Assembly (NCBI GenBank): GCA_945915275.1
Contig: CAMEEZ010000001.1
Location: forward strand, 8,204-72,203
Source of the DNA: an uncultured Mycoplasma sp.
Lineage (GTDB): Bacteria; Bacillota_I; Bacilli_A; RF39; UBA660
Length of the DNA: 64,000 bases
Reading direction: 5' to 3'
Shown here piece after piece: positions 1 through 64,000 of the stretch. The notes beneath the pieces were generated by a model, which ran no database searches, had not been told where the DNA came from, and saw only the letters and a list, made by a program, of their open reading frames with translations. The position numbers and the translations under genes are program-made. Position 1 is the stretch's first letter. Every line of letters starts with the position of its first letter.

Positions 1-174
1 TAAAGTCATTTGCACATAATTTAGATTTAGAATATAGTATTTTATTGGATAATAATATATGGATTTTATAAAAATAGGTTATTTATAAATTATCAAAGTA
101 TATAAAAGTGATGATTTAAACAAAAATGATAAATGACACATAATTTATGTTTGATTTTCAAAATTTTAGGTAAT

Positions 175-203
175 TTGATAAAATTATGAAAATATGCTAT
201 AAT
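175..203 (+). promoter_or_regulatory. sigma-A type promoter for the hisS leader
   Basis: TTGATA (175-180), 17-nt spacer, TATAAT (198-203), read directly from the sequence. Confidence 0.6.
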
Positions 204-231
204 TTGATTGTTATGAAAAGGAGAGATTGTT

Positions 232-297
232 ATGTTTAAAATAATAATTAAAAATTTACATCACCATAATAGTCTGCACTTGAACCAGCGACATTAA
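232..297 (+). CDS. candidate His-rich leader peptide (21 aa, MFKIIIKNLHHHNSLHLNQRH)
   Basis: ATG at 232 is preceded by SD AAAGGAGAG with about 6 nt spacing. 5 of 21 codons are His, including CAT-CAC-CAT at 259-267. TAA stop at 295-297. The ORF lies between the promoter and a terminator upstream of hisS. Confidence 0.5.
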   Translation: MFKIIIKNLHHHNSLHLNQRH

Positions 298-360
298 AAA
301 ATGTTTTCGGTACAAGTGCTATTTGTGGTGCTTGTATCTAAATTTATATATAATTAATTA

Positions 361-390
361 GCTATACAAGGACCATTGTATAGCTTTTTT
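361..390 (+). terminator. intrinsic terminator (attenuator) upstream of hisS
   Basis: Perfect 9-bp stem GCTATACAA (361-369) / TTGTATAGC (376-384), loop GGACCA, then T6 (385-390). The 5' arm can alternatively pair with CTTGTAT at 331-337. Confidence 0.75.
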
Positions 391-416
391 AGACAAAAAT
401 AGAAAGAAGGATTTTT

Positions 417-1694
417 ATGAAAGTGCAAAATGTTAAAGGAAGTTATGATTTCTTACCTAAGGAGCAAAAAATTAGAAATTATATAAATAATATAATTGTA
501 GATAACTTTAAAAAATATGGATTTGTAAATATTGAAACTTCAATATTATGCTATTATGATATTCTTAGTGATAAATATGATGAAAATAATGATATATTAA
601 AGGAAATATATAGATTATCAGATCAAGGTAATAGAGATTTAGGGTTAAGATACGATTTAACGGTTCCATTCGCTAAATTTATTGCTTTAAATAAAAATAA
701 TATTACTTTTCCATTTAGAAGATATGAAATTTCAAAAGTATTTAGAGATGGTCCAGTTAAAGTTGGTAGGGACAGAGAATTTACTCAATGTGATGCTGAT
801 GTGGTTGGAATTAAAGGACAATATATAGAAGCAGAGTTGATATCTTTATTTGCTAAAACTTTTAAAGATTTAGATATTGATATTATAATAAAATTCAATA
901 ATAGAAAGTTAATGACAGGATTAATTATTGAATCCGGAATATCTGAGGAATTAATTCCTAAAGTGACTACAATTATAGACAAAAAAGATAAATTAAATAT
1001 TGAAGAAATTAATCAATTAATGAAGGAAATTGGATTGTCAAAACTTGAAATAGAAAAGTTGAATCAATATTTTCAAATGAATTTAATTGAATTAAATAAA
1101 ATGTTTAAAAATACAAATAATGAAAAAATAATAATAGGATTATTAGAAGTAAATAACTTAAATGATTATTTAAATGAACTTGAAATTGAATGTTGTTCTT
1201 TTGATGTAACATTAGCAAGAGGACAAAATTATTATACTGGAAATGTATTTGAAGTTTATGATAAGAAAAAAAGAATAAAAGGAAGTATTGCAGCAGGTGG
1301 AAGATATGATGAAATGATAAAAAACTATATTGGAGATAAAGAAGAATATCCTACGGTAGGGATAAGTTTTGGATTATCTGCGATATATGAATTATTAAAA
1401 GGAAATTTTGAAATAATAAATTCTGATATAGATATTTTTATAATTCCTATGGGAACCGAAGTAGAATCACTAAAAATAGCCAACAAACTAAGAAATTGTG
1501 GCTATAATGTTAAAATAGAAATGAAGAAAAGAAAATTAAAAAAATCTTTGGATTATGCTAATAGAGAAAAAATTAAATATGTCATAGTCTTAGGTCTAGA
1601 TGAATTATCAAATAAAACACTTAAAATCAAAAAAATGGATGAAGGAACAGAAATTTTAGTGGATATTAATAAGATTAGCGAATTAAAAATATAA
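417..1694 (+). CDS. hisS: histidine--tRNA ligase
   Basis: 425 aa. Class II HisRS motifs: RYDLTVPFAKF, FRRYEISKVFRDGP, REFTQCDADVVG, AAGGRYD. SD AGAAGGA upstream. Confidence 0.95.
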   Translation: MKVQNVKGSYDFLPKEQKIRNYINNIIVDNFKKYGFVNIETSILCYYDILSDKYDENNDILKEIYRLSDQGNRDLGLRYDLTVPFAKFIALNKNNITFPFRRYEISKVFRDGPVKVGRDREFTQCDADVVGIKGQYIEAELISLFAKTFKDLDIDIIIKFNNRKLMTGLIIESGISEELIPKVTTIIDKKDKLNIEEINQLMKEIGLSKLEIEKLNQYFQMNLIELNKMFKNTNNEKIIIGLLEVNNLNDYLNELEIECCSFDVTLARGQNYYTGNVFEVYDKKKRIKGSIAAGGRYDEMIKNYIGDKEEYPTVGISFGLSAIYELLKGNFEIINSDIDIFIIPMGTEVESLKIANKLRNCGYNVKIEMKKRKLKKSLDYANREKIKYVIVLGLDELSNKTLKIKKMDEGTEILVDINKISELKI

Positions 1695-1885
1695 ATGGAA
1701 AGATTTCATTATTTATGGTGGAATATTATAGATAGAATGTTATTAAAAATCATAATTAATAAGATAAAAATTTTCTTTTTGTGTTAAAATTAAGAAAAGC
1801 AACCTATATTCTACAAAAAACAACCAAAAAGTGGTAGTTCGCAACTGGCATAAAATATACAATTGTTTTAGAAAGGAAAAGAATT

Positions 1886-3391
1886 ATGAATAACAATTTA
1901 TCAGATAATTTAAAAAAAATAAGAAAAGATAATAATCTTTCACAAGAACAATTGGCAGAAGAACTAGGAGTGTCAAGACAGGCTATCTCAAAATGGGAGT
2001 CAGGTGTTGCATATCCAGAAATGGATAAAATAATTCAATTATGCAATAAATTTGAGTTAAATATTGATGATTTATTAAACAAAGATATTAAGGAGATAAA
2101 AGGCGAGGAAATATCTAAGAATAATATTAATAAAGCAATTGATAGTTTTCTTAACTTTATAATAGATACTATTAATTTGTTTTATAACATGAGTTTTAAA
2201 AGTAAGATCAAGTGTTTATTTGAACAAGCTGTTGTTATTTTAATTTTATTAATTCTATGCTCTGTATTAGGATTAGTATTAGGTGATGTATTTGGAGGAA
2301 TATTAAGACATCTTCCAGATGATGGATATTATTTTATAAGTGATATATTTAAAGCAATTTATATTTTATTTTGTGTTATAGTATCTAGTGGGATAGTGAT
2401 TCATATATTTAAAACTAGATATTTAGATTACTATTCTAAAATAAAAAATGCTTCAACATTGGAAATAGAAGATAATTCTTTAAATGTACAAGATACTGAT
2501 TTAAAAGAAAATATTTCTGATGAAAATAAAAATGATAAAAAAAATAAAATATTATTTAAAAGAAATGAAGATAAAATAATTATAAGAGATCCTAAACATT
2601 CGGAATATAAATTTGTTCATGCAATTTTTAAATTCTTTGTTTTAGGGATTAAATTTTTTGCCTTAATTATTATGGGATTTTTATGCTTAGTATTAATTAC
2701 TTTATTAGCATGTTTTGTTTCATCTTTTATCATTAGTAAAACAGGTATATTTTTCATTGGACTATTATTGGCGTTTTTATCGGCTGGCATACTGGATATT
2801 GTTGTAATATTATTATTTTTAAATTTTATTTTTAATAGAAAAAATGATAAGAAAAAAATGATCTGGTTATTTATTATTTCCTTAATTATATTAGGAATAA
2901 GTATTGGATTATTGTTTATTGGAAGTTTAAAATTTGACTACATTACATTAGATAACAATAATGAATTTATTTCAACAAACAAAATAGAAATAGATATGAG
3001 TGATGATTTATTTATTAGTGATATACCTTATAGCTATGAGATTGAATATATTGAAAAAAATATCAGTAATGTTGAAGTTGAAATAAGAACTAATAAATTA
3101 TTTAATGTAAAGCATGAGGTTTATTCAAATGGTGAAGTATATTTTTATATTTATAGTCCTAATGCTAAAAAGATATTTGATAGTATTATTTCAAATTTAA
3201 ATAATTATAAAATAGTTGAAATAACTAATGAAATTTATGATTTTAAAGTATATGCTTCAAAAGAGAATATTGCTAAATTAAAGGAGAATTCTAGTAACTA
3301 TATAAATAATAATAAAGAAATTGAAAAGCAATTTGAAGAGTACGAAAGAACAATATCAGAATTAGAAAATAAAGAATGTGAATGTGAATAA
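1886..3391 (+). CDS. XRE-family HTH domain protein fused to a polytopic membrane region and a C-terminal non-membrane domain
   Basis: N-terminus LKKIRKDNNLSQEQLAEELGVSRQAISKWESG is a Cro/C1 HTH. Several long hydrophobic segments follow. The C-terminal ~150 aa is unrecognised. Confidence 0.7.
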   Translation: MNNNLSDNLKKIRKDNNLSQEQLAEELGVSRQAISKWESGVAYPEMDKIIQLCNKFELNIDDLLNKDIKEIKGEEISKNNINKAIDSFLNFIIDTINLFYNMSFKSKIKCLFEQAVVILILLILCSVLGLVLGDVFGGILRHLPDDGYYFISDIFKAIYILFCVIVSSGIVIHIFKTRYLDYYSKIKNASTLEIEDNSLNVQDTDLKENISDENKNDKKNKILFKRNEDKIIIRDPKHSEYKFVHAIFKFFVLGIKFFALIIMGFLCLVLITLLACFVSSFIISKTGIFFIGLLLAFLSAGILDIVVILLFLNFIFNRKNDKKKMIWLFIISLIILGISIGLLFIGSLKFDYITLDNNNEFISTNKIEIDMSDDLFISDIPYSYEIEYIEKNISNVEVEIRTNKLFNVKHEVYSNGEVYFYIYSPNAKKIFDSIISNLNNYKIVEITNEIYDFKVYASKENIAKLKENSSNYINNNKEIEKQFEEYERTISELENKECECE

Positions 3392-4178
3392 TAAGAAAAA
3401 ATTATGTTTTGAAAGTGAGATGTTTAAAGTGAATGAGTATATTAATTTAACAAAAGATAATATAGAAGAAGAACATATATGTTGTGCTATCGGTGATCCA
3501 AAACATCAAAAAGGAGTAGATAAGAAAAAAGAATGGATTAAGAACAAATTAAATGATGGCTTGGTATTTAGAAAGTTAAATGCAAGAGGTAAAATATTTA
3601 TTCAGTATGAACCAATCGAAACAGCATGGGTACCTATAAATGGTAAAAACTATGAGTATATTTATTGTTTATGGGTAGCAGGCTCATTTAAAGGAAAAGG
3701 AATAGGTAAAGAATTGTTAGAATATGCTATAGAAGATTCTAAAGCAAAAGGTAAAAGTGGTATATGTACTTTAGTATCTAAAAAGAAAAAACCATTTTTG
3801 GGAGAAAAAAACTTTTTTAAACATTATGGATTTGAAGTGGTTGATAGTATTGAAGAATATGAATTATTGGCATTAAAATTTAATGCTGATAATACGCCAA
3901 AATTTAATGATAATGCTAGAACTATGAAAATAAAAAATGAAGAGTTTACTATTTATTATAGTAATGAATGTCCATATGTAGAGCATGAAGTAGAAGAATT
4001 AACAGAATACGCAAAAGATAATAATATTAAAATCAATTTTATAAAAGTAGATTCATTGGAAAAAGCTAAAAATGTACCATGTATATTTAATAATTGGGCA
4101 AACTTTTATAAAGGTGAATTTATTTCAAATACTATTTTAAATGCTAATTCCTTTGAGAAATTAATAAATAGTAAGTAA
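3378..4178 (+). CDS. GNAT family N-acetyltransferase with a YoaP-like C-terminal region
   Basis: Acetyl-CoA loop FKGKGIGKELLEYA and overall YoaP-like layout. The start is uncertain (ATG 3378 or ATG 3420). Confidence 0.6.
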   Translation: MNVNNKKKLCFESEMFKVNEYINLTKDNIEEEHICCAIGDPKHQKGVDKKKEWIKNKLNDGLVFRKLNARGKIFIQYEPIETAWVPINGKNYEYIYCLWVAGSFKGKGIGKELLEYAIEDSKAKGKSGICTLVSKKKKPFLGEKNFFKHYGFEVVDSIEEYELLALKFNADNTPKFNDNARTMKIKNEEFTIYYSNECPYVEHEVEELTEYAKDNNIKINFIKVDSLEKAKNVPCIFNNWANFYKGEFISNTILNANSFEKLINSK

Positions 4179-4236
4179 TATTTTAAAAATGTTAAATTAT
4201 TAGATAATTTTAAAATCATTATAGAACTATTAACTA

Positions 4237-4272
4237 AAAAAGAAGAAATCATGAATAATTTCTTCTTTTTTC
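4237..4272 (+). terminator. intrinsic terminator
   Basis: Stem AGAAGAAAT (4241-4249) / ATTTCTTCT (4258-4266), followed by a T-run. Confidence 0.75.
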
Positions 4273-4358
4273 TGTCTTTATATTATCATAAATTTGATTT
4301 TTTTCAAGACTAGTAATTATATCATAAAAAGTGTATTAAGTATTTGGAGGGATTAATT

Positions 4359-5231
4359 ATGAATAATAAAATGACTGCGCTAGTTAGTTGCTTTGCTAGA
4401 TACTATCACACTAAAAATAGTAACATAAAGATTTATAATGATATATATGCCGGAAAAATCTTGAATCAATTTGAGATAGATAACATTTCTAAAAACATGG
4501 AAAATGGAATTAATTTTTTTAATCCGGAATATAAAGGGGATAATCCGTTACTTTGGATTATAAATAATAATTTAGCACCATCAGTATTAGCTAGATCAAG
4601 ATTTAATGAAAATTATTTATTTAATGAAATTAATCTTGGATTGAAGCAATATGTAATTTTAGGAAGTGGTTATGATACTTCAGTTTTTAAAGTAAATGAT
4701 AAACTAAATATATTTGAATTAGATAAGACTGAAATGATTGTAGATAAAATTAATAGAGCAAAGATGTCACGTTTAAATACAAATAATATTACATATATTA
4801 AAACTGATTTTAACAATGACTGGATAAATCATTTATTACAAACAAATTTTAATGATACTAAAAAGACTCTATGTTCTCTTTTGGGAATCAGTTATTATTT
4901 AGATAAACAAGTGTTTGAAAATACAATTAAAGTGTTATCAAATACTATTCCTAAAGGAAGCATTATTATCTTTGATTATCCAAATGATAAAGCATCAGAA
5001 AAGGAATTATTAAATCAAAAATTAGCTGCTGGAGCAAACGAACCAATGAAATCAACCTATTCTTATAAAGAAATTGAGATTATGGCTGAAAGGTATAATA
5101 TGATTATTTGTGAACATTTAAATTATGAAGATGTTAATAAATTGTATTTTTATGATTATAATACTCTAAATCCAAATAATAAAATAATAGCTCCTATAGG
5201 AGTAAGTTATTGTGCTATAATTAAACAGTAA
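4359..5231 (+). CDS. class I SAM-dependent methyltransferase, leucine carboxyl methyltransferase (LCM/TIGR00027-like) family
   Basis: The motif VILGSGYDTS matches the LCM-family GxGxDT(R) SAM motif. The start was moved to ATG 4359, after SD TGGAGGGA; the track ORF begins at a TTG at 4344. Confidence 0.6.
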   Translation: MNNKMTALVSCFARYYHTKNSNIKIYNDIYAGKILNQFEIDNISKNMENGINFFNPEYKGDNPLLWIINNNLAPSVLARSRFNENYLFNEINLGLKQYVILGSGYDTSVFKVNDKLNIFELDKTEMIVDKINRAKMSRLNTNNITYIKTDFNNDWINHLLQTNFNDTKKTLCSLLGISYYLDKQVFENTIKVLSNTIPKGSIIIFDYPNDKASEKELLNQKLAAGANEPMKSTYSYKEIEIMAERYNMIICEHLNYEDVNKLYFYDYNTLNPNNKIIAPIGVSYCAIIKQ

Positions 5232-5267
5232 ATATGTTTTTATTAATATGATTAAGGGAGGTATAAA

Positions 5268-5690
5268 ATGTTTTTAATAAAGGAAAACGTTAATAATGTT
5301 GATGAATTTAATTTTTTGTATGATGCAGTTGGATGGGGAAGCTATGAAAAAAAGATATCGGAAAAAGCGCTAGCAAATAGTATGTATTCTGTATCAATAT
5401 ATGATGAAAATAAAATTATAGGGTTTGGAAGGTTGATTGGTGATGAAATTTGTTTTGTGTATATCCATGATGTAATGGTATTACCAGAATATCAAAACAA
5501 AAAAGTGGGTACCCAAATAATGAATAAATTGCTATCTAAAATTTCTGAAATAAAATCAGAAAATCCATCTGTAAGAGTTTATTTAGGGGCATCAAAAGGT
5601 AAAGAAAAATTTTATGAAAAGTTTGGATTTATTACAAGACAGAGAGCTAATCTTGGAAGTGGTATGATTTTAGATGAATATGAAGAGTAA
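5268..5690 (+). CDS. GNAT family N-acetyltransferase
   Basis: 140 aa. Motif A-like YQNKKVGTQIMNKL. Typical GNAT size. SD AAGGGAGG. Confidence 0.75.
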   Translation: MFLIKENVNNVDEFNFLYDAVGWGSYEKKISEKALANSMYSVSIYDENKIIGFGRLIGDEICFVYIHDVMVLPEYQNKKVGTQIMNKLLSKISEIKSENPSVRVYLGASKGKEKFYEKFGFITRQRANLGSGMILDEYEE

Positions 5691-5755
5691 ATATCTTTTG
5701 AGTGATACCTAACGTTAAATTGTATAATTTATTATTTGCAACACCTGATATTTTT

Positions 5756-5784
5756 TTGACACATAAATAAATTCATGATATATT
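5756..5784 (+). promoter_or_regulatory. sigma-A type promoter of the methyltransferase leader
   Basis: TTGACA (5756-5761), 17 nt, TATATT (5779-5784). Confidence 0.6.
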
Positions 5785-5851
5785 CTTGCTTGTAGTAAAT
5801 CAATTGGTCATTCGCGTTTTACTACCGGATAAACTTTAGTTTAAAGGAATA

Positions 5852-5902
5852 ATGAAGAGCCTTAAGAATCTCCTCATGAATGACAAAAAATATACACATT
5901 AA
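5852..5902 (+). CDS. candidate leader sORF (16 aa, MKSLKNLLMNDKKYTH)
   Basis: ATG 5852 follows AAAGGA at short spacing. The ORF runs through the 5' arm of the long terminator hairpin (5866-5944). There is no other support. Confidence 0.25.
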   Translation: MKSLKNLLMNDKKYTH

Positions 5903-5949
5903 TTTTGTGGTTGTTTTTTGTTGTATATTCATGAAAGGAGGTTCTTTTT
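5866..5949 (+). terminator. long leader hairpin plus T5 (attenuator-type terminator)
   Basis: GAATCTCCTCATGAAT (5866-5881) pairs with ATTCATG-A(AA)-GGAGGTTC (5927-5944). Inner pairing is ACAAAAAA/TTTTTTGT. T5 at 5945-5949, about 40 nt before the CDS start. Confidence 0.6.
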
Positions 5950-5986
5950 ATATACAATCACATTTTTGAAAGAGAGGCTGATATAA

Positions 5987-6751
5987 ATGAAAACAAATGA
6001 ACATGATTATTATAGTGATTTAGGTAATTGGTCATTCGATGATATCAATCGCACAAGTGAAATATTTACGAATTGGATTTATGAGGAAGAAATAAAAAAA
6101 CGAATAAATAAGGGTTCAAAAATATTAGATTTAGGTACTGCCGCAGGTGAAAAAGTTTTAAAATATTTTCCTGAATGTGCTGAAATATTGGGGACAGATT
6201 TTTCTAGTGAAATGATTAAATCTGCTAACCAAAATTTAACAAATAGTGGAAAAAAGAATATTTCTTTTAGAGTGATGAATAATTTAAAAATGGATACACC
6301 TGATAATTATTTTGATTTAGTTACAGCTCGTCATACAATAATTGATCCTGTCCAAATATATAAAACTTTAAAAGTTGATGGTCAATTAATAATAAGGGGT
6401 GTTGATAAATTAGATTGTTGGTCATTAAAAAGAATGTTTGAAAGAGGACAGGCGTATCTTGATACGAAACCTATAAGTTTAATAGATTATGAAGCAATAA
6501 TGGATGCGGGGTTTAAAGATGTAGAACTTATACCGATACATATCATTGAATATTATAAAACAAAAGAAGATTTGTATGCTTTACTTGTAAGAACTCCAAT
6601 ACTAGATGATTTTTCTGAAGAAACATATCGAGAATATGAAAGAAAAACAATAGAAACGGATATTTTTGAAAAGTATGTAAATGAAAACACGAGTGATAAA
6701 GGAATAAAATTAATAAGAAGATATTATGGAATTGTTGCTAAAAAGAAATAG
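5987..6751 (+). CDS. class I SAM-dependent methyltransferase (Methyltransf_11/25-like), substrate unknown
   Basis: Motif I ILDLGTAAGE and post-I GTDFS. 254 aa. Confidence 0.7.
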   Translation: MKTNEHDYYSDLGNWSFDDINRTSEIFTNWIYEEEIKKRINKGSKILDLGTAAGEKVLKYFPECAEILGTDFSSEMIKSANQNLTNSGKKNISFRVMNNLKMDTPDNYFDLVTARHTIIDPVQIYKTLKVDGQLIIRGVDKLDCWSLKRMFERGQAYLDTKPISLIDYEAIMDAGFKDVELIPIHIIEYYKTKEDLYALLVRTPILDDFSEETYREYERKTIETDIFEKYVNENTSDKGIKLIRRYYGIVAKKK

Positions 6752-6840
6752 CTATAAATAAATGAGTTGATAAGTATATTTACATACGTTATAATTACAA
6801 AAAATAGTTAAGTATTAACTATGAAAGAGTTGAGGTTTAT

Positions 6841-7779
6841 ATGAAGAAAAGACAAGAAGTTTATGATTTATATTGGTATTTTGCTTGTGAAAGACAAAAT
6901 ATATTTTGGAAGAAATTAAAGGGAGAACCATCTCCTTGGACAAAAGACGAAATATTACAAACATATAAATTTTGTAATAGTTATAGAGTGAATGATAGAG
7001 TTAGCCAATATTTGCTAAAAAATGTAATATATAATGGAAAACAATACAACGATGAAGATATGATTTTTAGAATAATTTTATTTAAACTATTTAATAAAGA
7101 ATCGACTTGGGAATTATTATTAGATAATTTTGACGATATTACTTTAAAAACATTTAATGTAAAAAGATATTCAGAAGTTTTAGAAAATGCTATTTCAAAT
7201 GGAGTTAAAATTTATAATGATGCCTATATTAGTTGTGCTAATAAAGCCTTTGGTTATGATAGAAAACATGATAATCACTTGGCATTATTAGATAAAATAT
7301 TTAATGTTGATAAGGCATATATAAAAATATTAAATGCTAGGACAATGGAAGAAGGATTTAATATAATTAAAAGTTATCCGTTAATTGGGAACTTTATGGC
7401 TTATCAATTAGTAACAGATATTAATTATAGTGATGCTGTGAATTGGAGAGAAGATGAATTTACAATTGCTGGTCCTGGTTCTCTAAGAGGTATTAAAAAA
7501 TGTTTTACTTCTAGAGGAAAAATGAGTAATGAAGATATTATAAGATATATGTATGATCATCAAGATGAGGAGTTTGAAAGATTAGGGTTAAAATTTAAAA
7601 GAATAGGAAATAGACCATTACAATTAATAGATTGTCAAAATATATTTTGTGAATTAGATAAATATTGTAGACAAGCTTTGCCTGATTTGAAATCTAATAG
7701 AACAAAAATAAAGAAGAAATATAAACCGAAAACAGAAAAAATAAAATATATATATCCGTTAAAATGGAAAATTAATTAA
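6841..7779 (+). CDS. possible 5-hmdU DNA kinase helical-domain / aGPT-pyrophosphorylase-like protein (often annotated as nucleotide kinase domain protein)
   Basis: The N-terminal pattern ERQNIFWKKLKGEPSPWTKDEILQTYKFCNSYRVNDRVSQYL resembles, from my memory, the conserved PWT..D.IL..Y.F.N.YR..DR.SQY block of that family. The ORF itself is solid (SD GAGGT, 312 aa). Confidence 0.4.
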   Translation: MKKRQEVYDLYWYFACERQNIFWKKLKGEPSPWTKDEILQTYKFCNSYRVNDRVSQYLLKNVIYNGKQYNDEDMIFRIILFKLFNKESTWELLLDNFDDITLKTFNVKRYSEVLENAISNGVKIYNDAYISCANKAFGYDRKHDNHLALLDKIFNVDKAYIKILNARTMEEGFNIIKSYPLIGNFMAYQLVTDINYSDAVNWREDEFTIAGPGSLRGIKKCFTSRGKMSNEDIIRYMYDHQDEEFERLGLKFKRIGNRPLQLIDCQNIFCELDKYCRQALPDLKSNRTKIKKKYKPKTEKIKYIYPLKWKIN

Positions 7780-7841
7780 TGATTTCTATTATAGATAAAC
7801 TATTAAAAACTTATAATGGTTGTTGCGTAATTTGTAATTTT

Positions 7842-7868
7842 TTAGCAATCGGTGTTGACAAGTGCTAA
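7842..7868 (+). promoter_or_regulatory. CIRCE-like inverted repeat (HrcA operator)
   Basis: TTAGCAATC-N9-AAGTGCTAA compared with consensus TTAGCACTC-N9-GAGTGCTAA: two mismatches in the left arm (ATC vs CTC region) and one in the right. It overlaps the -35 of the hsp20 promoter. Confidence 0.6.
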
Positions 7869-7883
7869 CAAAAGTGTTATATT
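7855..7883 (+). promoter_or_regulatory. sigma-A type promoter of hsp20
   Basis: TTGACA (7855-7860), 17 nt, TATATT (7878-7883). Confidence 0.6.
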
Positions 7884-7983
7884 TAAAATGTAGTAAGAAA
7901 ATAGCTTACTATGGTGTAATATTATATAATGTGCTCCACCTGAAATGGCGTCAACACATTGTGAGGAAAGGATGTAGATATAT

Positions 7984-8403
7984 ATGATGTTAGTACCTAG
8001 AAAGAATTTCGATATTTTTGATAATTTATTTAATGATCCATTTTTTGATTCTCATGAAAGTAAAATTATGAAAACTGATATAAAAGAACATGATGACAAG
8101 TATGAATTGTTAGTTGATTTGCCAGGTTTTGAAAAATCAGATATTAAAATGCATATTGAAGATGGTTATCTTATTATAAATGCAAAAACAAATTCAGAAA
8201 ATGATGAAAAAGACCAAAACGGAAAATATGTTCGTAAAGAAAGATATTATGGTGAATGTTCTAGAAGTTATTATATTGGAGATCAAATAAATGAAGAAGA
8301 CATTAAAGCTAATTTTAGAAATGGTACATTAAATATTGAGATTCCTAAAAAGGAAGAAATTAGTAAATTAAATGAAAAAAAATATATCGAAATTGGAGAG
8401 TAA
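7984..8403 (+). CDS. Hsp20/alpha-crystallin family small heat-shock protein
   Basis: 139 aa. Alpha-crystallin domain pattern: DIKEHDDKYELLVDLPGFEKSDIKMHIEDGYLII ... NGTLNIEIPK. Confidence 0.85.
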   Translation: MMLVPRKNFDIFDNLFNDPFFDSHESKIMKTDIKEHDDKYELLVDLPGFEKSDIKMHIEDGYLIINAKTNSENDEKDQNGKYVRKERYYGECSRSYYIGDQINEEDIKANFRNGTLNIEIPKKEEISKLNEKKYIEIGE

Positions 8404-8408
8404 TTATA

Positions 8409-8433
8409 AAAAGACATTTTAATGTCTTTTTTT
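8409..8433 (+). terminator. intrinsic terminator
   Basis: AGACAT (8412-8417) / ATGTCT (8422-8427), flanked by an A-run and a T-run. Confidence 0.7.
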
Positions 8434-8518
8434 AATTGTCGTGATTAGTAAATAGAAGTATAATATTAAATGATAAGATATATAAACTTGAATAGCGTCT
8501 ATATAAAGGAGATATTAA

Positions 8519-9394
8519 ATGAAAAAATGTATTCTTGAAATTCAGAATTTAACAAAATATTATGGAAAAATATTGGGTGTAGAAGATTTATCTTTAAAAT
8601 TAGAAGAGGGAGAAATATTTGGCTTTATTGGACCTAATGGAGCAGGTAAATCAACAACAATTCGCTGTATTATGAATTTAATAAATAAAACAAGTGGCAA
8701 AGTTTTAATAGAAAATGAAGAATTTAATAAAGATGACTTAGAAATAAAAGAAAAAATAGGGTATTTACCAAGTGAAATTCATTTATATGATGATTTAACA
8801 GTTAAAGAAATGCTAGATTATCATGAAAGTTTTTATCATAAAAATATTCATAAAAGAAGAATAGAATTAGTAAAAAGATTTGAATTAGATGAAAAAAAGA
8901 AAATAGAAGATTTATCATTGGGAAACTTAAAAAAATTAGGAATTATTTTAGCATTTATGCATGAACCTAAAATAATAATTTTAGATGAACCAACAAGTGG
9001 ACTTGATCCAATTATGCAAAATATATTTTATGATTTATTAAAAGAAGAAAAGATAAAAGGAAATACAATATTTTACTCAACACATATTTTAAATGAAGTA
9101 TCTAAAATTTGTGATAGAGTAGGAATTATTAGAAATGGACGACTAATAAAAGTTGAGAAAATAGAGAAACTATCTAAAAAGAGTCTAACATTTGTTACGA
9201 TAACATCAAAACAATCAAAAGAAATTATAAAAGATTTAAAAATAAATACTATATCAGAAGATGAAAATACTATTAAATTTGGAAATAATTTACCACATAA
9301 CGAACTAATAAAGAAACTTTCAAAATATAATATTGATAGAATTTTAATAGAAGAAGCAACACTTGAAGATATGTTTTTACATTACTATAAATAG
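8519..9394 (+). CDS. ABC transporter ATP-binding protein
   Basis: Walker A GPNGAGKST, signature LSLGNLKKL, Walker B IIILDEPTSGLD. Confidence 0.9.
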   Translation: MKKCILEIQNLTKYYGKILGVEDLSLKLEEGEIFGFIGPNGAGKSTTIRCIMNLINKTSGKVLIENEEFNKDDLEIKEKIGYLPSEIHLYDDLTVKEMLDYHESFYHKNIHKRRIELVKRFELDEKKKIEDLSLGNLKKLGIILAFMHEPKIIILDEPTSGLDPIMQNIFYDLLKEEKIKGNTIFYSTHILNEVSKICDRVGIIRNGRLIKVEKIEKLSKKSLTFVTITSKQSKEIIKDLKINTISEDENTIKFGNNLPHNELIKKLSKYNIDRILIEEATLEDMFLHYYK

Positions 9395-9406
9395 GAGGAA
9401 TAAAGT

Positions 9407-10198
9407 ATGTTTAAAAGAGAATTAAAAATAAACTTAAAAACTTTTGTTATATGGACATCTATTTTAATAGGATTATTTTTAGTAGTATTTCTAGTATATC
9501 CTTCTATTGTAAATAGCGATAACATGAAAATGATGGATGAAATGATGAAAATGTTTCCAGAAGAAATGTTAAAAGCGTTTAATATGGATATTTCTAGTTT
9601 AGATTCAGCCTTTGGATGGTTAAAAACAGAAGGCTTTGTTTTTGTGCTTTTAATAACTGGAATTTATAGTGGAATTTTAGGATCAAATATTATATTAAAA
9701 GAAGAAAATGATAAAACAATCGAATACTTAAATAGTGTACCAGTAACTAGGAAAAATATAGTATTAAATAAAATATTTTGTGGAATTTTTTATATTGTTT
9801 TAATGATAGCGATAATTGGAATATTTAATTTTATAGGACTAAGTTTAAGTGGAGAATTTGATAAAATATCTTATATATTGTTAAGCATAACACCATTATT
9901 TTCTTCAATATTTATTTTCGCAATATGCCTATTCTTATCAACATTTACACATAAGACAAAGAAAACTCTTGGAATAAGTTTGGGAATAGTATTTGCAAGT
10001 TATTTTTTAAATATTATATCAGAAATAGGAGAGAGTACTGAGTTTCTAAAATACATATCAATCTTTACTCTAGCAGATATTCGCAATGTAATTATTAATT
10101 CAGCCATAAATCCTTTAATGATATTAATAGCATTAGCAATAACTATATTGTTTTTGACTTTGACTATTTTTCACTATGAAAAGAAGGAACTTATTTAA
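9407..10198 (+). CDS. ABC-2 type transporter permease
   Basis: A six-TM-like hydrophobic profile immediately downstream of the ABC ATPase. SD AGGAGG. Confidence 0.65.
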   Translation: MFKRELKINLKTFVIWTSILIGLFLVVFLVYPSIVNSDNMKMMDEMMKMFPEEMLKAFNMDISSLDSAFGWLKTEGFVFVLLITGIYSGILGSNIILKEENDKTIEYLNSVPVTRKNIVLNKIFCGIFYIVLMIAIIGIFNFIGLSLSGEFDKISYILLSITPLFSSIFIFAICLFLSTFTHKTKKTLGISLGIVFASYFLNIISEIGESTEFLKYISIFTLADIRNVIINSAINPLMILIALAITILFLTLTIFHYEKKELI

Positions 10199-10289
10199 TA
10201 TGATGTGTCTATATTTAAAGAAATAATATACACTAATTATGATATAATAAATAAGTAATAAAATTTATTTAAAAAGGATTTGATTTATT

Positions 10290-11135
10290 ATGAGAAAAAA
10301 ACCATATAAAATTCAAAAGTTAGTAAAAATGGCTTATAAAGAAACTAAAAGAAGTTCATTAGCAATTTATTTGATAATGCGTTTTTTAGTAATAGTATGT
10401 ATGATTTTGCAAATAATAAGAGGAGATCTAAATAATGCGTTATTATGTTTACTTTCATTAGTGCTATTATTTGCACCTTTATTTATTCAAAATAAATTTG
10501 AAATAACTCTTCCTGATGGTTTAGAGATAGCTATATACTTATTTATTTTTTCAGCTGAGATACTTGGAGAAATTAATAATTTTTATGGAACTATTCCTCA
10601 CTGGGATACTATGTTACATACTATAAATGGTTTTTTAGCGACAGCAGTAGGATTTTCACTTATTGATTTATTAAATAAAAATAGTAAGGGATTAAATCTT
10701 TCACCATTTTATTTATGTTTAGTTGCTTTTTGCTTTTCTATGACAATAGGAGTTTTATGGGAATTTTTTGAATATGGAGCTGATAAGTTTTTTTCTTTTG
10801 ATATGCAAAAAGATACGATTATTAACACTATATCTTCTGTTAAGTTTAATCCAAGTGGTGAAAATAAGGTTGTTATATTAGATGATATTGGAAGCACTAT
10901 TATATATGATACAGATGGAAATATTTTACAAACTATTAATGGAGGATATCTAGATATAGGAATAAATGATACTATTAAGGATTTATTTGTTAATTTTATT
11001 GGAGCATTAGTTTTCTGTGTTTTCGGATTTTTTTCATTAAAGAATAAAGAATCTAATGTATTTATTAATCAATTTGTTCCTAAAAAAGGGAAAAGAGAAT
11101 TAGCAAAGTCAGTTAGTGATACATTAAATAATTAA
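10290..11135 (+). CDS. hypothetical polytopic membrane protein
   Basis: Multiple hydrophobic helices. No family recognised. Confidence 0.5.
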   Translation: MRKKPYKIQKLVKMAYKETKRSSLAIYLIMRFLVIVCMILQIIRGDLNNALLCLLSLVLLFAPLFIQNKFEITLPDGLEIAIYLFIFSAEILGEINNFYGTIPHWDTMLHTINGFLATAVGFSLIDLLNKNSKGLNLSPFYLCLVAFCFSMTIGVLWEFFEYGADKFFSFDMQKDTIINTISSVKFNPSGENKVVILDDIGSTIIYDTDGNILQTINGGYLDIGINDTIKDLFVNFIGALVFCVFGFFSLKNKESNVFINQFVPKKGKRELAKSVSDTLNN

Positions 11136-11177
11136 TAGGTTTATTTTTGTTAATAAAGTATTTAGGAGTAAAGCAGT

Positions 11178-11894
11178 ATGAAGCAGTATTTTGGTTTAGT
11201 TAGTGATTTTTCACTAACTTTATTTGGTCCAATTCATTTATCATTAATAATGATAACAATAATAATTATTATACTTATATATAAATATAAAGATAAATTA
11301 AAAAAGAAAAAAATAATAAAAAATATAATTCCAATAATTCTATTTAGTAATATGGTTATTTATATTACGGGAGCTTTAGTATCGGGAATATTTGATATAA
11401 ATATTCATTTACCATTACATTATTGCTATATAACTGGTTTTCTTTTTATGTATATGATTTTAAAAGAAAAAAAGGAATGGTTTAATACATTATATTATGC
11501 AATATTTTTTTGTACAATAGTTGTGATTATTTTTCAGGATCCTAATATTACTTATGATAGATATGAATTTTTATTGTTGATTATCAGTCATCACTTTTTA
11601 TTGATAAGTAGTTTTTATACGTTCTATGTTTTAGATTACCCTGTGGATAAATCAGGATATAAATCATTTTTTAGATATTCATTAATTGTATATATATTGG
11701 TATTTATAATTAATAGAATATTAGGGACAGATTATATATTTAATTCTTCGTTTCCTTTATTTATATATGATTATTTACCATTCGTTAAAATATTTCCTCC
11801 AATTGTATGGCTTATATTATTAGCTATTCCATTACTTTTGCTGGCATATTTACCAATAGTACTTAAGAATAAAAAGTCTAATGATATGGATTAA
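11178..11894 (+). CDS. integral membrane protein, YwaF/TIGR02206 (TMEM164-like) family
   Basis: N-terminal F..H..L pattern and an LPLHYC motif typical of the family. Polytopic. Confidence 0.5.
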   Translation: MKQYFGLVSDFSLTLFGPIHLSLIMITIIIIILIYKYKDKLKKKKIIKNIIPIILFSNMVIYITGALVSGIFDINIHLPLHYCYITGFLFMYMILKEKKEWFNTLYYAIFFCTIVVIIFQDPNITYDRYEFLLLIISHHFLLISSFYTFYVLDYPVDKSGYKSFFRYSLIVYILVFIINRILGTDYIFNSSFPLFIYDYLPFVKIFPPIVWLILLAIPLLLLAYLPIVLKNKKSNDMD

Positions 11895-11948
11895 ATGGCT
11901 TTTAATGAATAAATGTGTTATAATACTATTCATGTATGAGGGATGATT

Positions 11949-13041
11949 ATGGATTTAAATACATTAATAAAAGAATTAGAAAGTAAAAAAGTATCGTTTG
12001 AAAGTTTAAGGAGGTCTCTTTGACTTAGATCAAAAGCAAAAAAAATTAATTGAGTTAACAAAAAAAACTGAAGATATTGATTTTTGGAATGATCCAAATA
12101 GTGCAAACGAAATTAATCAAGAAATATCAAATTTAAAAAAAGACATTAATACTTATAATGAAATATTAGATAGGATAAACTTATCTTTAAGTTTATGTGA
12201 AGAGACTTTAGATGAGAATACTTTAGATGAACTAAATAAGGAGTATGATAATTTAAAAAACGACATAGAAAAGTTTGAACTTAAAGCTTTAATGAATGGA
12301 CCATATGATAAAAATGATTGTTATGTTGAAATACATCCTGGAGCTGGTGGGACTGAATCTTGCGACTGGGCAAGTATGTTATATAGAATGTATACTAGGT
12401 ATTGTGAATTACAAGACTATTCATATGAAGTATTAGATTTGCAAAAAGGTGAAGAAGCTGGAATAAAGAGTTTAACTATGTTAATCAAAGGTTATATGGC
12501 CTATGCTAAATTTAAGGGAGAAAATGGTGTTCATAGATTAGTAAGGATATCACCATTTGATTCTAATAAAAGACGGCATACTTCTTTTGCATCGGTTACG
12601 GTAACACCTGTTTTCGATAATACAATTGCAGTAGAAATTAAAGAAAGTGATTTAAAAATTGATGTTTATCATAGTAGTGGAGCAGGTGGTCAATCAGTTA
12701 ATACCTCAAATAGTGCTGTAAGGATAACCCATTTACCAAGTAAAATAGTTGTTACGTGTCAAACTGAGCGTAGTCAACTAAAAAATAAAGAGCAAGCATT
12801 AAAGCTTTTAAGAAGTAAATTATATAAGCTAGAGGAAGAAAAGAAAAATAGCACAATTAATAATATTAAAGATACAAGTTCTGATATTAATTTTGGAAGT
12901 CAAATTAGAAGCTATATATTAGAACCTTATAAATTAGTTAAGGACAATCGTAGCGGATATGAGTCAACTAATCCAACAAAAATATTAGATGGCTATTTAG
13001 ATGAATTAATAAATTCGGTTCTAAGGGCAAGTAGAGGTTAA
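11949..13041 (+). CDS. prfB: peptide chain release factor 2 (programmed +1 frameshift at 12021)
   Basis: Frame 0 runs ATG 11949 ... AGG AGG TCT CTT TGA (stop at 12021-12023). The +1 frame from 12022 joins the 12292..13041 track ORF. SPF motif (RISPFDS) and GGQ motif (SSGAGGQSVNT) are present. Confidence 0.92.
12009..12024 (+). promoter_or_regulatory. RF2 autoregulatory +1 frameshift site
   Basis: Internal SD AGGAGG (12009-12014), then TCT CTT TGA C, the canonical slippery CUU-UGA-C context. Confidence 0.9.
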
Positions 13042-13043
13042 TT

Positions 13044-14378
13044 ATGTTTAAAAGTATTGAATTTTTAAATAATAATATAAGAGATAATAGCACGTTAGTT
13101 GTTGCTTGTTCTGGTGGTCCTGATTCAATGTGTTTGCTTTATCTAGTTAATTTATTAAAAACCAAAAAAAATCTTAAAGTTATTGTGGCTCATGTAAATC
13201 ATAATCTTAGAGATGAGTCTCTTGATGAATTAGAGTTTGTAAAAAAATACTCACTTGAAAATAATAATTTGTTTGAAGAATATACAATTAGAAAAGATAG
13301 TAGTTATAGTGAATCTGACTTTAGGAATTTTAGGTATGATTTTTTTCGCGATATAATAAAAAAATATAATGGAAATTATTTATTAACCGCTCATCATGGT
13401 GATGATTTAATAGAAACTGTTATGATGAGAATAGTTAGAGGAAGTAACTTAAATGGTTATAGTGGGATTAAAATGATAATAGATAAAGATAATTATCAAG
13501 TTCTAAGGCCTTTACTTTTTTATTCTAAAGAGGATATTTTATTATTTAATAAAGAAAATAATTTGAAATATGTGATAGATTATACTAATGATTTAGATTT
13601 GTACACAAGAAATCGTTATCGACATAAGATATTACCCTTTTTAAAAGAGGAAGATAAAGATGTTCATTTAAAATTTTTAAAGTATAGTAATGAATTACAA
13701 GAATCAGAAAATTTTATTGAATCAACTATAGATAAATATAGAGCAAGTATTTTAAAGAATAATAAAATTAATATTGATAAATTTAAAAAAGTTGATTTAT
13801 TTATTCAAAAAAGAATTATTATTGGATTAATTAAAGATTGTTATGGAATAAAATTATATTATGTAAATGACAAAAATATAAAGGAAATTATTAGAGTAAT
13901 TTGTAATAATAATGGTAAGAATATAATATTTGATTTACCATTAGAATATATTGGAATTATAGATTATGGTTGGTTTTCAATAAAGAAAAAAGAACATTTA
14001 AATTCTTATAAATTTGAATTAAAAAATGAATTAAAAGTGCCTAATGGTGGCATTATTAAATTAGTTGATGAAAGTAATGAAAAAAGTAATTATGTTATTC
14101 GATTAGATAAATCTGAAATATCTTTACCACTATATATTAGAAACCGAGAAGCAGGAGACTTTTTGGAAGTAAAAGGGCTTAATGGTAAGAAAAAAATAAA
14201 AGATATTTTTATTGATGAAAAGATTAGTATAGCAAAAAGGGATAAGTATCCTGTACTTGTTGATGCTAATAATACTGTACTTTGGATACCGGGAATAAAA
14301 AAATCAAAATTTGATAAGGAAAAAAATGAAATATATGATATAATAATAAAGTACGAAAAGGAGAAGATGTATGAATAG
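13044..14378 (+). CDS. tilS: tRNA(Ile)-lysidine synthase
   Basis: PP-loop SGGPDS near the N-terminus. 444 aa. Conserved position upstream of ftsH. Confidence 0.85.
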   Translation: MFKSIEFLNNNIRDNSTLVVACSGGPDSMCLLYLVNLLKTKKNLKVIVAHVNHNLRDESLDELEFVKKYSLENNNLFEEYTIRKDSSYSESDFRNFRYDFFRDIIKKYNGNYLLTAHHGDDLIETVMMRIVRGSNLNGYSGIKMIIDKDNYQVLRPLLFYSKEDILLFNKENNLKYVIDYTNDLDLYTRNRYRHKILPFLKEEDKDVHLKFLKYSNELQESENFIESTIDKYRASILKNNKINIDKFKKVDLFIQKRIIIGLIKDCYGIKLYYVNDKNIKEIIRVICNNNGKNIIFDLPLEYIGIIDYGWFSIKKKEHLNSYKFELKNELKVPNGGIIKLVDESNEKSNYVIRLDKSEISLPLYIRNREAGDFLEVKGLNGKKKIKDIFIDEKISIAKRDKYPVLVDANNTVLWIPGIKKSKFDKEKNEIYDIIIKYEKEKMYE

Positions 14379-16332
14379 AAAAAATAATAATGTAACCAAA
14401 AATGTATTTCCTTACGCTATTTTGTTAGTTGTTATTGTTGGAACATTATTTTTATTAAATCTTAATGGGGTTAAAGTTAACGAATTAACAGCCGGTGAAT
14501 TAATTAAAGAGTTAAATAGTAATAATGTTACTGAAATTACAATTACACCAAAGAGTGATGAAAGCATTTATTATGTTGAAGGAAAATTAAAAAATTATGG
14601 TGATAATGAATCATTTAAAGCAAAATTAATTGAAAAAGAGATTTCAAATGTTACAGAATATGTGGCAGAAAATGAAATTGAAGAATACGTTAATGAAAGT
14701 GATCCAGGTAGTAGTTCATTTATGTATATTTTAGTTAATGTTGCTCCATTTGTTATTATCTTAATTTTGTGTTATGTATTCTTTACTAAAGTGTCTAATG
14801 GTAACAAGAGTTCTATGGATTTTGGACGTAGTAGAGCCAAACTTAGTGATGGGAATTATGGCGCAAAATTTAAAGATGTTGCTGGATTAAAAGAAGAAAA
14901 AGAAGAAGTCGAAGAACTAATTGATTTCTTGAAAAATCCAAAAAAATTCCAAAAAATGGGTGCAAGAATCCCTAAAGGAGTTTTATTGGTAGGTCCTCCA
15001 GGAACTGGTAAAACGTTACTTGCAAAGGCTGTAGCTGGTGAAGCTAATGTTCCGTTCTTTTACATAAGTGGTTCTGATTTTGTTGAATTATTTGTAGGAG
15101 TTGGAGCAAGTCGTGTAAGAGATATGTTTAAAGAAGCAAAAAGAAGTGCTCCATGCTTAATATTTATAGATGAAATTGATGCAGTTGGGCGTCAAAGAGG
15201 TACTGGTTTAGGTGGAGGACATGATGAAAGAGAGCAAACATTAAATCAGTTACTAACAGAGATGGATGGATTTGGAGCAAATGAAGGTATTATCATTATT
15301 GCTGCAACAAATAGACCTGATGTATTAGATCCAGCATTATTAAGACCTGGACGTTTTGATAGACAAGTAACCGTAAGTCTTCCTGATTCAAAAGAAAGAG
15401 AAGCAATTTTAAAGGTTCATGCTAGAAATAAAATTTTAGCAAAAGACGTAAATTTAAAAAATGTTAGTCAAAGAACCCCTGGATTTAGTGGGGCGGATTT
15501 AGAGAATCTTCTTAATGAATCTGCTTTGTTGGCAGTAAGAAGAAATAAAAATGCTATTACGATGGATGAAATTGATGAGGCTACTGATAGAGTATTAATG
15601 GGACCTGCTAAGACAAGTCGTAAAATAACTGAAAAAGAAAAGAAATTGGTTAGTATTCATGAAGCTGGACATGCAGTAATTGGCTTAAAATTAGAACATG
15701 CGAATGAAGTTCATAAAATAACAATAATTCCTCGTGGAGTTGCTGGTGGGTATACCATGATGCTTCCAAAAGAAGAAAAAATTGGCATAATGACTAAAAA
15801 TGAGTTGGAAGCTTCAATTGTAGGTTTATTAGGTGGTCGTGTAAGTGAAGAAATATTTTTAAACGAAATGACTACTGGAGCTAGTGATGATTTCAAAAGG
15901 GCTACAAATATTGCTCGTAGTATGGTAACTAAATATGGTATGAGTGAACTTGGCCCAACGCAATACGAACAGGAAAGTGAAGGAGTATTTTTGGGTAGAG
16001 ATTATACTAAATCAAAGAACTTTTCTGATCAAGTTGCATTAGAAATAGACCAACAAACACGTAAAATAATTGAAGAATGTTATGATAAGGCTAAAAAAAT
16101 TATTACAGAAAACAAAAAATTAGTAGAATTATTAAGTGATGCGTTGATGGAAAGAGAAACTTTGACAAAAGAACAAATAGAGTCATTAGTTAAAAATGGT
16201 AAAATTGAGGATGAAGAAGAAGTATCTGAATCATTAACTTCTTTAAGAGCAAAAGCTAAAGAAGCCAAAATAAAAGGTTATAGCACAATGTCTAAAGAAG
16301 AACTTGAAAAAGCATTAAATAATAAAGAATAA
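14371..16332 (+). CDS. ftsH: ATP-dependent zinc metalloprotease FtsH
   Basis: Walker [12 protein letters not shown] region, zinc motif HEAGH, N-terminal TM segments. Confidence 0.97.
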
Positions 16333-16357
16333 CACAAAAAATGTTATTCTTTTTTTT
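16327..16357 (+). terminator. intrinsic terminator after ftsH
   Basis: GAATAACA (16327-16334) / TGTTATTC (16342-16349), then T8. Confidence 0.8.
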
Positions 16358-16359
16358 CA

Positions 16360-16390
16360 TAAAAAAACTATCACTTTTTGTGATAGTTTT
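16360..16390 (-). terminator. intrinsic terminator of the minus-strand WXG100 operon
   Basis: ACTATCAC (16367-16374) / GTGATAGT (16380-16387). The A-run on the + strand gives a U-run on the - strand. Confidence 0.75.
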
Positions 16391-16775
16391 ATTCATTATT
16401 TGTTTCATCTAATAATGTTTTTATTGTTTTACAATAATCTGCTAATAATTTATCAACACATTCTTCTTCTAGTTTTGAAAGTGTTCCTTCTTTTAATGTA
16501 ATACCTTTTTGTTTAGCAGATATTTCGATGCTTCCTCCTGAAACTTTATAATAATCTTTAACCATACATTGTAATAATTTAATATGTGTTTCAGTTAAAA
16601 CACCAGGTTCTTCAACTTCGTTGGTTTTCTTTAAAATTTCTTCCATTGAAGGTAATTTTAATTTTGCTAAATAATCACTAATCATTCTTTGAAGCATATA
16701 GTTAGTTTGTTTTTCATCTGTCATTGTTGCAATGCTTTCAATAGTTTTATCACTATTTAAAATATCATTATTCAT
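16389..16775 (-). CDS. hypothetical acidic helical protein (third gene of the WXG100 operon)
   Basis: 128 aa. SD AGGGAGA. No TM segment and no recognised domain. Confidence 0.5.
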   Translation of the reverse strand: MNNDILNSDKTIESIATMTDEKQTNYMLQRMISDYLAKLKLPSMEEILKKTNEVEEPGVLTETHIKLLQCMVKDYYKVSGGSIEISAKQKGITLKEGTLSKLEEECVDKLLADYCKTIKTLLDETNNE

Positions 16776-16805
16776 ATTTCTTCTCCCTTTTTATATATTA
16801 ATTGA

Positions 16806-17447
16806 TTACTTTGATCCAAGAAGACTATTTACAAAACTAGTACCTATACTTCCAAAACTTCCGTTTCCTAGTGAATTAAATAGTGTACTAATAGTTCCGA
16901 CAGCTGCTTGTCCAAAATCTTTTACTGAAGTTAATACTGTTTTACCAGTTGCACTAGTATATAAATCTCCAGTTTTTTGAATCATACCACCAACTTCTTT
17001 GACGATATTTCTTGTAGATTGAGACATATCAGAAACATATTGAGTTGTAGTATAACTTCCTTGAGATACTGTAGAATTTAATCCGGATTTAACATTATTA
17101 ACAACTCCAGTAATAGTTTCGCTCCATGCGTCAAATTCTTTTTTCATTTCTTCATCACTAAATTCATATGTGCTTACTACAAATGATAAGAATGTTCCTA
17201 AATCACTAACAACTGTTTGAAATTCACCAAGTTTTGGAGATATATAATTAAATACTTTTTGAATGGCATCTCCAGCAACACTTTGTAATGCTTGATCATT
17301 TTCTAAAGAACTAATATCTTGTTTGGCACCTTCAAGTTCTTCATTTAAACTTGCTGCAGCATCTTGCATATTTTTTTCTTCTTCTGTCAATGCACTAGTA
17401 TCAACTGATGTTGCATCACTAAATAATTGAATATCTAATTCTAACAT
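16806..17447 (-). CDS. hypothetical protein; possible type VII secretion substrate with a Gly/Ser/Thr-rich C-terminus
   Basis: 213 aa. SD AGGAGG overlaps the stop of the upstream WXG100 gene. Helical acidic N-terminal half. C-terminal tail GQAAVGTISTLFNSLGNGSFGSIGTSFVNSLLGSK. Confidence 0.4.
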   Translation of the reverse strand: MLELDIQLFSDATSVDTSALTEEEKNMQDAAASLNEELEGAKQDISSLENDQALQSVAGDAIQKVFNYISPKLGEFQTVVSDLGTFLSFVVSTYEFSDEEMKKEFDAWSETITGVVNNVKSGLNSTVSQGSYTTTQYVSDMSQSTRNIVKEVGGMIQKTGDLYTSATGKTVLTSVKDFGQAAVGTISTLFNSLGNGSFGSIGTSFVNSLLGSK

Positions 17448-17457
17448 AATTATCCTC

Positions 17458-17751
17458 CTATAGTTTATTTCCTGCGTTAATAATATCTTGTTGATTTTGA
17501 CTCATTCTACTAGCATATTTATCTAATAAATCTGCTAATTCTTTAAAACCAGTAACAACTTTTGCGATGTCATTTCGTTTTTCAACTACTTTACTTACGT
17601 AAGTTTGGCTATCAGAACCAGTCCATATATTTTGGATATTATTACAAGAATTATCTAATTTTTTTAAATTACTTTCCATTCTTTCAACTCTATTTCTTAA
17701 ACTAGCTGCAACACTAGAAATTTTAGTTGTGTTGAATGTAATATTTGCCAT
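17458..17751 (-). CDS. WXG100 (ESAT-6/EsxA-like) family protein
   Basis: 97 aa counted from ATG 17751; the track ORF starts at an upstream GTG. Central W-T-G motif (NIWTGSDSQTY) at about residue 43. Two-helix layout and a Q-rich C-terminus, as in EsxA. Confidence 0.7.
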   Translation of the reverse strand: MANITFNTTKISSVAASLRNRVERMESNLKKLDNSCNNIQNIWTGSDSQTYVSKVVEKRNDIAKVVTGFKELADLLDKYASRMSQNQQDIINAGNKL

Positions 17752-17924
17752 ATATATACCCACTCGCTTTCTATTATATATAAAATATTATCATTTATTT
17801 TGAAAAAAAGCAATATGTACAATTTAATTTTAAATGAAAAATTTGAATAAAATTTATAAAGACAAATGAAAGTTCTTATGTTAAAATAACATTAGTGTTT
17901 AGATAAGTATTAAGAGGTGGCAAA

Positions 17925-18710
17925 ATGGCAAAAGTAATTTCTTTAGTAAATCAAAAGGGTGGAGTTGGTAAAACAACAACCAGTATAAATTTGGCTGCTG
18001 CTTTGGGTAAAGAGGGAAAAAAGGTTTTATTGGTTGATTTAGATCCTCAAAAGAATGCTACAACTGGTTTAGGATTTAATAATGGTGATTTTAGTAGTGA
18101 TGTTTATGAGGTTATGACTGGGAAATGTCCTATTGAACAGGCAATAGTTAGAACTCGCTTTGAAAATTTAGCAATATTACCTTCAACGATAAATTTAGCT
18201 GGAGTAGATGTAGAATTTGTAAAAAACATGTTAGAAAATAATGAGTTTAAGCAAAATGAACAATTAAAAATAGCATTAGATCAGGTTAGACCTAAGTATG
18301 ATTATATAATAATTGATTGTCAGCCAGCGTTGGGGTTAGCAACTATGAATGCTTTAGTAGCAAGTGATTCTGTAATTATTCCTGTTCAGTGTGAATTTTT
18401 TGCGTTAGAAGGTATTACGCAACTTTTAAACTCAATTATTATGGTTCAATCAAGTATGAATCCTAATTTAAGAATTGAAGGTGTTCTTTTAACCATGCTA
18501 GATGGAAGAACTAACATTGGTTTGGAAGTAATTGAGGAAGTAAGAAAATATTTTAAAAATAAAGTGTTTAACACTATTATTCCAAGGCTTGTCAGATTAG
18601 TTGAAGCTCCAAGTCATGGGAAACCTATTAATGAATATGATCCGACATGCAGAGCTACGGAAGCTTATGCAAATTTAGCAAAGGAAGTGATTAGTCGTGA
18701 CGGAGAATAA
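17925..18710 (+). CDS. parA: chromosome partitioning ATPase ParA/Soj
   Basis: Deviant Walker A NQKGGVGKTT. 261 aa. Followed by parB. Confidence 0.92.
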   Translation: MAKVISLVNQKGGVGKTTTSINLAAALGKEGKKVLLVDLDPQKNATTGLGFNNGDFSSDVYEVMTGKCPIEQAIVRTRFENLAILPSTINLAGVDVEFVKNMLENNEFKQNEQLKIALDQVRPKYDYIIIDCQPALGLATMNALVASDSVIIPVQCEFFALEGITQLLNSIIMVQSSMNPNLRIEGVLLTMLDGRTNIGLEVIEEVRKYFKNKVFNTIIPRLVRLVEAPSHGKPINEYDPTCRATEAYANLAKEVISRDGE

Positions 18711-19590
18711 TAATAAAAAGAAGGCTTTAGGTAAGGGATTAGAACAATTATTTTCAAATTCGGTGATTAATTTTGATAATTTTGAAAGTGATATAGTTGA
18801 AAAAGCTACGACCGAGGGGGATATTATTGAAATTAATTTAGATGAGATTAGAAGTAATCCTTATCAACCAAGAAAAGTTTTTGACGAAGCATCATTGAAT
18901 GAATTGGCTGCTTCCATAAAAGAATATGGTGTTGTTCAACCTATAATTGTTAAAAAAAGTATTAAAGGATATGAATTAGTTGCTGGTGAAAGAAGAACTA
19001 AAGCTTCACGTATTGCTGGTTTAAAGACAATCCCTGCAATTATTAAAGATTTTAATGATCAAGATATGATGGAAATTGCTTTAATAGAAAATATTCAAAG
19101 AGAAAATTTGAATCCTATTGAAGAGGCAGAGAGTTATGCAAATATTATTAAATTAAGAGGATTAACTCAGGAAGAATTTGCTAATAAATTTGGTAAAAGC
19201 AGAAGTTATGTAACAAATATTTTAGGATTGTTAAAATTACCAGACAAAGTAAAAAATTTAGTTTCTCAAAAAGAATTATCCATGGGTCATGCAAGAGTTT
19301 TAAGTAAAATAAATGATGAAACTAAAGTTTTAGAATTAGCAGAAAAAATTATTAAAGAAAATCTTAGTGTTAGGGATATTGAAAAAATTGTATCTGTACA
19401 AGATTTACCTAAGAAAGTTAAGATTAATAGAGGAAATGATTTTCATTATACTATTTATGAAAATGTAATGAGAGATAAAATAGGAACAAAAGTAAAAATA
19501 GGGAAGAATAAAATTGAGATTCCTTTTGATTCAATGAAAGATTTAGAGAGAATTTTAGAGATTATTAATATTAAGATAGATGGTGAATAG
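18697..19590 (+). CDS. parB: chromosome partitioning protein ParB/Spo0J
   Basis: ParB box LVAGERRTKASR and an HTH region. 297 aa. Confidence 0.9.
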   Translation: MTENNNKKKALGKGLEQLFSNSVINFDNFESDIVEKATTEGDIIEINLDEIRSNPYQPRKVFDEASLNELAASIKEYGVVQPIIVKKSIKGYELVAGERRTKASRIAGLKTIPAIIKDFNDQDMMEIALIENIQRENLNPIEEAESYANIIKLRGLTQEEFANKFGKSRSYVTNILGLLKLPDKVKNLVSQKELSMGHARVLSKINDETKVLELAEKIIKENLSVRDIEKIVSVQDLPKKVKINRGNDFHYTIYENVMRDKIGTKVKIGKNKIEIPFDSMKDLERILEIINIKIDGE

Positions 19591-20376
19591 ATGAAATTAA
19601 TAAAGTCAATAATAGCATTTTTATTAAAAAAACAAGTTTGTGGAACTGCAATTACAATTGCAATTGCAATACTAGTTAATAAATTATGTCGTGATTTTAT
19701 TTCTAAAATTTTAAAGAAAAAAGCAAGAAGTCCTGAAGAAAAGAAAACCAAAACCTTAGTATTATTATTTCAAAATATTGTTAAATATGTAATAATTATT
19801 ATTTCTTTAATAATTATTTTGGAATTATTTGATGTTGATACTCAGAGTTTTGTTGCTGGGCTAGGAATTATTGGAATTGTAATTGGATTAGCATTACAAG
19901 ATATACTTAAAGATATTATTATTGGAATAACTATTTTAGCAGAGAATTATTTTGTTGTTGGAGATATTGTTACTATTAATAATTTTACAGGGAAGGTAGT
20001 CGAACTAGGGTTAAGAACCACAAAAATTCAAAATGAAGATGGAGATGTATTATATTTGGCAAATCGTAATATATCAACGTTAATTAATGTTTGTCCTAAA
20101 GAGAGAAGAATTGTTATAGATATTCCAACTGCATATACAGAGAAAACAGATAAAGTTGAAAATGCTATTAAAGAGATTATAAATAATATAGTAGAAAATA
20201 CAACTGCGGATGAAAATAGTGAATATGTAGGAATAACATCGTATACAGACAATTATATTAATTATACTATAAGTATACATTGTCCTAAAGATGATCAAGT
20301 CAAAGTAAAAAGTTATGCTCTTAAAGTAATAAAAGAGATTTATGAGAAAAATTCAATTAGGACTAGGGGGATATAA
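19591..20376 (+). CDS. mechanosensitive ion channel (MscS) family protein
   Basis: N-terminal TM helices plus a beta-domain pattern: GDIVTINNFTGKVVELGLRTTKIQNEDGDVLYLANR. Confidence 0.75.
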   Translation: MKLIKSIIAFLLKKQVCGTAITIAIAILVNKLCRDFISKILKKKARSPEEKKTKTLVLLFQNIVKYVIIIISLIIILELFDVDTQSFVAGLGIIGIVIGLALQDILKDIIIGITILAENYFVVGDIVTINNFTGKVVELGLRTTKIQNEDGDVLYLANRNISTLINVCPKERRIVIDIPTAYTEKTDKVENAIKEIINNIVENTTADENSEYVGITSYTDNYINYTISIHCPKDDQVKVKSYALKVIKEIYEKNSIRTRGI

Positions 20377-20561
20377 TGGAAAAAGCATATAAACTTAATG
20401 ATAAAGTTATAATGAAGAAACCTCATGCATGTCAAACAAATTTATGGACAATTATTAGATGTGGGGTTGATATAAAATTAAGATGTGATAATTGTAAACG
20501 TGAGGTTATGTTAGATCGTTTAGTTTTTGAAAAAAAATTAAAAAAAATAGTTGGTGATTAA
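20376..20561 (+). CDS. DUF951 family protein
   Basis: 61 aa. The HAC...C..C pattern and its position next to ychF are typical of DUF951 in Firmicutes. Confidence 0.7.
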   Translation: MEKAYKLNDKVIMKKPHACQTNLWTIIRCGVDIKLRCDNCKREVMLDRLVFEKKLKKIVGD

Positions 20562-20562
20562 T

Positions 20563-22086
20563 ATGAAAAAAAGTATAAGAGAACGAATGACTCTTCATCC
20601 ACTTATGACAATGTTGATTCTTATTTTTGCGACAATATTGTTAAGTGGTTTTTTGTCTCTTTTAGGAGTTCAGGTAACATATGATAAAATAAATGCTGAT
20701 ATGCTTGAGTATTCTCCCGAAACAGTAACAATTAAGAATTTGCTTAGTTTAGGTGGTTTAAAATATATATTTACTACTACTTTATCAAACTTTGCTTCAT
20801 TTACTCCCTTAAGTAGTTTAATTATAATGCTAATCGGAATAGGTGTAATGGAAAAAAGTGGTTTTCTAAGAACAGCGTTCACATTACTTACAAAAAAAGC
20901 AAAAAAAACAAGTGTTACTTTTGTTATAGTGTTAATATCAATATTAGCAAGTTTGATTGGTGATTTATCGTTTGTTATCTTAATTCCCTTAAGTGCTTTA
21001 TTGTTTCAATATGGAAAAAGAAATCCAAATATAGGAATTATTGCATCTTTTGCTGGTTTAACCTGTGGTCAAGGAATAAGTTTGTTTTTAACTAGTAATG
21101 ATAGTACAATGTTATCAACATCTTTACTTGGTGCTCATATGCTAGATAAGAGTTATTCCATTGGAACATTTGGATTTATTTTAATAATGTTTGTTGCAAT
21201 TATAATTCTATCTTTTTTAATTACAAAGATAACTGAAGATAAAATTGCTAAGATTCTTCCTAAATATGAATTTCCTGAAACGGAAATAGAAGAAGATTTA
21301 TCTATTGGAAGAAAAGAATTAAAGGGGCTTATATTTGGACTTGGTGCTGGTATTTTATATTTATTGATTTTTATATATAATATAATTCCAGGGTTACCAT
21401 TTTCAGGAAAATTTTTAGATAATAGTCAAATATTTTATATTGATAAATTATTTAGTTATGATTCGTTTTTTAGTAATGGATTTGTATTTATAGTAACAAT
21501 GTTATTTATAATTTTAGGATTCTTTTATGGCTTGGGAGCTAAGACAATTAGAAATAATAAAGATTTATGTGATGATTTAGGACATTCATTAGATGGTATA
21601 GGTAATACTATGGTATTAATATTTTTTGCTTCAATATTAATTAATATTTTTAAGTATTCAAATATTGGCGCTGTGATTGTTGCTGGATTAACCAACTTAA
21701 TTGGAAGTGTTAATTTCTCGGCTATGCCTTTAATTTTATTATTATTTGTAATTGCAATTATTTCAACTTTAGTTATGCCATCATCTATAGCGAGATGGTC
21801 AATTATTGGAGGAGTTGCTGTACCAGTGTTAATGAATGCTGGAGTGAATCCTGAGTTTACCCAAGTTATTTATCGTTTTGGAGAATCAATGGCTTTTGGA
21901 TTAACTCCTCTATTTGCTTATTTCGTTATTTATTTAGCATATTTAGAAAAGTATAATCAGAATAAAAAGCCTATAAGCTTATTTAGAACGATTAAATATC
22001 AATTACCATACTCTTTAACAACAGGGGGAGTATTACTATCATTAATAATAATTTGGTATATAATTGGATTACCTGTTGGATTTTAG
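20563..22086 (+). CDS. AbgT family (p-aminobenzoyl-glutamate type) transporter
   Basis: NLLSLGGLKYIFTTTLSNFASFTPL, GIGVMEKSGF and DLSFVILIPLSALLF match my recollection of conserved AbgT blocks. The start was moved to ATG 20563, after GGTGA. Confidence 0.7.
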   Translation: MKKSIRERMTLHPLMTMLILIFATILLSGFLSLLGVQVTYDKINADMLEYSPETVTIKNLLSLGGLKYIFTTTLSNFASFTPLSSLIIMLIGIGVMEKSGFLRTAFTLLTKKAKKTSVTFVIVLISILASLIGDLSFVILIPLSALLFQYGKRNPNIGIIASFAGLTCGQGISLFLTSNDSTMLSTSLLGAHMLDKSYSIGTFGFILIMFVAIIILSFLITKITEDKIAKILPKYEFPETEIEEDLSIGRKELKGLIFGLGAGILYLLIFIYNIIPGLPFSGKFLDNSQIFYIDKLFSYDSFFSNGFVFIVTMLFIILGFFYGLGAKTIRNNKDLCDDLGHSLDGIGNTMVLIFFASILINIFKYSNIGAVIVAGLTNLIGSVNFSAMPLILLLFVIAIISTLVMPSSIARWSIIGGVAVPVLMNAGVNPEFTQVIYRFGESMAFGLTPLFAYFVIYLAYLEKYNQNKKPISLFRTIKYQLPYSLTTGGVLLSLIIIWYIIGLPVGF

Positions 22087-22100
22087 AAAGAGTGATTTAA

Positions 22101-23201
22101 ATGACTTTAAAAGCGGGAATAGTTGGATTACCAAACGTAGGAAAGAGTACGCTTTTCAATGCAATAACTAAACAAAATATCTTGGCGGCAAATTATCCTT
22201 TTGCAACAATAGATCCAAATGTCGGGATGGTAACAGTGCCCGATTCAAGATTGGAATTTTTAGAAAAATTATATATTCCGGATAGTACAGTCCCTACGAC
22301 TTTTGAATATACTGATATTGCTGGATTAGTTAAAGGAGCTTCTTCAGGAGAAGGATTAGGTAATAAGTTTTTATCTCATATAAGAGAAGTAGATGCAATT
22401 GTTGAAGTAGTTAGATGTTTTGATGATGAAAATATTACGCATGTTGAAGGAAGAACAGATCCAATTAGGGATATTGAAATTATTAATGTAGAGTTAATAT
22501 TATCGGATTTAGAAATTGTTGAAAACAGGTTAATAAAAATAATAAAAAAAGCTGAAACTACTAAAGATAAAGAAGCTGTTTTAGAAGTTGAATCTTTAAC
22601 TAAAGCTAAAGAAGCTTTGGAGAAAAGTATTCCTTTAAGACAAGTAGAATTTTCTGAAGAGGAATTATTAGCTATTAAAGCTTTTAATTTTATTACTTTA
22701 AAACCATTAATATATGCAGCTAATGTGGATGAACAAAGCTTGATAGATAAAGATAATGCGTACACATTAAAAGTAAAAGAATATGCCGAAAAAGAAAAAT
22801 CTGGCGTAGTTGTAATGTGTGCTAAAATGGAAAGTGAATTAACAGAGTTAAGTGAAGAAGATAAAAAAGTCTTTTTGGAAGATTTAGGCATAAATCATAG
22901 TGGTTTAGATAGATTAATTTTTGCAACATATGAATTGTTAGGATTATCAACATTTTTTACTGCCGGTCCAAAAGAGGTCAGAGCTTGGACTTTTAAAAAA
23001 GGAATGACTGCAAAAGAACGTGCTGGTTTAATTCATAGTGATATTGCACGAGGGTTTATTAAAGCTGAAGTAATGAGTTTTCAAGATTTAGAAGAGTATA
23101 AGGACGAAAAGAAAGTTCAAGAAAATGGGAAACTTAGATTAGAAGGAAAAGACTATATTATGAAAGATGGCGATATTTGCTATTTTAGATTTAATGTTTA
23201 A
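22101..23201 (+). CDS. ychF: redox-regulated ATPase YchF
   Basis: G1 motif GLPNVGKST, TGS-containing C-terminus. 366 aa. Confidence 0.95.
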   Translation: MTLKAGIVGLPNVGKSTLFNAITKQNILAANYPFATIDPNVGMVTVPDSRLEFLEKLYIPDSTVPTTFEYTDIAGLVKGASSGEGLGNKFLSHIREVDAIVEVVRCFDDENITHVEGRTDPIRDIEIINVELILSDLEIVENRLIKIIKKAETTKDKEAVLEVESLTKAKEALEKSIPLRQVEFSEEELLAIKAFNFITLKPLIYAANVDEQSLIDKDNAYTLKVKEYAEKEKSGVVVMCAKMESELTELSEEDKKVFLEDLGINHSGLDRLIFATYELLGLSTFFTAGPKEVRAWTFKKGMTAKERAGLIHSDIARGFIKAEVMSFQDLEEYKDEKKVQENGKLRLEGKDYIMKDGDICYFRFNV

Positions 23202-23229
23202 GTAGTATAATATAATTAGGAGGCGAAAT

Positions 23230-23862
23230 ATGAATAATAAGATATTATCAAAATCATTTTTATGGATGGCTATCGGTTTGTTAGTCACATTTGCAACTGG
23301 ATTTTTTGTATATAATAGCGAAAGAATATTATTAAGTATTTTTTCTGGTGGATTATATTGGGTATTTATTGTCGCAGAATTTATTTTAGTAATAGTTTTA
23401 TCTGCGAGAGTATTTAAGATGAAGGAAAGTACTGCTAAAATAATGTTTTTACTTTATGCATTTGTATCTGGACTAACATTTTCATCAATATTTCTAGCGT
23501 ATGAAATAGCTTCTATCTTTTATGTGTTTTTGATAGCTTCGGCTGTATATGCATTAGTTGGATTTATTGGGTATACAACAAAATTAGATTTAACTAAATT
23601 TGGTACTTATTTAATAATGGCATTGTTTGGGATTATCATAGCTTCAATAATTAACTTATTCATATTAAATGATACATTTAGTTTAATAATAATAATTATC
23701 GGTTTATTAGTATTTTTGGGAATTACAGCTTATGATGTCCAAAAAATTAGTAAAATGCCTGATTTACCTAATGCTAGCATATATGGAGCATTAGATTTAT
23801 ATTTAGATTTTATTAATATATTCTTAAAATTATTAAGTCTATTCGGAAAGAGTCGTGATTAA
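23230..23862 (+). CDS. Bax inhibitor-1/YccA family membrane protein
   Basis: Seven-TM profile. 210 aa. C-terminal pattern LYLDFINIFLKLL. Confidence 0.8.
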   Translation: MNNKILSKSFLWMAIGLLVTFATGFFVYNSERILLSIFSGGLYWVFIVAEFILVIVLSARVFKMKESTAKIMFLLYAFVSGLTFSSIFLAYEIASIFYVFLIASAVYALVGFIGYTTKLDLTKFGTYLIMALFGIIIASIINLFILNDTFSLIIIIIGLLVFLGITAYDVQKISKMPDLPNASIYGALDLYLDFINIFLKLLSLFGKSRD

Positions 23863-23875
23863 GACTCTTTTTTTA
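23848..23875 (+). terminator. intrinsic terminator
   Basis: AAGAGTC (23848-23854) / GACTCTT (23863-23869), then a T-run. Confidence 0.75.
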
Positions 23876-24075
23876 TAAAATATTTCTTTGAACTTATGAA
23901 AGAAAAAATTATCTCTATAAATAATATTCAAGATATTTTTATATAGATAAAGAAAGTGAATTTATTAGTAAAGAAGAAGATATTATTAGAATAGAAATAG
24001 CTGTAGTAGCTTTATTTTACTATAGTATAATTATTCTATTTTTTTATTAAATGAATATAAATATAAAAATAAACA

Positions 24076-24104
24076 TTTACAGTTTTATTTTTTTTTGTTA
24101 TACT
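24076..24104 (+). promoter_or_regulatory. sigma-A type promoter of rpsF-ssb-rpsR
   Basis: TTTACA (24076-24081), 17 nt, TATACT (24099-24104). Confidence 0.5.
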
Positions 24105-24173
24105 ACTAAGCGAGTAAAGAGATTACTCCTTGCTTCTTAGGAAGCCAAAATGACCATAAGGAGGTGGAAAACA

Positions 24174-24464
24174 ATGAAAAAATACGAAATTATGTTTATT
24201 GTTAAAGCTACAATGGAGGCTGATGCTATTAAGGCATCTGCAGCTGAAATGCAAAAGCTTATAACAGATAATAAAGGTAAAGTAGTTGAATTTAAAGAAA
24301 TGGGTGAAAAGAAACTTGCTTATCCAATCAAAAAAGAATTAAATGGGTATTATTTTGTAATGCAAGTTGAAGCATCCCATGAAGCTATTTCTGAATTTGA
24401 TCGTAAAGCTTTAATTAATGAAACTATTTTAAGACATTTAATAATTAGAATTGATGAGGAATAA
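24174..24464 (+). CDS. rpsF: 30S ribosomal protein S6
   Basis: MKKYEIMFIV... is a typical S6 N-terminus. The start was moved to ATG 24174, after SD AAGGAGGTGG. Confidence 0.92.
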   Translation: MKKYEIMFIVKATMEADAIKASAAEMQKLITDNKGKVVEFKEMGEKKLAYPIKKELNGYYFVMQVEASHEAISEFDRKALINETILRHLIIRIDEE

Positions 24465-24466
24465 TT

Positions 24467-24931
24467 ATGAATAAAGTAATATTAATTGGAAGATTAACTA
24501 AGGATCCTGAGATGAGAACTACAAATACTGGTGTTCCAGTTACATCATTTACTTTAGCGGTAAATAGACCATTCTCTGATGCAAATGGAGAAAGAACTGC
24601 TGATTTTATAAATTGTATTTCTTGGAGAAAACAAGCAGAGAATATAGCAAAATATTGTGTTAAAGGAACTCAAGTTGCTGCTGAAGGTAGAATTCAAACA
24701 CGTAGTTATGATCATACAGATGGTACTAAAAGATACGTTACAGAAGTTATTTGTGATAATGTTACATTCTTATCAACAAAATCTGATATGAATAGAGCAA
24801 ATAATTCTTATGCAACATCAAATACAAATAGTTATTCTTCTAATGATATTGAAACAACAGATATCTCTGAAGATCCTTTTAAAGATTTCGGGGATGAAAT
24901 TGCTTTAAGTGAAGACGATTTACCATTTTAA
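24467..24931 (+). CDS. ssb: single-stranded DNA-binding protein
   Basis: OB-fold N-terminus MNKVILIGRLTKDPE. Acidic tip DDLPF at the C-terminus. Confidence 0.93.
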   Translation: MNKVILIGRLTKDPEMRTTNTGVPVTSFTLAVNRPFSDANGERTADFINCISWRKQAENIAKYCVKGTQVAAEGRIQTRSYDHTDGTKRYVTEVICDNVTFLSTKSDMNRANNSYATSNTNSYSSNDIETTDISEDPFKDFGDEIALSEDDLPF

Positions 24932-24947
24932 AAAGGAGGAATAAACT

Positions 24948-25163
24948 ATGGCAGAATTTCATCGCAAAAAGAAAAAAATATGTCAAATGTGTGCTGGAAA
25001 AAGCGTTGATTATAAAGATGTAATGATTATTAATAAATATATAACTGAAAAGGGAAAAATCATGCCTCGTCGTATGACAGGTGCATGCGCTAAACATCAA
25101 AGACATATTGCAGAACAAATTAAATATGCAAGATTTATGGCATTAGTTCCATATGTAAAATAA
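24948..25163 (+). CDS. rpsR: 30S ribosomal protein S18
   Basis: The pattern DYKDV..INKYITEKGKIMPRRMTG.CAKHQR is typical of S18. Confidence 0.93.
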   Translation: MAEFHRKKKKICQMCAGKSVDYKDVMIINKYITEKGKIMPRRMTGACAKHQRHIAEQIKYARFMALVPYVK

Positions 25164-25184
25164 GCTTTTAAAAAGCTTTTTTTA
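25162..25184 (+). terminator. intrinsic terminator after rpsR
   Basis: AAGCTT (25162-25167) / AAGCTT (25173-25178), then a T-run. Confidence 0.65.
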
Positions 25185-25356
25185 TTTTGTAATTTTAGTG
25201 TACTTTCTTTTTTATAAAAAATACTATATAATTTAATATGTGAGATGAAATTTAATAATAGTAATATGCATTTCTAAATAATGGAGTATATATAAAATAG
25301 TATATTTTTTTAATAAATTTTGATATAATATCTTATAACATTTTATGGAGGTTTTT

Positions 25357-25797
25357 ATGAAAGTTATTTTATTGCAAGATGTAAAAAAACAAGGAAAAAA
25401 AGATCAAATAATTGAAGTGTCTGATGGCTATGCAAATAATTTTTTAATAAAGAATAATTTAGCAGTACCATATACAAAACGTAGTAAAGAAATACTAGAT
25501 ACAGAAATAAACAAAAGAAATAATGAAGAACAAGCATACATTGATAAATGTAATGAAATAAGAAAAAAAATTGAAAATAAAGAGTTCCCTTTTAAAGTTA
25601 AAACTGGTAAAGAAGATAGAGTTTTTGGGACGATTTCAACAAAACAAATAGCAGATGAATTAAATAAACAAGGATATTCTATTGATAAAAAAATGATCGA
25701 GTTAACTACTCCAATGGATTCGTTGGGTAGTCATATAGTAAAATTAAAGTTACATAAAAAAGTGGTATTCAATATTAGAGTAGTACTTAAAAAGTAG
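25357..25797 (+). CDS. rplI: 50S ribosomal protein L9
   Basis: MKVILLQDVKKQGKKDQIIEVSDGYANNFL is the L9 N-terminal domain. The start was moved to ATG 25357, after GGAGG. Confidence 0.92.
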   Translation: MKVILLQDVKKQGKKDQIIEVSDGYANNFLIKNNLAVPYTKRSKEILDTEINKRNNEEQAYIDKCNEIRKKIENKEFPFKVKTGKEDRVFGTISTKQIADELNKQGYSIDKKMIELTTPMDSLGSHIVKLKLHKKVVFNIRVVLKK

Positions 25798-25805
25798 GTG
25801 ATATT

Positions 25806-27152
25806 ATGGCAACAAGAGTTATGCCAAATAATTTAGAAGCTGAAATGAATATTTTAGGAATTGCTTTTTTAGATAGGGCATCTTTAAACAAAATCTGTGA
25901 AGAAATTAATAGAGATGTTTTTTATGATGAAAAAAACAAATTAATTTATGATGCAATTTCAGATATGTATAAAAAAGATGTGCCAATTGATATTATGACT
26001 ATTAAAGATGAATTGGACAAGAAAAAGAAGTTAAATTCAGTCGGAGGGATTGATTATTTAACGGAAGTAATTGATTCAGTTGTATCCGCAGCAAATTTGG
26101 ATTATTATATTCAAATAGTAAAAGAAAATGCAGTGAGAAGAAATTTAATTTCTACTGCAACAGATATAATAACAGATAGTTATGATGAAGAAGATGTTAC
26201 AACTCTTTTGGATAATGCAGAGAGAAATATTTTAAATGCAATTAAAACTAGACAAACTAGTGAATTTGTTCCGATTCATGAAGTTTTACGTAGAGCACAA
26301 GAAAAATTAGAAGAATTGGCTAAAAATAAAAATACGATTACTGGTCTTCGAACAGGATTTTATGATTTGGATCGAATAACAGCAGGGCTACATGGTGGCG
26401 AAATGATTATTTTGGCTGCTCGCCCAGGTATGGGTAAAACAGCGTTTTCTTTAAATATTGCTACTAATGCTGCAATGAGTACAGATAAAGCTGTTGCAAT
26501 ATTTAACTTAGAAATGCCTGCGGAACAATTAGTTAACAGAATGATTTCTTCTGTGGGACAAATCGATTCTCATAAGTTGCAAACTGGACAGTTGCAACAT
26601 AATGATTGGAAAAGGTATAATGAAGCGTTAAGTCAATTGGCAGAAACAAATATATATATTGAGGACACTGCTGGTATTACAGTTTCAGAAATTAGAGCAA
26701 AATGCCGTAGACTTGCAAATATGGAAAAAGGACTTGGTTTAGTAGTAATTGATTATTTGCAGTTAGTTACAACGGGCAACAGAAGAATTGAGTCAAGACA
26801 GGTTGAAGTATCTGAGATTTCACGTTCATTAAAAACAATGGCTTTAGAATTAGATGTTCCAGTTATAGCATTAGCACAACTTTCTCGTAGTGCAGAAAAG
26901 CGTGAAAATTCACAACCTATGTTAGCAGATTTAAGAGAATCGGGATCATTGGAACAAGATGCAGATATGGTATTATTCATTAATCGGAAAGATTACTATG
27001 AAGCTAAGAGTGATAAGCACGAAACTATTGTTCCGGCAGAATTAATTATAGCTAAACATCGTAAGGGTTCAACGGGAGTAATTAATTTAGTGTTTGAACT
27101 TAGCATGAGTAATTTTAAAAATTATATGAAAACTACTGAAGAAGAATATTAA
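25806..27152 (+). CDS. dnaB: replicative DNA helicase (DnaB family; DnaC in Bacillus nomenclature)
   Basis: N-terminus PNNLEAEMNILG, Walker A ARPGMGKT, C-terminal RecA-like motifs. 448 aa. Confidence 0.96.
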   Translation: MATRVMPNNLEAEMNILGIAFLDRASLNKICEEINRDVFYDEKNKLIYDAISDMYKKDVPIDIMTIKDELDKKKKLNSVGGIDYLTEVIDSVVSAANLDYYIQIVKENAVRRNLISTATDIITDSYDEEDVTTLLDNAERNILNAIKTRQTSEFVPIHEVLRRAQEKLEELAKNKNTITGLRTGFYDLDRITAGLHGGEMIILAARPGMGKTAFSLNIATNAAMSTDKAVAIFNLEMPAEQLVNRMISSVGQIDSHKLQTGQLQHNDWKRYNEALSQLAETNIYIEDTAGITVSEIRAKCRRLANMEKGLGLVVIDYLQLVTTGNRRIESRQVEVSEISRSLKTMALELDVPVIALAQLSRSAEKRENSQPMLADLRESGSLEQDADMVLFINRKDYYEAKSDKHETIVPAELIIAKHRKGSTGVINLVFELSMSNFKNYMKTTEEEY

Positions 27153-27161
27153 GGAGGAATA

Positions 27162-28625
27162 ATGCAAAAAGAAAATGTCATATCCATATTAATAGGAGTG
27201 GTAACAGCTGTTATCATATTTTCTTTGAATGGAATAACACAAAAAAATGAAGAAGCACAATCACTTTATCAAGTCTATCTTAATGGCCAAACTATTGGGG
27301 TTATTCAAGATAAAGAAGGTTTATATGATTTAATAAATGATAAACAAAAAGAAATAAAAGATAAATATGGTGTAGAAAATGTATATCCTCCGAATGATTT
27401 TAAAATTACTAAATTATATACTTACGATAATGAGGTAAACAATATTAGTTATATTTATAATAAAATTGAGGAAGTTGATAACTTTACAATAAGAGGATAT
27501 GTTGTAACTATAAAACCTGAAGAAGGCGAAGAGAAGTCTTTTAATATATTAGATAAGAAAGTATTTAATGATGCAATTAATTCATTTATTTTAGCTTTTG
27601 TTGATGAAGAAGATTATAATAACTATTTAAATAATGAGCAAAGTGAAATATCTGAAGTTGGAAAATTAATTGAGAGTATGTATTTTGATGAAAAAATAAC
27701 AATTAAAGAAGCTTATATAAGTGTTAAAGATAAGATATACACGGATTCAAATGAATTATCACAGTATTTGCTTTTTGGAAATAATTCAGAGAAGAAGATG
27801 TATACAATAAAAGAAGGAGACACTATAGCTTCAGTTTCTGAGGAAAATAAACTTAATCCTCAAGAATTTTTGATTGCTAACCCCAAATATGCTAGTGAAG
27901 ATAGTTTACTTGCAATAAATGATACTGTTAATATTACATTGATTGATCCTGTATTAACATTAACTTATCAATTATACAGTATTGAGGATGTTGAGCAATA
28001 TTTTGAAAAGACTACAATTTATGATAACTCCAAGGCATATAATTATTCTGAAATTACACAGCCAGGAATTAATGGTATAACTAGGGTTACCTCAAGGTAT
28101 GCCGTTGTCAATGGAGAAAAAAGCCAAGGTATTATTAAAATTTCCGAGGAAGTTATTCGTGAAAAAGTAGACCAGGTTACTACTAAAGGAAGAAAGACAT
28201 ATAATTATGGAACTTATGTAAATCTTGATGGTGACTGGGCATGGCCAACTAATAGTGGTTATATTATTACAAGTCAATATGGATGGCGTTGGGGTAAATA
28301 TCATGAAGGAGTAGATATTGCACTTGGTTATGGAATAGGTTCTCCAATATATTCTATAGCTGATGGTGTAGTAGTTGATGTTTTATATCAAAATACAGGA
28401 GGAAAAATGATTATAATCGATCATGGTAATAATATATTCTCTATGTACGCACATTTAAATTCTCAGTTAGTTAAAATAGGTCAAACAGTTTCAAGAGCAC
28501 AAAAGATAGGAACAATGGGTAATACAGGATATACAACTGGGCCACACTTACATTTAAGTGTTTCTCAGGGAATGCCTTATACGTCTAGTTATAAATTTAT
28601 TAACCCATTATCATTATATAGATAA
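27162..28625 (+). CDS. membrane-anchored M23 family metallopeptidase with LysM and G5-like regions
   Basis: The LysM-like segment is YTIKEGDTIASVSEENKLNPQEFLIANP. M23 motifs are HEGVDIA and GPHLHL. N-terminal TM segment. Confidence 0.8.
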   Translation: MQKENVISILIGVVTAVIIFSLNGITQKNEEAQSLYQVYLNGQTIGVIQDKEGLYDLINDKQKEIKDKYGVENVYPPNDFKITKLYTYDNEVNNISYIYNKIEEVDNFTIRGYVVTIKPEEGEEKSFNILDKKVFNDAINSFILAFVDEEDYNNYLNNEQSEISEVGKLIESMYFDEKITIKEAYISVKDKIYTDSNELSQYLLFGNNSEKKMYTIKEGDTIASVSEENKLNPQEFLIANPKYASEDSLLAINDTVNITLIDPVLTLTYQLYSIEDVEQYFEKTTIYDNSKAYNYSEITQPGINGITRVTSRYAVVNGEKSQGIIKISEEVIREKVDQVTTKGRKTYNYGTYVNLDGDWAWPTNSGYIITSQYGWRWGKYHEGVDIALGYGIGSPIYSIADGVVVDVLYQNTGGKMIIIDHGNNIFSMYAHLNSQLVKIGQTVSRAQKIGTMGNTGYTTGPHLHLSVSQGMPYTSSYKFINPLSLYR

Positions 28626-29389
28626 TGAAAGTATGTGTATTAGCATCTGGTTCAAAAGGTAATTCAACTTTTATTGAAACAGATAATATAAAATTGTTGA
28701 TAGACGTGGGAATGAATTGTAAATATATTAATGGAAAATTAAATGAATTAGGATATTCTATAAAAGATATAAATTATATATTAATAAGTCATTTACATGA
28801 TGATCATATTTCCGCATTGAAAACTGTTTTGAATAAATCTCATGCTACTTTATTATTGACTAAAACAATGTTTAGTGAATTAGAGATTATAAAAAATTAT
28901 GATAATATACTTATTTATGAAGATGATTTATACATTGATAATTTAAAAATTACTTCTATTAAATCATCTCATGATTCGCCAGATTCAAGAAACTTTATTC
29001 TTGAGTCTGGTTCTTCTTCTGTTGTATATATTACTGATACAGGATATGTTAAAGCAAAGGATTTTAATGTTCTCAAAAATAAGAATGTATACTTAATGGA
29101 GAGTAATCATGATATAGAAATGCTTAATAATGGACCATATCCTAAATGGCTAAAAAAAAGAGTATTAGGGGATTATGGACATTTATCTAATAACGCTTCA
29201 AGTTTTTATTTAACGAAGTTAATTGGTAATGATACAAAAAAAATAGTATTAATGCACTTGAGTGAAGTTAATAATACTAAGGAAAAATCATTAAAGACTT
29301 TAAAAACCACATTTTCAGAGTATAATATTTTATTTGATAAAGTAGAGGTTAGCGAACAAAATGAAAAAAGTGAGTTGATTGAACTATGA
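28625..29389 (+). CDS. MBL-fold metallo-hydrolase (YycJ/WalJ-like)
   Basis: HxHxDH motif as HLHDDH. 254 aa. Position upstream of rlmH, as in Firmicutes. Confidence 0.75.
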   Translation: MKVCVLASGSKGNSTFIETDNIKLLIDVGMNCKYINGKLNELGYSIKDINYILISHLHDDHISALKTVLNKSHATLLLTKTMFSELEIIKNYDNILIYEDDLYIDNLKITSIKSSHDSPDSRNFILESGSSSVVYITDTGYVKAKDFNVLKNKNVYLMESNHDIEMLNNGPYPKWLKKRVLGDYGHLSNNASSFYLTKLIGNDTKKIVLMHLSEVNNTKEKSLKTLKTTFSEYNILFDKVEVSEQNEKSELIEL

Positions 29390-29823
29390 TTAAAGTATTA
29401 TGTGTTGGAAAGATTAAAGAAAAATATTTAGTAGATTTAATAGATGATTATATAACTCGAATTAAAAAATACCATAGAATAGAAATTTTAGAAATAAAGG
29501 ATAATGTGAATCATGCAAAAGAATTATCTGATTTAAAGTCTAAAATTAATAAAAAAGATTATAATATAGCTTTGGATTTAAGGGGAAAAATGATAACTAG
29601 TACAGAGCTGGCATTAAAAATTGATAAAACTTTTCTTCGGAATAGTAATATAACTTTTATTGTTGGTGGTTCTTTGGGATTAGATGGTGAAATACTGAAT
29701 TTAGCTGATGAAGTGATTAGTTTTTCTAATTTTACCTTTCCTCATGGATTATTTAGGGGAATATTACTAGAACAAATATATCGTTCTTTTAAAATTATCC
29801 ATAATGAAAGTTATCATAAATAG
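29386..29823 (+). CDS. rlmH: 23S rRNA (pseudouridine1915-N3)-methyltransferase RlmH
   Basis: 145-aa SPOUT protein. N-terminus MIKVLCVGKIKEKYL. C-terminus with a FPHGLFRGILLEQIYR-type motif. Confidence 0.85.
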   Translation: MIKVLCVGKIKEKYLVDLIDDYITRIKKYHRIEILEIKDNVNHAKELSDLKSKINKKDYNIALDLRGKMITSTELALKIDKTFLRNSNITFIVGGSLGLDGEILNLADEVISFSNFTFPHGLFRGILLEQIYRSFKIIHNESYHK

Positions 29824-29864
29824 AAAATTTTATATAAGTTTAAGAAAAGAGGTATAATTTAAAT

Positions 29865-30524
29865 ATGATTGGAAACGATTGGGATGAAAAACTATCTATT
29901 ATCTGGAATAGTGAAGGCTTTAAAAAATTTTATAGTATTATTGAAGATGAATATAGTAATAAAATAATATATCCTCCGAAGGAAGATATTTTTAGGGCAC
30001 TAAAACTTACTCCTTATAGCAAGGTTAAAGTGGTGGTTGTGGGACAAGATCCATACCCTGGGATAAATCAGGCTAATGGTCTTTCTTTTAGTGTTTATCC
30101 TGATGTACCGATTCCAAGATCTTTAAAAAACATTTATCAAGAATTACATGATGATTTAGGATGTGCTATTCCTGAAAATGGTGATTTAACCAAATGGGCT
30201 GAAGAAGGCGTTTTGATGCTTAATGCTGTTTTAACTGTAGAAAAAGATAAAATAGCAAGTCATAGGGATATAGGATGGCAAAGGTTTACTGATTATATTA
30301 TCAAATTAATAAATTTGAAAGAAGAACCTGTAGTTTTTATCTTATGGGGAAATTATGCCAAAGAAAAAAGGGATTTGATTACAAATCCTAAACATCTTAT
30401 TGTAACTAGTGCTCATCCTTCTCCAATGTCTGCTAATAAAGGATTTTTTGGTAGTAAGCCATTTTCAAAAACAAACGAATTTTTATCTAGAAGTAGAATA
30501 AAACCTATTGATTGGCAATTATAA
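29865..30524 (+). CDS. ung: uracil-DNA glycosylase
   Basis: Family-1 UDG motifs GQDPYP and HPSPMSA. 219 aa. Confidence 0.92.
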   Translation: MIGNDWDEKLSIIWNSEGFKKFYSIIEDEYSNKIIYPPKEDIFRALKLTPYSKVKVVVVGQDPYPGINQANGLSFSVYPDVPIPRSLKNIYQELHDDLGCAIPENGDLTKWAEEGVLMLNAVLTVEKDKIASHRDIGWQRFTDYIIKLINLKEEPVVFILWGNYAKEKRDLITNPKHLIVTSAHPSPMSANKGFFGSKPFSKTNEFLSRSRIKPIDWQL

Positions 30525-31064
30525 TTTGAAATCGTCAATGATTTCATCTTCCATATTCTTGCCATCAAAATATGGTTTTGTTTTTAATTTATGTATTTTG
30601 GCAATTATTATGGAAGGAAAAGTTCTTATTAGTTGATTAGATTCTGTAGTGTTTTTATTATAATAAGTTTTAGCTGCACTAAGCTTTTCATCAATATTTC
30701 TAATTTCATACATAATATCTTGAATATCATGATTATTTTCTAATTTTTCATAATCATTTATTAGTGTTTCAATAGTATTCATTGCTTCAACTAATTCACG
30801 ATCTAATTCGAAATTAGATATTTTTTTGTCTTTTAAATCGATATATTCTTTTAGATAGTCTTTCTTACTCTTTAAAATTTTTTTAATAATATTATTTATT
30901 TTTACAATTTTATCGTACTTAGAGCGAAGAGATTCATCAGCAATATTTTCGGCTTGTTCTATTTTTGTTTTTAAAAATTGAAGTTTATTAAATGAATTAA
31001 TATAAATAATACTCATTATTCCTAAAATAATAATAATAATTAAAATAACTGTTGCTATTTGCAT
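30519..31064 (-). CDS. LemA family protein
   Basis: N-terminal TM segment. LemA-like C-terminus YYNKNTTESNQLIRTFPSIIIAKIHKLKTKPYF. Confidence 0.75.
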   Translation of the reverse strand: MQIATVILIIIIILGIMSIIYINSFNKLQFLKTKIEQAENIADESLRSKYDKIVKINNIIKKILKSKKDYLKEYIDLKDKKISNFELDRELVEAMNTIETLINDYEKLENNHDIQDIMYEIRNIDEKLSAAKTYYNKNTTESNQLIRTFPSIIIAKIHKLKTKPYFDGKNMEDEIIDDFKL

Positions 31065-31178
31065 AATATCACCTATTACTATTATATCATTTAATTACTT
31101 TTTTTTTAATAAAAAGTATTAGTTATTTGCTAATATGTAAAACAAGTGATATAATATTTATTTGAAGAGAGGTATGTT

Positions 31179-31712
31179 ATGAAAAAAATCATGTTAAGTA
31201 TATTAACAATCTTACTTTCTGTTTGTATTGGGTTGAATGTTGATGCAAAAGAAAAGGAAGAGAGTAAAGCAATTGAATGTGCTAAAGAAATAACAATTCA
31301 TTTATTCTGGGGAAATGGTTGTCCACATTGTGAAGCCGCAATTGAATATTTTGACAGTATTGAAGAAACTTATGGTGATTGTTTTAAACTTGAGAAGCAT
31401 GAAACATGGTATGATGCTGATAATAAAGAATTATTAGAAAAAGTTGCTGATTATTTTGGAGAAGATGTTTCTGGTGTTCCTTATATTGTTATTGGTGAAA
31501 ATACATTTTCAGGTTATAGTTCAAGTTTAAATGAGAAACTAGAAAGTTCAATTATTAGTAATGCAAATGATGAAAATTATATTGATGTTGTTGAAAAAGT
31601 AAAAAATGGTGATGTAACTAAATCAAAAAAGAGTGATACCGTAGTGACAGTTACTATACTTTTAGTTGCAGCTATAGGAATTTTTGCATTAATTAAAACA
31701 TCACGCGCTTAA
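31179..31712 (+). CDS. secreted/anchored thioredoxin-fold protein (CPHC motif)
   Basis: Signal-like N-terminus. WGNGCPHCEAA active-site-like motif. C-terminal TM anchor. Confidence 0.55.
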   Translation: MKKIMLSILTILLSVCIGLNVDAKEKEESKAIECAKEITIHLFWGNGCPHCEAAIEYFDSIEETYGDCFKLEKHETWYDADNKELLEKVADYFGEDVSGVPYIVIGENTFSGYSSSLNEKLESSIISNANDENYIDVVEKVKNGDVTKSKKSDTVVTVTILLVAAIGIFALIKTSRA

Positions 31713-31777
31713 TAAAAAGGTTATTTTAAATAATCTTTTTTTATGTTATAATTATTTCAGAATAAAGAGGGATGTTT

Positions 31778-33436
31778 ATGGAGATATTAGAAAAAGCTTT
31801 AAATTTAACATCAAGGTATGGTATATCTTTGCATAGATTTGGCCCTTTTTTAAGTTTTGTAGATAATAAAATTGGCATTTGTTTAGATATAAAAGATGAT
31901 AATTATGGTTTTTTAACAAGAAACTATAGTTTTGAAAATTTGGATGATTTTGAGGAATTTATAAAGAAGTATTCTTATTATAAAAATACTATTAAAGGAA
32001 ATACTAAGGTAACTTTGGATGATTATAAAATTTTATCGCCAAAAATAAAGTATGGATTTGAAGAAAAAAAATTAATTGAAAAAGAAAATGAACAAAAAGA
32101 AATATTTGCTATAAAAAATGCTAGTGATAGTTTATATTTATACTTAGAGACACTTTATAATAAAAGGATTGAAGAATTAGAAAAACGTTATGATATTTTT
32201 AAAATGATGAATAATAATCTTAGTCAATATAAAAGAAGTTTGTATGAATTTTATAATAAAGATTATCAAGAAGGACCTGAACAGAATGATGATTTTTTAA
32301 ATAATTATACAATTAAAGGAAAAAGATATTTAAATTCTTTCAAAGCTAATATTTATAAATTGAAAGAAAAAAAAGATTTGAAGCAAGTTAAAGAAGAAAT
32401 TAGAAATTTAGTTCAATTGGCTAAAGCGTTTGAATTGGATCAAGATTATTATGGTGCTATATATGAATTATATTTATTTAAAAATAAATCATATATATTA
32501 GAGCAAATGAACAATCATATTTTAAAAATTTTGAATAGTGAAATTCAAATAACCCCTCAAGAATTAAAATCAGAATTAGAAGAAATAAAAAATAGAGTAA
32601 AATTTTCAAATAGTAAAGATATTTTTGTAAAAGATAAATTAGACGCGTTAGAAGAAAAGTATAGTGGCATTTCAAATTTAAAAGAGTATAATATTGGAAA
32701 TTATTTAAAAAATGAAGAATTTATCGAATTAGATTTTATTAAATATGATGATACACGTATAGATGATAAGTTTTTAGATGTTTTGAATAATGATTATAAT
32801 GGTTTAAGAGATATTGAAAAAAATTATTTGTTAATTTTATTTTCACCTTTTGGAAAAATAATTAATCAAATGGTTTCCAATCAATTAGATGATTATGAAA
32901 TTTATAAAGATTTTTACTTAGATATATTAGAGTATTTAAATATTCCTGAAAATCTTATCTTTAAGAGAAAACACTTTAATTTAATAGATTTTAACAATTT
33001 TGAATCATTTATAAATTCATTGCGAGAAATATCTAAAAATATTCATGGTATTACTCTTAAAGCTAGTTATGACAGTTTAGTATGGGCATATCCTTCTAAG
33101 ATGGACTTGATATATGCAAATTTAAATGTTTTAAAATCTTATGATAATATTGTTGATTGTTTTCAATTAAAGATTGGAACAAATATTTTTTATTCTGCCA
33201 AAAAGATAAGATTAGTTAATGATAAATTTATAATTGATGATAATAAAAACATTTATATTAGAAAAGACAATAATATTATTAATGTAATAGACCAAGTTGA
33301 TGAAATAAATAATTATAAAGCTAGTGTTAAAAATATTAATATAAATGATAAAATTATTCCTGTCGCAGAGAGTGTAGAGAAAATTGGGGTATATAAATAT
33401 AAAAATTACAATGTTGAGGCGAACGTTAATGAATGA
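31778..33436 (+). CDS. hypothetical protein (552 aa, cytoplasmic, Lys/Asn/Glu-rich)
   Basis: Long clean ORF. ATG 31778 after SD AAGAGGG is preferred over 31772. No recognised domain. Confidence 0.5.
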   Translation: MEILEKALNLTSRYGISLHRFGPFLSFVDNKIGICLDIKDDNYGFLTRNYSFENLDDFEEFIKKYSYYKNTIKGNTKVTLDDYKILSPKIKYGFEEKKLIEKENEQKEIFAIKNASDSLYLYLETLYNKRIEELEKRYDIFKMMNNNLSQYKRSLYEFYNKDYQEGPEQNDDFLNNYTIKGKRYLNSFKANIYKLKEKKDLKQVKEEIRNLVQLAKAFELDQDYYGAIYELYLFKNKSYILEQMNNHILKILNSEIQITPQELKSELEEIKNRVKFSNSKDIFVKDKLDALEEKYSGISNLKEYNIGNYLKNEEFIELDFIKYDDTRIDDKFLDVLNNDYNGLRDIEKNYLLILFSPFGKIINQMVSNQLDDYEIYKDFYLDILEYLNIPENLIFKRKHFNLIDFNNFESFINSLREISKNIHGITLKASYDSLVWAYPSKMDLIYANLNVLKSYDNIVDCFQLKIGTNIFYSAKKIRLVNDKFIIDDNKNIYIRKDNNIINVIDQVDEINNYKASVKNININDKIIPVAESVEKIGVYKYKNYNVEANVNE

Positions 33437-33725
33437 AATAAAGATTAGTTTAAAAAAACTTCTAGAAGTATATAAATCAAAAGATAGTAAAAAGATTTTT
33501 ATAGCAACTAAGGATTTAATTATATTTATATTGGTTTTATGTTTTTTGAAGATTCCTTTTATCTTTTTTAGGGATATGGTTGTTGATTATTTTAATAAAA
33601 TGAATATGGAAAATATTTTAAGTTCTCTTTTCTATTGGTTGTTTGAAGTTTTATATTTATTATTTGTTATTTTAATCTTAAAAAAATGGTTAATAAAGAA
33701 ATATGGTACTAAGGCTAAAGATTAG
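33429..33725 (+). CDS. small membrane protein, translationally coupled to the upstream ORF
   Basis: ATG 33429 overlaps the upstream TGA stop (33434-33436). Two hydrophobic helices. Confidence 0.45.
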   Translation: MNEIKISLKKLLEVYKSKDSKKIFIATKDLIIFILVLCFLKIPFIFFRDMVVDYFNKMNMENILSSLFYWLFEVLYLLFVILILKKWLIKKYGTKAKD

Positions 33726-33794
33726 TGCTTTTTTTCTTGATAAATTTAGATTTTTGGTGTATTCTTTTAAAGTGTAATTAAGGGATGTGAGTTT

Positions 33795-35594
33795 ATGGAT
33801 AAAATAATTAATATTGCTGTTGTAGCACATGTTGATGCTGGTAAAAGTACACTTGTTGATGCTCTATTAAGTCAAAGTGGAGCATTTGATGAAAGAAAAC
33901 AAGCTGAAGAAAGAGTAATGGATAGTAATGAATTAGAGAAGGAAAGAGGAATTACAATTTATTCTAAAAATTGTGCTATCAGATATAAAGATTATAAAAT
34001 TAATATTGTTGATACACCTGGTCATGCAGATTTTTCTAGTGAAGTTGAACGTGTTATTAAAACTGTTGACACAGTAGTTCTTTTAGTGGATTCTGCTGAA
34101 GGACCTATGCCTCAAACTAGATTTGTTTTAAAAAAAGCTTTAGAACAAAATCTAAATCCAATTTTATTTATTAATAAAATTGATAAAGCTGATGCTAGAG
34201 TACAAGAAGTTGTAGATATGACATTTGAACTATTTATGGATTTAGATGCCACAGATGAACAATTAGATTTTCCAATTATTTATGGTATTGCAAGAGATGG
34301 AGTTGCTAAATATGATTTGAATGATAATAATAATGATATAACTCCATTATTAGATACTATTTTAAAACAATGTGATCCTTTCCCAGGTAATGAAAATGAT
34401 GATTTACAATTACAAATATCTAATTTAGGATATGATGAATATATTGGAAGACTTGGGATTGGAAGAATTAATAAAGGGAAAATAAAAAATGGAGAAACTG
34501 TGACATTAATAAATAATAATGGTGAAAAATCAAGTTTTAAGGTATCAAAACTGTTTGTTAATGAAGGTCTAAATAAAGTAGAAAAAAATGAGGCCTATTA
34601 TGGAGATATTGTTACTGTTGCTGGTTGTAGTTCTATTTCTATAGGAGATACTATTTGTAAATATGGTACGGATAATCCATTACCTCCAATTCATATTGAA
34701 ACACCAACGTTATCTATGAATTTCTTGGTTAATAATAGTCCTTTTGCTGGTAAGAGTGGTAAGTATTTAACTACAAGACATTTGAGAGAAAGATTAAATA
34801 AAGAACTTGAAACAAATGTTGGATTAACAGTGGAAGAATTAGAGAATAGTGATGGTTATAAGGTTAGTGGACGTGGAGAACTGCATTTATCAATACTAAT
34901 TGAAAACATGCGTCGTGAAGGTTATGAACTTTCTGTTTCAAAACCAGAAGTTTTAATAAAAGAAATAGATGGAGTTAAATGTGAACCATTTGAAAAAGTT
35001 GTTGTAAATGTACCAAATGATTACGCTGGTACTGTTATAAATGATTTACAAGAAAGAAAGGCTTTGCTAGAACAAGTTATTAATGATGATAAAAATACTC
35101 ATTTAGAATTTTCGGCTCCAACACGTGGACTTATTGGATATCGTAGCTCATTTATTACAAATACCAAAGGTGAAGGAATAATGCTTCGTAGTTTTGATAG
35201 TTTTAAACCATATGTAGGAAATATTACTCATCGAAAAAATGGAGTATTAGTTTCCATGGAAAATGGTAAAGCTTTAGGCTATTCATTATGGAATTTAGAA
35301 GATAGAGGAGTTTTAATGATTAATCCAGCTACTGAAGTATATGCCGGTATGATTGTTGGTATTCATAATAGAGAAAATGATTTGGATGTAAATCCTTGCA
35401 AAAACAAAAACTTAACTAATACAAGAAGCTCAGGTGCTGACGAGGCAATTAATTTGACTAGACCTAAGATTATGAATTTAGAAGAAGCATTAGAATTTAT
35501 TGAAGATGATGAATTAGTTGAAGTTACTCCAACTGATATAAGACTTAGAAAGAAAATTTTAGATTCAAAAGATAGATTTAGAAGTAATCGTTAA
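33795..35594 (+). CDS. typA: translational GTPase TypA/BipA
   Basis: G1 AHVDAGKST and G3 DTPGHADF. 599 aa. EF-G-like domains without domain IV. Confidence 0.95.
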   Translation: MDKIINIAVVAHVDAGKSTLVDALLSQSGAFDERKQAEERVMDSNELEKERGITIYSKNCAIRYKDYKINIVDTPGHADFSSEVERVIKTVDTVVLLVDSAEGPMPQTRFVLKKALEQNLNPILFINKIDKADARVQEVVDMTFELFMDLDATDEQLDFPIIYGIARDGVAKYDLNDNNNDITPLLDTILKQCDPFPGNENDDLQLQISNLGYDEYIGRLGIGRINKGKIKNGETVTLINNNGEKSSFKVSKLFVNEGLNKVEKNEAYYGDIVTVAGCSSISIGDTICKYGTDNPLPPIHIETPTLSMNFLVNNSPFAGKSGKYLTTRHLRERLNKELETNVGLTVEELENSDGYKVSGRGELHLSILIENMRREGYELSVSKPEVLIKEIDGVKCEPFEKVVVNVPNDYAGTVINDLQERKALLEQVINDDKNTHLEFSAPTRGLIGYRSSFITNTKGEGIMLRSFDSFKPYVGNITHRKNGVLVSMENGKALGYSLWNLEDRGVLMINPATEVYAGMIVGIHNRENDLDVNPCKNKNLTNTRSSGADEAINLTRPKIMNLEEALEFIEDDELVEVTPTDIRLRKKILDSKDRFRSNR

Positions 35595-35630
35595 AAAAAG
35601 TTATTTCAATTAATGAAATAACTTTTTTTT
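35593..35630. terminator. bidirectional intrinsic terminator
   Basis: AGTTATTTCA (35599-35608) / TGAAATAACT (35614-35623), flanked by A6 and T7. It lies between convergent genes. Confidence 0.85.
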
Positions 35631-37002
35631 AGTAAAAATCACATGTATTTTTAGATGAACAATGTAATTCGTATATATGTTCATTAGAACCACCGCAAGA
35701 TACGGAAACAGTTAATTTATAACCTATGATTTTGTTATTATTTGTTCTTTTTACGGAAACATTTCCAAATGCTCTTATTCCGCCATCTCCATTACAAAAA
35801 TATCCGTTTAAATAATAATCGCTATAATCTTGTTTAATTTCAGAATAGTATTTTTCCATTAATTTTTTTGCACTATCCTCATAATCTGTAGTAGTCATAC
35901 AATCATTTGAACTTCCATTAGTAAATTGATAATTATATATTGAGACATCTTCATATACATCGGAATATTTTATACATTGATTAGGTGTATTTCCTCCACC
36001 ACTTGAGGAACCTCCTCCAGAAGAACTTCCGCCACCAGATGATGTTCCACCTCCTGAAGTCGTTTGTTTTTTAGTCCATTTAGCTGTTAAGGTTATATTT
36101 GAATTTATTGGTGTGTCTATGTCAAACTCTTTGTTATTATAGTACCATCCTTCAAAAGTATATCCATCTTTTGTAGGGGTTTTAGGGTAACTAATTTTTT
36201 CTCCTTCGCGAATAGTTTGTGATTCAACACTAGTTCCACCATTAGAATTAAAATCTACTTGATAATATATGATTTTTTTAATTATTAAGTTTACTGTAAC
36301 TGGTTCAGATTTATTATCGCTATAATCATAGGCTATTAATTTTATCGCATATGTTCCAGGCTCTTTATATTTACTATAATCAATTAAACTTGTATTTAAA
36401 AACTCAATTTTACAATCTTTTTGACTATTATCAGTACATGTCTCTACAAAGTCATTAACAGAGTAATTTTCGTTTTCATATATTTCAAAATCTTTAGCAA
36501 TCAATTGAGGCTTTTCATCATCTATAACATTTAATGTAGTTGAAAACTCTTCGTCTTTAACATTGATTTTAATTGTATAGCTACCAGCTAAGTTGGTTTT
36601 ATATGTCATGCATGAGAATGCTTCTTCAATATTAGCATCGGTAATTTCACCTGTTTTAATACCATTTATAATTGTTATTTGTTCTTCTGTACAATTAGTG
36701 GTATCTTCAAGATAGCTAAAATTATCAGGATAAGTTATTTTTATGTCTGATATTTTAGTGTTTTCTAAAATTTGAAAATATGAAAGTGCATAAGGTAACC
36801 TATCAAATAATTTAATATTTATTTTTTCATATGTTTTTATAACGTGGTTATTTTTATTATTACTACTATTATAAAATTGGCTAGTTATAAAAAATGTAGT
36901 TAATATTAATGATGCTACGACTAAAATAATTACAATTGTAAATGTTCTATTCTTTTTTATATAGGTAGTATTAAAGAAAAATTTTTTTCCAAATTTAACC
37001 AT
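35629..37002 (-). CDS. N-terminally anchored surface protein with Ig-like regions and a Listeria-Bacteroides (Flg_new) repeat; paralog B
   Basis: Start moved to MVKFGKKFFF (ATG 37002, SD AGAGGTGA). Flg_new-like YQVDFNSNGGTSV...DGYTFEGWYYNN...TLTAKWTK. Gly/Ser linker. Cys-rich C-terminal module. Confidence 0.6.
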   Translation of the reverse strand: MVKFGKKFFFNTTYIKKNRTFTIVIILVVASLILTTFFITSQFYNSSNNKNNHVIKTYEKINIKLFDRLPYALSYFQILENTKISDIKITYPDNFSYLEDTTNCTEEQITIINGIKTGEITDANIEEAFSCMTYKTNLAGSYTIKINVKDEEFSTTLNVIDDEKPQLIAKDFEIYENENYSVNDFVETCTDNSQKDCKIEFLNTSLIDYSKYKEPGTYAIKLIAYDYSDNKSEPVTVNLIIKKIIYYQVDFNSNGGTSVESQTIREGEKISYPKTPTKDGYTFEGWYYNNKEFDIDTPINSNITLTAKWTKKQTTSGGGTSSGGGSSSGGGSSSGGGNTPNQCIKYSDVYEDVSIYNYQFTNGSSNDCMTTTDYEDSAKKLMEKYYSEIKQDYSDYYLNGYFCNGDGGIRAFGNVSVKRTNNNKIIGYKLTVSVSCGGSNEHIYELHCSSKNTCDFY

Positions 37003-37094
37003 TTGAATCACCTCTATTATGTACATTACAATAATAACATAAAAAGTTGAAATAACGAATAAAAACCTATAGTTTTTCGTAAAAAAATCTTCCA

Positions 37095-38471
37095 CTATTG
37101 TGGAAGATTAATTGTATTTAATGAAAAATGTCTTTTTCCGCTTGTATCTAATCTATATATAGCAACAATTGAATTATCTGATTCTTTCATGATATAAACG
37201 GTGATTTGGTACCCAACTAATCCAGTTCCAGATGTATTGAATATACCTTCAACTTCAGAACCATAACTATAAGGAATATTTTGACCTGAGAATGAACTCT
37301 TTAAACGATTGAAATCTTTCGCAATAAAGTTATTTGTTAAAGGTCCATCTCTTAATGTTTGAAATTCACTTTTTGATGTTGCACAATTTGAATTTGAGTT
37401 TGCGTAAACTGATAAGATGTATTTGTTGCTATTATAATTCTTATTTCCATATGTACATCCAGGTGTGCTAGGTTTTGGATTAGGATTAGGGTTAGGACTT
37501 ACTTCTTTCTTTGTCCATACTGCAACTAAGGTTATATCACTAGTAATCGGTGTTGCAAAATCATATGTTGAACCATTTAATGTCCATTCTTTGAAAGTAT
37601 ATCCATTTCTTGTTGGGTTTGATGGTTTTGTTACAACATTTCCCTCTTCAATATATTCGCCATTAATTGATGAACCACCAGTTGTATCAAATGTAACCAA
37701 ATATTTATTTGGAGCTTTTGGTAATATGACAATAGTAGCTGTTAAAGGTAATGATAAATTACCACTTTTATCTCCAGCTGCAATTTTTACATCATAACTT
37801 CCTTCAGTAGTATATGAACCATAATCTAGAGTCGCATCTGAATCTTCATAACTATTATAATAGAAGTTAACGATACATTGCTCATCATAATTGTCGCTAC
37901 AACTTTCAACAAAATCGTCTACTGAATATGAATCTCCAGCAGTTATTTCGATATTTTTTAGAACCAATGATGGTGCTGTTAAATCCTGAACATTTAATTT
38001 AACGGTATAATCTTTTTTATCATAATTAATATTTATATCGTATGTTCCTATTTTAGATGGAACATATTTTATACATTTATAATCCTCTATATTACCCTCA
38101 CTAGTACCATCCAATATACTATTTATTGTGTCAAGCTCTTCAATAGGACATTCGTCAGCATTCAATTTTATTTCCATGTCATCTGGATAAGTGATTTTTA
38201 TTTCATCTAAATTAGTATTAGCAAGCTTTTCAAAGTAAGTCGTTTTATCAGGTAATTCTTTGTTTACTTCTGTACTTACTTCTGTTCTCAATAGTATATT
38301 ATCATTTATTTTAGGATTATCTTTTTTATCATTTTTCTTATTATGAGTTATCACTAAAATAACGATTATAATTAATATTATTGCTAAAAATATACTTCCA
38401 ATAACTATTTTTCTTTTAGTTTTCTTTTCATATTTGGCGTCGAAGAAAAATTTTTTTCCGAACTTTACCAT
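37095..38471 (-). CDS. N-terminally anchored surface protein with Ig-like regions and a Listeria-Bacteroides (Flg_new) repeat; paralog A
   Basis: MVKFGKKFFF start and a TM anchor. YLVTFDTTGGSSI...NGYTFKEWTLNG...TLVAVWTK. PNPNPNPKP linker. The C-terminal module differs from paralog B. Confidence 0.6.
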   Translation of the reverse strand: MVKFGKKFFFDAKYEKKTKRKIVIGSIFLAIILIIIVILVITHNKKNDKKDNPKINDNILLRTEVSTEVNKELPDKTTYFEKLANTNLDEIKITYPDDMEIKLNADECPIEELDTINSILDGTSEGNIEDYKCIKYVPSKIGTYDININYDKKDYTVKLNVQDLTAPSLVLKNIEITAGDSYSVDDFVESCSDNYDEQCIVNFYYNSYEDSDATLDYGSYTTEGSYDVKIAAGDKSGNLSLPLTATIVILPKAPNKYLVTFDTTGGSSINGEYIEEGNVVTKPSNPTRNGYTFKEWTLNGSTYDFATPITSDITLVAVWTKKEVSPNPNPNPKPSTPGCTYGNKNYNSNKYILSVYANSNSNCATSKSEFQTLRDGPLTNNFIAKDFNRLKSSFSGQNIPYSYGSEVEGIFNTSGTGLVGYQITVYIMKESDNSIVAIYRLDTSGKRHFSLNTINLPQ

Positions 38472-38697
38472 CTAAACCAACTCCCTAACATTAACTATAT
38501 AATATCACATATTTCATTAAAATCAAAAGAAACATAAGTGATTTTTACGATTTTTTACTATATTGCTTGTTTTTCTTAATATTTTGTGATATTATCTTAA
38601 ACGCAGTTATATATTTTTATAACTAGTTATGTGGAAGGGAAGAGAAGCGGACTTGCCCATACCACTAACGCGAAAAAATTTTATAGGAGGTGTTTTC

Positions 38698-39288
38698 GTG
38701 GCAAAAGAAGTCGTAAAAAGAATTAAATTAGAAATTGGCGCTGGAAAAGCAACACCAGCTCCACCAGTAGGAACTGTACTTGGACCTGCAGGAGTTAATC
38801 TACAAGAATTCTGTACAAAATTTAATGATGCAACTAGAGACAAGATGGGAGATATTATTCCATGTGAAATCTCTGTATATGATGATCGTTCTTTTGATTT
38901 TGTATTAAAGACTCCACCAGCTGGTTTCTTGATAAAAAAAGCTGCTAAAATCCAAAAAGGAAGTCCTAAAGGAGCTAATCAAATTGTTGCAACAATTTCA
39001 CAAGCTGATTTAAAGGCTATTGCTGAAACTAAATTGCCAGACTTAAATGCTTATGATGTTGAGGCTGCAATGAAGATTGTTGAAGGAACTGCTCGTAATA
39101 TGGGTGTGGCTGTTGAAGGATTAAATGATGTTGAATTAGCTGAACAAGCTAAAGAGGCTCAAAAAGAAGAAGCAGCTATGGCAAAACGTGATCAAGAACT
39201 TGCACAAATGGAAGAAGAAGCTAAAGAAATGGCTGAACATTCTGCTGAAGTACCAGTTATTGGTGACGAAGAAAATACAGAAGAATAA
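38698..39288 (+). CDS. rplK: 50S ribosomal protein L11 with a 55-aa acidic C-terminal extension
   Basis: GTG 38698 after SD AGGAGGTG. The L11 core is [26 protein letters not shown] ... [13 protein letters not shown] (about 141 aa). The ORF then continues in frame for 55 Glu/Ala/Lys-rich residues. Confidence 0.9.
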
Positions 39289-39341
39289 TTATATTAAAAT
39301 TAAACAATAATCCGCTAATAAACCACAGTTAGGAGGAAAAT

Positions 39342-40040
39342 ATGAAAAAACATAGTAAGAAATATGTGGAAGCATCTAGTAAAGTTGAAAAGACTAGTCT
39401 TTACAATTTGAATGATGCAATCAATTTAGTAAAAGAAACAACAACTACTAAATTTGATAGTACTATTGAAGTTGCTATAAAACTTAATATTGATTCAAAG
39501 AAATCTGATCAACAATTAAGAGGCTCTCTTTTATTACCTCATGGTACTGGTAAAACTAAAAGAATTTTAGTTATTGCTAAGGGAGATGCTGCAAAAGAAG
39601 CAACTGAAGCTGGTGCTGATTATGTTGGAGACGTAGATATGATTACTAAAATCGAAAAAGAAAATTGGTTCGATTATGATGTTATTGTAGCTACTCCAGA
39701 TATGATGCCAATATTAGGTAAAATTGGTAAACTTTTAGGACCTAAAGGTTTAATGCCAAATCCTAAAACTGGAACTGTAACACCAAATGTTGGAAAAGCA
39801 ATTTCAGATATTAAAAAAGGTATGGTTGAATACAAAAATGATCAATATGGAAATATTCATACTGTAATTGGAAAGGCTTCTTTTGATAATTCTAAATTAG
39901 AAGAAAACTTACAATATGTTGTAGCAACTATAGTTAAAGCAAAACCAGCTACTGTAAAAGGAACTTTTATCCAAAATATTTCAATTTCTAGTACAATGGG
40001 TCCTGGAATTAAAGTTGATAAAAATTCTTTTGACATTTAA
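39342..40040 (+). CDS. rplA: 50S ribosomal protein L1
   Basis: 232 aa. L1 pattern: FDSTIEVAIKLNID...QQLRGSLLLPHGTGK. Confidence 0.95.
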   Translation: MKKHSKKYVEASSKVEKTSLYNLNDAINLVKETTTTKFDSTIEVAIKLNIDSKKSDQQLRGSLLLPHGTGKTKRILVIAKGDAAKEATEAGADYVGDVDMITKIEKENWFDYDVIVATPDMMPILGKIGKLLGPKGLMPNPKTGTVTPNVGKAISDIKKGMVEYKNDQYGNIHTVIGKASFDNSKLEENLQYVVATIVKAKPATVKGTFIQNISISSTMGPGIKVDKNSFDI

Positions 40041-40059
40041 TCAAAACTAAAATATAATA

Positions 40060-40175
40060 CTTGTTAGAAAAAGCGTTCACCGAAGACAGTAGGGACTTGA
40101 TAGTTTAATAATCCTACCGAGGGAAAACTTAAAACTTTGTTTTTTAAGCTTCCCTATTGTGGAAGCTTTTCTATA
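40060..40175 (+). promoter_or_regulatory. ribosomal protein L10 (rplJ) leader with an attenuator hairpin
   Basis: CCGAAGACAGTAGGGA...TCCTACCGAGGGAA forms a helix (GTAGG(G)A / TCCTAC). A terminator-like stem follows: AAGCTTCC (40146-40153) / GGAAGCTT (40161-40168), then Ts. GAGGGAA can alternatively pair with TTCCC. The position and layout fit the Firmicute L10 leader. Confidence 0.5.
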
Positions 40176-40192
40176 TAGTAAAGGAGGATAAA

Positions 40193-40684
40193 ATGGCAAG
40201 CGAGAAAATCATTAATATGAAAAAAGAAGTTGTAAGCGAGATTGTTGATAAAATAAAGAATAGTGAATCTGTTATTATTTTTCAATATCAAGGATTAACA
40301 GTTGCGGATGTTAGTGAGCTAAGAAAACTTCTTAAACCTGTTGAAGCTGAAGTAAAAGTATATAAAAATACTTTATTAAAAAGAGCTTTAGATGAAGTGA
40401 ATGTTGATTTAGCTGAATTTTTAGAAGGACCTAATGCAGTTTTATTCGGAAAGAATTTATTAGAACCAATTAAGGTTATTTCTGAATTTGCTAAAAAACA
40501 TGATAAATTAGATATTCGTGTTGGAATAATCAGTGGAGAAAAAGCTGAATTAGAAACAATAAAAGAATATGCCGAAATTCCATCAAGAGAAGGATTGTTA
40601 ACAATGTTAGCAGGTGGAATGATTCAATATGTAAGAGATTTAGCAATTGGTTTAAACCTTTATGCTGAGCAATTAGAAAAATAA
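40193..40684 (+). CDS. rplJ: 50S ribosomal protein L10
   Basis: Start moved to ATG 40193, after AAAGGAGGA. 163 aa. Followed by rplL. Confidence 0.92.
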   Translation: MASEKIINMKKEVVSEIVDKIKNSESVIIFQYQGLTVADVSELRKLLKPVEAEVKVYKNTLLKRALDEVNVDLAEFLEGPNAVLFGKNLLEPIKVISEFAKKHDKLDIRVGIISGEKAELETIKEYAEIPSREGLLTMLAGGMIQYVRDLAIGLNLYAEQLEK

Positions 40685-40701
40685 GAAAGGAATGAATATA
40701 A

Positions 40702-41067
40702 ATGGCAAAATTAAATAAAGAAAATTTTATAAGTGCTTTAAAAGAAATGACTATTCTTGAAGTAAAAGAATTAGTTGATGCAATGAAAGAAGAATTTGGT
40801 GTTGATCCAAGTGCTGTTGCAGTATCTGCTGCTCCAGCTGCTCAAGAAGAAGCAGGAGCAAGCAACAAGACAGTTGTATTGAAATCAGCTGGAGGAAACA
40901 AAATTGCTGTTATCAAAATAATTAAGGAAATCACTGGATTAGGTTTAGTTGAAGCTAAAGCTTTAGCTGATAATGGTGGAAACTTAAAAGAAAACGTTCC
41001 TGCTGAAGAAGCTGAACAATTAAAAGCACAATTAACTGAAGCTGGCGCTGAAGTTGAATTAGTTTAA
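40702..41067 (+). CDS. rplL: 50S ribosomal protein L7/L12
   Basis: 121 aa. Ala-rich hinge. C-terminal domain IAVIKIIKEITGLGLVEAKALAD. Confidence 0.96.
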   Translation: MAKLNKENFISALKEMTILEVKELVDAMKEEFGVDPSAVAVSAAPAAQEEAGASNKTVVLKSAGGNKIAVIKIIKEITGLGLVEAKALADNGGNLKENVPAEEAEQLKAQLTEAGAEVELV

Positions 41068-41076
41068 TTTAATTTT

Positions 41077-41101
41077 AAGAACACATTGTGTTCTTTTTTT
41101 T
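41077..41101 (+). terminator. intrinsic terminator after rplL
   Basis: AAGAACAC (41077-41084) / GTGTTCTT (41088-41095), then a T-run. Confidence 0.8.
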
Positions 41102-41204
41102 ATCAAAAATTTAAAATATATAATAAAGATAAGGTAACAATTATTGCTTTTTTTATAAAAAATAGATATACTATTAATATAATATTTTGATAAAGAGGGA
41201 TCAA

Positions 41205-41495
41205 ATGAAAAGGATTATTGAAAATGTTGTTAAAGTTTTAATAATATTATTAGTGATAGCATGGATTGTTATTATTTTTATTGATTTTTTTAGAACTAGA
41301 GCTGGGAAAGATCCTGTATATTGTATAAGTGAAGATGTTATCAAACATGAAGATGGAGAAACTTATAAGTGCGTTGGATTGGGTTATAAAATGTACAGAT
41401 ATAATAGAACTTGTAGTGGTGTACAGTTTGGTCCTTTCTTTATAAAAGAATTAACAAGTCAAGAAATATGTGAACTTAGTGGCAATTCTTTTTAA
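41205..41495 (+). CDS. small N-terminally anchored Cys-containing protein
   Basis: ATG 41205 after AAGAGGGA. One TM helix. Four Cys in the exported part. Confidence 0.45.
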   Translation: MKRIIENVVKVLIILLVIAWIVIIFIDFFRTRAGKDPVYCISEDVIKHEDGETYKCVGLGYKMYRYNRTCSGVQFGPFFIKELTSQEICELSGNSF

Positions 41496-41508
41496 TGGAG
41501 TGAACAAT

Positions 41509-41922
41509 ATGAAAAATAAAAATGGTTGGGGAATGACAGAAATGTTAATGCTATTAAGTATTTTAGCCTTTTTCTTTTTGGTTGCGATAATTTTAATTGT
41601 GAAGTTTTATTCAGCTGTAGATATAGATTTATCTAATACAAACGAAATTTCAGAAAAATCTTATTATGAATTAGAAAAAGAATTAGAGTATGCCGCCAAT
41701 AGATATTTAGATAATAAGTATGAAAATATAAGTGATTTAAATTCCATTACTATTACTATCGAAAAATTAAAAAATATGGGATACTTAGAGAATATTGATT
41801 TTAAAGGATGTAAAGGTTATGTTATATCCAGTATAATTAATGGTGATTTTATAAGCGATTCATATATTTCGTGTGATGGTTATAAAACAATTGGGTTTGA
41901 AAGTGGGATTGTTAATGAATAA
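41509..41922 (+). CDS. pilin-like protein with a degenerate prepilin (class III) signal
   Basis: MKNKNG|WGMTEMLMLLSILAFFFLV has Gly at -1 and Glu at +5, then a hydrophobic helix. The C-terminal Cys pair is C-KGY...SC-DGY. Confidence 0.5.
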   Translation: MKNKNGWGMTEMLMLLSILAFFFLVAIILIVKFYSAVDIDLSNTNEISEKSYYELEKELEYAANRYLDNKYENISDLNSITITIEKLKNMGYLENIDFKGCKGYVISSIINGDFISDSYISCDGYKTIGFESGIVNE

Positions 41923-42265
41923 ATTAAAGGTTTCTTGGATTATTTGGGGGATAATTGTTGTAGCTATTGTGGTTTTATTATTTTGTTTAGGAAATTTACT
42001 TTCTAAAAAAAACAAACCCTACAAAGAGAAAGAGAAAGAGTTAGTTGAAATTGCTAAAATGTATGTAGAAAGTAGTGCATGGTACCCTGAAAAAGGAAGA
42101 CATTTAAAAATTGATATTGAAGAACTAATTGAGAATAAAATTATTAATGAAGTTGTTGTTGAAGATGATACATGTAATGGTTATATTGATGTTACTAATA
42201 ATGGTGTTATTGAATATAAAACTTATTTAAAATGTTCTAATTATATAACTCATGGTTATGAATAA
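41915..42265 (+). CDS. small N-terminally anchored protein, paralogous C-terminal domain to 41509..41922
   Basis: ATG 41915 overlaps the upstream stop. It shares the pattern I.IE.L......C.GY......Y..C..Y with the preceding gene. Confidence 0.45.
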   Translation: MNKLKVSWIIWGIIVVAIVVLLFCLGNLLSKKNKPYKEKEKELVEIAKMYVESSAWYPEKGRHLKIDIEELIENKIINEVVVEDDTCNGYIDVTNNGVIEYKTYLKCSNYITHGYE

Positions 42266-42271
42266 AAATTG

Positions 42272-42300
42272 TTGACACGAATATAATAAAATGATATATT
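42272..42300 (+). promoter_or_regulatory. sigma-A type promoter of rpsL-rpsG-fusA-tuf
   Basis: TTGACA (42272-42277), 17 nt, TATATT (42295-42300). Confidence 0.6.
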
Positions 42301-42395
42301 ATTCATGATTTTAAATTTAGGTTCTGCTTCGGTAGAATCTAATTTAATAGAAGATGTGATACACCAGGATGTGTGTACATGAGAGGAGGAAAAAT

Positions 42396-42809
42396 ATGCC
42401 AACAATAAATCAATTGGTAAAGAACAAGAGAAAAGACAAGAAGAGAAAAAGTAAAAGTCCAGTATTAAATATTGGTTTTAACACATTAGAAAGAAAGCAA
42501 ACTAATACTACAAGTCCTCAAAAGAGAGGGGTTTGTACAAGAGTTGGAACAAAAACTCCAAAAAAACCAAACTCAGCATTACGTAAATATTGTAGAGTTA
42601 GATTATCTAATGGAAAAGAAATCGATGCTTATATACCAGGTGAAGGACACAATTTACAAGAGCATAGTGTTGTTTTAGTCCGTGGTGGACGTGTAAAAGA
42701 CTTAATCGGTGTTCGTTATCATGTAATTCGTGGAACATTAGATACTCAAGGCGTTAATAACAGATGCCAAGGTCGTAGTAAATATGGTACTAAAAGGCCA
42801 AAAAAATAG
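42396..42809 (+). CDS. rpsL: 30S ribosomal protein S12
   Basis: MPTINQLVK start after [21 protein letters not shown] motif. Confidence 0.96.
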
Positions 42810-42824
42810 GAAAGGTGGATAAAA

Positions 42825-43292
42825 ATGCGTAAGAGAAGAGCAATAAAAAGAGATGTACTACCTGATCCAATTTACAATTCAAAGGTTGTTACTAAATTAA
42901 TTAACCAAATAATGCAAGATGGAAAAAAGGGTACTGCTCAAAAAATATTATATGAAGCATTCGAAATTGTTGAAAAAGAAACTGGTAAGCCAGCTTTAGA
43001 TGTTTACAATGAGGCTTTAGAAAATATTAAACCAGCATTAGAAGTTAAATCTCGTCGAGTTGGTGGTTCCAACTATCAAGTTCCAGTTGAAGTTGATAAT
43101 GAAAGAAGTCAAGCTTTAGCTCTAAGATGGTTAGTAAATTATGCTAAATTAAGAAATGGAAAGGGAATGGCCATCAATTTAGCAAATGAAATTATTGATG
43201 CTGCAAATGGATCTGGCGGAGCTTGTAAGAAACGTGAAGATACTCATAAAATGGCAGAAGCAAATAAAGCATTTGCTCATTACAGATGGTAG
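42825..43292 (+). CDS. rpsG: 30S ribosomal protein S7
   Basis: 155 aa. [14 protein letters not shown] ... the C-terminus ends in AFAHYRW. Confidence 0.96.
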
Positions 43293-43301
43293 GTTGTTAA
43301 T

Positions 43302-45374
43302 ATGGCAAGAGATGTGAGTTTAGATAAAATTCGTAATATTGGTATCATGGCACATATTGATGCTGGTAAAACAACAACAACAGAGAGAATCTTATTCCAT
43401 ACTGGAATTACTCATAAAATTGGAGAAACTCATGATGGTGAGTCTCAAATGGATTGGATGGAACAAGAAAAAGAACGTGGAATTACAATTACAAGTGCTG
43501 CAACTACAGCACATTGGAAAGGATATAGATTAAATATTATTGATACTCCTGGTCACGTAGATTTCACAATTGAAGTACAAAGAAGTTTAAGAGTATTAGA
43601 TGGAGCAGTTGCATTAATAGATGCACAAGCTGGCGTTGAACCTCAAACTGAAACAGTTTGGAGACAAGCTAATGAATATAAAGTTCCAAGAATGATTTGT
43701 GCTAATAAAATGGGTAAATTAGGAGCAGATTTTTATTATAGTTTAAAAACTATTGCTGATAGATTGGGAGCTAAAGCTGCACCAATTGAATTACCTATAG
43801 GTGCTGAGAATGAATTCTGTGGTGTCATTAACTTAGTTACTATGAAAGCCTATAAGTTTGATGGTACAGAAGCAGAAAATGCAATTGAAATTGAAATTCC
43901 TGAAGATATGAAAGATAAAGCTAGTGAATATAGAACTAAGCTTATAGAAGAAGTTGCTGACTTTGATGAAGAGTTAATGATGAAATATTTAGATGGTGAG
44001 GAAATAACTGAAGCTGATCTTAAGAAAGCAATTAGAACAGCTACATTGTCTGTAGAATTCTTCCCTGTTTTATGTGCAGATGCTCTAAGTAATCAAGGTA
44101 TCAAGCCATTATTGGATGCAATAATTGATTATTTACCATCACCACTTGATGTTGAAGCAATTGAATGTACGGATGAAAATGGAAATGATGTATTACGTCA
44201 TCCAAGTGATAAGGAACCATTTACAGCTTTAGCATTTAAAATTATGACAGATCCATATGTTGGTAGATTATCATTTTTTAGAGTTTATTCTGGAGTGTTA
44301 ACAAGTGGATCATATGTACTTAATTCAACAAAAGGTACTAAAGAAAGAATTGGACGTATTTTACAAATGCATGCTAACCAAAGAAAAGAAATTAGTGAGG
44401 TTTATGCAGGTGAAATTGCTGCAGCTGTAGGTTTAAAAAACACTACAACAGCAGATACATTGTGTGATGAAAAAAATCCATGTGTTATGAAAGGTATGGA
44501 ATTCCCAGATCCTGTTATTGATATTGCAATTGAACCAAAGAGTAAAAATGACCAAGATAAAATGGCATTAGCTATTCAAAAATTAGTTGAAGAAGATCCT
44601 ACATTAAGAGTTAAAACAGATCATGAAACTGGACAAACAGTTTTATCAGGAATGGGAGAACTTCACTTAGATGTTATAATTGACAGAATGAGAAGAGAAT
44701 TTAACGTTGAATGTAATAGTGGTAAACCACAAGTTGCTTACCGAGAAACTTTAACTCAAGCTGCTGAATGTGAAGGAAAATATATTAAGCAATCAGGTGG
44801 ACGTGGACAATATGGACATGTTTGGGTTAAGTTTGAACCAAATCCTGAAAAAGGATATGAATTTGTTGACCAAATTGTGGGAGGAGTTGTTCCTCGTGAA
44901 TATATACCTGTAACTGATAAGGGATTACAAGAAGCTATGGCTGGTGGTATCCTTGCTGGTTATCCAATGGTTGATGTTAAAGCTACATTATTTGATGGTT
45001 CTTATCATGATGTCGATTCATCAGAAATGGCATTTAAAATTGCTGCTTCAATGGCTTTAAAAGAAGCTAAAAATAAATGTAAACCTGTTCTTCTTGAACC
45101 AATAATGAAGGTTGATGTTGTTGTTCCTGAAGAATATATGGGTAATGTTATGGGAGATTTAACTAGTAGACGTGGTCGTCCACTAGGACAAGAAAGTCGT
45201 GGTAATGCATTACAAATTTCTGCAATGGTGCCATTAGCTGAAATGTTTGGTTATGCTACTACATTACGTTCAAACTCTCAAGGTCGTGGTACATTTACAA
45301 TGGTATTAGACCATTATGAAGAAGTGCCAAAATCAATCGCTGAAGAAATCATTAAGAAAAACAGCGCTAATTAA
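43302..45374 (+). CDS. fusA: elongation factor G
   Basis: [12 protein letters not shown] and DTPGHVDF. 690 aa. Confidence 0.98.
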
Positions 45375-45442
45375 AAATAATACTTGAAAATTATTCAAGC
45401 ATTAGATAAAATAAAAGAGATATAGGAAAGGAGAAAATAAAA

Positions 45443-46609
45443 ATGGCAAGAGAAAAATTTGATCGTTCTAAAGAACACGTTAATATAGGTACTATTGGAC
45501 ACGTTGACCATGGTAAAACTACATTAACAGCTGCTATTACAAAATATTTTGGAAAATTTGTTGATTATGCTGATATCGACAAAGCTCCAGAAGAAAGGGA
45601 AAGAGGTATTACAATAAATACTGCTCACGTTGAGTATGAAACTGAAAAACGTCATTATGCTCACGTTGATTGCCCAGGACATGCTGACTATGTAAAGAAT
45701 ATGATTACTGGTGCTGCTCAAATGGATGGTGCTATTCTTGTAGTTTCTGCTGCAGATGGTCCTATGCCTCAAACTAGAGAACATATTTTATTATCTAGAC
45801 AAGTAGGAGTACCAAAGATTGTAGTATTCATGAACAAATGTGACCAAGTTGATGATCCAGAATTATTAGACTTAGTTGAAATGGAAATTAGAGAATTATT
45901 AGGAGAATATAATTTTGACACTGAATGTCCAATCATTCGTGGTAGTGCATTAAAAGCTCTTGAAGGTGATGAAGCTAGCGCTCAAGCTATTCGTGATTTA
46001 ATGGCTGCAGTTGATGATTATATTGATGCTCCAGTTCGTGATAACGATAAACCATTCTTAATGAGTATTGAAGACGTTTTCACTATTTCAGGACGTGGAA
46101 CAGTTGTTACTGGTCGTGTTGAAAGAGGAGTATTAAATCTTAATGACGAAGTTGAAATTGTTGGATTAAGAGATACTAAGAAAACAGTTGTTACTGGAAT
46201 TGAAATGTTTAGAAAATCACTTGACTTTGCTCAAGCTGGTGATAATGCTGGTGCATTACTTCGTGGAGTTTCAAGAGATGAAGTTGAACGTGGACAAGTT
46301 TTAGCTAAACCTGGAAGTGTTACACCTCATAAGAAATTCAAAGCTAGTGTATACGTATTATCTAAAGAAGAAGGCGGACGTCATACTCCATTCTTCTCAA
46401 ATTATAGACCTCAATTCTATTTCAGAACTACTGATGTTACTGGTGTAATTGAATTACCACAAGGTACTGATATGGTTATGCCAGGTGATAACGTTGATAT
46501 GACTGTAGAATTAATTTCTAAAGTAGCACTTGAAAACGGAACTAAATTCTCTATTCGTGAGGGTGGACGTACTGTAGGTGCTGGTGTAGTATCTGAAATT
46601 ATTGAATAA
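45443..46609 (+). CDS. tuf: elongation factor Tu
   Basis: [27 protein letters not shown]. 388 aa. Confidence 0.98.
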
Positions 46610-46617
46610 TACTAATT

Positions 46618-46640
46618 AAGTCCTTTTATAGGACTTTTTT
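46618..46640 (+). terminator. intrinsic terminator after tuf
   Basis: AAGTCC (46618-46623) / GGACTT (46631-46636), then a T-run. Confidence 0.8.
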
Positions 46641-46689
46641 AATTGAAATTTAATTTTATATAATCTATAATTATTTTAGAGGTGAAATG

Positions 46690-46782
46690 ATGTCTGAAAG
46701 AAATGAGGCTGCTTGGTTAGCAAAAAAAGAAAGATTAAATACTTTAAATAAAATAATGAACGATTTAATAAAAAGTGTTTAG
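46690..46782 (+). CDS. candidate small ORF (30 aa, MSERNEAAWLAKKERLNTLNKIMNDLIKSV)
   Basis: Strong SD AGAGGTGA 5 nt upstream. It lies in an otherwise empty 260-nt gap after the tuf terminator. Predicted amphipathic helix. There is no other support. Confidence 0.25.
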   Translation: MSERNEAAWLAKKERLNTLNKIMNDLIKSV

Positions 46783-46870
46783 ATACTTATAAAATAATTC
46801 AACAGGCTTTAAATTCGATTATATTTTAGAAAATAAATCAAGATAATTATAATAGAAAGGAAGTATAATT

Positions 46871-47260
46871 ATGTATTATGTGGATTCAATTAATACTATT
46901 GGAACTGGTTTAAATACTTGGCCAATTGTGGCTTTGATATTATCAATTGTTGGAGGAGTTTTGATTTATATCTTCTTTTTAACTCCCAAAAAAGAAGATA
47001 AGTTATCACCATTTTTAAAATGGTTAAAGGACTTTTTAAATTTTGATAAAATGATGATAGAAACAATTTTAAAAGTAGTGTATTTAATATCTACTATATT
47101 TGTTATATTAACTTCATTTAGTTTTATTGCTTATGATTTTGGATTGTTTTTCTTGTGTTTAATCTTAGGTCCAATATTTATAAGATTAGTTTATGAATTG
47201 ATATTAATAATTATTTGTATTTGGAAAAATACGACTGCTATTAATAAAAAAATGAAATAG
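46871..47260 (+). CDS. small membrane protein (DUF4282-like)
   Basis: Three hydrophobic helices. LNFDKMMIETILKVVYLIS resembles DUF4282. The call is weak. Confidence 0.4.
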   Translation: MYYVDSINTIGTGLNTWPIVALILSIVGGVLIYIFFLTPKKEDKLSPFLKWLKDFLNFDKMMIETILKVVYLISTIFVILTSFSFIAYDFGLFFLCLILGPIFIRLVYELILIIICIWKNTTAINKKMK

Positions 47261-47300
47261 CCGTAAGGCTTTTTTATTTTATATATAAGGGTGACATATA

Positions 47301-48260
47301 ATGAAAAAGTTTTTAAAAACGTTTACTGTTATTCTAATTATCCTTGTAGGATTTTATTGCTTTTTGAACGAATATGGCGAAATAAACATATCAAAAGAAA
47401 AGCAAAAAGTTGAAGAACAGGAAAAATTAGAGTTGAAGAAAGAAAAAGATTTAGAAGCTAAATATAAAGCTTGTATGAATGATTCTATGGATAGTTCTTT
47501 ATTAAATGATGAGTTTAAAGATAAAGTAGTTGAGGTTGATAATTTTCTAAAAAACTATCATGCCTATGTTTCTTATTCGGAATTAGATGACAATTATTAT
47601 TATGGGTATAATGATGAAGTTGTGATATATGGAGCAAGTTTAATCAAATTGGTTGATGCATTATATATTTTAGATAATGGCATAGATATAAATTCAACTT
47701 TAAAATATTCTTCAAATTATTATAGTAAATATAATAAAGGACTTATAAAACATAATGTGGGAGATAATTTAACGATTGATACAATAATAAAGTATGCTTT
47801 ATCATTAAGTGATAATGGTGCACATAAAATGCTTGTTGATTATATTGGCTTTTCTAGTCTCAAGAATTATGGAAAATCTTTAGGAGCTACGGCCATATTA
47901 ACTGGTGGAGATAATTTCGGAATGCAGACAGCCAAAGATACTAATATTTATTTAAAAAGATTATATGATTTGACTAATGAAAATGAAAATGCAATTAAGT
48001 TTAAAGATTACATGATTAATGATTTTCATAGTTATTTAAATGTTGATAACTTAACTGTTGCTCACAAATATGGATATTATCAAGATAATTTTCATGATAT
48101 AGGTATTGTGTATGATGAACATCCTTATACTATTTCTGTTTTAACAAAATATGGAAATAATGATTATAAACTTAAAATTAATGAAATTAGTTTAAAGATA
48201 AAAGAACTTCATAATGAATTTTGGAAATTTAAAGAAATATATTGTCACAATTTAAAATAA
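47301..48260 (+). CDS. class A beta-lactamase-related serine hydrolase, N-terminally anchored
   Basis: SxxK motif (GASLIKL) and SDN motif (LSLSDNGAH). N-terminal TM/signal segment. Confidence 0.6.
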   Translation: MKKFLKTFTVILIILVGFYCFLNEYGEINISKEKQKVEEQEKLELKKEKDLEAKYKACMNDSMDSSLLNDEFKDKVVEVDNFLKNYHAYVSYSELDDNYYYGYNDEVVIYGASLIKLVDALYILDNGIDINSTLKYSSNYYSKYNKGLIKHNVGDNLTIDTIIKYALSLSDNGAHKMLVDYIGFSSLKNYGKSLGATAILTGGDNFGMQTAKDTNIYLKRLYDLTNENENAIKFKDYMINDFHSYLNVDNLTVAHKYGYYQDNFHDIGIVYDEHPYTISVLTKYGNNDYKLKINEISLKIKELHNEFWKFKEIYCHNLK

Positions 48261-48286
48261 AAACCACAATCTATATGTGGTTTTAA
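48258..48286. terminator. hairpin between convergent genes (bidirectional terminator candidate)
   Basis: AAAACCACA (48260-48268) / TGTGGTTTT (48276-48284). Confidence 0.5.
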
Positions 48287-49518
48287 TCATTTTTTTTATT
48301 GAATTCTTTAGCAAGAGTTCCCGTTTCTTTTAAATATGAGTAATCGTTTTCATTTATAATTAAATCATATTCACCAATGTATTCGTATACTTCAGGATTA
48401 AATCCTATTTTAAATTGATTTAATCCATAATATAAATTATTACTATTTAAATCTCCGGTCATACCATTTAAATCAACGTATTCATATTTATCTTTGTAAT
48501 ATTCCATGATTTTGTAATATAAAAAATAATTTGCGTTATGCCTTGAATATGTTCTGTCAAAAGAACTAGCAACAATAGTTGCAGTATTTTCATATTTAAC
48601 AACCATTGCCGCAGCAATATAAATATCTTTTTCATCTTTAAGACCTTTAGTGCCTTCTAAAATATCATTTTTATAGGCTAGTAAAACAAGGTCAGAATTC
48701 ATTTTTGCATTTATATTATCTTCCGTAGGATTATCAATTATTTTAGAATTATAATAAGTATTTTTTTCTATTTCTTTATCATAACTAATACGAGTATTAA
48801 TTAAAAATTTTTCATAATCAATTTTTACTAAGAAAATATCAATAGAATCATTTCTATTAAAAACATTATAATAATCATTTAAATTTATATCAGAATAATT
48901 TTTACTTTTTTTAATTAATTTTTCTAGAATACTAATGCTATTAATATTTCCCTTTTCTAAGACAAGTCCTTTTCGATAACTTTTATTAATTTTATTACGG
49001 GTATTTTTTCTTAATTTTTCATAAGAAAAGTTTTTTAAATTAACTAATGCATTAAATCTAGGAAGACTTGATTCAAAATATAAATTATTTTTTAGTTTCA
49101 CATAATTATTTGAGCTTAGTATATATTTAATTTCTTCGGTTTGAAAGTTGTGTTCAAAAGAATAATTATTTAATTTACCTATAATTATATCGGGATTAAT
49201 TTTAATGAATGCAACATTTTTTTTAGAATAATAATCTTTAAGCAAATTAGTAAATGTTCTTACTAAATCCTTATCTTTATAATCCATTAAAAAACCTTTA
49301 GGAGCATAACCATAGCAAATATTTTTTTTGATTTTTTTAATTAAAATTAGTGAAGCTGCTACTAAGGTATTCATTTCATTAAATAGACCAATGTATTCAT
49401 AATCAAAATTTTTTTCACCCATAATTAAAGCATAACTTGAGCTTTGATAAAAACTCTTAAGTGAATGATTCTTAGCAAATTCATCAAATTCTATAAAAGA
49501 AATCTCTTGTAATTTCAT
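48283..49518 (-). CDS. FemAB family peptidoglycan interpeptide-bridge aminoacyltransferase-like protein
   Basis: 411 aa. The size and N-terminal pattern (F.EF...H...SFYQSSSYA..M) resemble FemX/FemAB. SD AGAGGGA. Confidence 0.55.
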   Translation of the reverse strand: MKLQEISFIEFDEFAKNHSLKSFYQSSSYALIMGEKNFDYEYIGLFNEMNTLVAASLILIKKIKKNICYGYAPKGFLMDYKDKDLVRTFTNLLKDYYSKKNVAFIKINPDIIIGKLNNYSFEHNFQTEEIKYILSSNNYVKLKNNLYFESSLPRFNALVNLKNFSYEKLRKNTRNKINKSYRKGLVLEKGNINSISILEKLIKKSKNYSDINLNDYYNVFNRNDSIDIFLVKIDYEKFLINTRISYDKEIEKNTYYNSKIIDNPTEDNINAKMNSDLVLLAYKNDILEGTKGLKDEKDIYIAAAMVVKYENTATIVASSFDRTYSRHNANYFLYYKIMEYYKDKYEYVDLNGMTGDLNSNNLYYGLNQFKIGFNPEVYEYIGEYDLIINENDYSYLKETGTLAKEFNKKND

Positions 49519-49637
49519 ATCAATCCCTCTTTTTAAGATAGTATTATATCATTTAAGAGAGTAATTGTCCATTTAAAAATTTATATTATTGACAGTGAAT
49601 ATAAAAAAAGTTAATATAATATATAGGAGGATAGGAA

Positions 49638-50237
49638 ATGAAAAAGAAGACTAGTGAAGGAAGTACCAAAATTACTAAAAATATTGAAAGGATATTAAAT
49701 ATCTTTATAATTCGTTCCGTTGTATTTGATCTTTTAATTATTTTATTAGGTGCATTCTTTATATTAAAACCATATTCTGGGTTAAGGGGATGTGAGATAG
49801 TTTTTAGTATTGTTTTGTTACTGTCAGGTTTTATATCAATTTTTGACTGTAGTGCAAAAAAAATAATAAAATTATTTAATTTGAGCTTAATTTATGGAGT
49901 TTTATCAATTATTTTTGGTCTATTAATAATTCTTAATCCTTTAGCTTTAGCAAATATAGTTTCAATATGTTTTGGTATATGGATGACTTTATCAGGAATC
50001 ATAAAAATCACAAATTCTATAAATCTAAAAAAAATGCAAGAAGAATCATGGGGTGTAATATTTGGAATTGGATTATTAATGGCTTTAACTGGAGTTTTAT
50101 TAATATTTAATCCATTTGTTGAATTATACATTACTCAAGTCGTAGGAATATTTGTAATAATATATGCTGTATTAGATATTGCTAATAGTTTGTTATATCG
50201 AAAAAGAAAAAAGGATATAATAAAAATTTTAAAATAG
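49638..50237 (+). CDS. HdeD/DUF308-like membrane protein
   Basis: Repeated pairs of TM helices with G-rich turns (LLIILLGAFFILKP, GLLIILNP, GVLLIFNP). Confidence 0.5.
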   Translation: MKKKTSEGSTKITKNIERILNIFIIRSVVFDLLIILLGAFFILKPYSGLRGCEIVFSIVLLLSGFISIFDCSAKKIIKLFNLSLIYGVLSIIFGLLIILNPLALANIVSICFGIWMTLSGIIKITNSINLKKMQEESWGVIFGIGLLMALTGVLLIFNPFVELYITQVVGIFVIIYAVLDIANSLLYRKRKKDIIKILK

Positions 50238-50252
50238 TTATAGGAGAATAAT

Positions 50253-51533
50253 ATGAAATTGCAAAAATTTGATTATCAAATCAAAGATAATAAAAAAAAT
50301 AGATCTTTTGTAGTTGTTTCAGTTTTAATAGTTGCATTAGTAGTTGGTGTTGTTTTATATAAATCTTTTGCTGCGTACAAAGTAACAGAATCTTATAATA
50401 TTATTAAGGGAAGTGTTGGTGAATTTACCAACGATTCTCTAGAAATAACATATAATCTAGTAAGTGAAGATGGTGGTATAATGACTACGAGTGTAATACC
50501 TTCATCTACGGAATATGAATATGATGAGGCGAAGAGTAGTTGTGTAAATGGGAATACAATAGTTTATGATGAAAATAATAATACTATTAATATAGGAGAT
50601 AATTCTGAAGGTATTGAAGATACTTGTAATATTTATTTTGATTATATTCCTTTATCTTTGCGTACATTATATGCTTTAAATCTAACAGATGATGATATTT
50701 TAACTGGAGTTCCTTATGGACCAGATGGTACTGGTGTGGATGGATATTATGCTGCAGAAGATGATTATGGAACTAGTTATTATTATTATAGTAACGAAAA
50801 TAGTAAACCTATAATTAATGTTGCTGGAACAAATTGGTTTTTACTTAGAATTAACGGGAATGGAACTATAAGATTAATAGCTAGCCAAACAACATTGAAT
50901 AGTGTTTATAATCAAAATAATAATGATAATGCATATTTAGGTTATATGTATGGTGAGGTAGGTTCTTCAAGTATTTTAAATACGCAAAATAATACTACTA
51001 ATAGTAGTATAAAAGTTAGTATAGGTAATTATTATACACAAAATATTGGGAATTCAGAATATTTTGCTGATACTTTATTTTGCAATGATCGTAGTGTTTA
51101 TAAAGAAGATTATGGTCAAAAGGAGACTGATGATACTGCATTAGGTTATGGAAATAATACAACGTACTATGGTTCATATTACAGAATTAGAAACAATACT
51201 CCAAGTTTAAAATGTGGACAGAAAAGTGATTCATTTACAGTTGAAGAAAGTGATATAGGAAATGGTCTATTAGATATTCCAGTAGCTTTACCAACTGCTG
51301 ATGAGCTTTATATGACTAATGCAAGTTGGTATACTAATAATGCTCTTGGAACTCCAATAACTATGAGTCCTGTAAAATTTAAAGATAATATTGCATATAT
51401 TTATCAAGGGAATAATGCTTTAAATGCCATTGATGTTAACACAGAGTCTAATACATATTTAGTAGTCAATTTAAAAGCCGGACTTAAATTTAGTGGCGAC
51501 TTTATTAATGGCTATACTATTGTAAACGAGTAG
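50253..51533 (+). CDS. hypothetical N-terminally anchored extracellular protein
   Basis: 426 aa. Single N-terminal TM helix. Asn/Tyr/Gly-rich ectodomain with paired Cys. No family recognised. Confidence 0.5.
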   Translation: MKLQKFDYQIKDNKKNRSFVVVSVLIVALVVGVVLYKSFAAYKVTESYNIIKGSVGEFTNDSLEITYNLVSEDGGIMTTSVIPSSTEYEYDEAKSSCVNGNTIVYDENNNTINIGDNSEGIEDTCNIYFDYIPLSLRTLYALNLTDDDILTGVPYGPDGTGVDGYYAAEDDYGTSYYYYSNENSKPIINVAGTNWFLLRINGNGTIRLIASQTTLNSVYNQNNNDNAYLGYMYGEVGSSSILNTQNNTTNSSIKVSIGNYYTQNIGNSEYFADTLFCNDRSVYKEDYGQKETDDTALGYGNNTTYYGSYYRIRNNTPSLKCGQKSDSFTVEESDIGNGLLDIPVALPTADELYMTNASWYTNNALGTPITMSPVKFKDNIAYIYQGNNALNAIDVNTESNTYLVVNLKAGLKFSGDFINGYTIVNE

Positions 51534-51587
51534 TAATAACTACTTGTTTTTATATAATTAAATATTATAATTAAAATGAGGTGTTGA

Positions 51588-52829
51588 TTGGTGAGGATAA
51601 AAAAAATAATAGGAAGAGAAATATTAGATAGTAGAGGTGAACCTACTATTGAAGTTGAATTATTCTTAGATAACGGAGTAAGTTCTAGAGCTTCTGTTCC
51701 CAGTGGCACATCAACGGGAAGTCGGGAAGCTCTAGAACTTAGGGATAATGATGAAAATCGTTTTTATGGTAAAGGCGTAACTAAAGCTGTCAATAATATT
51801 AATACAATTATAAAGAATAACTTGGAAGGCATAGAGCTAAATCAAGTTGAGTTAGATAAAATGTTAACTACTTTAGATAGCACTTCAAATAAGAGCTTTT
51901 TAGGAGCTAATGCTATATTAGCTGTCTCATTAGCTTCTTTAAAGGCACTCGCTAAAAGTGAAAACAAAGAATTATATGAATTTTTATCCACAGGAAAAGT
52001 TAGTTTACCAGTTCCTATGATGAATATTTTAAATGGCGGAAAGCATGCTGATAATTCCTTAGAAATACAAGAATTTATGATTGTTCCTGTTGTACATAGC
52101 TTCAAAGAAAGATTGAGAGTTGGTTCAGAGATATATCATAATTTAAAAAAAATATTAAAAAGAAATAATCTTAATACTAATGTTGGAGATGAAGGAGGCT
52201 TTGCTCCAAACCTAAAAAGTAATGAAGATGCTTTAAAACTTCTTGTTGATGCTATTAGGAGTTCAGGATATATTCCAGGGAAAGACGTATATTTAGCAAT
52301 AGATGTAGCTGCAAGTGAATTATATGATAAAGAAAATAAACTTTATAATATTGAAACCAAACAATTAACTGCCGATGAATTAATGCAGTATTATATTGAA
52401 TTAATTAGAAAGTACCCAATTATTAGTATTGAAGATCCTTTTTATGAAGATGATTTTGAAAGTTTAGCTGTATTTACAAAATTAGTGGGAAGTAAAATTA
52501 TGGTAGTAGGTGATGACTATTTTGTAACAAGCGAAAAATACTTACAAGAAGGTATTGATATGCAAGCGGGAAATTCAATTTTATTAAAAGCTAATCAAGT
52601 TGGTAGTGTTACGGAAATGATTAAGACTATTTTGCTTGCTAGAAAAAATAATTATAAAATGATTATTTCTCATAGAAGTGGAGAAACTGAAGACACTTTT
52701 ATTGCAGATTTCGCTGTAGGATTTAATATTCCTTTTATAAAAACAGGTTCTTTGGCTCGAGGTGAAAGAATAGCTAAATATAATAGATTAATCAGAATAG
52801 AAGAAAAATTAAATAATAAAGAACTTTGA
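51588..52829 (+). CDS. eno: enolase (phosphopyruvate hydratase)
   Basis: GTG start after GAGGTG. REILDSRGEPTIEVE and SHRSGETEDTFIADFAV. 413 aa. Confidence 0.96.
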   Translation: MVRIKKIIGREILDSRGEPTIEVELFLDNGVSSRASVPSGTSTGSREALELRDNDENRFYGKGVTKAVNNINTIIKNNLEGIELNQVELDKMLTTLDSTSNKSFLGANAILAVSLASLKALAKSENKELYEFLSTGKVSLPVPMMNILNGGKHADNSLEIQEFMIVPVVHSFKERLRVGSEIYHNLKKILKRNNLNTNVGDEGGFAPNLKSNEDALKLLVDAIRSSGYIPGKDVYLAIDVAASELYDKENKLYNIETKQLTADELMQYYIELIRKYPIISIEDPFYEDDFESLAVFTKLVGSKIMVVGDDYFVTSEKYLQEGIDMQAGNSILLKANQVGSVTEMIKTILLARKNNYKMIISHRSGETEDTFIADFAVGFNIPFIKTGSLARGERIAKYNRLIRIEEKLNNKEL

Positions 52830-52883
52830 AAAGATGACTTGTTAGTGTTTAATTGTTATGTTAAATAATAGGATGGTAATAAT

Positions 52884-53681
52884 ATGAAAAATATTAATTT
52901 TAATGAAATAAAAGGTTTTATTTGCGATATGGATGGGGTAATTTACAAGGGTAATACTGTTTTACCAGGAGTGAAAGAATTTATTAGTTGGTTACAAGAA
53001 GAAAATAAAGAATTTTTGTTTTTAACAAATAATAGTAATTTAACTCCGAGAGAGCTTCAACAAAAACTTGCACGTATGGGTCTTGATGTTTCTGAAGAGC
53101 ATTTTTATACAAGTGCATTAGCAACTGCTACATTTTTAAAAGATCAAGCTCCAGATTGTTCTGTTTATGCTCTTGGAGAAGCTGGACTTTTTAAGGCTTT
53201 ATATGATGCAGGTATTACAATGAATAATATTAATCCTGATTATGTTGTAGTAGGTGAGGGAAAAACTTATACTTTAGATACACTGATTAAAGCAACAAAT
53301 ATGGTTTTAAATGGATCAAAGCTTATTGGGTGTAATTCTGATGTTTCTGGTCCATGTGATGAAGGCATGATGCCAGCGTGTGGTGCATTAGTTTCTCCAA
53401 TTGAAATTGCTACTGGCACTCATGCATATTTTTGTGGTAAACCAAATCCTTTAATGATGCGCTCTGCTTTAAAAAAACTTAATTGTCATTCAGCAGAAGC
53501 AGTTATGATTGGTGATAGAATGGATACAGATGTTATTTCAGGTTTAGAAAGTGGTATGTCCACAGTATTAGTATTATCTGGAGTGTCTACTCCAGAGATA
53601 GTAAAAACATATGCATATCGTCCAACAATTGTTCTAAATGGCGTTGGAGATATTGTTTCTTTAGCTAAAGATAATAAATAA
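52884..53681 (+). CDS. HAD-IIA family hydrolase (NagD-like sugar phosphatase)
   Basis: Motif I CDMDGV, TNNS, GKP, and the C-terminal GDRMDTD. Confidence 0.8.
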   Translation: MKNINFNEIKGFICDMDGVIYKGNTVLPGVKEFISWLQEENKEFLFLTNNSNLTPRELQQKLARMGLDVSEEHFYTSALATATFLKDQAPDCSVYALGEAGLFKALYDAGITMNNINPDYVVVGEGKTYTLDTLIKATNMVLNGSKLIGCNSDVSGPCDEGMMPACGALVSPIEIATGTHAYFCGKPNPLMMRSALKKLNCHSAEAVMIGDRMDTDVISGLESGMSTVLVLSGVSTPEIVKTYAYRPTIVLNGVGDIVSLAKDNK

Positions 53682-53735
53682 TTTGCATTTTATTTAAAAA
53701 CATAGTAAAATAACTTAGTGATTGGATGTGTTATC

Positions 53736-53954
53736 ATGTTAGAAACAATTTTATTAATAGTATCAATTTTAATAATTGCATTAGTATTATTACAAGGTAA
53801 TAAAGCAAGTGATGCTGGACAAATAATTACTGGGGGAAATGAAACTTTATTTCAAAATATGAAAGAAAGAGGATTAGAACTTATTGTAAGTCGTTTAACA
53901 TTAACTCTTGGAATTATATTCTTTGTTATATCACTAATATTATTCTTAAAATAA
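53736..53954 (+). CDS. secG: preprotein translocase subunit SecG
   Basis: 72 aa from ATG 53736. VLLQGNKASDAG...GG pattern. Two TM helices. Conserved eno...secG...rnr-smpB neighbourhood. Confidence 0.8.
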   Translation: MLETILLIVSILIIALVLLQGNKASDAGQIITGGNETLFQNMKERGLELIVSRLTLTLGIIFFVISLILFLK

Positions 53955-54060
53955 GGAGTAGGAGACTACTTCTTTTTTAGTAAATTAATGTAAATAAAAT
54001 AGTATATTTTTTAACAATATAAAACATTAGTGCTATAATTTAATTAGACTAGGAGGTAGT

Positions 54061-54456
54061 ATGAAAAAGGGGTTTACCTTAATTGAAATGCTTGTTGTTG
54101 TTGCAATTCTAGCTACAGCTTCAGTTTTAATTGGAACAAATTTTTTTGGACTAATTGGTAATGCAGATGAGTATGAAAAAGAAAATTTATATAAATATTT
54201 AAATGAAGCAGCATGTGTTTATGTTGATTCAAATGATTATAAAGATAAAGCAGGAAAAACTATTGATGGAACAGTTTATCCTGATTGTAATGATGAATGT
54301 TATTTAAAATCGGCATGGTTATATTTTGATGGATATATTGATGAGAATGCTGGTTTATTAAAAAGTTATACTGAAGAAGAAATAAAAAATTATGAAATTA
54401 AAGTAACTTGGAATGAAGGCGAAAAAAAATGTTGTGTTGTTGGAGGTGATTGTTAA
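54061..54456 (+). CDS. type IV pilin / competence pseudopilin-like protein (prepilin-type N-terminal cleavage/methylation domain)
   Basis: MKKG|FTLIEMLVVVAILA is a canonical prepilin signal with Glu at +5. 131 aa. Six Cys in the C-terminal half. SD AGGAGG. Confidence 0.8.
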   Translation: MKKGFTLIEMLVVVAILATASVLIGTNFFGLIGNADEYEKENLYKYLNEAACVYVDSNDYKDKAGKTIDGTVYPDCNDECYLKSAWLYFDGYIDENAGLLKSYTEEEIKNYEIKVTWNEGEKKCCVVGGDC

Positions 54457-56576
54457 TGAAAAATAAAATATTAGAAGTTTTAGATGATAAAAAAGATGCA
54501 ATATCTTTAATTGAAATAAATGATTTAATTGGTCTTAAAACTGCAGAAGAACTTAAAGAATTATCCGATGAATTAATAAAATTAGAAGAAGAGAATATTT
54601 TATATATTACTAAAAAAGAGAAATATATTCTTTATAAGAATTGTCCTTTCTTTAAAATAGGTAAATTATCTGTTAATAAAAAAGGGTTTGGTTTTGTTTT
54701 ACTTGATAAAGAAGAAGATTTATACATTGATAAAGAAAATATGAATGGTGCTGTTCATGATGATTATGTTTTAGCGGAAATTACAAAATCAGGGATAAAA
54801 AGAGAAGGTCGAATTCTAAAAATATTAAATAGACAATTAGATGCTTTAGTAGGAGAAATCTTAATTAAAGATAATAAAAAAATAGTTGATTTGGATGATG
54901 ATAAAGTAAATCTTGTTTTAGAGTTAGAGCAGGAGAGTGCTAAAGATTGTGTTGAGGGATCTAAAGTTCATTTGAAAATCCTTAAAGAACTTGGAAAACG
55001 TAAATACTTAGTTTCGGTAGATAAAATACTTGGACACAAAAATGATCCGGGTGTGGATATTTTAAGTATTGCATATAAATATAATATTCATCCAGATTTT
55101 TCAGAGGAAGTTTTAAAAGAATTAGAACAAATTCCAACGGAGGTAAAGCCAGAAGAAAAAATTGGACGTAAAGATTTAACTGGAGAAGTTATATTTACTA
55201 TAGATGGTGCTGATACAAAAGATATAGATGATGCTATTAGTTTGGAACTTAAAGGTAATAATTATTTACTTGGTGTTCATATAGCTGATGTAAGTCACTA
55301 CGTTAAAGAAAATACAGCTTTGGGAGATGCTGCTTTAATGAGGGGAACAAGTTCATATTTAGCAGATACTGTAATACCAATGTTACCTCATAAATTATCT
55401 AATGGTATTTGTTCATTAAATGAAGGAGTAGAGAGGCTTACTATAAGCTGTGTGATGGAAATTGACACTAAAGGAAATGTGGTAGATTATGATATATTTC
55501 CGAGTGTTATAAAAAGTCGTAAGAAAATGACTTATTCTAAAGTAAATGATATTATTGTTAGAAATATTATTGATCCTGAATACGAAGTTTATGCTGATAC
55601 TTTAAAAGAAATGAATGTTTTAGCTAAAATATTACGTAAGAAGAAGAATGATAGAGGGTATATTAATTTTGATTTAGATGAAGCAAAAATTGTTCAAGAT
55701 GAAAATGGAAAAGCTATAGATGTTACAAGACGGGTAAGAGAAGATGGCGAATGTTTAATTGAAGATTTCATGATTGTGGCAAATGAAACTGTTGCAGAAC
55801 ATATTAGTAATATGGATTTGCCTTTTATTTATCGAGTTCATGCTTTACCAAATAGTGAAAAGATAGATGATTTTGTTAATCTTGTAAAGATTTTTGGATA
55901 TAAGATTAATACTAATTTAAATGATTTATCTCCAAAAACAATGCAAAAAATCTTGGATGAATTAGATGATAAGCCTGAATTTACGATTCTTTCCAGTATG
56001 CTTTTAAGAAGTATGAAAAAAGCCGAATATAGTAAAGATAATATAGGACATTTTGGTTTGGCTAGTAAAAATTATACACATTTTACAAGTCCAATAAGAA
56101 GATTTCCAGATCTTACAGTTCATAGGCTTTTAAGAACGTATTTGTTTAATCATGATTTATCAGTTGATACGATTAAATATTATGATCAAGCTTTAGTTCA
56201 AATAGCTCAAATATCAAGTGAAAGAGAAGTGGCATCAATAAATGCTGAACGTGATGTATTTGATATGAAAGCGGCGGAATATATGGAAGGCCATATTGGA
56301 GAGGAATATGATGGTATAATTACTTCTGTAACTAATTTTGGCTTTTTTGTAGAGTTGGATAATTTAATTGAAGGATTAGTTCATGTTAATACTTTAAAAG
56401 GTGATTATTACAATTATGTAGAAGACCTTCTAGCAATGATTGGAAAAAGTACTAAGAAAATGTATCAAATTGGTCAAAAAGTTCGTATACGTGTGGAAAA
56501 TGCATCAAAGGCAACAGCTAATATTGATTTTGTTTTAGTAGAGGATAAAGATGGAAGTAGTAAACAAGAAAGCTAG
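54456..56576 (+). CDS. rnr: ribonuclease R
   Basis: RNB catalytic region (IDGADTKDIDDAIS, RFPDLTVHR) and a C-terminal S1 domain (GEEYDGIITSVTNFGFFVEL). ATG 54456 overlaps the pilin stop codon. Confidence 0.92.
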   Translation: MKNKILEVLDDKKDAISLIEINDLIGLKTAEELKELSDELIKLEEENILYITKKEKYILYKNCPFFKIGKLSVNKKGFGFVLLDKEEDLYIDKENMNGAVHDDYVLAEITKSGIKREGRILKILNRQLDALVGEILIKDNKKIVDLDDDKVNLVLELEQESAKDCVEGSKVHLKILKELGKRKYLVSVDKILGHKNDPGVDILSIAYKYNIHPDFSEEVLKELEQIPTEVKPEEKIGRKDLTGEVIFTIDGADTKDIDDAISLELKGNNYLLGVHIADVSHYVKENTALGDAALMRGTSSYLADTVIPMLPHKLSNGICSLNEGVERLTISCVMEIDTKGNVVDYDIFPSVIKSRKKMTYSKVNDIIVRNIIDPEYEVYADTLKEMNVLAKILRKKKNDRGYINFDLDEAKIVQDENGKAIDVTRRVREDGECLIEDFMIVANETVAEHISNMDLPFIYRVHALPNSEKIDDFVNLVKIFGYKINTNLNDLSPKTMQKILDELDDKPEFTILSSMLLRSMKKAEYSKDNIGHFGLASKNYTHFTSPIRRFPDLTVHRLLRTYLFNHDLSVDTIKYYDQALVQIAQISSEREVASINAERDVFDMKAAEYMEGHIGEEYDGIITSVTNFGFFVELDNLIEGLVHVNTLKGDYYNYVEDLLAMIGKSTKKMYQIGQKVRIRVENASKATANIDFVLVEDKDGSSKQES

Positions 56577-56976
56577 ATTTGATTATGTCCTTGAAAAAGA
56601 AATCGAAGCTGGAATAGAACTTTGTGGGACAGAAGTAAAATCCATTAGAAAAGGTTCTGTAGATTTAAAAGATACTTTTGTTAATATAAAAAATAATGAA
56701 GCTTATATATTAAATATGTATATAGCTCGTTATGAAGAAGGTAATCAATTTAATCATGACGAAAGAAGGACTAGAAAATTACTTCTCCATAAAAAAGAAA
56801 TTTTAAAATTAAAAAGTGAAATAAAAGAAAATGGGAAAACGATTGTACCAGTTAAGCTATATATGAAAAATGGAAAAGTGAAAATACTTATAGCAATTGC
56901 TAAAGGAAAAAAACTTTTTGATAAAAGAGAGGCTTTAAAGAAAAAGGATTTAGAAAGAGAACAAAGAAAATATTAA
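56551..56976 (+). CDS. smpB: SsrA-binding protein SmpB
   Basis: NKKARFDYVLEKEIEAGIELCGTEVKSIR is the typical SmpB N-terminus. 141 aa. Confidence 0.92.
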   Translation: MEVVNKKARFDYVLEKEIEAGIELCGTEVKSIRKGSVDLKDTFVNIKNNEAYILNMYIARYEEGNQFNHDERRTRKLLLHKKEILKLKSEIKENGKTIVPVKLYMKNGKVKILIAIAKGKKLFDKREALKKKDLEREQRKY

Positions 56977-57036
56977 CTTTGTTCTTTTTATTTTGAATGT
57001 ATAATGTTATAATGAAGAAAATAAAGGTGGTAAAAT

Positions 57037-58113
57037 ATGAAGAAGTTAAAACTAAAAAAAATATTCAAGTCTAAAAAATTCTTATTAATTGCAGGAATAA
57101 TTTTAGTATTATTAATTGCCGGAATATCTGTAACAATGGTTTTATCAAAGGATGAAATTAAAAAACCAAATAATACTTCAAAAAAAGAAGATGGTGAAGT
57201 TGAGATAAATGTTATTGAATCTAAAAAAGTCCAAATAGTTGACGAGGAAACAACTTCTAGACCTTATGCTGTAATGATAAATAATATTAATGTTGCTAGA
57301 CCATTACAAAGTGGATTGCAAGATGCTTATATCATATATGAAATTATTGTTGAAGGTGGAATAACTAGATATATGGCATTATTCTTAGATCAAGAAACTG
57401 CTAGAATTGGTTCTGTTAGAAGCGCTAGACATTATTATTTAGATTATGCCTTAGAGAATGATGCAATTTATGTTCATCATGGCCAATCAGAATATGCTCA
57501 AAGTGATTTTTCAAAATTAGGAATTGACAGAATCGTTGTTGATAATAGTAAAACTGGATGGAGAGATAAAACATTGAATGTTTCTTCAGAACATACACTA
57601 TTTACAAGTATTGAAAAATTAAATAAAGGAATTGGTAATAAGAGAACAACAAGAAATAATGATTTATTATTAGATTATAGTGTGGATAGTTTAGATTTAG
57701 TCAATATGGAAAATTCCAAGGTTGCTAATAATATTGATATAAAGTATTCTAATTCAACAAAAACATCATATGAATATGATTCAGAAAATAAAGTTTATAA
57801 AAGAAGTGTTAATGGTAAAGCTCATACAGATTATGTTACAAAGAAACAATATACATTTAAAAATATAATTACTTATCAAGTAGAAAATACTAAGATAGCT
57901 GGAGATAATTATAAAAGACAAAATTTAAATAATATTGGTTCTGGAACGGGATATTATATATCTGAGGGATATGCTGTTCCAATAACTTGGGAAAAAACAA
58001 GTCGTAAGTCTCAAACTATTTATAAATTTATGGATGGAACTGAGTTGAAAGTAAATGATGGTAATACATTTATTCAAATTCAACCTAAGGGAGAAACATT
58101 AAATATTTCATAA
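57037..58113 (+). CDS. DUF3048 domain-containing (YerB-like) lipoprotein/anchored protein
   Basis: RPYAVMINNINVARPLQSGLQDAYIIYEIIVEGGITRYMALF matches my recollection of the DUF3048 N-terminal domain. Confidence 0.7.
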   Translation: MKKLKLKKIFKSKKFLLIAGIILVLLIAGISVTMVLSKDEIKKPNNTSKKEDGEVEINVIESKKVQIVDEETTSRPYAVMINNINVARPLQSGLQDAYIIYEIIVEGGITRYMALFLDQETARIGSVRSARHYYLDYALENDAIYVHHGQSEYAQSDFSKLGIDRIVVDNSKTGWRDKTLNVSSEHTLFTSIEKLNKGIGNKRTTRNNDLLLDYSVDSLDLVNMENSKVANNIDIKYSNSTKTSYEYDSENKVYKRSVNGKAHTDYVTKKQYTFKNIITYQVENTKIAGDNYKRQNLNNIGSGTGYYISEGYAVPITWEKTSRKSQTIYKFMDGTELKVNDGNTFIQIQPKGETLNIS

Positions 58114-58152
58114 AATTTTTGAAATAGAATATAAATTTACAAGGAGGATAAA

Positions 58153-58419
58153 ATGGAAACTATTATATCTTTTTTAGCAGATAATTATATATGGTTCTTA
58201 GTTGTTACTTTAATATTGGTTTTTGCGTTAATTGGTTATTTAGTTGATATTAAACAAGATGAGAGATTTACTAAAGGAATTTCATTAGACTCCGAGTTAC
58301 TTCATAAAATGGAAGTAGCTAAAGTAGCTAATATTTCATTAAATGATATGGTTGAAGATTCTGTAAAGAAAAACCCTGAAGAAGAAAAAAAGGAGCAGAA
58401 TGATATGAAAAAAGAATAG
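58153..58419 (+). CDS. small single-pass membrane protein
   Basis: SD AAGGAGGA. One TM helix and a charged C-terminus. Confidence 0.45.
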   Translation: METIISFLADNYIWFLVVTLILVFALIGYLVDIKQDERFTKGISLDSELLHKMEVAKVANISLNDMVEDSVKKNPEEEKKEQNDMKKE

Positions 58420-58519
58420 AAATATTCTTTTTTATTTTTAATTTATTTTAATGATGAGGACTAGTAATAAATAAAAAAATTTGTTATAATGATGAAGCTA
58501 GTAAAGAGGAGTGAAAGAT

Positions 58520-59350
58520 ATGACATTAAACGATGTTTGGACAATTTTTACTAAAATAGTTGATATTTTAATAGTATGGCTAGCATTTTATTATATTTTA
58601 AAAAATGTGAGAAATAATATTAAAATGGTATTAATTGTAAAAGGTGTATTTTTAGTTTTACTTGTAAAATTTTTGAGTAATGTGATGAATTTACATACTG
58701 TAGGTGTTTTAATTGAATATATTCTTCAATGGGGACCTCTTGCAATTATTGTGATTTTTCAACCAGAGATTAGAAGCGTATTAGAATCGATTGGTAGAAC
58801 ACAATTATTAGGTCGTCATAAAGTTTTGACTGTAGATGAAAGAGAAAAAATAGTATTTGAAATAATGAGAGCTATTGAATATTTAAAGAGAAATAGAATA
58901 GGTGCTCTTATTGTTATTGAAAGGGAAATATCCTTACAACAATATATTGAACCGGCCACTAAAGTTTATGCTGATTTATCTTATGATTTATTAGAAACTA
59001 TATTTTTCCCTAATAGTCCAATGCATGATGGAGGGGTAATAATTCAAGGAGATCGAATCACATGTGCAGGTGCAGTATTTAAAACAAGTATGGATTCTAG
59101 TATTAATAAAAGATTAGGGACAAGACATCGTGCTGCTTTAGGTATAGCTCAAGAGACAGATGCTATTGCTTTAGTAGTTAGTGAGGAAAATGGTCGTATA
59201 AGTATAGCTGTAGATAATGAATTAAATTATAATTTAACTATTGATGAGTTTAGAATTATGTTAATAGATGCATTAAATCCAAAAGCTGAAGTTTTCTATG
59301 AGGCTGATGTAAATGCTGATGAAGAAAGTGAGGATAATAAAAATGCGTAA
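58520..59350 (+). CDS. cdaA: diadenylate cyclase CdaA
   Basis: Three N-terminal TM helices. DAC domain motifs HDGGVII and GTRHRAALG. ATG 58520 after AGAGGAG. Confidence 0.92.
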   Translation: MTLNDVWTIFTKIVDILIVWLAFYYILKNVRNNIKMVLIVKGVFLVLLVKFLSNVMNLHTVGVLIEYILQWGPLAIIVIFQPEIRSVLESIGRTQLLGRHKVLTVDEREKIVFEIMRAIEYLKRNRIGALIVIEREISLQQYIEPATKVYADLSYDLLETIFFPNSPMHDGGVIIQGDRITCAGAVFKTSMDSSINKRLGTRHRAALGIAQETDAIALVVSEENGRISIAVDNELNYNLTIDEFRIMLIDALNPKAEVFYEADVNADEESEDNKNA

Positions 59351-60713
59351 AATTATAAAAGCAACAGGTAATTTTTTCAAAAAAATATATATCTTTTTTG
59401 ATAAATATTTAGTTACTCCAATTAGTAAATTCGTATTTAGAATTATTAGTAGTTTTAATAAAAAAACCGGTGGCTTAGAAAAATTATTAAATAGACCAAA
59501 TGTATTATTTTATATATCTTTAGTTTTAGCAGTAGTTGTTTTCTTGTTAATTGATTCTAAAGTAATATCATTAGTAGAAAATGAAGCAGAGGTTATAACC
59601 AATGTTCCTTTGAGTGTAAGATATAACGAAGAAGCTTATGTTGTGGAAGGAATACCTGAAGAAGTAGACGTTATTTTAACCGGACGAAAAAGTGATATAT
59701 ATTTAGCTAAACAATTAGGGGATCATGAAGTTATTTTGGATTTAAGTGATTATGAAGCGAGTTCTAATTCTTATAAAGTATATTTAACATATACAAAATC
59801 AGTAGAATCATTGTCTTATAAGTTAGACCCTTCGTATGTTACTGTAACTATCAAGGATAGAGTTAGTAAGTTATCAGATGTTACTTATGATTTAATTAAT
59901 TCAACAAAACTTGATTCGAAATTAAATGTTAAAAATGTAGAATTATCTAAGAATGAATTGGTTGCTAAAGGTAGTGAAGATACTTTAAATAAAATAGCTT
60001 CGGTTAAAGCTTTAATAGATTTAGATAATGAAGTATTTACTGAAGCGGGAACGTTCAATGTGGATAATATTCCTGTAGTAGCATATGATGCAAAAGGAGA
60101 AATATTAGAGAATATAACAATTGTGCCTGGAAGTTTATCAGCCACTATAACTTTAGATTCTTATTCTGAAAATGTTCCTTTATCAGTTTTAACTACAGGG
60201 AAATTAGTGACAGGTAAAGCTATTGCTTCGATTTTAATTAATAATAGTTCGAGTTTCTCTATTGATATTTTTGGAGATAAAGAAAAAATTAGTGAAATTA
60301 AAAATGTACCAGTAACAATTAATGTTGATGGTCAAGGTAATTCTGGTACTAAGACATATAATGTGACAATTTCAAAACCAAATGGAGTAAGACATATGAC
60401 TGCATCGACGGCAACGATTACTGTAACATTTGGAGAAGAAAAGCAAAAAACTATTGAAATTACTGATGTAAAATATCGTAATAAGACAGAGGGATATTCA
60501 GCAAATGCTTATGGCACAGATAAAGTATCAGTTCAAGTTAAAGGAGTTCAATCTGTAATAGATTCAATTGATCCTAATAATATTACGGCTTATGTTGATT
60601 TATCAGGGTTAACAGCTGGAGAATATGAATTAGATGTTAAATTTGATAATTTGGATCCAAAGGTTAATTTAGTAGCATTAAATAAAATGAATATTAAAGT
60701 AACAAAAGATTAA
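59343..60713 (+). CDS. cdaR: CdaA regulatory protein CdaR (YbbR-like domain repeats)
   Basis: The start overlaps the cdaA stop. N-terminal TM helix followed by repeated roughly 90-aa beta-rich modules. Conserved position after cdaA. Confidence 0.75.
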   Translation: MRKIIKATGNFFKKIYIFFDKYLVTPISKFVFRIISSFNKKTGGLEKLLNRPNVLFYISLVLAVVVFLLIDSKVISLVENEAEVITNVPLSVRYNEEAYVVEGIPEEVDVILTGRKSDIYLAKQLGDHEVILDLSDYEASSNSYKVYLTYTKSVESLSYKLDPSYVTVTIKDRVSKLSDVTYDLINSTKLDSKLNVKNVELSKNELVAKGSEDTLNKIASVKALIDLDNEVFTEAGTFNVDNIPVVAYDAKGEILENITIVPGSLSATITLDSYSENVPLSVLTTGKLVTGKAIASILINNSSSFSIDIFGDKEKISEIKNVPVTINVDGQGNSGTKTYNVTISKPNGVRHMTASTATITVTFGEEKQKTIEITDVKYRNKTEGYSANAYGTDKVSVQVKGVQSVIDSIDPNNITAYVDLSGLTAGEYELDVKFDNLDPKVNLVALNKMNIKVTKD

Positions 60714-60715
60714 CA

Positions 60716-60746
60716 TAAAAAAATGACAATATTGTCATTTTTTTTG
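60716..60746. terminator. intrinsic terminator after cdaR (between convergent genes)
   Basis: AATGACA (60722-60728) / TGTCATT (60733-60739), flanked by an A-run and a T-run. Confidence 0.8.
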
Positions 60747-60819
60747 AGTTATTAAAAATTTATATATATTTATTGAATTTTCTTTGGTATATCCTAAGTC
60801 TATTAATATAAGCCCTAAT

Positions 60820-61779
60820 TTATTTAAATAGTATTATTTGAGTTAAAATAATAAAAGTTGTTACTATAGTAATTAATAGGTATATAATTAGATTAGAAGA
60901 AAAACCATTATTATCCATTTTTTTATTTTTTACTAATTTTAGCTGGTTTTCTTGTTCTAATTGCATTTCATTCTTTTTTTCGTTTTGTAATTCATTAATT
61001 TTTGAATCTCTAGCAGTTGGATCAGAAATTTTGGGAGAATTATTAAGACTTAATATTTCATCTTGTAACTTATAGGCATAATCTTGTTCAATATTATTTA
61101 AACTTACAAAACAATTCTCTTCGGTTTTTATATGAAGGTTTGAACGATAGCCAAATGATGAATCACTTGGTTCTACTGATTGAGTTGCTTGACTAGTTAA
61201 AACCATTTCTTGAAGCACTGGTTCAATTAAATCTCTTTTTAATTCATCAGTATAGTAATGAGTAATATTTTTGTGTTCTTTTGATATATTATTATCTATA
61301 GTTTTAAGGTTTATATTACATAATGGAACATCACCTATATTAGAACGGACATCGAAAGAAATTACTTTTTTTATGTCTTTTGATTTATTATTCCTAATTA
61401 TATGTATTAATTCATCTTTTAATTTAATTATTTCAGAATTTTCTTTTTTATTTACATTAAGATATTCACAACTTTTTTCAAATAGAGTATATTTATCTTG
61501 TTCTGAAATGTTTAAATTATTTATATATTTTTGAAGTTCTTCATAATTATTAATTTCATTGTTTTCAATCATAGATCTAATAGTATTAAGCATATCATCT
61601 AAATTAACTGTTTTTGTTTTATTTGCTATTTTTTGTAATTCTTGGATAACAAACTCTAATTCTTCTTTTGTAGGATCTACAAGTTGTGCACCAACCACTT
61701 TTTTACAATTAAAATTTCCGAAATTATTGGTTACAATAAATTCATTGTTATTTTCATCATATATATGGTATTCTTCCAT
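60820..61779 (-). CDS. hypothetical protein with a C-terminal TM anchor
   Basis: 319 aa. SD AAGGAG. Single hydrophobic helix at the extreme C-terminus. No family recognised. Confidence 0.5.
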   Translation of the reverse strand: MEEYHIYDENNNEFIVTNNFGNFNCKKVVGAQLVDPTKEELEFVIQELQKIANKTKTVNLDDMLNTIRSMIENNEINNYEELQKYINNLNISEQDKYTLFEKSCEYLNVNKKENSEIIKLKDELIHIIRNNKSKDIKKVISFDVRSNIGDVPLCNINLKTIDNNISKEHKNITHYYTDELKRDLIEPVLQEMVLTSQATQSVEPSDSSFGYRSNLHIKTEENCFVSLNNIEQDYAYKLQDEILSLNNSPKISDPTARDSKINELQNEKKNEMQLEQENQLKLVKNKKMDNNGFSSNLIIYLLITIVTTFIILTQIILFK

Positions 61780-61880
61780 TTATTGCATCTCCTTACTATT
61801 ATTCATTATAATGATATAACAAATTGTAATGTTAAGCAATAATCTTAAATTAATAGAATTTGGTTTACGTAAATTAAATG

Positions 61881-61910
61881 TTGACTATATTTATTAATTA
61901 GTGGTAAAAT
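61881..61910 (+). promoter_or_regulatory. promoter of the pheST leader
   Basis: TTGACT (61881-61886), 18 nt, extended -10 TGgTAAAAT (61902-61910). Confidence 0.55.
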
Positions 61911-61919
61911 TGTTTTTAG

Positions 61920-62127
61920 AAAAGCGATGAAGATATTAAGTAATTATATATTTTCTAATACAGAGATGGGGTATTATTAGCTGAGAGTACTTCAAGATAA
62001 AATATATAATGAATTTCATTATTGGAGCTTTTAATAGTAATAGTGCTATAAACTAAGAAGAGCTAGAATCCTAGAATTTGGGTGGTACCGCGGGTTATTC
62101 TCGTCCCAAGTTGGAGGATTTTTTTAT
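61920..62127 (+). promoter_or_regulatory. T-box riboswitch (Phe, UUC specifier) controlling pheS-pheT
   Basis: Stem I elements are AGAGA (61962-61966) and GCTGAGAGTAC. The specifier is TTC-A at 61991-61994. The T-box sequence AATTTGGGTGGTACCGCG is at 62075-62092. The terminator pairs AATCCTAGAATTTGGG with CCCAAGTTGGAGGATT, followed by a T-run (to about 62127). Confidence 0.9.
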
Positions 62128-62143
62128 TTAAGGAGGAAATTTT

Positions 62144-63157
62144 ATGCAAGAAAAGTTAAAAGGTATAGTAAGTGAATGTATAAAAGAAGTTGATTCTTGT
62201 AATAAAGAAGCTGATCTTTTAGTCATCAAGTCTAAGTATTTAGGAAAGAAAAGTGAATTGTTTTCTTTATTATCATCTTTAAAAGATATGAGTATTGAAG
62301 ATAAAAAGAAATATGGGGGACTTTTAAATAAAATTAAGGGAGATCTTGAAGGCAAGATTAATCAAAAATTAGAAGAAATTAATAGTAAGAGTAATATTTC
62401 TTTTGATGACACTTTACCAGTTTCTATAGAGAATGGGTCTTTGCATCCAATTACTTTAGTTGGAAAAGAAGTTACTGATATTTTAAAAAGAATGGGATTT
62501 ACTATTTTATCCGGTCCAGAAATGGAAAAAGAATATTACAATTTTGTGGCTTTAAATATTCCTGATACTCATCCAGCACGAGATATGCAAGATACTTATT
62601 GGTTAAGTAATGGGGATTTGCTTAGAACACATACATCTCCAATGCAAGTTAGAGCTATGGAAAAGTATAAAGCACCATTAAAAATATGTGCTCCTGGAAG
62701 AACTTTTAGAAATGAAGATATTGATGCATCACATGAGAATACATTTTTTCAAATTGAAGGTATGGTTATTGATGAAAATGTATCAATTAGTAATTTAATT
62801 TATGTTATGAAAGGAATGTTAAAAGAAGTATTTAAAAAGGATGTTAATGTTAGATTACGTCCAGGATTTTTCCCTTTTGTAGAGCCAGGATTTGAGCTTG
62901 ATTGTAGCTGTTTAATTTGTGATGGTAAAGGTTGTCCAACATGTAAAAATACTGGTTGGATAGAACTTTGTCCTTGTGGAATGATACATCCAGAAGTATT
63001 AAGAATGAGTAATATTGATACTGATAAATATACTGGTTTTGCTTTTGGGATGGGTTTAACTCGTCTTGTAATGATGAAATATAAATTTAATGATATAAGA
63101 GTATTAAATTCTGGTGATTTAAGAATTCTTAAAAACTTTGATGGAAAGGAAGGATAA
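62144..63157 (+). CDS. pheS: phenylalanine--tRNA ligase alpha subunit
   Basis: Class II motifs: HPARDMQDT, FRNEDIDASH, FFPFVEPG, GFAFGMGLTR. 337 aa. Confidence 0.96.
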   Translation: MQEKLKGIVSECIKEVDSCNKEADLLVIKSKYLGKKSELFSLLSSLKDMSIEDKKKYGGLLNKIKGDLEGKINQKLEEINSKSNISFDDTLPVSIENGSLHPITLVGKEVTDILKRMGFTILSGPEMEKEYYNFVALNIPDTHPARDMQDTYWLSNGDLLRTHTSPMQVRAMEKYKAPLKICAPGRTFRNEDIDASHENTFFQIEGMVIDENVSISNLIYVMKGMLKEVFKKDVNVRLRPGFFPFVEPGFELDCSCLICDGKGCPTCKNTGWIELCPCGMIHPEVLRMSNIDTDKYTGFAFGMGLTRLVMMKYKFNDIRVLNSGDLRILKNFDGKEG

Positions 63158-63158
63158 T

Positions 63159-64000
63159 ATGTTAATTTCCTGTAATAAATTAAAATCATATATTAAAAAT
63201 AGTGATACAATTGATTGGATGAATATTTGGAATACTTTTACCATTCGTACTGCTGAAGTTGAAAATGTAGTAAAAAAAGGTGAAGATATGAAAGATGTTG
63301 TTGTAGCAGAAATTATAGAGTGTGAACAACATCCTAAAAAAAATAATTATCATATTTTAAAGGTATCAGATGGTACTAATTTATATAACATTTTATGTGG
63401 TGCTCCTAATGTTAAAGTTGGACTAAAATGTGCTTTAGTTAAAGTTGGTGGTATGGTTTCAGGATTTACTATAGCGGAAAAAAAGATTGCGGGAGTATTA
63501 AGTCAAGGTATGCTTTGTGCAACAGATGAACTTGGTATTGGTAGTGATCATTCCGGAATAATGGAACTTCCTGATGATGCAATTTTAGGAACTGATTTAA
63601 AGAGTATTTATCCAATTGAAGATATAATAGTAGAAATTGATAATAAATCTTTAACTAATAGACCGGATTTATGGGGTCATTATGGTATTGCTCGTGAAAT
63701 TGCCGCAATTACGGGTAATGAATTATTACCTTTAGAAATAGAAGAAATAGATAATGATAAAGATGATTTAAATATTACTATAGAAAATCCTGAATTGTGT
63801 TATCGTTATACTGGTTTGAGAATTGATAATTTAAAAAACAATAAAACACCTATGGATATGCAAATATTTTTACATTATACAGGGCAAAGAAGTATATCAT
63901 TAATGGTGGATTTAACAAATTATTTAATGTTAGAATTAGGGCAACCAATGCATGCTTTTGATTCAAAAGTGGTAAAATCTATTACTGTTGGTAATGCTAA
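63159..64000 (+). CDS. pheT: phenylalanine--tRNA ligase beta subunit (5' part; runs off the window)
   Basis: ATG 63159 lies 1 nt after the pheS stop. The frame is open to the window end. MLISCNKLKSYI... plus a tRNA-binding domain (CEQHPKKNNYHILKVSDG...CGAPNV). It is not in the ORF track because the ORF is unterminated. Confidence 0.88.
   Translation, partial: MLISCNKLKSYIKNSDTIDWMNIWNTFTIRTAEVENVVKKGEDMKDVVVAEIIECEQHPKKNNYHILKVSDGTNLYNILCGAPNVKVGLKCALVKVGGMVSGFTIAEKKIAGVLSQGMLCATDELGIGSDHSGIMELPDDAILGTDLKSIYPIEDIIVEIDNKSLTNRPDLWGHYGIAREIAAITGNELLPLEIEEIDNDKDDLNITIENPELCYRYTGLRIDNLKNNKTPMDMQIFLHYTGQRSISLMVDLTNYLMLELGQPMHAFDSKVVKSITVGNA

What the first reader, a model, noticed from the sequence alone, without database searches (positions are those of the whole stretch)
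175..416. His-codon-rich leader ORF with interlocking alternative hairpins and a terminator upstream of hisS, with no T-box
A good promoter (TTGATA-17-TATAAT, 175-203) precedes hisS (417). Between them lies a 21-codon ORF (232-297) with a strong SD. It encodes MFKIIIKNLHHHNSLHLNQRH, which has 5 His in 21 residues including a CAT-CAC-CAT run, in a genome whose proteins are otherwise His-poor. Downstream there is a chain of mutually exclusive helices that I verified base by base. (i) The His-codon region 262-269 pairs with 323-330, and 276-282 pairs with 313-319, forming a nested 15-bp two-part helix. (ii) 310-319 pairs with 328-337. (iii) CTTGTAT at 331-337 pairs with ATACAAG at 364-370. (iv) A perfect 9-bp terminator stem 361-369/376-384 is followed by T6. 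This is the architecture of ribosome-mediated (trp/his-operon style) attenuation. In Firmicutes, aminoacyl-tRNA synthetase genes including hisS are normally controlled by T-box riboswitches; pheS in this same window has a textbook T-box, while this leader has no GGUGGUACCGCG-like element. A leader-peptide attenuator on a synthetase gene in this phylum would be unusual. One caveat applies. My by-eye reading of the pairing hierarchy does not unambiguously give the expected polarity (stall leading to read-through). It may depend on where the ribosome sits at the stop codon (295-297), just 13 nt before helix ii.
Basis: partly seen in the sequence, partly recalled or inferred. Interest (0 to 1): 0.72.

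Follow-up and report, generated by a model that had tools for sequence, protein, structure and literature searches.

The report
Histidine leader-peptide attenuator controlling hisS
The stretch in front of the histidyl-tRNA synthetase gene is most likely a classical ribosome-sensing switch: a tiny His-rich reading frame decides between a terminator and an anti-terminator hairpin, and the switch is conserved in many uncultured gut Bacilli but belongs to a kind already predicted in Firmicutes.

Summary

- 15 of 19 close genomic relatives, plus 63 distinct metagenomic leaders, keep SD+ATG, a variable N-terminus, and HHH (or HxH/HH) in frame exactly 8 nt before the GCACUUG stem.
- The frame is open in 57/57 aligned leaders, against 2/57 and 0/57 for the other frames.
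- All four helices keep pairing. Helix ii, the antiterminator and the terminator show compensatory changes above controls.
- Constrained folding settles the polarity. A ribosome on the His codons gives the antiterminator. A ribosome at the stop codon, or no ribosome, gives the terminator.

The same leader heads other His-related operons (hisG, an M20 peptidase, a small unknown protein). A variant with Cys codons in place of His codons heads a radical-SAM/cysS operon.

His leader peptides were already predicted upstream of a Bacillus hisS paralog (2010) and of his operons in Firmicutes (2022). Paenibacillus hisS relatives also carry one. This is therefore a new member of a known kind.

The parts
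175..203 (+). Sigma-70-type promoter: -35 TTGATA (175-180), 17-nt spacer with TG at 195-196, -10 TATAAT (198-203). The transcript probably starts near 210.
   Evidence: 11/12 match, TG present. A comparable promoter precedes the leaders of relatives.
218..225 (+). Shine-Dalgarno sequence of the leader ORF (AAGGAGAG; GGAG at 220-223).
   Evidence: The purine-rich block and the ATG are conserved in the alignments.
232..297 (+). Leader ORF, 21 codons: MFKIIIKNLHHHNSLHLNQRH, stop codon TAA at 295-297.
   Evidence: In 57/57 aligned leaders the conserved ATG is in frame with the regulatory codons. Leader lengths differ by whole codons. Frame 0 is open in 57/57 against 2/57 and 0/57 for the other frames. 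There are 55 different N-terminal segments.
259..267 (+). Regulatory His codons CAT-CAC-CAT, the proposed ribosome stall site when His-tRNA is scarce.
   Evidence: Of 57 aligned leaders, 51, 47 and 52 have His at these three codon positions. The exceptions are mostly Tyr, or Cys in the cysS variant. These codons were not part of the search pattern.
262..269 (+). Outer 5' strand of hairpin H1 (the His codons themselves). It pairs with 323-330 and so ties up the 5' part of the antiterminator strand when no ribosome is present.
   Evidence: Pairing is kept in 88-93% of cells but shows no covariation above control, so this helix is the least certain.
276..282 (+). R1: inner 5' strand of H1 (GCACUUG), 8 nt after the last His codon. 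It pairs with 313-319.
   Evidence: Compensatory GC->AU and CG->UA changes in L009 and L012. The spacing from the His codons is constant, giving the fixed frame H-H-H-x-x-x-H-L.
309..321 (+). R2: pairs either with R1 (H1 inner stem) or with R3 (helix ii/H2, 309-321 with 326-338).
   Evidence: H2 forms when a ribosome sits at the stop codon. (97% of cells paired, 3 pairs with changes on both sides). RNAalifold picks H2 as the consensus.
323..338 (+). R3: 323-330 pairs with the His codons; 326-338 pairs with R2 (H2); 327-337 pairs with R4 (antiterminator H3).
360..374 (+). R4: 364-374 pairs with R3 (antiterminator H3, -14.7 kcal/mol); 360-369 is the 5' arm of the terminator.
   Evidence: 92% of cells paired; 18 double-change cells against 1.0 +/- 2.2 in shuffles..
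360..390 (+). Intrinsic terminator: 10-bp stem 360-369/376-385, loop GGACCA, T-run 385-390.
   Evidence: (95% of cells paired; 53 double-change cells against 13.8 +/- 5.5). Stem energy -12.3 kcal/mol.
417..1694 (+). hisS, the regulated gene. Its own SD (AAGGA) lies at 407-411 and is not sequestered by the terminator.
   Evidence: TIGR00442, 337 bits..

Best explanation
This is a ribosome-mediated (leader-peptide) transcription attenuator that ties hisS transcription to the supply of charged tRNA-His.

Transcription starts at the 175-203 promoter, and a ribosome loads on the 21-codon leader. Five RNA segments form a relay of mutually exclusive helices:
- R1 (276-282) with R2 (313-319);
- R2 (309-321) with R3 (326-338);
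- R3 (327-337) with R4 (364-374), the antiterminator;
- R4 (360-369) with R5 (376-385) plus U-run, the terminator.

Three states follow.
1. His-tRNA scarce. The ribosome stalls on CAU-CAC-CAU (259-267), just 5' of R1. R1:R2 forms behind it. The partner of the His codons (323-330) is freed, so R3 is fully available and pairs with R4. The terminator cannot form, and RNA polymerase reads into hisS.
2. His-tRNA plentiful. The ribosome runs through R1 to the stop codon at 295-297. R2 is free and snaps onto the adjacent R3. R4 stays free and forms the terminator with R5. Transcription ends near 390.
3. No translation. The full H1 hairpin forms. The His codons pair with 323-330, leaving only 7 nt of R3 for R4, so the terminator wins and the default state is OFF.

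Shown here: the sequence elements, their conservation, the coding constraint on the leader, covariation in the helices, and the thermodynamic switch under ribosome-footprint constraints. Inferred: that ribosomes actually stall there, that transcription and translation are synchronised, and that termination occurs in vivo.
For: (1) Anatomy. All parts are present, and the fold is far more stable than shuffles.

(2) The leader is under coding constraint, not only RNA constraint.
- In alignment A2 the invariant ATG is in frame with the regulatory codons in 57/57 leaders.
- The distance from ATG to the regulatory codons varies only by whole codons (13-17 codons).
- Frame 0 is open in 57/57, against 2/57 and 0/57 for the other frames.
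- There are 55 different N-terminal peptides.

(3) The regulatory codons are conserved. His occupies the three positions in 51, 47 and 52 of 57 leaders. The metagenome search pattern contained no His codon. Window proteins hold 1.16% His and no HHH run.

(4) Helices.
- H1: 88% of cells paired, 7 pairs with changes on both sides.
- H2: 97% paired, 3 such pairs.
- H3: 92% paired, 18 double-change cells against 1.0 +/- 2.2 in shuffles.
- H4: 95% paired, 53 double-change cells against 13.8 +/- 5.5.
- RNAalifold's consensus is H2 + H4.

(5) Polarity.
- Free RNA gives H1 plus the terminator.
- A footprint on His1, His2 or His3 (P-12 to P+11 or P+13) gives H1 inner stem plus the antiterminator, with no terminator pairs.
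- A footprint at the stop codon gives H2 plus the terminator.
- Helix energies are -18.1 (H1 inner), -15.2 (H2), -14.7 (H3) and -12.3 (H4) kcal/mol.

(6) A short variant (L010, L011, L017 and others) has lost R4 and R5 and uses R2:R3 plus a U-run as the terminator. This keeps the same polarity: R1:R2 formed means ON.

(7) Regulon logic. The same leader precedes hisS directly (22 leaders), or heads operons that end in hisS (L004, L018, L104, L118, L200). It also precedes hisG (PF01634) and an M20 peptidase.

(8) Codon swap. Three leaders on the same scaffold carry Cys codons where the others carry His. In L165 the operon is radical-SAM then cysS (TIGR00435, 427 bits).

(9) The sensor is not a T-box, although the genome uses one for pheS.
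Against: - There is no experimental evidence of any kind: no 3' ends, no reporter data, no ribosome profiling.
- Across all 73 homologues, equilibrium MFE folding does not reproduce the switch cleanly. With the full leader, the terminator is still predicted in about 60% of stalled-ribosome folds. With the 3' arm withheld, the terminator's 5' arm is pre-occupied 86% of the time when stalled against 56% at the stop codon. The switch must therefore be kinetic. This is normal for attenuators but untested here.
- With the widest footprint (P+15) on the third His codon, the window's fold flips to the terminator.
- The pairing of the His codons with 323-330 has no covariation support.
- R1, R2 and R3 were part of the metagenome search pattern, so their conservation in those hits is circular. 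Independent support for them comes only from the 14 genomic leaders.
- In B. subtilis, transcription outruns the leading ribosome (reviewed in PMC7858274). That would work against ribosome-mediated attenuation unless RNA polymerase pauses in the leader.
- Two further His codons (277-279 and 292-294) lie where a stall would favour termination.
Confidence: 0.85

Rival explanations
1. A divergent T-box (or another tRNA-binding leader) that reads uncharged tRNA-His directly. The CAU/CAC would act as specifier and the antiterminator would be stabilised by the tRNA 3' end.
For: In Firmicutes, aaRS genes are usually T-box controlled, and pheS in this window is. His codons sit in a conserved hairpin, and a terminator/antiterminator pair is present.
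Against: The Rfam T-box model finds nothing in 100-500 even at E <= 10, yet it scores 82.7 bits on the pheS leader of the same genome. The stretch that would have to hold the tRNA-end-binding UGGN varies (GUGGUG, GUAGUG, GGAGUG, AGAGUG, GUGAUG). The His codons are always in frame with a conserved SD+ATG across variable-length, variable-sequence N-termini. A tRNA-binding RNA has no need for that.
Confidence: 0.02
2. A translation-independent RNA switch: a riboswitch, or the target of an RNA-binding regulator responding to histidine. The short ORF would be incidental.
For: The fold is strongly structured and conserved. The element sits upstream of His-related genes, which any His-responsive regulator would also do.
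Against: The open frame, the in-frame SD+ATG, the whole-codon indels and the 55 distinct N-termini show selection for translation. Swapping His codons for Cys codons accompanies a swap of hisS for cysS on an otherwise similar scaffold. That is hard to explain by ligand or protein recognition. No Rfam family matches.
Confidence: 0.05
3. A leader-peptide attenuator that senses general translation slow-down or ribosome availability rather than His-tRNA specifically.
For: The mechanism only needs a ribosome to dwell 5' of R1. Some relatives have only two His codons, or HxH.
Against: His is kept at the three positions in 82-91% of leaders, while flanking residues vary. The regulated genes are hisS, hisG and operons ending in hisS. 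The Cys-codon variant sits on cysS.
Confidence: 0.05
4. An independent small-protein gene with its own terminator and no regulatory link to hisS.
For: The element has its own SD, ATG, stop codon and a terminator downstream.
Against: Only the residues that overlap RNA helices and the His run are conserved. The rest of the peptide is free to vary. hisS has no promoter-like site of its own better than 9/12 between 298 and 416. The terminator overlaps a covarying antiterminator. The element always lies immediately 5' of a gene on the same strand.
Confidence: 0.03

Closest known systems
His leader peptide predicted upstream of the Bacillus hisS paralog (hisS*) and hisZ (Naville & Gautheret 2010, PMC2965389)
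   Same: Both have a short ORF with a run of His codons and a premature terminator, upstream of a HisRS-family gene in Firmicutes, in place of a T-box. The window's HisS is of the PRK12420 type. Its Paenibacillus relatives (38-39% identity, L022-L024, L028, L029, L033, L035, L038, L041) carry a leader ending ...LHHHKKR*, followed by a relay of hairpins and a terminator. The gene/leader association therefore looks old.
   Different: The Paenibacillus leaders are GC-rich and have no recognisable sequence similarity to this one. Their stop codon lies inside R1, only 3 codons after the His run. I could not obtain the Bacillus sequences themselves, so homology as opposed to analogy is untested. In the window, hisS is the only HisRS gene seen, and whether the genome has a second copy is unknown. 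The family here also controls non-hisS operons and has a Cys variant.
Candidate His-leader attenuators of his operons in the B. cereus group, Peptostreptococcaceae and Erysipelotrichales (Ashniev et al. 2022, PMC9413887)
   Same: Firmicutes lacking HisR and His T-boxes. Leader peptides with 3-5 consecutive His codons lie immediately upstream of attenuator, antiterminator and terminator hairpins. Some metagenomic members of the present family head a hisG operon.
   Different: That study did not examine hisS (the word does not occur in the paper). Their alignments are not readable in the held supplement, so identity with the present scaffold could not be checked. Their operons start with hisZ; the ones here start with hisG.
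Enterobacterial his operon attenuator (hisL; Rfam His_leader RF00514)
   Same: Same logic: a run of His codons and a relay of alternative hairpins (A:B, B:C, C:D, D:E, E:F) ending in a terminator. The default state without translation is termination. A ribosome stalled on the His codons shifts the register to the antiterminating set. (Own knowledge of the Salmonella/E. coli system; the general mechanism is summarised in PMC9413887.)
   Different: The covariance model does not match. There are 3 His codons rather than 7, and five segments rather than six. The stalled ribosome sits just 5' of R1 rather than on the first pairing segment. The regulated gene is an aaRS, not a biosynthetic operon.
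E. coli pheST attenuator (pheM leader peptide)
   Same: Ribosome-mediated attenuation of an aminoacyl-tRNA synthetase operon by a leader rich in the cognate codons (own knowledge; not checked in the library).
   Different: Different phylum, amino acid and sequence.
T-box leaders (RF00230)
   Same: Same regulatory task on aaRS genes, and the same output: terminator versus antiterminator.
   Different: The sensor is a translating ribosome rather than direct tRNA binding. No Stem I/specifier architecture or T-box sequence is present.

Membership tests
Leader-peptide (ribosome-mediated) transcription attenuators | Short ORF with ribosome-binding site and start codon that is actually under selection for translation | tested here: met
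   SD and ATG are conserved. The ATG is in frame in 57/57 leaders, indels are whole codons, frame 0 is open in 57/57 against 2/57 and 0/57, and the N-terminus is variable.
Leader-peptide (ribosome-mediated) transcription attenuators | Run of codons for the amino acid related to the regulated gene | tested here: met
   CAT-CAC-CAT at 259-267. His occupies the three positions in 51, 47 and 52 of 57 leaders. Downstream genes are hisS, hisG and operons ending in hisS. The Cys-codon variant sits on a cysS operon.
Leader-peptide (ribosome-mediated) transcription attenuators | Intrinsic terminator between the leader ORF and the regulated gene | tested here: met
   Stem 360-385 plus T-run. Covariation is above controls.
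Leader-peptide (ribosome-mediated) transcription attenuators | Antiterminator mutually exclusive with the terminator, with the choice set by ribosome position | tested here: met
   H3 (327-337/364-374) shares 364-369 with the terminator stem and covaries. Constrained folds switch as expected in the window. Equilibrium folds over all homologues give only a partial separation.
Leader-peptide (ribosome-mediated) transcription attenuators | Read-through increases in vivo when the cognate charged tRNA is limiting | not testable with these tools
   This needs Term-seq, reporters or in vitro coupled transcription-translation.
T-box leader (RF00230) | Match to the covariance model: Stem I with specifier loop, and a conserved T-box sequence in the antiterminator bulge | tested here: not met
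   No hit in 100-500 at E <= 10. The same model scores 82.7 bits on the pheS leader.
Rfam His_leader (RF00514) | Match to the covariance model | tested here: not met
   No hit at E <= 10. Ashniev et al. likewise found no RF00514 match in Firmicutes (PMC9413887).
Firmicutes hisS*/hisZ His leader of Naville & Gautheret 2010 | Short ORF with a His-codon stretch plus a premature terminator upstream of a HisRS-family gene in Firmicutes | tested here: met
   description in PMC2965389.
Firmicutes hisS*/hisZ His leader of Naville & Gautheret 2010 | Sequence relatedness to the Bacillus elements (they were defined by sequence clustering of 5' UTRs) | not tested
   The Bacillus sequences are not on hand. 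The Paenibacillus leaders on the related HisRS gene share the architecture but show no evident sequence similarity.

The most novel reading that the evidence does not exclude
In a lineage of AT-rich, uncultured gut and rumen Bacilli, a single leader-peptide attenuator scaffold has been re-programmed by codon substitution (His to Cys) to control different aminoacyl-tRNA synthetase operons (hisS, cysS) and amino-acid supply genes. It takes over a job done elsewhere in Firmicutes by T-boxes. If it works as predicted, these Firmicutes must keep the leading ribosome close enough to RNA polymerase for ribosome-mediated attenuation, unlike the uncoupled regime described for B. subtilis.
Probability: 0.5. 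Interest if true: 0.6.

Novelty: new member of a known kind. Interest (0 to 1): 0.45.

Why it matters
This shows that hisS, and at least cysS in relatives, can be governed in Firmicutes by a translating ribosome rather than by a T-box. Such control was previously only predicted, for a Bacillus hisS paralog.

The family is compact (about 180 nt), abundant in gut and rumen metagenomes, and comes in natural variants:
- long and short forms;
- His and Cys codon versions;
- leaders with two or three regulatory codons.

This makes it a convenient natural test set for three questions: how ribosome-mediated attenuation is tuned, whether transcription-translation coupling exists in these Bacilli, and which genes of unknown function belong to a His-starvation regulon. 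Candidates for that regulon are a conserved 80-96 aa protein, an M20 peptidase and a protein of about 260 aa.

For annotation, the 21-codon ORF should be labelled a leader peptide and the region a cis-regulatory attenuator. No Rfam model covers it.

Tried and rejected
- T-box and His_leader models were tried on the leader with no hits. An Rfam scan of two Paenibacillus loci and L005 found no leader family either.
- I tested the switch across all 73 homologues by equilibrium MFE folding. With the full leader, the terminator often stays the MFE even with a stalled-ribosome constraint. Withholding the terminator's 3' arm gives only a partial separation, 0.86 against 0.56. I therefore rely on the window's own folds plus covariation, and I call the switch kinetic.
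- Covariation of the pairing between the His codons and 323-330 is not above control. That helix is kept only as a plausible default-OFF device.
- A second copy, or other amino-acid variants, were sought in the window and none was found with up to 3 mismatches. Among all loci, only the Cys variants and a second His copy in L148 turned up.
- I tried to compare with the Erysipelotrichales attenuators of Ashniev et al., but the supplement alignments are illegible in the held text.
- I did not build a covariance model. The R2-R3 core is so invariant that pattern search gave the same reach.
- Of the 120 metagenome pattern matches, 49 had no leader features and were discarded as chance hits.

Full report
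**What is there**

The window is very AT-rich, 23-31% G+C. The hisS gene at 417-1694 scores 337 bits on TIGR00442, above the 287 cut-off. All of the following lie upstream, at the stated coordinates:
- the best promoter-like site of the first 2 kb: TTGATA, 17-nt spacer, TATAAT at 175-203, with a TG extended -10;
- a Shine-Dalgarno block, with GGAG at 220-223;
- a 21-codon ORF at 232-297 encoding MFKIIIKNLHHHNSLHLNQRH;
- a 10-bp hairpin at 360-385 followed by T6. This is the only terminator-like site on the + strand in 2 kb, where 0.2 are expected by chance.

Five His in 21 residues is far from background. The 59 long ORFs of the window contain 1.16% His and no HHH run, giving P = 3.7e-6. The region 205-395 folds at -51.8 kcal/mol, against -30 +/- 3.5 for shuffles (z = -6.3).

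No T-box or His_leader model matches the region even at E <= 10. The pheS leader at 61918-62111 is a clear T-box with 82.7 bits and E = 2e-18. It falls just under Rfam's gathering score, which is why the default scan missed it.

**Relatives from genomes**

A scan of one genome per species returned 19 close relatives of this HisS (56-79% identity). All are uncultured 'Bacilli'/CAG-type MAGs from gut and rumen.
- Thirteen carry the same leader directly upstream of hisS.
- Two more (L004, L018) carry it at the head of an operon that ends in hisS.
- Four lack it. L008 looks like a deletion remnant that keeps the promoter and SD.

The leaders share SD+ATG, an N-terminal segment that differs in almost every genome, then HHH (or HYH/HHY) in frame. 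Exactly 8 nt later comes GCACUUG, whose complement CAAGUGC lies 23-32 nt downstream.

Three genomes (L010, L011, L017) have a short form. In these the hairpin CAAGUGC...GUGCUUG is followed directly by a U-run and is itself the terminator.

**Relatives from metagenomes**

A pattern containing only the R1/R2/R3 cores, with no His codon, was scanned over the metagenome collection. Seventy-one of these are leaders (63 distinct) and the rest are chance matches.

In a 57-sequence alignment (A2):
- the invariant ATG is in frame with the regulatory codons in 57/57 leaders;
- the ATG-to-stem distance takes only whole-codon values (13-17 codons);
- the leader frame is open in 57/57, against 2/57 and 0/57 for the other frames;
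- there are 55 different N-terminal peptides;
- His occupies the three regulatory positions in 51, 47 and 52 of 57 leaders.

This is the signature of a translated but otherwise unconstrained leader peptide.

**Structure support**

On the 14 genomic leaders (A1, where no part was fixed by a search pattern):
- H1 is paired in 88% of cells, with 7 pairs changed on both sides;
- H2 in 97%, with 3 such pairs;
- H3 in 91.5%, with 3;
- H4 in 98%, with 1.

On A2 the two helices not fixed by the search pattern exceed all controls. H3 has 18 double-change cells against 1.0 +/- 2.2 in shuffles, and H4 has 53 against 13.8 +/- 5.5. The slid-partner controls drop to 15-52% paired. RNAalifold's consensus is H2 + H4, the termination set. 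The pairing of the His codons with 323-330 is kept in 93% of cells but has no covariation support.

**Mechanism and polarity**

The window's leader was folded with a ribosome footprint forced single-stranded.
- Free RNA gives the complete H1 plus the terminator.
- A ribosome with His1, His2 or His3 in the A site (P-12 to P+11 or P+13) keeps the H1 inner stem. All antiterminator pairs (327-337/364-374) form and no terminator pairs do.
- A ribosome with the stop codon in the A site gives H2 (309-321/326-338) plus the terminator.

The individual helices are -18.1 (H1 inner), -15.2 (H2), -14.7 (H3) and -12.3 (H4) kcal/mol.

The key point is that the stalled ribosome sits just 5' of R1. It does not cover R1, so R1:R2 survives and blocks H2. 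At the same time the His codons release 323-330, which lengthens the usable antiterminator strand from 7 to 11 positions. The short variants obey the same rule: R1:R2 formed means no terminator.

Over all homologues, equilibrium folding separates the states only partly. The decision must be kinetic, as in known attenuators. This step is inferred, not shown.

**Specificity: what the leader controls**

Directly downstream of the 63 metagenomic leaders lie the following:
- hisS (22 leaders);
- a conserved 79-96 aa protein with no Pfam or NCBIfam match (18);
- an M20 peptidase (6);
- a protein of about 260 aa (3);
- hisG (2);
- a few others.

In several contigs, hisS follows further down the same operon. 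In L118 the order is leader, 83-aa protein, 199-aa protein, TIGR00725-family protein, hisS. One contig (L148) carries two His leaders.

Three leaders on the same scaffold carry Cys codons in place of two of the three His codons (...RHCCMNWHL...QHCCRCLHL...QHCCNNLHL). In L165 the operon is a radical-SAM protein followed by cysS (TIGR00435, 427 bits). This swap of codons together with the cognate synthetase is the strongest single argument that the codons are the sensor.

**Comparison with what is known**

The kind is known.
- Naville & Gautheret (PMC2965389) predicted a His leader peptide upstream of the Bacillus hisS paralog hisS* and of hisZ. They stressed that it replaces a T-box.
- Ashniev et al. 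(PMC9413887) predicted His-leader attenuators on his operons in the B. cereus group, Peptostreptococcaceae and Erysipelotrichales. They found no RF00514 match in Firmicutes.

The HisS here is of the PRK12420 type. Its next relatives in the genome scan are DPANN archaea and Paenibacillus, at 35-41% identity. Nine of those more distant loci, seven from Paenibacillus and two from Bacillota MAGs, carry a GC-rich leader (...LHHHKKR*, LHYHYKQR*, SHYYHKKR*). Each is followed by an analogous relay of hairpins and a terminator. The gene/leader association therefore seems to travel with this HisRS subfamily. I could not test sequence homology with the published Bacillus or Erysipelotrichales elements.

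The element is not a member of Rfam His_leader or T-box, since both model tests were not met. It works like the enterobacterial his attenuator and the E. coli pheST attenuator.

**Verdict**

Novelty is modest: a new, well-populated member of a known kind. Two additions have some interest: the His-to-Cys re-programming on synthetase operons, and a candidate His-starvation regulon in uncultured Bacilli.

Transcription is reported to outrun translation in B. subtilis (PMC7858274). A working ribosome-mediated attenuator family in Bacilli would therefore be worth an experiment.

Noticed in passing
L165:2551-2720 (-), L152:1007-1169 (+), L186:31-195 (-): Three leaders on the same RNA scaffold have Cys codons (TGT/TGC) in place of two of the three His codons. 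In L165 the downstream operon is a radical-SAM protein (297 aa) followed by cysS (TIGR00435, 427 bits). L152 has the same radical-SAM gene before its contig ends.
   Followed up: partly
window 61918-62111 (+): The T-box leader upstream of pheS (62144-63157) scores 82.7 bits, E = 1.9e-18. That is below Rfam's gathering score of 93, so a default Rfam scan of the window misses it.
   Followed up: yes
L118:3807-4058 (-) and 17 other loci (e.g. L091, L092, L104, L200): A conserved 79-96 aa protein (MKEIKxGIVFSNDI...YPHC) is the most frequent non-hisS gene directly after the His leader. It has no Pfam or NCBIfam match. It is often the first gene of an operon that ends in hisS.
   Followed up: partly
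L090, L107, L115, L119, L163, L189; also L004 upstream of hisS: An M20-family peptidase (PF01546) of about 330-350 aa lies under the His leader, sometimes followed by hisS. It may release histidine from a peptide or an acylated form.
   Followed up: no
L114 and L181: The His leader precedes a short-form hisG (PF01634, about 195 aa). In L114, tblastn places a HisS-like ORF about 0.9 kb downstream of the leader, just after hisG. This raises the question whether this HisRS type also serves as HisZ; the window's HisS scores 166 bits on the hisZ model, below its cut-off.
   Followed up: no
L022-L024, L028, L029, L033, L035, L038, L041 (about 100-190 nt upstream of position 3001; 2690 in L024): Paenibacillus and Bacillota-MAG relatives of this HisS (35-39% identity) carry GC-rich His leader peptides (...LHHHKKR*, LHYHYKQR*, SHYYHKKR*) with alternative hairpins and a terminator. 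No Rfam family matched in the two loci scanned (L022, L028).
   Followed up: partly
one search hit list (L019, L021, L026, L027, L030-L032, L034, L036, L037, L039, L040): Outside its own clade, the nearest relatives of this HisS (35-41% identity) are DPANN-type archaea and Paenibacillus, not the canonical Firmicutes HisS. This suggests an old transfer of this HisRS subfamily.
   Followed up: no
L008:2900-3000: One relative keeps the promoter and the SD-like block but has lost the leader ORF and hairpins, leaving only ...GAAAGGTCTGTAGTATTGCTTTTTT. It looks like a deletion of the attenuator.
   Followed up: no
L148 (two sites on the - strand): Two separate His leaders lie about 2.2 kb apart on one contig, each heading its own transcription unit. 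This is consistent with a multi-operon His regulon in one genome.
   Followed up: no
window 40062-40181 (+): A ribosomal protein L10 leader (RF00557, 70.7 bits) lies upstream of the ORF at 40157-40684.
   Followed up: no
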